A stretch of DNA of 34,165 nucleotides from positions 1-34,165 of the IMG/VR virus record IMGVR_UViG_3300032320_000196. The stretch is one strand, 5' to 3'. The DNA comes from a virus (Duplodnaviria > Caudoviricetes). The first letter of the stretch is position 1; the number at the start of each line of letters is the position of its first letter. Shown here piece by piece: positions 1 to 34,165 of the stretch. The notes below the pieces were generated by a model. The model was not told the DNA's origin and searched no databases. It worked only from the letters and a program-made list of their open reading frames with translations. A program made the translations under genes and the position numbers.

Positions 1-123
1 GGATGCCCTACGAGGGTTATCTCCCGACTTAACTGGTGGTTTTAAATTGCCACCTGTTTCTGCATTATACGATGCTCTGCCTTTAGCATTCAAGCCCCCT
101 TTGGGGTTTTGATGCGCTTTTAA
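1..123. repeat. Terminal direct repeat, left copy (circular assembly overlap)
   Basis: 1..123 is identical to 34043..34165 and lies inside a CDS that reads through the junction. Confidence 0.95.
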
Positions 124-129
124 GGTCAT
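1..129 (-). CDS. 5' part of junction-spanning DUF6321-like small basic protein (MTLKAHQNPKGGLNAKGRASYN...)
   Basis: ATG at 129 overlaps the stop of the upstream ORF (ATGA); continues in frame into 34042..33893 after circularisation. Confidence 0.85.
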   Translation of the reverse strand, partial: MTLKAHQNPKGGLNAKGRASYNAETGGNLKPPVKSGDNPRRAS

Positions 130-272
130 TTCTTTTTAGCAGTCTTAGCTGCTTGCTTAAATGCCGCCTCAGTAGGTGCACCTTTAGAACCAACCTTACG
201 CATCTTTTCCTTAGAACCCGCTTTGATGCGTTCTTGTTTGGCATTGATGTTAGCGTAGAGACCTTGTTTCAT
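126..272 (-). CDS. Small Lys-rich protein, 48 aa (MKQGLYANINAKQERIKAGSKEKMRKVGSKGAPTEAAFKQAAKTAKKK)
   Basis: Hand-translated, below the ORF track cutoff; ATGA overlaps with both neighbours. Confidence 0.8.
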   Translation of the reverse strand: MKQGLYANINAKQERIKAGSKEKMRKVGSKGAPTEAAFKQAAKTAKKK

Positions 273-439
273 TTTTTCTTAGGCATCTTTTTAGTCATGC
301 CAGCCTCACTTAAAGCAATCGCAACTGCTTGTTTTTGATTCTTTACTACAGGGCCTTTCTTAGAGCCAGAGTGCAACATACCAGCACCATACTCTTTCAT
401 AACCTTGCTAATCTTAGTTTGAGCTTTAGTCTTTTTCAT
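269..439 (-). CDS. Small basic DUF6496-like protein, 56 aa (MKKTKAQTKISKVMKEYGAGMLHSGSKKGPVVKNQKQAVAIALSEAG...)
   Basis: Hand-translated; KVMxEY..LHSG..KQAxAIALSEA motif; coupled to neighbours. Confidence 0.8.
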   Translation of the reverse strand: MKKTKAQTKISKVMKEYGAGMLHSGSKKGPVVKNQKQAVAIALSEAGMTKKMPKKK

Positions 440-440
440 A

Positions 441-722
441 TCAGTACATGATCTTGGCAGTGATTGTGCCAGTTACATAAACTGTGCAATTGGCTCTTAG
501 ATACTTAGGCGCATTTGCCACAGTAATGATGCCATCACCAGTTAAGGCTGTACCAATCGTTGAATATGTTACCCCGTCCAAACTTCCTTGCAAAGCAACA
601 GTAGCACTTGTGATGCCTGAAACTTGAAGAAATGCTGGTTGACCAGGATCAGCTTGAACTGCGGTTGATGCGCCAGTAGCGACAACGGCATTCAAAAGTG
701 TAATTGGAGCAGTTATAGCCAT
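441..722 (-). CDS. Hypothetical beta-rich virion-associated protein
   Basis: 93 aa in the structural operon; LQGSLDG motif, Thr/Ala/Val-rich. Confidence 0.7.
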   Translation of the reverse strand: MAITAPITLLNAVVATGASTAVQADPGQPAFLQVSGITSATVALQGSLDGVTYSTIGTALTGDGIITVANAPKYLRANCTVYVTGTITAKIMY

Positions 723-907
723 TATTTACCCCTTGTGGATTTCTTCATCATGTTCGTAGCAGTACGACCACCACGAGTAGGCATAGCTTTAGGCTTACCA
801 ATAGCAATCATTACAGTAACGGGCATAGATTTCTTCTTGCCATACTCTTTGGCTTCTTTCTCGCCTTTTTCTGTGTATGGGAATTTCTTGTTTCCAACTT
901 GTGGCAT
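722..907 (-). CDS. Small Lys-rich protein (MPQVGNKKFPYT...)
   Basis: 61 aa, coupled to the downstream ORF, strongly basic. Confidence 0.75.
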   Translation of the reverse strand: MPQVGNKKFPYTEKGEKEAKEYGKKKSMPVTVMIAIGKPKAMPTRGGRTATNMMKKSTRGK

Positions 908-915
908 ATAAATCC

Positions 916-1119
916 TTATCGAACTAGCTTGGTTGCAATGAAAGAAATGATACCGCCAACAACAGAGGCGATAGCCATTCCTACGAAAAAGCCACCTTTA
1001 GACTTGTTTGCCATTTCTAAAAGCGTTTTAATATCTTGGCGAAGTGCGTGAACTTCTGCTTGAAGAGCCTCAACTTGAGCTTCCAACTTGCCAAATTCTC
1101 TTGGATCAATTTCCGACAT
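916..1119 (-). CDS. Coiled-coil protein with C-terminal transmembrane helix (XhlA/holin-like)
   Basis: Likely start MSEIDPREFG at 1119 after GAGG; heptad coiled coil then hydrophobic C-terminus. Confidence 0.65.
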   Translation of the reverse strand: MSEIDPREFGKLEAQVEALQAEVHALRQDIKTLLEMANKSKGGFFVGMAIASVVGGIISFIATKLVR

Positions 1120-1282
1120 TTTCAACCTCTTTCTTTGGTCTTCCAACCTTAGGTTTGTCTTCAACTTTCTTTGGAGTTTCCTCAACAAGGACGTATCCTT
1201 CGTGACCTTTCATGCTATCAATATCATGCTGATAGGTGAAAGTAACTGTGTTTCCCGACTTTAGACAACGAAAAGTAGCCAT
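1106..1282 (-). CDS. Hypothetical protein, 58 aa (MATFRCLKSGNTVTFTYQHDIDSMKGHEGY...GRPKK)
   Basis: Hand-translated; GGAG RBS upstream. Confidence 0.75.
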   Translation of the reverse strand: MATFRCLKSGNTVTFTYQHDIDSMKGHEGYVLVEETPKKVEDKPKVGRPKKEVENVGN

Positions 1283-1291
1283 AAAAACTCC

Positions 1292-1318
1292 AAAAAAAGG
1301 GGGGTATTAGCCCCCTTT
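1292..1318 (-). terminator. Rho-independent terminator
   Basis: Minus strand GGGGG/CCCCC stem with a short loop, followed by a T-tract. Confidence 0.8.
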
Positions 1319-1320
1319 AA

Positions 1321-1644
1321 TTAAACTGCACGACCAATAATTAAGGTCAATGTAGTTGATGCCAAGTCTACAGAACCTGCTGTAGGGTTGTAAGTCACGA
1401 TAGTAACTGTGTTAGCGGCTGAAACATAGGCTCTACGAACCAAACCTGCCTCAGAAACGCCAACAGACATACCGATAACCATATCACCCAAAGCAACGCC
1501 TGGAACTGTAACTGTATCTGTAGCGGTTGCAGTAGTAGCTACTGATGCGCTATCAAGAGTGCATGAAACGTCCCAAGTGTCTGTAAACAAACCACGGAAC
1601 TGGTCATTGCCCCTGCGGGAAACAACTGCTGTTGCTGCTGCCAT
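1321..1644 (-). CDS. Putative capsid decoration/minor structural protein
   Basis: 107 aa, Thr/Val/Ala-rich, directly downstream of the capsid gene, AGGAGG RBS. Confidence 0.6.
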   Translation of the reverse strand: MAAATAVVSRRGNDQFRGLFTDTWDVSCTLDSASVATTATATDTVTVPGVALGDMVIGMSVGVSEAGLVRRAYVSAANTVTIVTYNPTAGSVDLASTTLTLIIGRAV

Positions 1645-1665
1645 AATAAATTCCTCCTAAATTAA

Positions 1666-1696
1666 GAAAAAACTCCCCCACCCGAAGATGAGGGAG
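1666..1696 (-). terminator. Rho-independent terminator after the major capsid gene
   Basis: CTCCCTCATC-TTCG-GGTGGGGGAG-TTTTTT with a C(UUCG)G tetraloop. Confidence 0.85.
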
Positions 1697-1708
1697 AAGT
1701 GGCAACTA

Positions 1709-2671
1709 TTAGGCTGGAACTGCTAACGCAAATGCGCTAGAAGACAAAGCTGCACCAGTTGTGGCGGCTGTACGCATTGCTTTCACACCATAAAGTGTGT
1801 CAGATGTGAACAGGGTAGCCAAGTAGTCTTGTTTGTACTGAGTTTGTGAGCGAATGCCCATTTGCTCAACCAAGACCATAGAGTCCTTGTGACCCATCAA
1901 GCAGATACGATCTGTTTGGGTATTACCAAAGGCAGTATCAGCATTGCTTGTTGTGAACACGGGGATACCATACAGTTGACCGATTTCACCATTGCGGATT
2001 GCATTGCCATTACCCACAAAAGCCTGCTCGGTGTAACGGGCAAGACCCATCAACGTATTGCGGCTTGAAGGAGGAATGATAAAGAAGCGACCATCCATAG
2101 GAGTGTCGTTGTCATCCAAACGCTGAATAGTGCGACGAATAGCAGCGTCAGTCAATGCGGAAGCATTGGAAGATGTGCTGTTATAAACAGTAGTACCATC
2201 ACCGCCAACAAAGGCTTTGGTGGATGTATTGCTTGTCGCATAGTCGTTAGTACCGACAGTAGCACCATTGAATGCACGACCCAATTGGATCAAGCTCGTG
2301 TCTACTTGCTTGGCAAGCGCATAGCCAGCGTCAGCAGTGTAGAACTGGCGCAAGCTATTCAAGGCTTGTGCTTCAACGATGTCCTCAATGAAACGTGAAT
2401 ACTCAAAGTGTTGGTTAATGTTAACCAAAACTTCTGTCTCAGTATCGGCAATCAGAGTAACGGCAGTAGATGCCGCTTTAGCTGTTGCGTTACCACGGGT
2501 AGGTGCGGGAATGTGAACCACATCGCCCTTTTTACCCTTGAAGTTCATCTTCATTACGATGTTAGCCAATACAAGGTTTTTCTTGTAAGAGGCTACGATT
2601 TCATCAGACCAGATTTCTGGGATGAATTTGTCTGCGGTGGTTACTGTTACCGCTGGTGTTGGATATGCCAT
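1709..2671 (-). CDS. Major capsid protein (HK97 fold)
   Basis: 320 aa; FIPEIWS, KKGDVVHIP, IGQLYGIPVFTT and DTLYGVK motifs; follows scaffold. Confidence 0.9.
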   Translation of the reverse strand: MAYPTPAVTVTTADKFIPEIWSDEIVASYKKNLVLANIVMKMNFKGKKGDVVHIPAPTRGNATAKAASTAVTLIADTETEVLVNINQHFEYSRFIEDIVEAQALNSLRQFYTADAGYALAKQVDTSLIQLGRAFNGATVGTNDYATSNTSTKAFVGGDGTTVYNSTSSNASALTDAAIRRTIQRLDDNDTPMDGRFFIIPPSSRNTLMGLARYTEQAFVGNGNAIRNGEIGQLYGIPVFTTSNADTAFGNTQTDRICLMGHKDSMVLVEQMGIRSQTQYKQDYLATLFTSDTLYGVKAMRTAATTGAALSSSAFALAVPA

Positions 2672-2689
2672 GATTAAATCTCCTAAAGT

Positions 2690-3430
2690 TTAACGAACAC
2701 GACCTTCTTGATAGGCTTGCATGATTTCATCACTTAAAGCGTCATATCTAGTTGGGTCTTGCATTTTGAGCCGAATAAGGTCAGCCCTTCTGTATACCTT
2801 CTTTGATGATTCACCAGAACCACCTACATCAACACCTACTGCCTTTAAGTTCTGCTTGCGAGTTACCTCACCCTCATCACTTACTTGCTTACTTTTTACA
2901 GTACGTAGCTGTTTATAGGTAGATAGCAATTCATTGGCTGAGTCAAAATCATATCCAGAATCGGCTTGCTCAAAAATCTTAATGCGAACAGGGCTAGACT
3001 TCACCCAATTTGCAAAATCCTGATCTTTAGCAATTTCGCCAAAGTCGGGATGTTCTTGCGCTAACCTTTGCTGAATCTGCGCCCTTTTCATTTCTAGCGT
3101 TGCTTGACGTGCCGCTAGGATGTCAGGGTGGTTATCAACAGTCCTTTGAACTGCCTTCTGTGGATTCTCAAAGAAATCTACTTCAGGCTCTTCCTGTCTA
3201 GTTTGTTGTCGTGAACCAAGGTTCTGTTTGATAAGTTCATCGGCTAACTTTCTGACCTCGCCAACTTCTTGTGCTTGCTTTCCAATTAGCTTTTCAGCCT
3301 CTTGGTGCATCCTCACAATGTCGTCTAAACTTTTGTCCCTGTATTTCTCAGGAAGTTCAGGTTTTTGCTCGATCTTCTGTTGCTCAATCTCTAACTCACC
3401 CAACTCTTCTTTGTCATCATCAATCAACAT
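2690..3430 (-). CDS. Capsid scaffolding protein
   Basis: Acidic helical protein; PEKYRDKS...AEKLIGKQAQEVGEVRK and C-terminal AYQEGRV; between portal and capsid. Confidence 0.8.
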   Translation of the reverse strand: MLIDDDKEELGELEIEQQKIEQKPELPEKYRDKSLDDIVRMHQEAEKLIGKQAQEVGEVRKLADELIKQNLGSRQQTRQEEPEVDFFENPQKAVQRTVDNHPDILAARQATLEMKRAQIQQRLAQEHPDFGEIAKDQDFANWVKSSPVRIKIFEQADSGYDFDSANELLSTYKQLRTVKSKQVSDEGEVTRKQNLKAVGVDVGGSGESSKKVYRRADLIRLKMQDPTRYDALSDEIMQAYQEGRVR

Positions 3431-3487
3431 ACTTTTTCCTTTTCCTGCCGTTGTTCGGTTGTAGGAGATTCAACTCGGCATAATTGC

Positions 3488-3715
3488 TTATGAGTTGAGT
3501 TTCTGCTCCGCTTTCAATCTATCTAAGTGGCTTTTCTCGAACCTTCCATGCGATGATGGAAACGCTCCAGACCACCCTTCTAGCTTAAAAGCTGGTGCAG
3601 ATAAAATGCGATGAGTTTCCTCACCACAATCACACACAAGACTTGTTGACTCATAATCAACAAATCTCTCTGTCTTATGCCCGTTTATACAGGCAAATTC
3701 ATACATTCTTCTCAT
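3488..3715 (-). CDS. FmdB-like zinc-ribbon protein
   Basis: MYEFACxxGH...CDCG...RILSAP pattern. Confidence 0.7.
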   Translation of the reverse strand: MRRMYEFACINGHKTERFVDYESTSLVCDCGEETHRILSAPAFKLEGWSGAFPSSHGRFEKSHLDRLKAEQKLNS

Positions 3716-3938
3716 TTAAGTCCTCAAATGCTCTTTCGCTGACTTGTTTCAAGTTTTTCAGCCAAATTAGTATTGAATACTCACCTTTTCTGAATTGTAG
3801 ACTTTTTTCGTCTGCAATTGTTGAGATATTATTCAAAGGTTCAATCATTTTGTCAACATCTTCCATTAAATCTACCCACCCTTGAGTGGACATCATGGAA
3901 AATCTCTCTTCGTAGTACTTCTGAAGTTCTGGATTCAT
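3699..3938 (-). CDS. Small conserved protein downstream of portal
   Basis: 79 aa, helical, coupled to the portal stop. Confidence 0.7.
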   Translation of the reverse strand: MNPELQKYYEERFSMMSTQGWVDLMEDVDKMIEPLNNISTIADEKSLQFRKGEYSILIWLKNLKQVSERAFEDLNEKNV

Positions 3939-5929
3939 TGTCTAGTCATCTGCTTTTCAACAATCTTAGCCTTGTTCTGAATATCAGCTTCTTTAAGCAT
4001 CAATTCAGCAACTTTGACACGCTTATCAAACTCTTTTGAAGCCAAAGCGTCATCAGTAGGGAGGTTCTTGGTATTAGCCGCCATACTCTTTGCTTGCAAC
4101 TCAATAGGCATCAATTGCGCTTCAGTCAATAACTTTTGCGCTTCAGCCTTATTCTGCTCTGCTTGTGTAGTTTGGACAGCAATCTGAGCCTGAGCCAGTT
4201 GCATAGCCAATTGTTGTTGCATCTGAGCCGCTTGTTGAGCCTGTGGATCAGCAGTAGCCATCTTGTCTAGCATCTCGATCAACTCAAATCTGTTTGACAG
4301 AGAAGAATTAGCCATGATGCCCTTCAAAATGATAGGCAAAACAGGTGTATTAGGGCCAAGAGTCTGGAGTAGCGCAATGAACTGTTGTTGCTCATGCTCA
4401 CGGGCAATGATTCCAAGCGCAGCAGTAGGAATGAACTTCATGTCCACAGTAGGGTAACGCTCTGGATCGAACTGCATATAGCGGTAGGCGGCTTTGGTGA
4501 TGAAGGGAATCATAAAATCCTCTTGGAAGTTCACCAAGGTACGCTTGTATTTCTTGATAATAGAGGCAGTAGCCATCGAAATACCGCCCTGACCCGCATC
4601 TCTGGAGACAGCCGTAACCATTCCCTGTGAGTCTAGAGTGCCTGTTGCCATCAAAAGCATACGTTCAAACTCTTTGGCAGTTGTCAGGTTAGAACCATCA
4701 GTATTGCCAAACTTGAACGGGAACAGAATCTCATTGGGATTGCCATTTGTCAGGATTGCTTTACCTGGCTTTACTTCAAACTTAGCACCCCTTGGTAGAC
4801 GGGTGGCATCCATAGCCATCATTGGGCTAGTTGTCAGAGCAAGTGAATCTAAGTGTGAACGAACTTGGGCATCTATGGCTTTTTGTGAGTTGTAAGCCTT
4901 CTCAACAGTACCACGACCCAACAAGCGATTAGGAACTGTATCGTCCTGATATGCAAGGATTGGGCGGTCTTTCATCATGTATGGGTTCTTTTCAGCTTTG
5001 AGAAGAGTCCCATCATTGGCGATAACTACGATAGCCTCAACCATATCGGAATACTCATCCTGAATAGAGTCTTCAGGGAATAAGTCTTCTACTTCGCCAT
5101 CTTCTTCATTTTCTAGTTGCTCAAGATACTCTCTAGGAACTAAACCATAGTAGGTTAAAAGTTTAACTTTATCGTCTTCGTACTGGGAGACTTCTTGTGT
5201 AGGCTCTAAGTCTGTGTCCATAGAGTCAGTACCGACCTTTACCTTGCGGTAGATGCCTTCTTCTTGACCTTTAACGATCTTGTGGATAGAGACATACTTC
5301 TCAATAGCCACACCCATACAGTCATCAATAGATGTTCCATTGGGGTCAAACAAGAAGTTACGGGGGTTAACAGGAACAATCTTGACTGCAATGCGGTCTT
5401 GTTCCACCACTCCGATAGCGGCTTGCCCCATTTGACCAGGTATTGCCTGAGTAGCGGGAACAAAGACTTTCTCTGTTTTGACAACAATCTCACCGATGCC
5501 CGTACCATAGATTTCAGCCAACAGCTCAATCTGGTCAATAGACTTGCGAATCTTGTCTACTTTAAAGTCTTCCATCAGTTGTGCTTTGATAGCAGCAACA
5601 TCTAGGGGGCTACCATTGACATCACGAATATCGTCTTGAATGTCAAAGAACTCACCCTGACCAAAGATAGCTTCCATGATCTCGGCATGGCGTGTCTCTA
5701 CGGCTTGTTGGGTAGCAGGGGTAACGATACGGCTACGCTCGGACTCACGGGTTTTGTCTTGGGCATCCCATTCACCATTGAAGATGCGCTCGTACTCTAG
5801 CCAATCAGTTAGGCAATTGACATCTCTCCAATCCCTCCACCTGTCACAATGGTTGACAACAAAGTTAACTATCTCTTTGTCTGAGTCTGATGGTTCATCA
5901 AACTTGTTGAATTCGTCTGCCATAGTCAT
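3935..5929 (-). CDS. Portal protein (podovirus type)
   Basis: 664 aa; NPRNFLFDP motif, Gln-rich C-terminal barrel; position after terminase. Confidence 0.9.
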   Translation of the reverse strand: MTMADEFNKFDEPSDSDKEIVNFVVNHCDRWRDWRDVNCLTDWLEYERIFNGEWDAQDKTRESERSRIVTPATQQAVETRHAEIMEAIFGQGEFFDIQDDIRDVNGSPLDVAAIKAQLMEDFKVDKIRKSIDQIELLAEIYGTGIGEIVVKTEKVFVPATQAIPGQMGQAAIGVVEQDRIAVKIVPVNPRNFLFDPNGTSIDDCMGVAIEKYVSIHKIVKGQEEGIYRKVKVGTDSMDTDLEPTQEVSQYEDDKVKLLTYYGLVPREYLEQLENEEDGEVEDLFPEDSIQDEYSDMVEAIVVIANDGTLLKAEKNPYMMKDRPILAYQDDTVPNRLLGRGTVEKAYNSQKAIDAQVRSHLDSLALTTSPMMAMDATRLPRGAKFEVKPGKAILTNGNPNEILFPFKFGNTDGSNLTTAKEFERMLLMATGTLDSQGMVTAVSRDAGQGGISMATASIIKKYKRTLVNFQEDFMIPFITKAAYRYMQFDPERYPTVDMKFIPTAALGIIAREHEQQQFIALLQTLGPNTPVLPIILKGIMANSSLSNRFELIEMLDKMATADPQAQQAAQMQQQLAMQLAQAQIAVQTTQAEQNKAEAQKLLTEAQLMPIELQAKSMAANTKNLPTDDALASKEFDKRVKVAELMLKEADIQNKAKIVEKQMTRQ

Positions 5930-5940
5930 TACTTTCTATA

Positions 5941-6678
5941 CTATTTAATAGTGGGTTCAAAAGGATTCTTAAATATATCTCTTGAGTAATTAAGATACAT
6001 ATCTTTTGAAGTTTCTCGATTTTTCTCAATTTGAGTTTGTTTTGACAAGGCGGCAGAACGCTTTAAGGATTCTGGTAAATTTTGATACATAGACAATAAA
6101 ATGTCAAACTCAGTAGCCATTGAAGGATTGAAGTGAGGGTTCTCTCCTTCTGATCTTTGGTTTGAAGGCACAGACATTTTGCCAACACCAAAGGCTTGAG
6201 CCTCCATTGGAGATCGCCTATATCTTTCATAGTCTTTATCTCCTCTAGGAGATGTATACATTTGCCTAGACATATTCTCAAAGGCTTTGGTATCAGACCG
6301 ATTTTTTGATTTATCAAAACTACCTACATTGCCAAACTGGTCAACAAACATTTGCTCAGAAGCTCGAAGGTACTGCTGCTCTTGGTCTGTAAGTTTTGCG
6401 CCTTGTTGTTTCTTTTTTTGTATTGCAATAGCGGTATTTATAAGAAGATTCTGTTGAACAGAATGAGACATCTCATGTGCCAATGTATTTAGATTCTGGT
6501 CTCTGAGGTCTTCATTTCTACCAGTTAATGACGCATCTGGCGCAACAACTCGGTTAATTTCAGGGTTAAACAAACCAGTTGCTTCTCCAGCAGGATACAT
6601 ATTTGCCTGTTTAGGCAAAAGCCCGTACTGCTTTAATACGTCATATAGACGAGAAGGATTAAATAGTCCATCTGCCAT
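5941..6678 (-). CDS. Hypothetical zincin-like (HEXXH) protein inserted between terL and portal
   Basis: TLAHEMSH motif and distal EAQAF glutamate. Confidence 0.6.
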   Translation of the reverse strand: MADGLFNPSRLYDVLKQYGLLPKQANMYPAGEATGLFNPEINRVVAPDASLTGRNEDLRDQNLNTLAHEMSHSVQQNLLINTAIAIQKKKQQGAKLTDQEQQYLRASEQMFVDQFGNVGSFDKSKNRSDTKAFENMSRQMYTSPRGDKDYERYRRSPMEAQAFGVGKMSVPSNQRSEGENPHFNPSMATEFDILLSMYQNLPESLKRSAALSKQTQIEKNRETSKDMYLNYSRDIFKNPFEPTIK

Positions 6679-6680
6679 TC

Positions 6681-7940
6681 TTATACCCCACTAATAATAT
6701 CTACAGGTTGCCAATCCTCACTATCATCTTCTTCCATGTAAGATGTAACAGCCAGTTGGTCAATGTAACTGAGGGAGTCAGGCAAGTCATCATGGACTCC
6801 TTGAGCAGGGAACAGGATTAACTGGTCTACAAACTCATCCCAATCTTCTTCCGAATTTAACACAATTCTGCCATGCTCGAACCTACCTTGTAAAGCCCAG
6901 ATGATTCTGTCTGCTTTTTTTCTATTCCCATGGGTCAAATCTACGATATGAGCAAAGGTGTTGTTCTTTCGCATAAGGTCTGACAAATAGGGCAAAACAG
7001 CGTTCTTTAACGCCCCCCTCTCTATCCCCACACTCAAAGGGCGGTAGTCCCGAATAGCCATCAGAATCTTGGCAGCAGTCTCTCGGATGTCCCAACGTCC
7101 ATGTTCAATCTTCTCAACAAACCACTTCCCATCGTCTGTTACCTTAACAATTGAGATCGCAGACTCGTCCAGACGCTTCTTAGCGTTAGCTGCTTGTTTG
7201 GCAACCTCCTCGAACCCTGCAAGGTCAACAGCGATGTAATAGCTTCCATGTTCAGGTTTAACCCCGTATTTGATCCACTCTTCCTTAAAGATGTCAGAAC
7301 CCGCATTGGTAAAAGAAGCCATAAACTCTTGCTTAAAAGCGAAAGAACTCAGGGTCTTTTTAGCGGAATCTATTTCTGCTTGGTCAATCAATGGGTTGTC
7401 AGCAGTGGTGAAGTGCCAAGACTTCCAATCAGGGTCATCCTCTGACTCGCCCAACTTAAAGGTGTCATAGAACCAGTTTCTACCCTTCGGAGTGCCAATA
7501 AAGAGTGCTCTCCCCCGTTTATCAGACAAACTGGCTCGGATAACTTGTTCCCATGCTTCAGGCTTAATGTCGGCAACCTCATCGAGAACGGCATAGGTCA
7601 GTGAGACACCACGAAGGGTATCAGGTCTATCCGCACCACGAACGTATATCCTAGCCCCGTTTATCAGGGTAATGTCTAAGTTGTTAACGTGACTGCTCTG
7701 AATAACCTCTCTACCAAGGTCTAGCAGTAAGTCCCAGATGATTTGACGGCTTTGTCCCATAGTGGGACTAACGTAGAGAACCGCAGAGCCTTGAGGACAC
7801 TTGAGTCCCTCAATCAGTAGGGTAACTGCCGCCATGCGTGACTTACCGCACCTACGCCCAGCAGCCACAACCTTGAACCTAGTTTGGTCTTTGAAGACTT
7901 CTTGTTGCCAAGGAAGTAGAGAGAAGTTCAGATCAGCCAT
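6681..7940 (-). CDS. terL: Terminase large subunit
   Basis: Walker A AGRRCGKS, Walker B AVLDE, GTPKG coupling motif, nuclease VDLA and HDDLPD. Confidence 0.95.
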   Translation of the reverse strand: MADLNFSLLPWQQEVFKDQTRFKVVAAGRRCGKSRMAAVTLLIEGLKCPQGSAVLYVSPTMGQSRQIIWDLLLDLGREVIQSSHVNNLDITLINGARIYVRGADRPDTLRGVSLTYAVLDEVADIKPEAWEQVIRASLSDKRGRALFIGTPKGRNWFYDTFKLGESEDDPDWKSWHFTTADNPLIDQAEIDSAKKTLSSFAFKQEFMASFTNAGSDIFKEEWIKYGVKPEHGSYYIAVDLAGFEEVAKQAANAKKRLDESAISIVKVTDDGKWFVEKIEHGRWDIRETAAKILMAIRDYRPLSVGIERGALKNAVLPYLSDLMRKNNTFAHIVDLTHGNRKKADRIIWALQGRFEHGRIVLNSEEDWDEFVDQLILFPAQGVHDDLPDSLSYIDQLAVTSYMEEDDSEDWQPVDIISGV

Positions 7941-8307
7941 ACTTAGCCTCTACATCTTCAGGTTGTTCAGTATTCTCAACAATAATCGGTTCTTGTCCCA
8001 AGCCAGTGATATTGATGGTTACGGCACTTCTCTGAGACTTGTCCTTTTCAAACAAAGAAACAGGGAGAGTCCTATCAAGACACATCTTCAAAGCTACTAA
8101 TTGATGTGGATGCTCATCATTAAGGGCTATCTCAATAACCTTCTGAGCCACATCCTTACCCCCACTCCTAATCATTAGCTCTTTAAGCTCCTTGAGACGT
8201 TGATGGTCTGTCTTAGGTAGTACAAGGGGTGGATTGTCAGCAAACCTCTGTATGGTCATCTTGACGCTCCCCTTTGGTCTTCCTCTTCCTCTTTTCAATT
8301 GTTCCAT
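7933..8307 (-). CDS. terS: Terminase small subunit
   Basis: N-terminal RGRGRPKGS, overlaps terL start, AAGGAG RBS. Confidence 0.75.
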   Translation of the reverse strand: MEQLKRGRGRPKGSVKMTIQRFADNPPLVLPKTDHQRLKELKELMIRSGGKDVAQKVIEIALNDEHPHQLVALKMCLDRTLPVSLFEKDKSQRSAVTINITGLGQEPIIVENTEQPEDVEAKYG

Positions 8308-8406
8308 TGGTTCTCCTTGGAATTGTCAATTTAGCTTTTTCTGAGGGTGGGATGTACCACAAATATCTACCAACCCAACCTACCCCCTCCCCCCCATACA
8401 TCTCCC

Positions 8407-8418
8407 AGGGTTTACCCT
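8407..8418. promoter_or_regulatory. AGGGTTTACCCT palindrome, copy 1
   Basis: Near-perfect palindrome that recurs in intergenic regions. Confidence 0.7.
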
Positions 8419-8419
8419 C

Positions 8420-8455
8420 ATGTCTTTTTATACAGTACTGGCTAAACATACAGCA
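8420..8455. promoter_or_regulatory. Tandem LexA (SOS) boxes
   Basis: CTG-GCTAAACATA-CAG at 8438..8453 flanked TA..CA; one-mismatch ATG-TCTTTTTATA-CAG at 8420..8435. Confidence 0.7.
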
Positions 8456-8470
8456 TAGGGTTTACCCTTA
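8456..8470. promoter_or_regulatory. AGGGTTTACCCT palindrome, copy 2
   Basis: TAGGGTTTACCCTTA. Confidence 0.7.
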
Positions 8471-8477
8471 CCTTGTC

Positions 8478-8500
8478 TAAATGCGAATGATTCTCATTTA
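8478..8500. promoter_or_regulatory. Fur box 1
   Basis: TAAATGCGAATGATTCTCATTTA, 11-1-11 inverted repeat with one mismatch, resembling the Fur TGATAATnATTATCA core. Confidence 0.7.
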
Positions 8501-8551
8501 CGTTTTATGCAAGTGGGAAAGAGTGATGCACCATTTTTGATGTACTTGATC

Positions 8552-8574
8552 TAATTGAGAATCGTTTGCATTTA
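8552..8574. promoter_or_regulatory. Fur box 2
   Basis: TAATTGAGAATCGTTTGCATTTA; reverse complement matches box 1 at 20/23 positions. Confidence 0.65.
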
Positions 8575-8580
8575 GCCTTC

Positions 8581-8612
8581 TAGGTGTTTACCCTCTACTA
8601 GTGTTTACCCTA
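8581..8612. promoter_or_regulatory. Two degenerate palindrome copies (3 and 4)
   Basis: TAGGTGTTTACCCT and TAGTGTTTACCCTA. Confidence 0.55.
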
Positions 8613-8849
8613 CTAGATCACTTGTCTAGGGCTATCCCTTTTCCTTTCGGGTAGGTTAGTTACAAACCCTATGCTTTCCAGTGGGCTATCTGTTCTATAT
8701 CCGATGCCATGCAAATACTGGTAAAGCTCCAGGATGTTTTCAAAACCCTTGCTGATATTCCCTTCACCAGCTGACAATAAAATCTGCAGCTTAGGGTTAT
8801 CTAGTTTCCTTCTAAACTGTATCGTGTCAACCTTAGGTGGTCGGGCCAT
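8613..8849 (-). CDS. Small putative DNA-binding regulator
   Basis: 78 aa with MARPPK start, divergent from the early operon; extended -10 TGCTAGAAT at 8889..8881. Confidence 0.6.
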   Translation of the reverse strand: MARPPKVDTIQFRRKLDNPKLQILLSAGEGNISKGFENILELYQYLHGIGYRTDSPLESIGFVTNLPERKRDSPRQVI

Positions 8850-8893
8850 TGTCTAAACCTTAAATAATTAAATTAAAATAATTCTAGCATCTA

Positions 8894-8935
8894 AGGGTTT
8901 GTCCTAATAGTTTTTTCTTTTTTTGTTGTTACTAT
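8894..8935 (+). promoter_or_regulatory. Early promoter: palindrome plus extended -10
   Basis: AGGGTTTGTCCT at 8894..8905; TG-T-TACTAT at 8927..8935; no -35 hexamer. Confidence 0.65.
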
Positions 8936-8978
8936 CCCTATACGTTCACAGTGAACGGGTAACTTAATAGGTGTCAAC

Positions 8979-9194
8979 ATGAAATATACAAAAGCTGTAG
9001 ATGTTTGGTCATTGTCTCAAGATCAGCGCAAACAATTACAAATTGGCCAATGGGTTATGGCAGGATCATCTAAGGGCCAATGGCTGGGCCAAAAGGCATC
9101 GGGTTCGGATGTTGCCGCATGGCATCACAAGGGAATTAAGGGCTGGAAATCTAAGGTTTCAACCCTTCGGGCCTATGCCAAAAACTGGAGCTAA
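8979..9194 (+). CDS. Early hypothetical protein (Trp-rich)
   Basis: 71 aa, AATAGGTGT leader. Confidence 0.75.
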   Translation: MKYTKAVDVWSLSQDQRKQLQIGQWVMAGSSKGQWLGQKASGSDVAAWHHKGIKGWKSKVSTLRAYAKNWS

Positions 9195-9197
9195 ACC

Positions 9198-9293
9198 ATG
9201 AAAAACACTTTTTTAGACTACATCACAGCCATTGCAATTGGCCTTCTACTTTGCATCGGTTTAATGGCATGGTTTGACATCCTGGTCAAATAA
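9198..9293 (+). CDS. Single-TM microprotein, 31 aa (MKNTFLDYITAIAIGLLLCIGLMAWFDILVK)
   Basis: Hand-translated; GGAG RBS. Confidence 0.65.
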   Translation: MKNTFLDYITAIAIGLLLCIGLMAWFDILVK

Positions 9294-9325
9294 TCTTAAA
9301 TTTTCTTTTTTAAATAGGTGTTCAC

Positions 9326-9760
9326 ATGGCAAAATTATCAGTACATGGGCAGGAAATTGGCAGAATTACAGCGTTGACTAGCGTAAAAGCTTATTTCAGC
9401 GATGGCAAAATTCTAAAAAATATCGGGTTTGGCTGGAAATTACATGCAAAAGTAAAAGAGGGTATCGATCCCAATTTTGCTTATGAAAAAGCGGTAACCC
9501 GTCAAAATGATTTTTTTGAAGGCAAACCAGCCCTTAAAGAGTATAAAAAAGCTTTGCATTCGCTTGCTGGGGTGAATAAACGCTGGAAATTGCACCAAAC
9601 CATTACCCTAATGTATGACGATAGCGATGGGGTTTGGTCAGAATGTTGCGATGGTTACAGCGAAAACGTACACGCTGATATCGATGAAATTTCACAATTG
9701 TGCGCTTTATATGTTGAAGCGCTGAATGAGATGAAAGAATTAACCGCTGAAACCGCTTAA
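9326..9760 (+). CDS. Early hypothetical protein
   Basis: 144 aa, AATAGGTGT leader. Confidence 0.75.
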   Translation: MAKLSVHGQEIGRITALTSVKAYFSDGKILKNIGFGWKLHAKVKEGIDPNFAYEKAVTRQNDFFEGKPALKEYKKALHSLAGVNKRWKLHQTITLMYDDSDGVWSECCDGYSENVHADIDEISQLCALYVEALNEMKELTAETA

Positions 9761-9832
9761 GGGTTTTTACTGATTTACTAGGGGTTTCATGCCCCTAGAA
9801 TTGTATTTTTTTAATATTAAATAGGTGTTCAT

Positions 9833-10480
9833 ATGATCAAAATCTCTCAAACTTCAAAATTAAATGCTAGATCATGGAGCTTGCAAGCCCTTGATACGTG
9901 CCCAGGCTCATGGGCTGCACCAGGTGAATTAGTAGATGCTTGCAAGGGCTGCTATGCCACTACGGGAAATTACAATTATCCTAATGTAAAAGCCCCAAGA
10001 TTGTCTAATCGGGAAGACTGGCAGCGTTTAGACTGGGTTTCCGATATGGTTAGTGAACTAGATCAAGATCGTTATTTCCGCTGGTTTGATTCTGGGGACG
10101 TTTACACTCTCGGGCTGGCTGAGAAAATTCTAGAAGTAATGATTCAAACCCCATGGGTGAACCATTGGCTGCCAACTAGGATGCACAAATTCCCCAAATT
10201 TGCCCATGTTTTCGCTCAAATGGAAGCTTTGCCCAATGTAAAGGTTAGATTTTCCAGCGATTCTATACAGGGTGAATATATTGAAGGTTTGCATGGTTCT
10301 GTTATTGGCCCTGATGCTGCCACATTTCAGGCAAGGGCTGGGGTTCAATTGTGCGAAGCTTATTTGAATGGGGGTAACTGTAACGGCTGCAGGGCTTGCT
10401 GGTCTAAAGATGTCCCACTGATCGCTTACCCTGCCCATGGCCAAAAAATGGCACGAGTTATCAAGTTAAAGCAAATTTGA
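9833..10480 (+). CDS. GP88-like Cys-rich (radical-SAM-related) protein
   Basis: TCPG...CKGCYA, FRWFDSGD, HWLPTR and C-terminal CNGCRACW motifs. Confidence 0.75.
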   Translation: MIKISQTSKLNARSWSLQALDTCPGSWAAPGELVDACKGCYATTGNYNYPNVKAPRLSNREDWQRLDWVSDMVSELDQDRYFRWFDSGDVYTLGLAEKILEVMIQTPWVNHWLPTRMHKFPKFAHVFAQMEALPNVKVRFSSDSIQGEYIEGLHGSVIGPDAATFQARAGVQLCEAYLNGGNCNGCRACWSKDVPLIAYPAHGQKMARVIKLKQI

Positions 10481-10490
10481 GGGGTTAAAA

Positions 10491-10661
10491 ATGTCACAAA
10501 TTGAAGCACTAACACAATGTCTAATTTTAGCCCTTACCGCTCCAAACGATAAAAAAGCCGATCAGGCAAGCGAACTAGCGGAAAAAATAGCCTTCGGGTT
10601 ATCAGCTGATCAAGTTGAAGCTTGCAAATTTGAAGCTCTAGAATTTGTGGGGTTTGAATGA
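10491..10661 (+). CDS. Hypothetical protein, 56 aa (MSQIEALTQCLILALTAPNDKKADQASELAE...)
   Basis: Hand-translated; GAGGGG RBS. Confidence 0.7.
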   Translation: MSQIEALTQCLILALTAPNDKKADQASELAEKIAFGLSADQVEACKFEALEFVGFE

Positions 10662-10711
10662 TCTATGCAATTGCAGCCCTAATCCTTAGAATACTCTCAG
10701 GAAAACGATAA
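10658..10711 (+). CDS. Possible 17-aa hydrophobic peptide (MIYAIAALILRILSGKR)
   Basis: ATGA-coupled to the previous ORF and ends just before the terminator. Confidence 0.4.
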   Translation: MIYAIAALILRILSGKR

Positions 10712-10717
10712 ACCTAG

Positions 10718-10778
10718 AACCCGCCTAATGAGCGGGTTTTTTGTTGTCTAAAATCTAAGCCTTTACGGGCTTTTTTTT
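10718..10778 (+). terminator. Two tandem rho-independent terminators ending the early operon
   Basis: AACCCGC-CTAATGA-GCGGGTT-TTTT and AAGCCT-TTAC-GGGCTT-TTTTTT. Confidence 0.85.
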
Positions 10779-10818
10779 GGTTTATGCTGCCCAACTATTA
10801 ACCCATGCTTAAAAACGC

Positions 10819-11109
10819 CTAGAAAGGGCTTTTAGACCCTTTGGTGGGCATTTCCTCGCACAATCTGCGGATGGTTTCATTCAGTGCGTCTATTTCTTCC
10901 ATTTTATTGATAGCCCATGCACGTTTTTGCCCATGCCATCCCATTACTGGATTTCGGTGGCAATCAACACAAAGGGCTATGCAAGTATATTGCAGCCCTT
11001 GTTTATAGTGATGTGCCTCGCTTGGTGGTGGTGCTTCGCAAACTGAACAGGGCAAAGACTTGACCCTTGCTAGGTGTAGCCTTTCCTTTGCGTTCAATTT
11101 GTTGTTCAT
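10819..11109 (-). CDS. Zn-finger HNH-like nuclease (DUF968/Ref-like)
   Basis: LPCSVC..EAHH..IALCVDCH pattern. Confidence 0.7.
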   Translation of the reverse strand: MNNKLNAKERLHLARVKSLPCSVCEAPPPSEAHHYKQGLQYTCIALCVDCHRNPVMGWHGQKRAWAINKMEEIDALNETIRRLCEEMPTKGSKSPF

Positions 11110-11432
11110 TGGGTGTTTTTTATTTCATGCCTGGCACTGTATTGCTCGGTTCTATATACCTCAATGCGGGTTTGTGCTGCGGTCATAAGCCAACGATAAC
11201 GCTCTTCCAATTCGACTGCCTCCCTGATGCCCTCTAATATCTGAATGTAATCAGGGTGAGCATAGGCATAGGTTTCCTGCTTTCCTAAAACCTCAGTTCC
11301 CGCTTGTGACATGAGCTGGGCTTTTCGGCTTTTTCTGAATTCCTCTAAGTACATCCTAGTGGCCTTGGCCTTACTGTAAAGGGGTGCAGTGTCAATCAGG
11401 AATTGCACCGCCTTGTGTGGGTTATCACTCAT
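11106..11432 (-). CDS. Helical hypothetical protein (nin-like region)
   Basis: 108 aa, ATGA-coupled. Confidence 0.75.
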   Translation of the reverse strand: MSDNPHKAVQFLIDTAPLYSKAKATRMYLEEFRKSRKAQLMSQAGTEVLGKQETYAYAHPDYIQILEGIREAVELEERYRWLMTAAQTRIEVYRTEQYSARHEIKNTQ

Positions 11433-11677
11433 GTTCTTTCCCTGATCGCATCCATGTGAACATAGCCAGTTGAAGCATCCAAAATTTCGATTATTTCATT
11501 GCGTTCATGCTCTGCTACCAGTTTGGCAAAGCGTTCTAAGTGTTCGGTTAAATCATTTTTAAGGTGTTCGGTTAACTTGAAGTCTTCCTGATTGGATGGG
11601 CTATAGGCTTCATCGTCTTCAATATAAAACCTAGCCTCTTTTGCCATGCGGATAATGTCTTTTTTAGTCATGCTCAT
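11429..11677 (-). CDS. Hypothetical protein (MTKKDIIRMAKEA...LERFAKLVAEHER)
   Basis: 82 aa, overlaps both neighbours. Confidence 0.7.
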   Translation of the reverse strand: MSMTKKDIIRMAKEARFYIEDDEAYSPSNQEDFKLTEHLKNDLTEHLERFAKLVAEHERNEIIEILDASTGYVHMDAIRERT

Positions 11678-11918
11678 TTCTTTCCCTCAATAATGCAATG
11701 GCTTGCCCTACTGCACTCTGTTGACCTAAGTTTTCGTTATAAAACAAATCTGTTAGTTCATCACTGGTTAGCCCAATCCAAGGGCGTTCATGCTTTGCAA
11801 CCAGTTCGGCAAAGGCTTGTAATTGCTCAGTGTAAAAAGAGTAAATGTATTCACCATTTGGATGAACACCAAAGGCGGCAGTTTGCTTTGCCATCTTTTC
11901 GAGTTCATCTAGCTTCAT
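11664..11918 (-). CDS. Hypothetical protein (LQAFAELVAKHER...WIGLTSDE)
   Basis: 84 aa, coupled; shares a motif with its neighbour. Confidence 0.7.
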   Translation of the reverse strand: MKLDELEKMAKQTAAFGVHPNGEYIYSFYTEQLQAFAELVAKHERPWIGLTSDELTDLFYNENLGQQSAVGQAIALLRERNEHD

Positions 11919-12151
11919 ACATCCTCCAACTTATAGTTGAGTTTGTGATTTTGAAACCGCATAGAAGCCTCAATGTCTAATTCTTTGAATTGTTCATCAG
12001 AGAATAGCCCAATGACGTTTCTACCCTCAAACCACACCTCTTTGATGGATTCGTTATAGGTTGTCTCTCCATCGTTTTCATACTCATAAACGACAGTAAC
12101 AATCTCGCTACCTGCGCCTGTAGTTGTGTCAAATTCCCAAGTTTTTTCCAT
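11915..12151 (-). CDS. Acidic hypothetical protein
   Basis: 78 aa, AGGAG RBS, own promoter. Confidence 0.75.
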   Translation of the reverse strand: MEKTWEFDTTTGAGSEIVTVVYEYENDGETTYNESIKEVWFEGRNVIGLFSDEQFKELDIEASMRFQNHKLNYKLEDV

Positions 12152-12174
12152 GATTCACTCCTGTTAAAAATTAA

Positions 12175-12216
12175 ATATTATCAAATTGTTTGCGTAATAC
12201 CATAGGGATTTACCCT
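12175..12216 (-). promoter_or_regulatory. Promoter: palindrome plus extended -10
   Basis: AGGGTAAATCCCT at 12216..12204; TG-A-TAATAT with hexamer at 12180..12175. Confidence 0.6.
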
Positions 12217-13013
12217 TAGTCTCCGCAAAAACAAGCAATGGTTTCTTCATTCTTGTCAAACATATCAATTTGGCTTTTCCCGTAATTCATCATTTGGGTG
12301 TAGTCGGGTTTGTCTTTTGAGAATCGACCGCCAATTTTCTTCTCTTGTTCTGCCCACCAAATAGCCCTTTCAGGTTCTCTTTGAATAATGCTTGCAAGTT
12401 GGTGTGCGCCCTTCATAAAGCACAAATCACAATTCCCAAGTGGCGTTACTTTGTCCCTGAATTCAATGCCCAAGTCAAAACTATGATTCTTCCAAAAGCC
12501 CTGGACATCTGTTTGCGTGATTCCTGCAATAGCAAGTGGCGCATGGAGGGTTTCTCTCAGCTTTACCACCCTTCTCGGTTCGTCTGCCCTTATCCCTGCC
12601 AAGGTCTGAAATTCATCAATCCCGATTGAAGCCATGTATCGGGTAATCGGGTGGATTTTTAGTTCTGTCGTACAGAATCGCATGACAGGGTTTGGTAAAA
12701 ACTGCTTGCTGGCAATGATTTCAGCAAATGGTTCGCCATTCCTGCTTGCAGTTTCATAGTTAACCACCTTGAACTTAGGCTGATCTTTAGTGAATTCAAG
12801 CCAAACAATCGGCACATTCCAATGCTTTTCTATGTCTCTTACAAAATCAAGGGTGGCTTCGTGTTCTTTTCCAGTATTGCAGAAGATAGCCTTTGCTTCG
12901 GGCGGTAGGCTCATGTGGTGAGCTTCTAAAACCTTGTAAAGCATAAAAGCAGAAGTTCTGCCACCTGAAAAGCTAATTACAGTTGGCTCTAAGATTTCAA
13001 ACGGGTTTTTCAT
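12216..13013 (-). CDS. PAPS-reductase-family (PP-loop) protein
   Basis: SFSGGRTS PP-loop, NTGKE, RFCT..LK, GIRADE, GNCDLCF; likely start MKNPF coupled to rusA. Confidence 0.85.
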   Translation of the reverse strand: MKNPFEILEPTVISFSGGRTSAFMLYKVLEAHHMSLPPEAKAIFCNTGKEHEATLDFVRDIEKHWNVPIVWLEFTKDQPKFKVVNYETASRNGEPFAEIIASKQFLPNPVMRFCTTELKIHPITRYMASIGIDEFQTLAGIRADEPRRVVKLRETLHAPLAIAGITQTDVQGFWKNHSFDLGIEFRDKVTPLGNCDLCFMKGAHQLASIIQREPERAIWWAEQEKKIGGRFSKDKPDYTQMMNYGKSQIDMFDKNEETIACFCGD

Positions 13014-13438
13014 TCCAAACACTCCTTAACGCAAATATCAACACCTGGCAGACTCGAATAAACCTTCGTAACGTGGATATTTATGATCTGCGAGTCGTCA
13101 TGGTAGACAACCCCATTCATGCCATCTTCTACACTTTTTAGGATATTGCTTGCGTCAGGCTTCTTTGTTGGCTTCTCTGTCCCGTTATCAATGGCTTCTA
13201 GTCGCTTTTTGGTGCATGACTTAGGGATTGGCACTCGAATGTACAGATAAAGGCTCACAGGGGTTTCTAGCGGTTCTGAGCTGCCCATGGCCTCGATTGC
13301 AGCATCTTTGATTAAAGTCTCATAGGTTCTTGTCTTCTCAGGGGTGTAAGTTTGCACAAAGTTTCCCCTCTTGACGTATCTAGCCCTTTGTTTGCCAACA
13401 GGGTTAGCGTCTACTTTAAAATTGACCATGAATGTCAT
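13010..13438 (-). CDS. rusA: RusA Holliday junction resolvase
   Basis: KPDASNILKSVEDGMNGVVYHDDSQI catalytic motif. Confidence 0.9.
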   Translation of the reverse strand: MTFMVNFKVDANPVGKQRARYVKRGNFVQTYTPEKTRTYETLIKDAAIEAMGSSEPLETPVSLYLYIRVPIPKSCTKKRLEAIDNGTEKPTKKPDASNILKSVEDGMNGVVYHDDSQIINIHVTKVYSSLPGVDICVKECLE

Positions 13439-13647
13439 AAAAGTGTTCCTTCTCTCATTTGTGCCATGTAAGTGCGAATTCGATCTCTTGCACCAGTTCC
13501 ATAGATTCTTTCTGCCCTCTCAAGCCTTGCCCTGATGAGATCACGATTCTTTCCCCACTCCCAGTTGCGATAAAGCTCTCTTGCCTCGGCTTTCTCAAGA
13601 ATTACTCTATCGCTTGGGCCTTGAATGTTACGTCTGCTCCAAGTCAC
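13435..13647 (-). CDS. Hypothetical protein
   Basis: 70 aa, coupled to rusA. Confidence 0.6.
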   Translation of the reverse strand: MTWSRRNIQGPSDRVILEKAEARELYRNWEWGKNRDLIRARLERAERIYGTGARDRIRTYMAQMREGTLL

Positions 13648-13741
13648 CAGTAAGCTCCAATGCTTTGTTTATCAGGTGTAATGGGTAAGGAACACCCTCT
13701 TTGACTTTATCTAGCAGTCTCATGGCTTCAAAGTAGTTCAT
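13628..13741 (-). CDS. Microprotein, 37 aa (MNYFEAMRLLDKVKEGVPYPLHLINKALELTGDLEQT)
   Basis: Hand-translated; ATGA-coupled to the initiator gene. Confidence 0.65.
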   Translation of the reverse strand: MNYFEAMRLLDKVKEGVPYPLHLINKALELTGDLEQT

Positions 13742-14502
13742 GCTTTTTTCACTTGTTTAGCAAACTGACGAACAAAATCAGGCATAGGTGCTGCATTTTT
13801 TGCATCAGCAATAATCTTTAAAAGTTGAGGGTCAGGCTCATTTTTACTCGGAACTGTGATCCTCACGATGTCGGCAGGGTTTGCTTTTGTCGCAACCCAA
13901 TCTGCTTTAAATGCTTGCCAACCACGCACAATACATTCCTCTAGGGCTTTCTCTAAAGTCCATCCAGCCTTGTTTGCTTCATTGGTTAAGGCATCAATAG
14001 CTCTTTGGGTTATCGGGGCTTTCTTGGCTTTCCTCAAAGATTTGAATTCCTGCCAAACAGAATCAGAAACGCCTTCAGGCGGTGCAACGATAGTTGCTTT
14101 CTTTTTGTGTTCTGTGTCTTGTGTTATAGGTAATGTGTTATGTGTAGCATTGCCTTCGGATTGCGTTTGCAATGCGTTCGCATCCTTTGGTTTACTCCAT
14201 CTTGCTTTAGCAGAAGCACTTGCCTTCTGAGATTTGTCGCCAACCTTCTCAATTTCCTTGTTGGCACGATGATGAATCCATCCGTCTGGAGTGCGCTCAA
14301 AAAACTCTTGCAATACAGTCGCAATGCAGTCGCTATGCGTTCGCATACGAATCTGCCTAGAAACCTCATTTAGATCAAGTGGTATTGAAGATTCATGCAA
14401 ATAGTACCAATCAAGCAATCGCCTGTAGGTCAAATCCTCTATCTCAGAAAGGTGCATGGTGTGACTGTTGTAGTCACCAATATTGAACTGGTAGTAGTGC
14501 AT
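13738..14502 (-). CDS. Replication initiator, YdaU/DUF1376 family
   Basis: MHYYQFNIGDY..T.HLS..E...YRRLLDWYY N-terminus; internal iterons. Confidence 0.85.
   Translation of the reverse strand: MHYYQFNIGDYNSHTMHLSEIEDLTYRRLLDWYYLHESSIPLDLNEVSRQIRMRTHSDCIATVLQEFFERTPDGWIHHRANKEIEKVGDKSQKASASAKARWSKPKDANALQTQSEGNATHNTLPITQDTEHKKKATIVAPPEGVSDSVWQEFKSLRKAKKAPITQRAIDALTNEANKAGWTLEKALEECIVRGWQAFKADWVATKANPADIVRITVPSKNEPDPQLLKIIADAKNAAPMPDFVRQFAKQVKKA
14104..14346. repeat. Putative replication origin (iterons inside the initiator gene)
   Basis: Two clusters of three 11-mers (ATGCGAACGCA-like, 14314..14346 and 14151..14183) plus six 7-mers ACACAnn (14104..14145). Confidence 0.7.
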
Positions 14503-14594
14503 ATATTCCGCTTTTTAAACCACCCTTAGAAGGAATTGCCAGCAGGAGAAGGGTTAACTCTTTTCGGTGCGCTCATGACTTCGCACCTAGCTGG
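14503..14594 (-). ncRNA. Structured 5' leader of the initiator gene (candidate cis-regulatory RNA)
   Basis: CCAGC/GCTGG closing stem and GGTGCG-AAGTCATGAG-CGCACC hairpin. Confidence 0.45.
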
Positions 14595-14599
14595 ATTCC

Positions 14600-14628
14600 A
14601 TAATATCAAACTAATTCTACTTTGTAAA
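14600..14628 (-). promoter_or_regulatory. Sigma70 promoter for the replication operon
   Basis: TTTACA-17 bp-TATTAT with TG extension. Confidence 0.75.
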
Positions 14629-14629
14629 C

Positions 14630-14992
14630 TCAAATAAATTGATTGTTAGTTATTTCATTTGTTGGTTTTCTGCCAAACAAACGAATAGCCTGTGCGTTCA
14701 TAGAAGCATATTCAGACTTAGTGAAAATGCCTTTTGCGTTCCTGATGTCAAACGGGTTTAGCAGATCACGAGGCTCTTCTACCTTTTCAGCCTCAATCAT
14801 GTGTGGCTCTAGGGTGTACTGAGAAACCCAAGAACGACCCATCTTAATTTTGCCAATTTTTAGCTTCTTTTTGTAGCTCATTTTTGTGCAACAAGCTGCA
14901 ATAGATAGTCTTGGTATGCCTGTTAAATCCTCTATTTGGTAGGACGTAAGTGGGCCGTTTTGTAATGCTCTGATTACTGCTTCTTGGGTCAT
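14630..14992 (-). CDS. Winged-HTH DNA-binding protein
   Basis: LQNGPLTSYQIEDLTGIPRLSI HTH pattern. Confidence 0.7.
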   Translation of the reverse strand: MTQEAVIRALQNGPLTSYQIEDLTGIPRLSIAACCTKMSYKKKLKIGKIKMGRSWVSQYTLEPHMIEAEKVEEPRDLLNPFDIRNAKGIFTKSEYASMNAQAIRLFGRKPTNEITNNQFI

Positions 14993-15168
14993 TTGTAAAG
15001 GTTCTCCAGGTTGATTGTTCGGTTTAGATGGAGTTCTAGCGTTCTGGCAAGCAAAGCTGTTACAGCCGCATCAAAGTCCTCTGGTTCGGTTGTATAAGCA
15101 TCTGTCATTGTTTGAGAGTACCCAAGCAAGGCTTCAGCGCATCTTTTTTCAAGTATTTCAGTTTTCAT
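14989..15168 (-). CDS. Hypothetical protein, 59 aa (MKTEILEKRCAEALLGYSQTMTDAY...), probably leaderless
   Basis: Hand-translated; ATG 7 nt after -10 TAGTAT; coupled to the wHTH gene. Confidence 0.7.
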   Translation of the reverse strand: MKTEILEKRCAEALLGYSQTMTDAYTTEPEDFDAAVTALLARTLELHLNRTINLENLYK

Positions 15169-15175
15169 GCTCAGA

Positions 15176-15248
15176 ATACTACTGTTGTTTTTATGCTTGT
15201 CTATTAGGGTTTATCCTAGTATAAAAAGATAAAAAGGTGTGGCACATT
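15176..15248. promoter_or_regulatory. Divergent promoter pair sharing a central palindrome
   Basis: TAGGGTTTATCCTA at 15205..15218; minus -10 TAGTAT at 15181..15176; plus TG-G-CACATT with hexamer at 15243..15248. Confidence 0.6.
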
Positions 15249-15291
15249 ATGGGTGTGGGCAAACAGTAGCCCACGTTTAACAGGAGTAAAT

Positions 15292-15492
15292 ATGCCGATT
15301 CTTAATGGAAAAATGGTTGTAGACCTAGAAGTAGATGGAGTAGATAGCAGAGACTTTCCAGACTTCTCTGATGCCTACTTTTCAAGTGGATGTTATGAAG
15401 ATGGAACACCATTGACAGAAGATGAGTTAAACAAGCTCACCGATCTGGCGGGTGATGTTCTGTGGACAATGGCTTATGAAAGTTTCCACTAA
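15292..15492 (+). CDS. Acidic hypothetical protein (DSRDFPDFSDAY)
   Basis: Start MPILNGK after AGGAG. Confidence 0.75.
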   Translation: MPILNGKMVVDLEVDGVDSRDFPDFSDAYFSSGCYEDGTPLTEDELNKLTDLAGDVLWTMAYESFH

Positions 15493-15680
15493 TGAAAACA
15501 GTATTTGTACAGTATTCTGAACATTTTTCAGACATCCACTACTGCCCTTATTGCCTGACAATCAAGGGAAACAAAATAGTTTGCTGCCAAGAAGCAGACT
15601 TTATCGAGTTCAAGGATTTATATCCTGAACAACAAAAAGAGATTATTCAACAAGAGTTAAACGAAAATCAAAGGAGTTAA
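15492..15680 (+). CDS. Small Cys-containing protein (YCPYC...CCQE)
   Basis: 62 aa, coupled. Confidence 0.7.
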   Translation: MKTVFVQYSEHFSDIHYCPYCLTIKGNKIVCCQEADFIEFKDLYPEQQKEIIQQELNENQRS

Positions 15681-15681
15681 T

Positions 15682-16290
15682 ATGTCAATAGAAGCGTTAC
15701 TGAAAAAAGATGTTAATTCTCATACAGAGAAGAAAAACAACCTTACCTACCTGTCATGGGCTTGGGCATGGGCAGAAGCTCTCAAAGCTGATCCTACTGC
15801 TACCTACAAGGTAGAAATGTTTGGCGATAAGTGTTTCATGGACATAAATGGTACGGCAATGGTGTTTGTTACCGCTACCATGTTTGGCAAACCAATGACC
15901 TGTCAATTGCCTGTGATGGACTACAGAAACAAGGCCATCCCCAACCCTGATGCTTTTGCGGTAAACACTGCCATCATGCGTTGCATGACAAAGGCTTTAA
16001 GTCTGCATGGCTTGGGTCTATACATCTATGCGGGTGAAGACTTACCTGAAGAGGGCAGATCAGTAGTGATTACGCCTACTCAGGGCGCACAAGATAATAT
16101 TCCTCCAGAGGAATTACAGTACTTGCAAGAGATGGCAATGGAATTGATTGCTACCTGTGAGCAAGGTGACCCCAAGGCAGCTTGGGATAAGTTGGAAGGA
16201 GAGAACCTTGATGCAGAACAAAAGATTGCATTGTGGACACTCCTACCTAGTAAGGTGCGTTCAGCTTTGAAAAAGGCTAAGGAGTTATAA
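15682..16290 (+). CDS. Sak-type single-strand annealing protein (DUF1071)
   Basis: EKKNNLTYLSWAWAW, LPVMDYRNK, MRCMTKALSLHGLGLYIYAGEDLP. Confidence 0.9.
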   Translation: MSIEALLKKDVNSHTEKKNNLTYLSWAWAWAEALKADPTATYKVEMFGDKCFMDINGTAMVFVTATMFGKPMTCQLPVMDYRNKAIPNPDAFAVNTAIMRCMTKALSLHGLGLYIYAGEDLPEEGRSVVITPTQGAQDNIPPEELQYLQEMAMELIATCEQGDPKAAWDKLEGENLDAEQKIALWTLLPSKVRSALKKAKEL

Positions 16291-16776
16291 ATGGAAATGG
16301 AAGACATCAAGCTAATAGATTTTCTGCCAAACACACACATTTCAAGAGATGGTCGTATTTGGAGAAATGGAAGAGAAAAGAAGTTTACTGTTGGGCCACT
16401 AGGATATGAAGTTGTTGGATTTTCAACAAACAATAAAACAAAAACTTATTACAAACATAGGTTAGTTCTTCATGCCTTTGTGGGTGAGTGTCCAGTGGGT
16501 TGCGAGGCTTTGCATATCAACGGCAATAAACTAGACAATCGTCTTGAAAATCTTAGGTGGGGGACAAGAAAAGAAAATGTTGCCGATGCTATCAAGCATG
16601 GAACTGCAACCATTGGATCAAAAAATGGTGCTGCCAAATTAACTGATGAGATGATTAAGACTATTCGTCAATCTAGGTTAATAAATGATTCTGTAGATAA
16701 ACTATCGAATCAATATCAAGTGTCTGTAACAACAATCAGACGAGTTTTAAATGGATTGACATATAAAGGAGTGTGA
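16291..16776 (+). CDS. Free-standing HNH homing endonuclease with C-terminal HTH
   Basis: HRLVLHAF..LHINGNKLDNRLENLRWGT..EN; AKLTDE DNA-binding tail. Confidence 0.9.
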   Translation: MEMEDIKLIDFLPNTHISRDGRIWRNGREKKFTVGPLGYEVVGFSTNNKTKTYYKHRLVLHAFVGECPVGCEALHINGNKLDNRLENLRWGTRKENVADAIKHGTATIGSKNGAAKLTDEMIKTIRQSRLINDSVDKLSNQYQVSVTTIRRVLNGLTYKGV

Positions 16777-16778
16777 AA

Positions 16779-17015
16779 ATGGAAAAACGTAATAACAGTG
16801 GTGTTTTGTTCCGATCAGATAAGAAAGAAAATGATCGTGCGCCTGATTACAAAGGAAATATCACAGTGGGCGGTCAGGATTACTGGCTATCTGCATGGAT
16901 TAAAGAGGGCAAGTCAGGCAAATTCATGGGTTTAGCAGTATCACCCAAAGAAGACTATCAGCCCAAACAAGCCCCTAAGAAGGCAAGTTTTGAAGACGAA
17001 GATTTGCCTTTTTGA
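16779..17015 (+). CDS. Small SSB-like protein
   Basis: SGVLF...PDYKG...YWLSAW and acidic EDEDLPF tail. Confidence 0.75.
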   Translation: MEKRNNSGVLFRSDKKENDRAPDYKGNITVGGQDYWLSAWIKEGKSGKFMGLAVSPKEDYQPKQAPKKASFEDEDLPF

Positions 17016-17027
17016 GTTAATATAAAC

Positions 17028-17084
17028 CCGAGGGGAGAGCTGTGCAAAGGATTTTCCTAGCTTGCAGACGAGCAGTTTTCCCCT
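17028..17084 (+). ncRNA. Long bulged hairpin (candidate structured RNA)
   Basis: GAGGGGAGAGCTG/CAGTTTTCCCCTC, TGCAA/TTGCA and AGGA/TCCT stems with 3' bulges; no U-tract. Confidence 0.45.
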
Positions 17085-17103
17085 CACCCAATAGGAGTTA
17101 ACA

Positions 17104-17487
17104 ATGAGTTTACTAACAAATGTGTATTTCAAAGATACGTTTGATAAGGTCTTTGGGACATCTATCAAATCAATGGCTAGACGCAACGATCTTGACACTT
17201 CTCATGAAGCGGCAAGGGATGCCTCTAAAAAAGCCCCCAATCATCGTTTAATCGCCTTGCAAGCCCTTTCTGAACATGGGCCTATGACTGACTTTGAGTT
17301 AGCAAATAAAACAGGTCTGCAACAGAACTCCATTGGCAAACGGAGGAAAGATTGTCAGGATATTGGATTGGTGGATTTCTATAGCCCCGATGGTGAGAAA
17401 GAAAGAAGGCAGACGCCTTCTGGAAGTAGTGCTTATGTTTGGCAAATAACAGAACTTGGTAAAAAGTTCTTGGAGGTAATAAAGTAA
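17104..17487 (+). CDS. Winged-HTH protein
   Basis: ARRNDLDTSHEAA motif then GPMTDFELA...KRRKDC. Confidence 0.75.
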   Translation: MSLLTNVYFKDTFDKVFGTSIKSMARRNDLDTSHEAARDASKKAPNHRLIALQALSEHGPMTDFELANKTGLQQNSIGKRRKDCQDIGLVDFYSPDGEKERRQTPSGSSAYVWQITELGKKFLEVIK

Positions 17488-17669
17488 TGTTAGAAAAACC
17501 ACCTTATTCAAAGATTAGTTATCCATCTACCCCAAACAAAGACTTTAAATGGTCTACAGGATCAGATGTCCAGGCAATCTGGAAGAAATATGGATGGACT
17601 CCACCAAGTGAGAAGATGCTTCCACCACCGCCAGAGAAAGATATTCAACCTTTAAGGAGAGTGAGATGA
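17487..17669 (+). CDS. Hypothetical protein (DVQAIWKKYGWTPPSE)
   Basis: 60 aa, coupled. Confidence 0.7.
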   Translation: MLEKPPYSKISYPSTPNKDFKWSTGSDVQAIWKKYGWTPPSEKMLPPPPEKDIQPLRRVR

Positions 17670-17971
17670 GTTACGCAGCAATTAAAATAAAGATTTTGCA
17701 ATGGTCTGAAGCCCGTAAGATCATTCCTAATAGCAACCCAGAGTCTCAGCTACTCAAGGCAGTATCTGAGATGGGAGAACTCGCAGATGCCACAATTAAA
17801 AAAGACAAAGAAGCTATTGTTGATTCTGTTGGTGATGTCATGGTCTGTCTTATTAACTACTGCGCTCTTCAAGACATCAATCTGGTAGACTGCATGGAAA
17901 TAGCATACGATCAGATCAAGAATCGTAGGGGTATTCTTTTGCCAAACGGAGTCTTCCAGAAGGACACTTGA
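17666..17971 (+). CDS. MazG-like nucleotide pyrophosphohydrolase
   Basis: KAVSEMGELAD..DSVGDVMV..AYDQIKNRRG. Confidence 0.85.
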   Translation: MSYAAIKIKILQWSEARKIIPNSNPESQLLKAVSEMGELADATIKKDKEAIVDSVGDVMVCLINYCALQDINLVDCMEIAYDQIKNRRGILLPNGVFQKDT

Positions 17972-17994
17972 GTGTCATAAATCAAATCTACTAT
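17961..17994 (+). promoter_or_regulatory. Pho-box-like promoter
   Basis: GTGTCAT (17972..17978), 10 bp, TACTAT; degenerate repeat 11 bp upstream. Confidence 0.45.
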
Positions 17995-18029
17995 GTCATT
18001 GCAACAATCGGTTGCGTCAGGAGAACATC

Positions 18030-18245
18030 ATGAAATTTGAAATGGAATTTGGTTGGACAGGCAGTGAGAAAATTATTGTTGAAACCTTCGACTTTGATAA
18101 GATTAAAGTCATTCAAGAGTTTATCCAGTTCCAAGATGAAAATGGATGGGAAGTTGAATATGAAGCTATTGACGAACTTGATGACGATTTTGAAGACACA
18201 GAAGAAGAAGAAATAATTGCTGCTGGTTTAGACGATAGCGAATAA
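18030..18245 (+). CDS. Highly acidic small protein
   Basis: MKFEMEFGW after AGGAG; D/E-rich tail. Confidence 0.75.
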   Translation: MKFEMEFGWTGSEKIIVETFDFDKIKVIQEFIQFQDENGWEVEYEAIDELDDDFEDTEEEEIIAAGLDDSE

Positions 18246-18246
18246 G

Positions 18247-18390
18247 CTACTTTGCCAACAGATAAAGCCCCACATTGCTAAAACTGTACCCTGCGTACAC
18301 CATAGCCATGCTGGGGTTACCTTTGAATAGCTGTTCACCAGCAATGTAGGCGTAAATAGCCCCTGTAAGTATGATTAGCCAAGCACTCAA
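18247..18390 (-). CDS. Two-TM microprotein, 47 aa (MSAWLIILTGAIYAYIAGEQLFKGN...)
   Basis: Hand-translated; TTG start overlaps the phosphoesterase stop. Confidence 0.65.
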   Translation of the reverse strand: MSAWLIILTGAIYAYIAGEQLFKGNPSMAMVYAGYSFSNVGLYLLAK

Positions 18391-19373
18391 AATGCACCTA
18401 CATCAATCACTTCACCACGAAACTCAATCTGATCCTCATCAAATTTGTGGACGAGTTCAGGCCACAATAGTCTGCCATTAAAGAAGTTAAGAACCGCAAA
18501 GCCTGATCTGTGATTTCCTGGACTCAGTTCAGCATAAGTAAATTGAGGGCCATCAATTTCAGCCAATGTTCCAGTGTCGACCCCAAAACGATTTCCTCGT
18601 AGATCACTGAACGGGGTCACTTTCAATGCGTGTAAATGCCCACAGACAGTCGAAACGCCAGCATTCAGGGTCGATGTATGCGTTGCGTGAATTCCATTCT
18701 TGTAACGATGTTTGATAATCACATCATCAGTAGGCCATACTGCCCAACAGAATTCCCAATCAAGAAAATGGTCTGTCAGCTTAAAACCAATAACATCTTT
18801 AAACTGTGGTGCGTGTTGCGCTAAACGATTGCCAAACCTAACGTCATGGTTTCCCCATGTCCACAGTAGCTTTACATTGTGCCTTGCTGCTTTAGCCACT
18901 TCCTCAATTTCACCTAGCGCACCCTGACAAGCCTTTAGTTCTTGAATAACAGTAGTCGCTGGTAGTTCAGTTATGTCATGGCGGCTTATAGACGCTCCAT
19001 CAAACGCATCCCCGTTACATATCACCGCATGAGGTTTAAGCGTTTCTATCATGTATAGAAGCCCTTTAAACGCTGTTGAGCGTTGACCAGGTATGAAGTG
19101 GGCATCTGAGAACACAATCACACATCCATCTAGCATCCCAAGTTGAACTTGTTTTAATGGAGAGAAAGATTTTGGCCTATTAGCGTCATAAGCAGCGGAA
19201 CGAGGATCGTTTGAGGATAATTTAATCTTATAGTGTTCCTCAATCCACCTTCTACGCAAATGGGCAGCTCTAAGATTTACTCCTAAATGTTTAGCCACTT
19301 TTGTGGCAGATTGCAGTTCACCCCATAGTTGGATAAATTGCATATCTGTACACGTTTCATTATGTGCGCCCAT
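18387..19373 (-). CDS. Calcineurin-like metallophosphoesterase with N-terminal HTH-like segment
   Basis: SDAH, NGDAFD, GNHD, KH and GHLH metal ligands. Confidence 0.85.
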   Translation of the reverse strand: MGAHNETCTDMQFIQLWGELQSATKVAKHLGVNLRAAHLRRRWIEEHYKIKLSSNDPRSAAYDANRPKSFSPLKQVQLGMLDGCVIVFSDAHFIPGQRSTAFKGLLYMIETLKPHAVICNGDAFDGASISRHDITELPATTVIQELKACQGALGEIEEVAKAARHNVKLLWTWGNHDVRFGNRLAQHAPQFKDVIGFKLTDHFLDWEFCWAVWPTDDVIIKHRYKNGIHATHTSTLNAGVSTVCGHLHALKVTPFSDLRGNRFGVDTGTLAEIDGPQFTYAELSPGNHRSGFAVLNFFNGRLLWPELVHKFDEDQIEFRGEVIDVGAF

Positions 19374-19734
19374 TGGAATCCTTAGACAGTAACTTTTCTA
19401 AAAGGTTAATGACTCTATGCTCTTGCATTTCCACTTCATCTTGAGATGATTTAGGGTCTTGCGCCACAGTCATTAAATCGTGCAGAAACACATGAAGCAA
19501 CTCATGTAAAGCAGTCTGATCCAGAGACTCTGGTGTGATCTTCTCAGCACCAAAATCACCTAGTCTGTAAGTAGCCAATCGAGCAGAAGTATTAAACTCA
19601 ACAGAAGCCATAGCAGCCTTTGCTGGTTTACTTCCTTTTTCAATTCTCCAATCACCCAAACTAAGAATTTGCTGCCACTTTCTGACACTTTGTGCGAAAA
19701 GTTTTGCATCTTCTGGTGTAGGAATGTTAGGCAT
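19360..19734 (-). CDS. Small zincin-like (HEXXH) protein
   Basis: ALHELLHV plus distal EH. Confidence 0.7.
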   Translation of the reverse strand: MPNIPTPEDAKLFAQSVRKWQQILSLGDWRIEKGSKPAKAAMASVEFNTSARLATYRLGDFGAEKITPESLDQTALHELLHVFLHDLMTVAQDPKSSQDEVEMQEHRVINLLEKLLSKDSNGRT

Positions 19735-19740
19735 TTCAAC

Positions 19741-19774
19741 ACCTTATACAGTATTTATGACAATTATATTTAAG
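19741..19774 (-). promoter_or_regulatory. Pho-box-like promoter, probably leaderless
   Basis: CTTAAAT-ATAA-TTGTCAT, 10 bp, TAAGGT, 6 nt, ATG. Confidence 0.45.
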
Positions 19775-20366
19775 ATGCCAACACAAGTAAGGCGTGATCT
19801 ATGTGCTTTATGCGGTCTTCTAGCCCTATAAAACCACCATTTATCTTCTTTGTTAAAGTTTTGTAATCTTTGGAATCAGCGTATTGGTTCAGTTTATGGG
19901 TGTCCCAAAACCACCCCGCAGTGAGGGCAGCGTACATGGGAGTCGCCACCAACTCAGGTTGCATCACAAAATCAACCCCTAGAGCCTGACCTGCATGGAA
20001 ATAGTTTGCATGGCCTGTCAATTGGATACATCCTCGGCCTCGGAAACGATACCCATCACCAGAAGCCTCATCCCTGTTACCCATCCGATTAGAGTAAACA
20101 GTATTGGCAATCAACTTAGGATTACGAGCGCAAGCCTGTGCCTTGGCAGCGTCAAACCTTTTAGGCCATAACTTCTGCAAAGCCTCTGCACGATAGTTCA
20201 AATTCTCTTCAAGAATCCTAAAGTTCCCACATTCATGCCCACATTGACCAATGAAAGCCGCTTTTCTAAGGGGATTCATAATGTCAAAGCGTTCAAAAGT
20301 GGCATTCAGGGCATCTACCCACTCCGCACCAATGTGAAGTTGTTTAAGTTGTTCAGCGTTTATCAT
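19770..20366 (-). CDS. Endolysin, glycoside hydrolase family 19
   Basis: AAFIGQCGHEC..EENLNY, FRGRGCIQLTG, KKINGG. Confidence 0.92.
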   Translation of the reverse strand: MINAEQLKQLHIGAEWVDALNATFERFDIMNPLRKAAFIGQCGHECGNFRILEENLNYRAEALQKLWPKRFDAAKAQACARNPKLIANTVYSNRMGNRDEASGDGYRFRGRGCIQLTGHANYFHAGQALGVDFVMQPELVATPMYAALTAGWFWDTHKLNQYADSKDYKTLTKKINGGFIGLEDRIKHIDHALLVLAS

Positions 20367-20850
20367 TCAACAGGTCTCTCATCTGGTTATACGAGTCTAC
20401 GCAAGCGTTCAAAGCGACAGTATTCTTATCCCCTTGGGCGACTATTTCTGCGATGGCATCGATTGTTGCTCTTTCGGCATCAGAAGGTTCATTAGCCTGT
20501 CTGTTAGATTCACTGGTTGCTTTTGAATCTGCGCTGGCAAAGGAGGTATTTGTGGAGGTTTGTACGTTACTTGGGGGGCAGAGGCGCAACTTGCCAGCAC
20601 GATTGGCAACAGCAAGAGCAGTAGTTTTTTTGTTGATAGCATCATTGGCTTCCTGAAGTTTGGCAGATTGTTGAGAAAGTTTTTCAGTCATGTTTTGCTC
20701 GATCTGACGAGCTTCATCATTCTTTTTGGCAATGGCAATCTTCATGTCGCCATCACGCTCTAGCCATCCATAGTGGTGTCCAACTTGATATGTACCAAAG
20801 AGAGATACCAAAGCACCCACAATAAGCCACGGGAGAGGGATTGGGAACAT
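20353..20850 (-). CDS. Inner-membrane spanin (Rz-like)
   Basis: N-terminal TM, coiled coil, C-terminal LNAC; adjacent to the endolysin. Confidence 0.85.
   Translation of the reverse strand: MFPIPLPWLIVGALVSLFGTYQVGHHYGWLERDGDMKIAIAKKNDEARQIEQNMTEKLSQQSAKLQEANDAINKKTTALAVANRAGKLRLCPPSNVQTSTNTSFASADSKATSESNRQANEPSDAERATIDAIAEIVAQGDKNTVALNACVDSYNQMRDLLNDKR
20442..20645 (-). CDS. Outer-membrane spanin lipoprotein (Rz1-like), embedded in Rz
   Basis: Signal peptide with lipobox LASC, Pro-rich mature part, alternate frame inside Rz. Confidence 0.85.
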   Translation of the reverse strand: MMLSTKKLLLLLLPIVLASCASAPQVTYKPPQIPPLPAQIQKQPVNLTDRLMNLLMPKEQQSMPSQK

Positions 20851-21365
20851 TATTCAGCCTCTTTTCTTGCTTGAGCCAACTCTTCACGCTCTTGGTCATC
20901 TTCTAAGTGGTCAGGTGGGGTTGTCGGAGGAGGGCCAGGTGTCCAAGATTCATCCAACTCAGGGTTAGTCCAAACAGGCATAGCACCAAAAGGTTGACTA
21001 GGCAAACCATACGCAGATTGCGGAGGGGCATAGGACGAGTTAAAACCGCTTATAGAGCCTCCATAGCCCATTGGTTGACACATTGGTTGCGTTGGAGGAT
21101 TAAACGCTCTGGCGGCACTAGACATAGCCCGTTTACCAATAACTCCACCGATACCGCCCACGATCAACAAAACAATGTCGTTCAGCATCTTGGTGTAGGC
21201 TTGGTCAATCGGGGCCATGCTTTTGATTGGCTGAGTGACAAAAGTCACAGAGTAGAGCAAAGCAGCAACAATAAACATGAGGATAAGTGTGACTGCAATC
21301 ACAACAAACCCCCAAATTCTGACCTCAATCTCTTCAGTTGTTAACTTTTGTTTCTGGTTGGACAT
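20850..21365 (-). CDS. Two-TM membrane protein, holin candidate
   Basis: Likely start MSNQKQ; two hydrophobic helices and a Pro-rich tail; upstream of the spanins. Confidence 0.6.
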   Translation of the reverse strand: MSNQKQKLTTEEIEVRIWGFVVIAVTLILMFIVAALLYSVTFVTQPIKSMAPIDQAYTKMLNDIVLLIVGGIGGVIGKRAMSSAARAFNPPTQPMCQPMGYGGSISGFNSSYAPPQSAYGLPSQPFGAMPVWTNPELDESWTPGPPPTTPPDHLEDDQEREELAQARKEAE

Positions 21366-21543
21366 CATTGATTTTTTTCTCCAAGATTGGGGCAACCAAG
21401 TACTCAGGGCAAGTCTGAGTGAATTGGCATCTAGGTTTTTGACATTGTTCAGCATGGAAATTGTCTGGGTTTTGGCAAAAATAGCGATATTTCTCATCAC
21501 AACCATGTAGCATAAAAGCTACAAATACAAGTAAGTACTTCAT
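21334..21543 (-). CDS. Cys-rich lipoprotein
   Basis: Lipobox LHGC followed by four more Cys. Confidence 0.75.
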   Translation of the reverse strand: MKYLLVFVAFMLHGCDEKYRYFCQNPDNFHAEQCQKPRCQFTQTCPEYLVAPILEKKINDVQPETKVNN

Positions 21544-21695
21544 TTACCAAGACCAACCTTTCCAAGTAGAAGATTGACAATTCTGTCAGACAGATCATCA
21601 GGTAAGAACTTCAGAAAACCCAAGAAATACAAAGCCACTAATCCGTAAACGAATATCTTGAGGCACAAGTCAAAGGTCTTTTGATACTCATTCAC
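21540..21695 (-). CDS. Membrane microprotein, 51 aa (MNEYQKTFDLCLKIFVYGLVALYFLGFLKFLPDDLSDRIV...)
   Basis: Hand-translated; GTGA/ATGA-coupled. Confidence 0.7.
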   Translation of the reverse strand: MNEYQKTFDLCLKIFVYGLVALYFLGFLKFLPDDLSDRIVNLLLGKVGLGK

Positions 21696-22189
21696 CGACC
21701 ACACCTTCTTGTTGTCTCACAGAATGTCATCAACTCATTGACACCAACAAAGACTAAAAACAAAACAAAGCAGATTCCACCTATTGCCAAGCCAATCTCT
21801 AATTGTTCTTGCTCTTTTTGTTTGGCTGCTTTCTCTGCTTTCTTTAATGCGCTAATCTCTTTAGCATCAGCCAAGTCCATCTCGGCTTGACGGGCTTTAA
21901 TCTTCTGCCAGACATCAATCTTTCCTGTCTGCATGAAGAGCATCTTTAACTCTTCCTCAAACGCTCTAGCCTGTTCTAAAGCCATCTCAATCTGCAAAGC
22001 CGTACCCATGTTCGAGCCTTTGCCAGACTGCTTGGCCTGAAGCATTGCTTTGGTAGCTACAGACTTAGCGTCAAATAGCTTACCAATCATGGGCGCAAGT
22101 GAGCCTAGGTCATTGGCAACATTAGCTGCCTTCTTGACCATGCTGATTGCTGACTGTATGCCAGCTAGAGCCGTTAGAGGATCGATCAC
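21692..22189 (-). CDS. Coiled-coil protein with C-terminal TM (MIDPLTALAG...)
   Basis: Likely GTG start at 22189. Confidence 0.75.
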   Translation of the reverse strand: MIDPLTALAGIQSAISMVKKAANVANDLGSLAPMIGKLFDAKSVATKAMLQAKQSGKGSNMGTALQIEMALEQARAFEEELKMLFMQTGKIDVWQKIKARQAEMDLADAKEISALKKAEKAAKQKEQEQLEIGLAIGGICFVLFLVFVGVNELMTFCETTRRCGR

Positions 22190-22299
22190 TTCTTTCTCTC
22201 CCACTTGAGACAGACTACTCTGCGATTGTAAACATCGCCAGTCCAAGTCCATTTAATACATCGGTACTCTATGGTTGCCGCCAAGAGAAAGGCGATCAC
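22186..22299 (-). CDS. Microprotein, 37 aa (MIAFLLAATIEYRCIKWTWTGDVYNRRVVCLKWERKK)
   Basis: Hand-translated; GTGA-coupled at both ends. Confidence 0.65.
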   Translation of the reverse strand: MIAFLLAATIEYRCIKWTWTGDVYNRRVVCLKWERKK

Positions 22300-22388
22300 G
22301 GAAATGCCCAAACAATAATATAACTACAAAATATTGCAAAACAAAGAACTAGGACTGCTACTGAGATAGCAAACAGTCCGTCTTTCAT
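22296..22388 (-). CDS. Single-TM microprotein, 30 aa (MKDGLFAISVAVLVLCFAIFCSYIIVWAFP)
   Basis: Hand-translated; TAATG-coupled to the ejection protein. Confidence 0.55.
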   Translation of the reverse strand: MKDGLFAISVAVLVLCFAIFCSYIIVWAFP

Positions 22389-25030
22389 TACTCTTCAGTC
22401 ATTGGTTGAACAGCACCTCTAGCCGCACCAGTAGCAAAGTCTTGAATCGCATCACGACCCCAATCAATGCCAAACTTTTTACCAATCCTGATAGTCTCTT
22501 GAATCTTTTGTTGGTCAAAAGTGCCATTCTTCTGTTGAAGTGCCGAGAACACTTTTACTGCATCGGTAGGGTTTAACAACAAAGTTTTAAGTTTCTCTTC
22601 TGTTGCAGCAGATGCTTTGTTTGCCCAAAACTTACTCATCAATGAGCTAATGGCATAAAACGGCCCAGAAACGGGGTTTGTGAAGCGTGAGATAACTTGC
22701 TCTGGTGGTATGCCAACAACACTCTCAAATGGTGTTTTAGGGACTGTTTCAACTTTAAATGGCACATTGGTCAAGTCTCTGTTAAGTCTGCTAGAAACTA
22801 AAGCAAAGTCTTGAATCTTCTGAGCGTATGTTGGCCCAAAAACTCTGTTAAAAACAGCCGCTTTTGCTCTGTCATTTAATGTTGCAACTGGATCACCCGC
22901 ACGAACAATGTCATCCAACATGAAAGAACGAGCCGCATTTACTGCATCTTTGTTCGCTCCATACTGTTGCATAAACTTGTTTGTAAAGTTCACATCGCCA
23001 TACATTCTGGAAACCAACTCTTGTGGACTCTTAAAACCACCAGAACTTACGATTTGGTCACCAGCAACCTTCTTGAAGGCGGCATCCAAACGATTACGTT
23101 CTGCAATTAAGGCAGTAACATTGTTTGAAGCAGTACGAAGCTCATCCTCTAAGCCTGGCACTAAAGACATACCGCCTTGATTCTTGGCTAACCATTTATT
23201 AGCCGCTTTAGGGTCTAGGACATCGTTCTTTAAAGCCGCACGACTGAAACTGTCGTAGAAGGCATCTCGTGCTACACGAATACCATCTTCGCCTGTAGCC
23301 TTGATAAAGTCATCAACATTAGACTTGTTGCCAATGATTGCAGGAGCAATCTGCTCAACAAACTTCTTGCGGTCAACAGCCTTTAATGTCTCAGAATTAA
23401 ATGGCAAACCAACCTTCTGGAAATAAGAAGCATCAGCATTGCGATAAGCCTGAACAAAGTCAGGATCAAGGTTATCAATGTGCCCACCAACACGAGCCTT
23501 CAATTCAGACAATAGGCGAATATCAGCAGGTTCGCTAGTTTTGCGAAGTTGCTTATTGATTTCACGTTTTAGTGAGTCCAAATCTTCTACTGTAGCGGCA
23601 GAAAACTTGATTCCACCCTCGGTCATTGGCTTGCCTTCTGCGGTCAGAATAGGGCTTGGTGCTACTTCTGAAGGACGGAACTTTGCACGAACACGATTGT
23701 AGATAGATGGGAAAGTCTTAAAGATGTCAGATGCTTGCTCACCCGCAACAAAGTTGAAAATATCGTCAACAGAATTGGCGGGCAGCTCAACCTTTTTCTG
23801 TTTAGCAATGTCAAATGCTTCTGTATAAAGTGGCTTAACCAACTGATAAGCGGCATCTTCTTTGGCGGCAACAAGTGTAGAAACACGTTGACCAAACACA
23901 TTGGGGTCAAGAGTTGCATCTTTGTAAGTATCTGCAATCTGCTCATCAATAGTGCGAGTCCTACGGGCTTGTGGTTTAGCCAAGTCAAGTGGAGAAATAT
24001 TCACACTAACTTTAGATGGGTCACCAAACAATCGAACCTGACTAGCAGCCAAAGCCTGTTTTGCTTGTTCAAACTGATTGCCATATTGCGCTCTAAATAC
24101 AGGGTCTTTAGCCGACAAACTTTGAATCAACTGATTAACAACAGGATTGTCTGCCAACAAAGAACTCACAGGCATCTGTATTGGCGTACCACCAGGCGTT
24201 TTCAATGAAAGATTTTGTTGTGCTTTGGCGGCTTTAACAATGGTATCCATAATTGTTGGATCGGCAGCACCTGCGGCAATAAAGATATTACTAATTCGGT
24301 TGTCTACATCTCTAAGTAATTCATCTTCAGGAATAGTTCCACGAACCTTATCCAACTGAGCACGAGCAACATCAAACGCTTTGCCAGCTAAAGGAACTGT
24401 TTTTAATGTTGTTCCTAAAGCGTAAGAACCACCGCCACCACCTGCAATACTGCCAACAACTCGACCAGTAGTAGGAGCACCAAACTTCTCGCCAATATAT
24501 TCACCTGCTTGACCACCCGCTTCAGCAGTAGAGCCAATAACTTGTTGTTCAGCAGGACGCATTAGTGTTTGACCAAACAAACCCATTCGCCTTGTAGCCG
24601 CTAATGCTGGAAATAGATAACTATATGGAGAGGTAACTGCTTCTGTACCTTCTGCTGCAATCTTTTGAAAACCACCTTGTGGCTCTGCACCAGTAGTCCC
24701 CAAAGTCTCCATGACACTTTTGTAAACAGGCTGACGACCTGCTTGAAATGTCTCAACAATTCCACCTTGTGTGGGTGCAGGAGCAACAGTACCTCCACTA
24801 GCCCTCATACCCAAAGTCAATGGATTAACACCTGTACGCTCTAGGGCAGAAAATATAAGGTTAGATAAACCAGATGTAGTTCCTGCAAAACTTCCAACAC
24901 CTTTTCGTGCGGCTTCAGCCATCACAGCACCCGTAGAAGATGTTGGTTTGCCAGATAACTCTTCTAATTCTGCATCCGATAAAGGAGTATCGGATTGAAA
25001 GCGTTTTCCGTCAATTTCATAAATTGGCAT
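22388..25030 (-). CDS. Large internal virion/DNA ejection protein
   Basis: 880 aa, helical with Gly-rich hydrophobic patches; third of three post-tail genes. Confidence 0.75.
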   Translation of the reverse strand: MPIYEIDGKRFQSDTPLSDAELEELSGKPTSSTGAVMAEAARKGVGSFAGTTSGLSNLIFSALERTGVNPLTLGMRASGGTVAPAPTQGGIVETFQAGRQPVYKSVMETLGTTGAEPQGGFQKIAAEGTEAVTSPYSYLFPALAATRRMGLFGQTLMRPAEQQVIGSTAEAGGQAGEYIGEKFGAPTTGRVVGSIAGGGGGSYALGTTLKTVPLAGKAFDVARAQLDKVRGTIPEDELLRDVDNRISNIFIAAGAADPTIMDTIVKAAKAQQNLSLKTPGGTPIQMPVSSLLADNPVVNQLIQSLSAKDPVFRAQYGNQFEQAKQALAASQVRLFGDPSKVSVNISPLDLAKPQARRTRTIDEQIADTYKDATLDPNVFGQRVSTLVAAKEDAAYQLVKPLYTEAFDIAKQKKVELPANSVDDIFNFVAGEQASDIFKTFPSIYNRVRAKFRPSEVAPSPILTAEGKPMTEGGIKFSAATVEDLDSLKREINKQLRKTSEPADIRLLSELKARVGGHIDNLDPDFVQAYRNADASYFQKVGLPFNSETLKAVDRKKFVEQIAPAIIGNKSNVDDFIKATGEDGIRVARDAFYDSFSRAALKNDVLDPKAANKWLAKNQGGMSLVPGLEDELRTASNNVTALIAERNRLDAAFKKVAGDQIVSSGGFKSPQELVSRMYGDVNFTNKFMQQYGANKDAVNAARSFMLDDIVRAGDPVATLNDRAKAAVFNRVFGPTYAQKIQDFALVSSRLNRDLTNVPFKVETVPKTPFESVVGIPPEQVISRFTNPVSGPFYAISSLMSKFWANKASAATEEKLKTLLLNPTDAVKVFSALQQKNGTFDQQKIQETIRIGKKFGIDWGRDAIQDFATGAARGAVQPMTEE

Positions 25031-25039
25031 GATGCGTCC

Positions 25040-26293
25040 TTATTCTTCAATGACAGTAACAACTTTACCGCTTTTAAGCGTTCTAGTATTGGTTTTCTTC
25101 TGTACACCACCAGCACCTGAGAACTCTGGGAAATCAAGAGCTTGGTCAACACGAGCCTTTTCGTATCCAGGATTACTGTAAGCAATTTTACGTTGTGCTT
25201 CAATTTCAGTCTTAGCTTTGTTTGTAGAAACTTTCTTAATAGCTAAAAGTGTCTTCTTGATTTTTTCTTGTGTATCAAGGGTTGGGGTAGAAGTAAACAA
25301 TCTAGCTAAGTAATCAGCAGTTCCACCAAGCAATGACGGATCAGCACCAGCCGCTAACAATTCCTTCTGACTTAAATCTCCAGAACCAGAAATAGCCCTA
25401 GCAAATTGTGTTTGCGCTGCCCTAAAAGATGCAAAGTTGTTTGTATCAATAGAATCTTGGATATTTTCCAGAGCATTATCAGCAGCGGTTACTGCTTTAA
25501 GCTGAGGATCAATCGTGCGTTGAACACTTGCCCTAAATGCTGGAATATCTGCCAATTGTTTATCACCAGGCATTACATTGGTAATCGTAGTGCCTTTTCC
25601 TTCTCCCTTGGCTTTAATGGCGGCCTGTACTTGTGCCAATAGTGGAGAACCTGCTGGCAATGTTGCGGCATATTCTTGAAGTTTTTGAATCTCAGTTTTT
25701 GCTTCTGCTTTTTCGCCTTTAGCAGTCAAGCGTCTTAACTCTGCTAAACGAGTAGTCAATAAATTCTTAGCACGAGTACGCTCTGGGTCTGCGGGTAAAT
25801 CCTCAACTCGTGTTAATGCGTCTTCCAAAGTAGCAATCTCATTGGCAATCTGAATATCGTTGGGAGTTGCCTGTTGACGCTCACGAGCTGCTTGTGCCAA
25901 AGATGCTTTACCTGCCGCCAAACGCTGTTGTGTTTGAGCCATCTCACCTTGTGCTTGGCGAGCATATTGAGCCAATGCAAAAGCACCTTGTTGATCTCCC
26001 GCTTGTGCCAACATCTTTGCACCTTGCAAGATTGACTCAGGATCGTTCTGGTCTATCTGTTGGGCAATAGCGTTACGAGTGCTAATCATCTTCAGTTGAG
26101 GGTCTTCTACTCCAAAAGCACCACCAATAGCGTTACCAAGCCCTCTAGCACCCGCATAGGTCATTGCTGCACCACGAGAAGCAGGGTCTAGTTGAGCAAG
26201 GGTAATACCTTCTTGCAAAGCACTTCTACGTTGTTGCTCACCATACATTTCAGGGGTCAGCCCGAACAGACCCGCTACGATATTTTCTGCCAT
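25040..26293 (-). CDS. Internal virion/DNA ejection protein
   Basis: 417 aa, Ala/Gln-rich coiled coil. Confidence 0.7.
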   Translation of the reverse strand: MAENIVAGLFGLTPEMYGEQQRRSALQEGITLAQLDPASRGAAMTYAGARGLGNAIGGAFGVEDPQLKMISTRNAIAQQIDQNDPESILQGAKMLAQAGDQQGAFALAQYARQAQGEMAQTQQRLAAGKASLAQAARERQQATPNDIQIANEIATLEDALTRVEDLPADPERTRAKNLLTTRLAELRRLTAKGEKAEAKTEIQKLQEYAATLPAGSPLLAQVQAAIKAKGEGKGTTITNVMPGDKQLADIPAFRASVQRTIDPQLKAVTAADNALENIQDSIDTNNFASFRAAQTQFARAISGSGDLSQKELLAAGADPSLLGGTADYLARLFTSTPTLDTQEKIKKTLLAIKKVSTNKAKTEIEAQRKIAYSNPGYEKARVDQALDFPEFSGAGGVQKKTNTRTLKSGKVVTVIEE

Positions 26294-26302
26294 GATGATT
26301 CC

Positions 26303-28330
26303 TTACAAATATAAGCCAATGTCTTGGTTGCCATAATAGTTACCAGTACCAAATGTGGTTGCTGGCGCACTCATAGCCGTTGTTGCTGGAACACCACCAA
26401 ATAACCCACCTAGAAACTGACCAAATTGATTAGAAGAACCTACACCACCTAATAGTGTTGAGTAAGGGTTAGTTGTTGCCGCAGGGCCAGTAGCCAATCG
26501 AGTACTAAATTCAGCACCAGACAAGCCTAAACGACCCACATTAGCACCCGCTTGAGATATCTGTTGAGCTAAACCAGTACTCATGCCAAATGGTTGTTGT
26601 CCCAAAGCCTCAAGCCCTTGAACCTGTCCCAAAGCAGTCGTATAAGGAGCATAAGCCGCTTGTTGACCACCATAGTACTGACCCATTGTCTGTGCGCCTG
26701 TACCAAGCAATCCCGCACCAAACTGGACTTGTTGTTGACCAAACTGTTGAGCATTAGCCGCCAATTGAGCCTCTTGTTGCGCTCTAGCGTTAAACAAAGC
26801 CTGTAGTTCAGGAGTAGTAGCACCCATAGTGCCACCTTGAGCCACAGATAGACCGCCACGACCTTGTTGTTGGAGTCTGTTTTGCAATGTAGCCAACTCT
26901 AACTCTCTGCCTGGTTGCAAGAGAGCCATCTGACTCTTCAAGTAGTTTTCTGCAACTTTTTCTGGTGTTTCAGCAAGATACTTATTACCTAAAGCAAACA
27001 AACTTTGTGCGCCTGTTTGAAGAGGGGCAAATTGTGTTTGTGCCGCTTCTGCTTGTGTTAAACCAAGACCTGCCAAAGTATTCAATCTATCTTGTTGTGC
27101 TTTAGCTTCAGGGCTTAGTGTGTATCCTGCGGTAGTCATTTGACCTGTTACTGGATCAAACTTAAATTCTGAAGTACCAAAACGAGTAGTCATTCCGATA
27201 GGTCTAAACTGAGCCGCTTGTTTAGCTGCAGTTGTCTCTCGATCAATCATTGCTTGCGCTGCAATAGCCGCATCACGAGATGTTTGTTGTTGCAGAAGAC
27301 CACCAACAGTAGTTGCACCAGATGTCAGTAAACCACCTAAATTTGTAGGATTTAAAACAGTCTTAACCGCACCAGGAATTAACGAGGTTAACGCTGTTGT
27401 AAGTGCTGGAGGAATTACTGGAGGAATTACTGAAGGTATTACAGAGGGTATTACTGAAGGTGTAACAGGAGGCACTACAGGAGGTACGACAGGTGGCACT
27501 ACGGGTGGCACTACGGGTGGCACGACAGGAGGTGTTACTGGAGGCACTACAGGTGTTGTTGGGGTTACTGGAGGTGTAACTGGTGTTACAGGAGTAGTAA
27601 CTGGAGGCGTTAGTAGTCCAGGCGTTAATCCGCTTCCACCCGTTAAATTTGTCAAAGTAGGTACAGCCGCACCCGTAGTTAAAGCAGTCGCTAGGGTTTC
27701 AGCACCCAAAGTACCACCCGCACCACCAAGAGCTATATCAAGTTGAGCCAATTGACCCATTGTTAAACCAGTAGTGCCAACAGTAGCCGCTCCAGCACCA
27801 CCAAACAATCCTGCACCATAACCACCTGCTAAAGCGGCTAGAACTACAGGGTCTGTAAGGGCTTGTCCTAATCCTTCTAAAAATGAACCTGCAACTTTTT
27901 GTTGTTGTGTAGTTTGTTGGTATTCACCAGTAGGAGAGTAATAATTGATGTTTCCACCAGGCTTGTTTTCACTAGCTTTGTATGTGATGACATTTTCTAG
28001 TCCACCAATCTGTTGATCTTCACCAGAACCAATTACTTGATTTATGGCTTGAACATAGGTATCACCAAGCAATACTGCTTGATTGGGAGGGACTGTAGTC
28101 GCTACTTGAGCAACAACTTGACCAACTGGAATTCCTGTTGCAGCCGCTATTTGAGTTGGATTCAAATTACCTTGGCTAACTAAATCAAGCACTACAGGTG
28201 CGGCTCTCTGCTCTGTTTGACCATACAAAGTGTAGTGGGCATCAGCAAACTCCTGTGGTGATAAACCATAGGAATTACTTTGATACGCAGCAGCAACATC
28301 TGGGTTTGCTGTGAAATAGTTAATAGCCAT
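26303..28330 (-). CDS. Internal virion/ejection (pilot-like) protein with Pro-Val linker
   Basis: 675 aa, Gly/Gln-rich C-terminal half, PPVV repeats. Confidence 0.7.
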   Translation of the reverse strand: MAINYFTANPDVAAAYQSNSYGLSPQEFADAHYTLYGQTEQRAAPVVLDLVSQGNLNPTQIAAATGIPVGQVVAQVATTVPPNQAVLLGDTYVQAINQVIGSGEDQQIGGLENVITYKASENKPGGNINYYSPTGEYQQTTQQQKVAGSFLEGLGQALTDPVVLAALAGGYGAGLFGGAGAATVGTTGLTMGQLAQLDIALGGAGGTLGAETLATALTTGAAVPTLTNLTGGSGLTPGLLTPPVTTPVTPVTPPVTPTTPVVPPVTPPVVPPVVPPVVPPVVPPVVPPVTPSVIPSVIPSVIPPVIPPALTTALTSLIPGAVKTVLNPTNLGGLLTSGATTVGGLLQQQTSRDAAIAAQAMIDRETTAAKQAAQFRPIGMTTRFGTSEFKFDPVTGQMTTAGYTLSPEAKAQQDRLNTLAGLGLTQAEAAQTQFAPLQTGAQSLFALGNKYLAETPEKVAENYLKSQMALLQPGRELELATLQNRLQQQGRGGLSVAQGGTMGATTPELQALFNARAQQEAQLAANAQQFGQQQVQFGAGLLGTGAQTMGQYYGGQQAAYAPYTTALGQVQGLEALGQQPFGMSTGLAQQISQAGANVGRLGLSGAEFSTRLATGPAATTNPYSTLLGGVGSSNQFGQFLGGLFGGVPATTAMSAPATTFGTGNYYGNQDIGLYL
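27407..27607 (-). repeat. Degenerate 12-nt coding tandem repeat (PPVV/PPVT/PSVI)
   Basis: GGCACTACGGGT-like units on the plus strand. Confidence 0.85.
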
Positions 28331-28333
28331 AAC

Positions 28334-28474
28334 TTACTCCGCTTCTTTAGGAACTTGCGCTTCAGCCTGTTCTTTTATTTTAAGAATCAGAGGCCATACG
28401 CCTGATTTGCTTGGCAGTTCACCAAGCGTTTGCAATACAAAGTTAATCTCGTTAACTTCTAACTCTAGCTTCAT
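28334..28474 (-). CDS. Microprotein, 46 aa (MKLELEVNEINFVLQTLGELPSKSGVWPLILKIKEQAEAQ...)
   Basis: Hand-translated; ATGA-coupled. Confidence 0.75.
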   Translation of the reverse strand: MKLELEVNEINFVLQTLGELPSKSGVWPLILKIKEQAEAQVPKEAE

Positions 28475-28770
28475 GCTTGACCCCAAGGTGTGCCAGTAGC
28501 AGTAACAGGGTTCTTCTGCAAAGCAATGTTAGCTGCCAGAGCATCTTCTGTCGCTTGTTTATCAACACCATTAGCCCACACCCAACCAAGGACTGTTTCT
28601 TGTGTCAGTTCTGCATAGGGAATCGTTGGTGTGCCATCAGACCATGAGCAAGTTGAGTAGATAGAGGCTGTGTAGTCTCCATCTACGGCTGTGGCTCTCC
28701 AATGTGCTGTGGTTACAAAGCCGTTTGAGGTTTCACGCTCAAGAGTTGAGATTGTCCAAGTTACTGACAT
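28471..28770 (-). CDS. Tail-fibre-associated small protein
   Basis: TWTI..L..V.TAHW...IPYAELT..VLGWV..PW pattern directly after the fibre gene. Confidence 0.7.
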   Translation of the reverse strand: MSVTWTISTLERETSNGFVTTAHWRATAVDGDYTASIYSTCSWSDGTPTIPYAELTQETVLGWVWANGVDKQATEDALAANIALQKNPVTATGTPWGQA

Positions 28771-28782
28771 GATATTTTCCTT

Positions 28783-31365
28783 TTAAAGATTGGCGGCATC
28801 AAGTCGTGCCTCAAGTTGCTCAATTCGTTCCATTGCTTCTTGCAGGGCTTTCACTGCCTTCATGTACAGAATGGATGTTTTAATTGTTTTAATTTGACCT
28901 AATTCTGGATCAGCACTTTCTGAAACAAGTCCAGGGCAAATCAGTTCTAGCTCTTGCGCTACCAAACCCATTAATGTTGGTGCAACAAAACCTTCAGTAT
29001 TTTCTGTTGATGCTTCAAACTGTGTGTCTTTGTTAAGTTTATATTTAACAAGATTAAGTTGCTTAATGTCATTCCATTGTGATGTGGCTTGACCAACAAC
29101 TGTTTTTACTCTTGCATCAGAGATTGTTCCGTAGCTACCATTGATGTTTGTTGCATTGCCATTTCGGGCAATCCTGAATGAATATTCATATCCACTTTCA
29201 GTAAATGTTCTAAACCAAGTGCCATTTAATGTAGCTGAGTCACCAGAAATAGTTGCCGTTCCAGTTGATGAAATGTAATCAGCCGAAATCTGGCATGTTC
29301 CACCTGATGTATTTCCTACAGTTACAGCAGCCCTTGTACCAGCGGTTATGCCATTAGCTTCGCCTACAGTCATTAATTTGTTAGGGCCAACAGTTAATAA
29401 CTGTGTTCCATCGGTGTTGCCAATTAACAAATTACCCGATGCCGTTATTCTGGCTCGTTCTGTTGCGTCTGTATAGAAAATCATCGGGTATGCACCCGTT
29501 CCATACAAAATCTTGTTATTGCCACCAGCGTTGTTGCCAACAATAAAAGTGCTTGTGCCGTTGTTAAATGTTACCTGTGGTGCTGTTGCATCGTAAACAG
29601 TTAGCTTTGTAGATGGCGAACTTGTACCAATACCCAACCCTGTTGAGGTGAGGCGCATTTGTTCTGCGCTACCACCAGCCGAGAACTTAATTGAACTAGC
29701 CGCATTGTCAGTCATCAAGACAATATTTTTAGCGGTATAGATATAGGCATCACCAGAAGTTAATGAGCCATAACCAGTGCCAAAATAAGTACCAAAAGTG
29801 CTGTCACCCGTGGTGTTAACCATTCTTGTAGATATATCATTTGCAACACCAGCACCGCCAACATTTAAAACTGTTCCATTAAAACTTAGCGCAGACCCAG
29901 TAGCCAATGCACTAGAACTAGATGCGTAAACCACACCGCCTGATGTGAATGATGTTAGGTTTGTACCGCCATTGGCAGTAGGTAAAGTTCCTGTCACTCC
30001 AGTTGTCAATGGCAAACCAGTTGCATTAGTCAATGTTGCGCTTGCGGGTGTTCCCAAGACGGGAGCAACAAGAGTCAATGCTGTGCCATTAGTAGTAGCA
30101 CCTGTGATGCCACCAAAAGAACCTGCATTGTTATATTGAACTTGAGTTGTAGAACCGCCAGGTGTTCCACCACCACCGCCAGAAGCCGCAATTGTTTGAT
30201 TAGGCCATGTGCCAGTAACAGTTACGTTTGTTCCTGCAACAATGCTAGGAGTCGCTGTTCCTGTACCACCATTGGCGACAGGGAGAGTTCCTGTTACACC
30301 AGTAGACAAAGGCAAACCAGTTAAGTTAGTTGCAGTACCGCCCGATGGAGTACCCAAAGCACCACCATTGACCAAAACTGCACCAGAAGAGCCTGTATTG
30401 ACCGCTAGAGCCGTTGCTACACCAGTGCCTAGACCAGACACACCAGTAGCAATTGGAAGCCCTGTAGCGTTCGTTAAAGTTGCGCTAGTAGGTGTTCCAA
30501 GGATAGGAGTCACCAAAGTAGGTGATGTAGCAAATACTGCTGAACCTGATCCTGTTTCATCCGTCAAAGCACCTGCAAGATTGGAGGAGCTAAATGAACC
30601 CAAAGAGGTTGCATTGCCAACAGAAGTGACTGCACCTGTTAAGTTAGCGTTAGTGGTGACATTACCTGCTGTCAAACCAGAGGCAGTGCCTGTGATGTTT
30701 GTGCCTACCAAAGCAGATGGAGTGCCAAGAGCAGGAGTTACTAAAGTAGGGCTATTGGCAAATACCAAAGCACCTGATCCTGTTTCGTCAGTAACGGCAG
30801 AAGCCAAGTTAGCAGATGATGGTGTACCCAAGAAAGTAGCTACACCAGTACCCAAACCACTTACGCCAGTTGAGATCGGCAGACCCGTAGCATTTGTCAA
30901 AGTCGCAGAAGCAGGAGTTCCCAATGTGGGAGTCACCAAAGTAGGACTGTTTGACAACACTACATTGCCTGTACCAGTAGATGAAGTTACACCAGTACCA
31001 CCATTTGCTACGGGCAAAGTGCCAGTAATGTCAGAAGTAGAAAGGCTTACCGCATCCCATGTAGCATTAGTGCCATCAGTTTGGAGATACTTGTTTGCGT
31101 TACCTGTTTGACTAGGCAAAAGATTATTCAGAGCAGCAGTAGCCGTAGAAGCACCTGTACCGCCATCAGCAACCGCTAAATCTGTAATACCAGTGATTGA
31201 ACCACCAGTAATATTGGCAGAAGCATTGTCTGTTTTTGTGCCAATAGCAGTCTGAATATTGTTAAATTCAGTATCAATCTCAGCACCCTTAACAATCTTT
31301 AAAGGATTGCCAGGTGATAAGTTATCTTTAGAAGCGAAATTGGTTGATTTTGTGTAATTCGACAT
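28783..31365 (-). CDS. Tail fibre with C-terminal intramolecular chaperone (peptidase S74-like)
   Basis: T/G/S-rich repeats, GLGIGTSSP/ERARI modules, SDARVK cleavage motif, GLVAQE and terminal coiled coil. Confidence 0.88.
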   Translation of the reverse strand: MSNYTKSTNFASKDNLSPGNPLKIVKGAEIDTEFNNIQTAIGTKTDNASANITGGSITGITDLAVADGGTGASTATAALNNLLPSQTGNANKYLQTDGTNATWDAVSLSTSDITGTLPVANGGTGVTSSTGTGNVVLSNSPTLVTPTLGTPASATLTNATGLPISTGVSGLGTGVATFLGTPSSANLASAVTDETGSGALVFANSPTLVTPALGTPSALVGTNITGTASGLTAGNVTTNANLTGAVTSVGNATSLGSFSSSNLAGALTDETGSGSAVFATSPTLVTPILGTPTSATLTNATGLPIATGVSGLGTGVATALAVNTGSSGAVLVNGGALGTPSGGTATNLTGLPLSTGVTGTLPVANGGTGTATPSIVAGTNVTVTGTWPNQTIAASGGGGGTPGGSTTQVQYNNAGSFGGITGATTNGTALTLVAPVLGTPASATLTNATGLPLTTGVTGTLPTANGGTNLTSFTSGGVVYASSSSALATGSALSFNGTVLNVGGAGVANDISTRMVNTTGDSTFGTYFGTGYGSLTSGDAYIYTAKNIVLMTDNAASSIKFSAGGSAEQMRLTSTGLGIGTSSPSTKLTVYDATAPQVTFNNGTSTFIVGNNAGGNNKILYGTGAYPMIFYTDATERARITASGNLLIGNTDGTQLLTVGPNKLMTVGEANGITAGTRAAVTVGNTSGGTCQISADYISSTGTATISGDSATLNGTWFRTFTESGYEYSFRIARNGNATNINGSYGTISDARVKTVVGQATSQWNDIKQLNLVKYKLNKDTQFEASTENTEGFVAPTLMGLVAQELELICPGLVSESADPELGQIKTIKTSILYMKAVKALQEAMERIEQLEARLDAANL

Positions 31366-31375
31366 GGTTTACCTC

Positions 31376-32920
31376 TTACCCTATTTTGCCATCTTTGGCT
31401 TGAATTTCAATCTTTTGCAAGGAAAATGAAGAATTGTTAATGGTTGTTTCATAACCAGTTTGAACAATCTTTCCCGCACCTGAAGCATTGGCAGTCAGAG
31501 TCTTAATCGGAACACCACTTGTGTATTCAGCAATGTTGTATTCAGCAATACCATACTCATAGCTTATTTGCGTAGGAATATAGACATTCTCTGATTGATA
31601 AGCACCAGAATAATCAAAGCCCCACTTGATCGTTAAAAACTGATTAGAACCACCAATAACGATGGCTGTAATATTTTTAAGGATGGAAATCTGATTAGGG
31701 TTTCCTAAGTCAGCATTGTTTGTGTAGTACGCAAATCGGTACGTTAATGTGTCATCAAGATAACCTTGATACTTACCAATATAGCCATTCTTGCCAATGT
31801 ACAAATCACCATTACGCAATGAACGTAAAGCAGTTGGAGCAATTGAATCCCACTTCGTTACACGGGAAGCTCCATCTTGCAAAGATTGCTTGGTATCAAA
31901 GCAGTAAACTTGGAAAGTAGCAGGTAAAACAAGCAGATAAAAGGCTTCTTTTTCTGAGTAAACAGACTTCAGATTAGCCAATGTTTCGCTTGCTAATGAT
32001 GAATTTAGGTCAAAACGAACATTCTTAGACAAGTCTCTCAGGGGTGCAGACTTCTCTTGAATTGTCCTCATCAGTGAACGAACACCTGAGTCTGACAAGA
32101 AAATAACATCAGAGCCAACGCTTTGAATGGTATCTCTAGCAATACATCCGATAGAGCCAATTGTGTCGCTCAGAACCAAGGATGCGGGTGTTGAAGCACC
32201 AGAATAGACAAGAATCTGTCTCTTGCCAAAGATAAACAAGAAATCATTGTGAGCTGCCAAGCCCATAACTTCATCAGCACCATTAGGCCACACACGAGAT
32301 ACATCTAATGAGCCTGAAGTGCCACCACCCCATACATGACCTGCAATAAGATCAGAGAAGGTAACAGTTACTTTGTCAGTAGAGGTATTAGCCACCCACA
32401 AACGACCAAATGCTGAAATAGCAATGTTTGCTTGAGGAACAGTAGCCACATAGCCTGACTTCTCAGAGACTCTGCGATAAGTAGTTGTACTTACTGCGGG
32501 GTCATAAATGAGTGGATCGTGACCAGTTTGGAAGAAGTATGCAATCCCATTTAAGGAGGCAGTTTGCCAGTTAGATGCCGTGATAGTAGGAGCAGTGCCA
32601 CCACCACCATAGGTCAACTCAGTCACCGCATTAGAAGTGCCAAGTTTAAATATCTTGTTGTTGCCAGCAAATAGAACTGTAAGAGTTCCGTCAGTCTGGA
32701 CTAACTCATGGATCACGCCAACGTCATTAGCACCGAGGTTTCCAGAGGAAGAGTTAACCCTTGACCAACCTTTTCTAGCACCAATACGACCATACTGATC
32801 CAAGATGCAGTTAGTAGCAACCAATGCAAAGCCAGCCCCTAAATCAAGGGGAGAATCTTCAGTATTCAGGCCATAAAAGCCTGGTGCTGAGAGACTGTAA
32901 CTTTGAAGTTGTGCTGCCAT
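31376..32920 (-). CDS. Tail nozzle/DNA stabilisation protein (P22 gp10/T7 gp12-like)
   Basis: 514 aa beta-propeller-like; GLNT.DS start, IGCIA motif. Confidence 0.8.
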   Translation of the reverse strand: MAAQLQSYSLSAPGFYGLNTEDSPLDLGAGFALVATNCILDQYGRIGARKGWSRVNSSSGNLGANDVGVIHELVQTDGTLTVLFAGNNKIFKLGTSNAVTELTYGGGGTAPTITASNWQTASLNGIAYFFQTGHDPLIYDPAVSTTTYRRVSEKSGYVATVPQANIAISAFGRLWVANTSTDKVTVTFSDLIAGHVWGGGTSGSLDVSRVWPNGADEVMGLAAHNDFLFIFGKRQILVYSGASTPASLVLSDTIGSIGCIARDTIQSVGSDVIFLSDSGVRSLMRTIQEKSAPLRDLSKNVRFDLNSSLASETLANLKSVYSEKEAFYLLVLPATFQVYCFDTKQSLQDGASRVTKWDSIAPTALRSLRNGDLYIGKNGYIGKYQGYLDDTLTYRFAYYTNNADLGNPNQISILKNITAIVIGGSNQFLTIKWGFDYSGAYQSENVYIPTQISYEYGIAEYNIAEYTSGVPIKTLTANASGAGKIVQTGYETTINNSSFSLQKIEIQAKDGKIG

Positions 32921-33564
32921 TAGATTGCCACAAAGTTGTCTTCAGGATAACGAGTGGACTCCATCGCAATAGCGTCAGAGAGCATTCCTCTAAACAAAGC
33001 ATAAGCCTCAGAAGAGTTTGTTCCACCATCTTCACCACGCTCAATCAAAGCACGAGCATAGGCACTTTGAGCAACCAAATAGTCCAAGACCTTAACTGAA
33101 GTACCATCAGCAGTGAGATTGGCTTGTGGGATGGTTACATCAAACTTCAATGTATAAACACCATTAGGAACAGGATACAAATCCACCTTTGTATCACCAT
33201 TGCCATCTGAGCCATTAAAGCAATATTCAGTAGGAACGCCTTGAACTGGTGTGCCAAAGTTCAACTTGCGGTTCATGTCTGAAACTGCAATGTTGCTCAA
33301 TACAATATAGTTTGTCGTATTAAGAGCTTCAGCAATACGAAACTTCTGACCAGTACCAGTTAAAGAATAAGAACTTGTACCATTAGCAGTGGTAACTGTT
33401 ACTGTCTGGTTTAAGACATTCCAAGTGTATGTATCTTCAATCTGACGCTTGGCATCATTAACAAACTTGCCAATCAAAGAAGAATAGGTTGTTTCGCCAA
33501 CAGTAGATACTGTGCTTTCACGCAAGCGAATCAACACATCGTTAACAAGTTCTAAGTAGGTCAT
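32920..33564 (-). CDS. Head-tail adaptor (tail tubular protein A-like)
   Basis: MTYLELVNDVLIRLRE start, LYPVP motif. Confidence 0.8.
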   Translation of the reverse strand: MTYLELVNDVLIRLRESTVSTVGETTYSSLIGKFVNDAKRQIEDTYTWNVLNQTVTVTTANGTSSYSLTGTGQKFRIAEALNTTNYIVLSNIAVSDMNRKLNFGTPVQGVPTEYCFNGSDGNGDTKVDLYPVPNGVYTLKFDVTIPQANLTADGTSVKVLDYLVAQSAYARALIERGEDGGTNSSEAYALFRGMLSDAIAMESTRYPEDNFVAI

Positions 33565-33896
33565 GTTCGTTGCGCTCCTGATACTTCAAATGTTGCAAGT
33601 ACAGACATTGTTGAGCCAGCCTCAGAAGTAGTGGTTAAATAATCACCTTCTTCCATCACAAAATATTGTGTGTCTGAAATAAGCGTTAATGTTGTTCTTG
33701 CTGATAAAACTTGTTCGCTAACAATTAAAGTTGATGTAGCAGTACTTGCGTCATACCAACTAAATGAAATGTGTTTGCTTGGAGCTGTGTTACAAACGTG
33801 AATTAAGACGCACCTTGCATAGTATCCAGTAGGCACTGTATACAGCGTAGTAGCTGTATTAGCAGTTAAATTCTTACTGATAGATACTGGTCTCAC
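33561..33896 (-). CDS. Small beta-sandwich virion protein
   Basis: TTLYTVP...VMEEGD pattern, coupled. Confidence 0.7.
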   Translation of the reverse strand: MRPVSISKNLTANTATTLYTVPTGYYARCVLIHVCNTAPSKHISFSWYDASTATSTLIVSEQVLSARTTLTLISDTQYFVMEEGDYLTTTSEAGSTMSVLATFEVSGAQRT

Positions 33897-34165
33897 TTCA
33901 TATTCCTCTTAGAGATCGCTTTAGCCTTAGCCTTAGCGTCTTCCTTGGACGTTGCGCCCCAAGCTCTAAGAGAAAGTAAAAGTCGGGTAGGCTTTCCATC
34001 TTTCATCTCAGCGCCAGGCATATTGCCCATTCGTGCTAAAAAGGATGCCCTACGAGGGTTATCTCCCGACTTAACTGGTGGTTTTAAATTGCCACCTGTT
34101 TCTGCATTATACGATGCTCTGCCTTTAGCATTCAAGCCCCCTTTGGGGTTTTGATGCGCTTTTAA
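33893..34165 (-). CDS. DUF6321-like basic protein (3' part; start at 129 across the junction)
   Basis: GGLNAKGRASYN..NLKPP..RRASFLARM..SLRAW. Confidence 0.85.
   Translation of the reverse strand, partial: LKAHQNPKGGLNAKGRASYNAETGGNLKPPVKSGDNPRRASFLARMGNMPGAEMKDGKPTRLLLSLRAWGATSKEDAKAKAKAISKRNMK
34043..34165. repeat. Terminal direct repeat, right copy
   Basis: Identical to 1..123. Confidence 0.95.

What the first reader, a model, noticed from the sequence alone, without database searches (positions are those of the whole stretch)
8407..8612. Dense array of host stress-regulator sites beside the packaging genes: multi-input sensor or TF decoy
Seen: about 205 bp tiled in the order palindrome (8407), SOS-like (8420), SOS (8438), palindrome (8457), Fur (8478), Fur (8552), palindrome (8581), palindrome (8599). 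Established: CTG-N10-CAG is the beta/gamma-proteobacterial LexA site and the AT-rich 7-1-7 repeat is the Fur site. The phage encodes no recognisable LexA, Fur or CI. Inference A: late-operon transcription is gated by host DNA damage and iron status, a lysis decision without a phage repressor. Inference B: replicating genomes titrate LexA and Fur to derepress host recombination and iron uptake, a DNA-only auxiliary function. Inference C: host proteins coat a genome end near pac to protect it or assist entry. This is the best candidate for an undescribed system in the window.
Basis: partly seen in the sequence, partly recalled or inferred. Interest (0 to 1): 0.88.

Follow-up and report, generated by a model that had tools for sequence, protein, structure and literature searches.

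The report
Swappable host-protein docking strip beside terminase
A freshwater phage carries, right beside its DNA-packaging genes, a dense strip of sequences matching the binding sites of several unrelated bacterial proteins, and close relatives swap these sites freely, so the strip likely works by coating a genome end with host proteins rather than by sensing stress.

Summary
The array is real: 9 sites in 250 bp, against at most 2 elsewhere in the genome and at most 4 in 60 shuffles. The LexA and Fur labels hold in betaproteobacterial genomes. The unnamed palindrome resembles a FixJ/NarL-type response-regulator site. In 51 relatives the same slot, between two conserved landmarks upstream of terS, has 42 different layouts in 52 sequences. 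Tandem XerD half-sites replace the Fur box almost exclusively (1 both, 12 XerD only, 31 Fur only); others carry DnaA boxes or other palindromes. No conserved sigma-70 promoter lies in the slot. Other phage lineages share the geometry: a further palindrome array lies upstream of terL in 59 of 80 loci and never on the other side. T5-like terminal repeats and the DLP12 cos carry similar sites. Interchangeable, functionally unrelated sites argue against a DNA-damage/iron logic gate. Best reading (0.45): host proteins coat DNA beside the packaging cut and cap or anchor the genome end. The terminus, binding and function are untested; a late-gene gate (0.25) remains open. This scan noted the Fur part before on other DNA; none of the notes returned described the multi-factor swapping.

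The parts
6681..7940 (-). Terminase large subunit
   Evidence: PHROG 2, E 1e-48; Pfam PF04466/PF03237 on relatives
7933..8307 (-). Probable terminase small subunit (inferred from position and size; N-terminal AT-hook-like motif)
   Evidence: Overlaps the terL start; no family hit; AT_hook in 15% of one look-alike cluster
8383..8395 (.). Conserved C-tract (G-tract on the terS strand), left landmark of the cassette, about 75 bp upstream of terS; candidate packaging cut or terminus (inferred)
   Evidence: Found in 56 of 58 sequences with enough upstream DNA; logo
8407..8418 (.). P box, FixJ/NarL-type response-regulator-like site
8420..8435 (.). LexA-like box, one mismatch; on the minus strand it holds a TATAAA 30 nt from the centre of the P box at 8457
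8438..8453 (.). LexA box CTG-N10-CAG, 18 bp from the first; host lexA/recA tandem boxes are 17-19 bp apart
8457..8468 (.). P box
8480..8498 (.). Fur box; in 12 relatives XerD-arm sites (mostly tandem) stand in the cassette instead of a Fur box
8525..8549 (.). Conserved GCACC-(W)TTTT-N-TACTT box, right landmark; candidate cut site or late-promoter element
   Evidence: Found in 45 of 52 cassettes; logo
8554..8572 (.). Second Fur box, inverted relative to the first
8583..8639 (.). Three degenerate P boxes (8583, 8600, 8628)
8979..10661 (+). Small genes transcribed away from the cassette (probable early region; includes a GP88-like gene at 9833-10480)
12204..12216 (-). Single P box at activator distance from a conserved -10 hexamer, upstream of ORF 11915-12151; internal comparator for a normal regulatory use of the same site
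   Evidence: P box in 22 of 24 sequences; -10 at 30-31 nt in 20 of 22

Best explanation
The stretch is a hypervariable cassette of tightly tiled sequences matching host LexA, Fur and FixJ/NarL-type sites, fixed between two conserved landmarks upstream of terS, and it likely acts as a docking strip that loads host DNA-binding proteins beside the predicted packaging cut, so that the linear genome end would be coated as it is cut or enters the cell. Shown: the sites, their density and fixed slot, their match to host motifs, and free exchange among relatives, including XerD half-sites and DnaA boxes that belong to no stress regulon. Inferred: that the terminus lies at the C-tract or the GCACC box (or that the cassette is a short terminal repeat between them); that the host proteins bind; and that occupancy, not the identity of the protein, is what is selected, shielding the end from end-loading nucleases or sensors and/or holding entering DNA against back-sliding. 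Turnover would follow from shifting hosts or host states, with tiles reshuffled by recombination.
For: 42 layouts in 52 cassettes; P in 45, LexA in 40, Fur in 33, XerD arm in 13, DnaA in 4. XerD versus Fur: 1 both, 12 XerD only, 31 Fur only, 8 neither (related sequences, so not independent). Pairs at 90-95% terL nucleotide identity average 56% cassette identity and share a layout in 7 of 118 pairs. 190 sites versus 6 in non-coding DNA further out. Exact tandem XerD arms in IMG/VR: 31 loci, 26 with this clade's terS/terL, 29 next to a C-tract. Host checks: the XerD-arm pattern occurs in 97 of 151 genomes, mostly once; Fur-type hits sit before TonB-dependent receptors, FeoB, TonB or FecR in 8 of 18 loci; LexA boxes precede 8 of 9 lexA/recA genes. 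No conserved sigma-70 promoter in the cassette (mean Z -0.37 toward terS, 0 of 48 at 10 bits or more). Other lineages: T-palindrome arrays lie upstream of terL in 59 of 80 loci and in 0 on the other side, 8 TerL lineages; exact Fur boxes 17 upstream and 2 on the other side. In T5-like phages with annotated repeats, LexA+DnaA+Fur tiles lie 470-1050 bp inside the repeat's right end. In DLP12 a Fur box lies 4 bp from cosQ on the side away from terS (cos labels recalled).
Against: The terminus is not mapped: only assembled contigs were available, with no coverage step and no pile-up of contig ends at one base. No cultured relative exists. With headful packaging only some genomes would end here. 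RecBCD displaces most bound proteins (recalled), so protection against it is doubtful. Perfect LexA boxes in viral contigs generally are not terminase-linked (5 of 80). The T palindrome is not enriched in host genomes (18 sites versus 27 control), so some tiles may bind phage proteins. The P box also works like an ordinary activator site at 12204. 6 of 52 cassettes show one tile or a single tile type only. No binding or phenotype was tested.
Confidence: 0.45

Rival explanations
1. Late-gene gate: the cassette overlaps or follows the late promoter. Host proteins occlude it or roadblock transcription until replication out-titrates them (a copy-number timer in which any binder will do); in some alleles a FixJ-type activator drives it and LexA/Fur repress it.
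For: The phage has one long late operon starting at terS and no recognised RNA polymerase or late activator. In the window, the P box at 8457 has TATAAA at the same 30-nt distance as at the 12204 promoter, under the LexA boxes; 16% of cassette P boxes versus 5% of random positions have such a hexamer. CtrA sites in phage repeat/gap regions were shown to regulate transcription (PMC9437464).
Against: Only 12 of 43 cassettes have that geometry, and the same 16% appears in the opposite direction. No sigma-70 excess. In T5-like, T7-like and DLP12 cases the sites are beside a terminus but, except in DLP12, not upstream of terS. XerD is not a transcription factor (established knowledge).
Confidence: 0.25
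2. Packaging aid: bound host proteins bend DNA or stall the motor or replication next to pac, helping terminase pick or finish the cut, as IHF does at lambda cos.
For: Same positional evidence: fixed slot, 59:0 orientation, Fur beside cosQ. Two conserved landmarks flank the cassette.
Against: Cassette length varies from 70 to 180 bp among most members without fixed phasing, and tile identity is free, unlike the fixed IHF site of lambda cos (recalled).
Confidence: 0.12
3. Decoy: replicating genomes titrate LexA, Fur, FixJ, XerD or DnaA to reprogram the host.
For: Strong near-consensus sites in multiple copies; DnaA or XerD titration could hamper host replication and segregation (inference).
Against: A decoy need not sit at the terminase; the non-coding 250 bp further out holds 6 sites versus 190. 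No single regulon is kept in all relatives. Two Fur sites per genome is little against thousands of Fur molecules (recalled for E. coli).
Confidence: 0.1
4. The P-type repeats are sites for a phage protein (TerS or the winged-helix ORF 17104-17487), and the other tiles are passengers reshuffled at a recombination hot spot.
For: P-like boxes also sit at other phage intergenic gaps (8894, 12204, 14550, 15206); a possible phage wHTH exists; host enrichment of the P box is modest, 36 versus 15.
Against: Host P boxes are mostly intergenic (27 of 40 loci) and often clustered, and they resemble published FixJ sites. 39 distinct LexA tiles keep both ends while the middle drifts (partly circular, since they were found by pattern). 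Passengers would not be oriented in other lineages.
Confidence: 0.08

Closest known systems
Phage T5 injection stop signal / Repeat Region 3 (Davison, bioRxiv 10.1101/866236)
   Same: Non-coding tiled array of host-protein-type sites at a terminal-repeat boundary. T5-like My1, BSP22A and Sepoy carry LexA, DnaA and 4-7 Fur matches there.
   Different: T5 has a 10-kb repeat and two-step entry, and its order is conserved; the paper names only DnaA boxes (0 'LexA'; the 'fur' hits shown were other words). Here the cassette abuts terS in a 34-kb podophage and its content is freely swapped.
CtrA-site clusters in DTRs and gap regions of alphaproteobacterial phages (Mascolo et al. 2022, PMC9437464)
   Same: Host regulator sites concentrated in terminal repeats or gap regions, with turnover among close relatives.
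   Different: One factor, tied to promoters and shown to regulate transcription; no DnaA asymmetry was found there. Here several unrelated factors, including non-regulators, substitute for each other with no conserved promoter.
Fur box beside cosQ of lambdoid prophage DLP12; IHF site in lambda cos
   Same: A host site within tens of bases of the packaging cut, on the side away from terS.
   Different: A single site in a cos phage; lambda IHF has a fixed architectural role (recalled).
LexA-controlled phage promoters (GIL01, CTX, SPC32H antirepressor; cited in PMC9437464)
   Same: Host LexA boxes in a phage upstream of an operon.
   Different: Those are temperate switches. This phage has no recognised integrase or repressor, and 12 of 52 cassettes lack LexA boxes.
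FixJ binding sites (PMC4999443)
   Same: The P and p tiles resemble the SELEX class GTAGTTTCCC and the natural site TAAGTAATTTCCCTTA.
   Different: Those data are from Alphaproteobacteria; the betaproteobacterial binder is not identified.

Membership tests
LexA (SOS) operator, beta/gamma type | CTGT-N8-ACAG matching sites upstream of host lexA/recA | tested here: met
   8 of 9 lexA/recA upstream regions carry the box with at most 1 mismatch; the miss is the genome without LexA over cut-off
LexA (SOS) operator, beta/gamma type | Overlaps a promoter and represses it | tested here: inconclusive
   No conserved sigma-70 promoter; promoter-like geometry in 12 of 43 cassettes including the window
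Fur operator | 19-bp AT-rich inverted repeat that marks iron-uptake genes in the presumed host group | tested here: met
   66 strand matches versus 6 control in 5 genomes; TBDR, FeoB, TonB or FecR next to 8 of 18 loci
Fur operator | Iron-dependent binding | not testable with these tools
   Needs EMSA or a titration assay
FixJ/NarL-type response-regulator site | Likeness to the published consensus and intergenic enrichment in hosts | tested here: inconclusive
   Resembles FixJ sites; 36 versus 15 control in 151 genomes; 27 of 40 loci intergenic; beside a PAS kinase or NarL-type regulator in a few loci; binder not identified
dif recombination site (relatives' X tile) | XerD arm sequence | tested here: met
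   Matches the arm of a pattern found in 97 of 151 genomes, mostly once (dif layout recalled)
dif recombination site (relatives' X tile) | XerC arm inverted 6 bp away | tested here: not met
   Tandem direct XerD arms without a XerC arm in most cassettes; full dif-like spacing only in a few (L021, L081, L192, L196, L211)
T5-type injection stop signal | Long terminal repeat, two-step entry with A1/A2, conserved order of DnaA boxes | tested here: not met
   34-kb genome, no A1/A2 hit, DnaA boxes in only 4 of 52 cassettes, order not conserved
Packaging site / genome terminus | Virion DNA ends map here | not testable with these tools
   Only contigs were served; contig ends do not pile up at one base
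Structured non-coding RNA | Rfam match or conserved fold | tested here: not met
   0 Rfam matches at E up to 1; fold z -2.6 in the window, but layouts differ among relatives

The most novel reading that the evidence does not exclude
Many tailed phages carry a DNA-only end cap: an evolvable strip of sites for whatever abundant host DNA-binding proteins are at hand (LexA, Fur, response regulators, XerD, DnaA), placed at the packaging cut so that the naked linear end is dressed in host protein before any phage gene is expressed. This would hide it from end-sensing defences or ratchet it into the cell, and would explain the T5 injection stop signal and the Fur box at lambdoid cos as cases of one rule.
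Probability: 0.35. Interest if true: 0.92.

Novelty: new variant of a known kind. Interest (0 to 1): 0.76.

Why it matters
The clade is large (about 2200 IMG/VR stretches hold a terL pattern), and the same geometry recurs in at least 8 terminase lineages. If occupancy rather than signalling is the point, phages have a gene-free way to protect or draw in their DNA in the first seconds of infection. Phage-made end-binding proteins can expose a phage to Gabija (PMC12407980, abstract), which gives a reason to borrow host proteins instead. It also makes the unexplained repeats of the T5 injection stop testable by swapping tiles, and the tile set may help predict hosts of uncultured phages.

Tried and rejected
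Terminus mapping: all 22 runs were contigs, with no read-start data; flat depth of about 100-117 in the likely source run is uninformative; 9 of 45 contig ends fall 37-197 bp upstream of terS but at no common base. Cultured relatives: none (TerL under 30%, portal no hit, capsid about 33%). Host naming: only one relative lies in a betaproteobacterial MAG (L081); the other six hits are in unrelated bins or distant, so the host is inferred from the motif set. Combined exact patterns LexA+Fur and XerD+Fur found 0 viral contigs (too strict). An exact Fur 19-mer is in only 2 of 151 host genomes. The T palindrome is not enriched in hosts, so its binder is unassigned. Perfect LexA boxes in viral contigs are mostly ordinary prophage SOS genes (12 loci with an IMS polymerase) and not terminase-linked. 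Coding role rejected: cassette lengths fall in all three frames. Non-coding RNA rejected. Replication origin considered unlikely: DnaA boxes in 4 of 52. The last five rows of the promoter list were slicing artefacts or off-target hits and were redone. Ten literature searches of the open-access library returned no paper on mixed host-site cassettes beside terS; subscription journals and preprint supplements were not searchable.

Full report
Setting. The window is a whole, circularly closed phage contig (123-nt terminal overlap). It has terL, portal, capsid, tail, lysis and replication genes, and no integrase, repressor or RNA polymerase by PHROG/Pfam. The 124-aa ORF at 7933-8307 is taken as terS by position. 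No cultured relative was found. Near matches come mainly from freshwater runs. One relative lies in a betaproteobacterial MAG (L081), so the host is inferred, not shown.

Observation. All eight elements are there, plus a ninth at 8628. Nine sites lie in 250 bp; the best elsewhere is 2, and 60 genome shuffles reach at most 4. The patterns were partly fitted to the window, so the independent test is the relatives.

Relatives. Of 80 IMG/VR loci fetched with terL, 5 had no terS match and 18 too little upstream DNA. Of the remaining 57 plus the window, 2 lacked the anchor and 4 were duplicates, leaving 52. In these the sites sit right after a conserved C-tract about 75 bp upstream of terS, and in 45 they run up to a second conserved box, mostly 107-180 bp away. 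The first 250 bp hold 190 sites; a non-coding 250 bp further out holds 6 (n=49). The content is a mosaic: 42 layouts in 52; P in 45, a P variant in 27, LexA in 40, Fur in 33, a XerD-arm tile in 13, LysR-type dyads in 9 (label recalled), DnaA boxes in 4, a T palindrome in 2. Pairs with 90-95% terL nucleotide identity average 56% identity in the cassette and share a layout in 7 of 118 pairs. XerD arms and Fur are nearly exclusive: 1 both, 12 XerD only, 31 Fur only, 8 neither (related sequences, so the p of 6e-6 overstates it). An exact scan for the tandem XerD arms gave 31 viral loci, 26 with this clade's terS/terL and 29 beside a C-tract.

What the tiles are. These were tested in genomes of the same order as the MAG holding L081. 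LexA: the box precedes 8 of 9 lexA/recA genes, with tandem spacing of 17-19 bp against 18 bp in the phage. Fur: 66 strand matches versus 6 control in 5 genomes, next to TonB-dependent receptors, FeoB, TonB or FecR in 8 of 18 loci. XerD arm: the dif-type pattern occurs in 97 of 151 genomes, mostly once (one row is an unpublished genome, G024). P box: 36 exact matches versus 15 control in 151 genomes, outside long ORFs in 27 of 40 loci, and no excess in the five genomes behind L082-L086, one of them a Janthinobacterium with 0 matches. It resembles the FixJ sites quoted in PMC4999443 (passages). The binder is a lead, not an identification. The T palindrome is not enriched in hosts (18 versus 27).

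Is it a promoter? A sigma-70 scan with recalled base frequencies shows no excess in the cassette in either direction (mean Z -0.37 and -0.61; 0 of 48 reach 10 bits). The phage gives an internal comparator: a single P box at 12204 is kept in 22 of 24 sequences and sits 30-31 nt from a TAnnnT-type hexamer in 20 of 22, the geometry of an activator site. Cassette P boxes mostly lack this (mean -10 score 0.4 versus 4.5). However, 12 of 43 cassettes, including the window, have one P box with such a hexamer toward terS, lying under the LexA boxes. That keeps a late-gene gate open, and how this phage turns on its late operon is unexplained.

Other phages. A blastn of the array hit isolates mainly through the Fur box. 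In T5-like My1 and Sepoy, whose terminal repeats are annotated, LexA, DnaA and Fur matches are tiled 470-1050 bp inside the repeat's right end. In T7-like CRP-143, three Fur boxes lie between terL and the record end. Among the 80 loci fetched with flanks from each IMG/VR scan (of 112, 122 and 120), my TerL profile found terL within 2.5 kb on the downstream side of the site in 59 T-array loci (0 on the other side; 8 lineages at 50% identity; Fur, DnaA, LexA, XerD or P tiles nearby in 12, 16, 7, 5 and 5), in 17 Fur loci (2 on the other side; 5 of the 17 belong to this clade, and the profile was seeded from this set), and in only 5 perfect-LexA loci. The last result limits the claim: LexA boxes in phages are usually ordinary SOS operators.

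Mechanism. A DNA-damage sensor, an iron sensor, a likely response regulator, a recombinase half-site and the replication initiator share no signal; they share tight, sequence-specific binding by conserved host proteins. Free substitution in a fixed slot beside the packaging genes fits selection for occupancy at that place. I commit to a docking strip that coats the DNA next to the packaging cut, capping or anchoring the end (0.45). Shown: sites, slot, exchange, orientation. Inferred: terminus position, binding and benefit. End-sensing nucleases exist (PMC12904381, passages), and phage-made end binders sensitise phages to Gabija (PMC12407980, abstract), which would favour borrowed proteins. Against it, the terminus is unmapped, and RecBCD clears bound proteins (recalled). 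Rivals: late-gene gate or copy-number timer 0.25, packaging aid 0.12, decoy 0.10, phage-protein sites with passengers 0.08.

Known and new. Davison (10.1101/866236; abstract, first sixth of the text and passages) describes DnaA boxes in the T5 injection stop and does not mention LexA. PMC10644984 and 10.64898/2026.04.02.716235 (passages) add no Fur or LexA; the former says functional tests are lacking. Mascolo et al. (PMC9437464; passages and one section) show CtrA sites clustered in repeats and gaps, with transcriptional effects. PMC13327599 (passages) added little. Ten searches of the open library returned no description of an interchangeable multi-factor cassette at terS; subscription papers and preprint supplements were not visible. 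Earlier notes of this scan reported Fur sites near phage termini on other DNA. It works like the T5 repeat region and the CtrA clusters but is a member of neither. I rate it a new variant of a known kind, interest 0.76, with a 0.35 chance of the broader end-cap rule.

Noticed in passing
window 12204-12216: Single P box at activator distance from a conserved -10 hexamer in 20 of 22 sequences; suggests a host response regulator (or a phage factor) activates a middle promoter.
   Followed up: partly
window 15168-15253: Divergent gap with a P-like box inside the 17-bp spacer of a TTGTCT / TATAAA promoter-like pair; further P-like boxes at 8894 and 14550.
   Followed up: no
window 17104-17487: Small ORF with a weak winged-helix (MarR/IclR-like) signal; the only candidate phage regulator seen.
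   Followed up: partly
L470-L549: Tandem arrays of a roughly 20-bp palindrome (T tile) lie upstream of terL in 59 of 80 viral loci across 8 TerL lineages; the binder is unknown and the motif is not enriched in sampled hosts.
   Followed up: partly
L192, L196, L211 (within about 110 bp of the Fur match), L081 841-861, L021: Full dif-like sites next to Fur or DnaA boxes just upstream of the terminase genes; could also serve multimer resolution or integration.
   Followed up: no
L088 2040-2570; L090 1872-2140; L346 1362-1680: The T5-like repeat region holds a near-perfect LexA box and 4-7 Fur matches besides the published DnaA boxes.
   Followed up: partly
L345 1450-1545; L347 1442-1548: phi92/phAPEC8-like myoviruses carry 4-5 tandem Fur matches in annotated repeat regions; relation to termini not checked.
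   Followed up: no
L042, L077 cassette; L020, L034, L044 cassette: Other unassigned tiles in the same slot: TGTCCTA direct repeats and LysR-type T-N11-A dyads.
   Followed up: no
L082 upstream of terL; L005, L012, L028, L038, L050: Extra DNA between the C-tract and terL in some relatives (about 160 bp, or an HNH-like ORF by eye in L082).
   Followed up: no
window 12216-13022: PAPS-reductase-like gene in the replication module.
   Followed up: no
window 8300-8950 in runs X2, X3, X12: Summed contig depth falls from about 10,000 over terS/terL to mostly a few hundred across the cassette and gap at 85% likeness, as expected of a hypervariable island in a very abundant population.
   Followed up: partly
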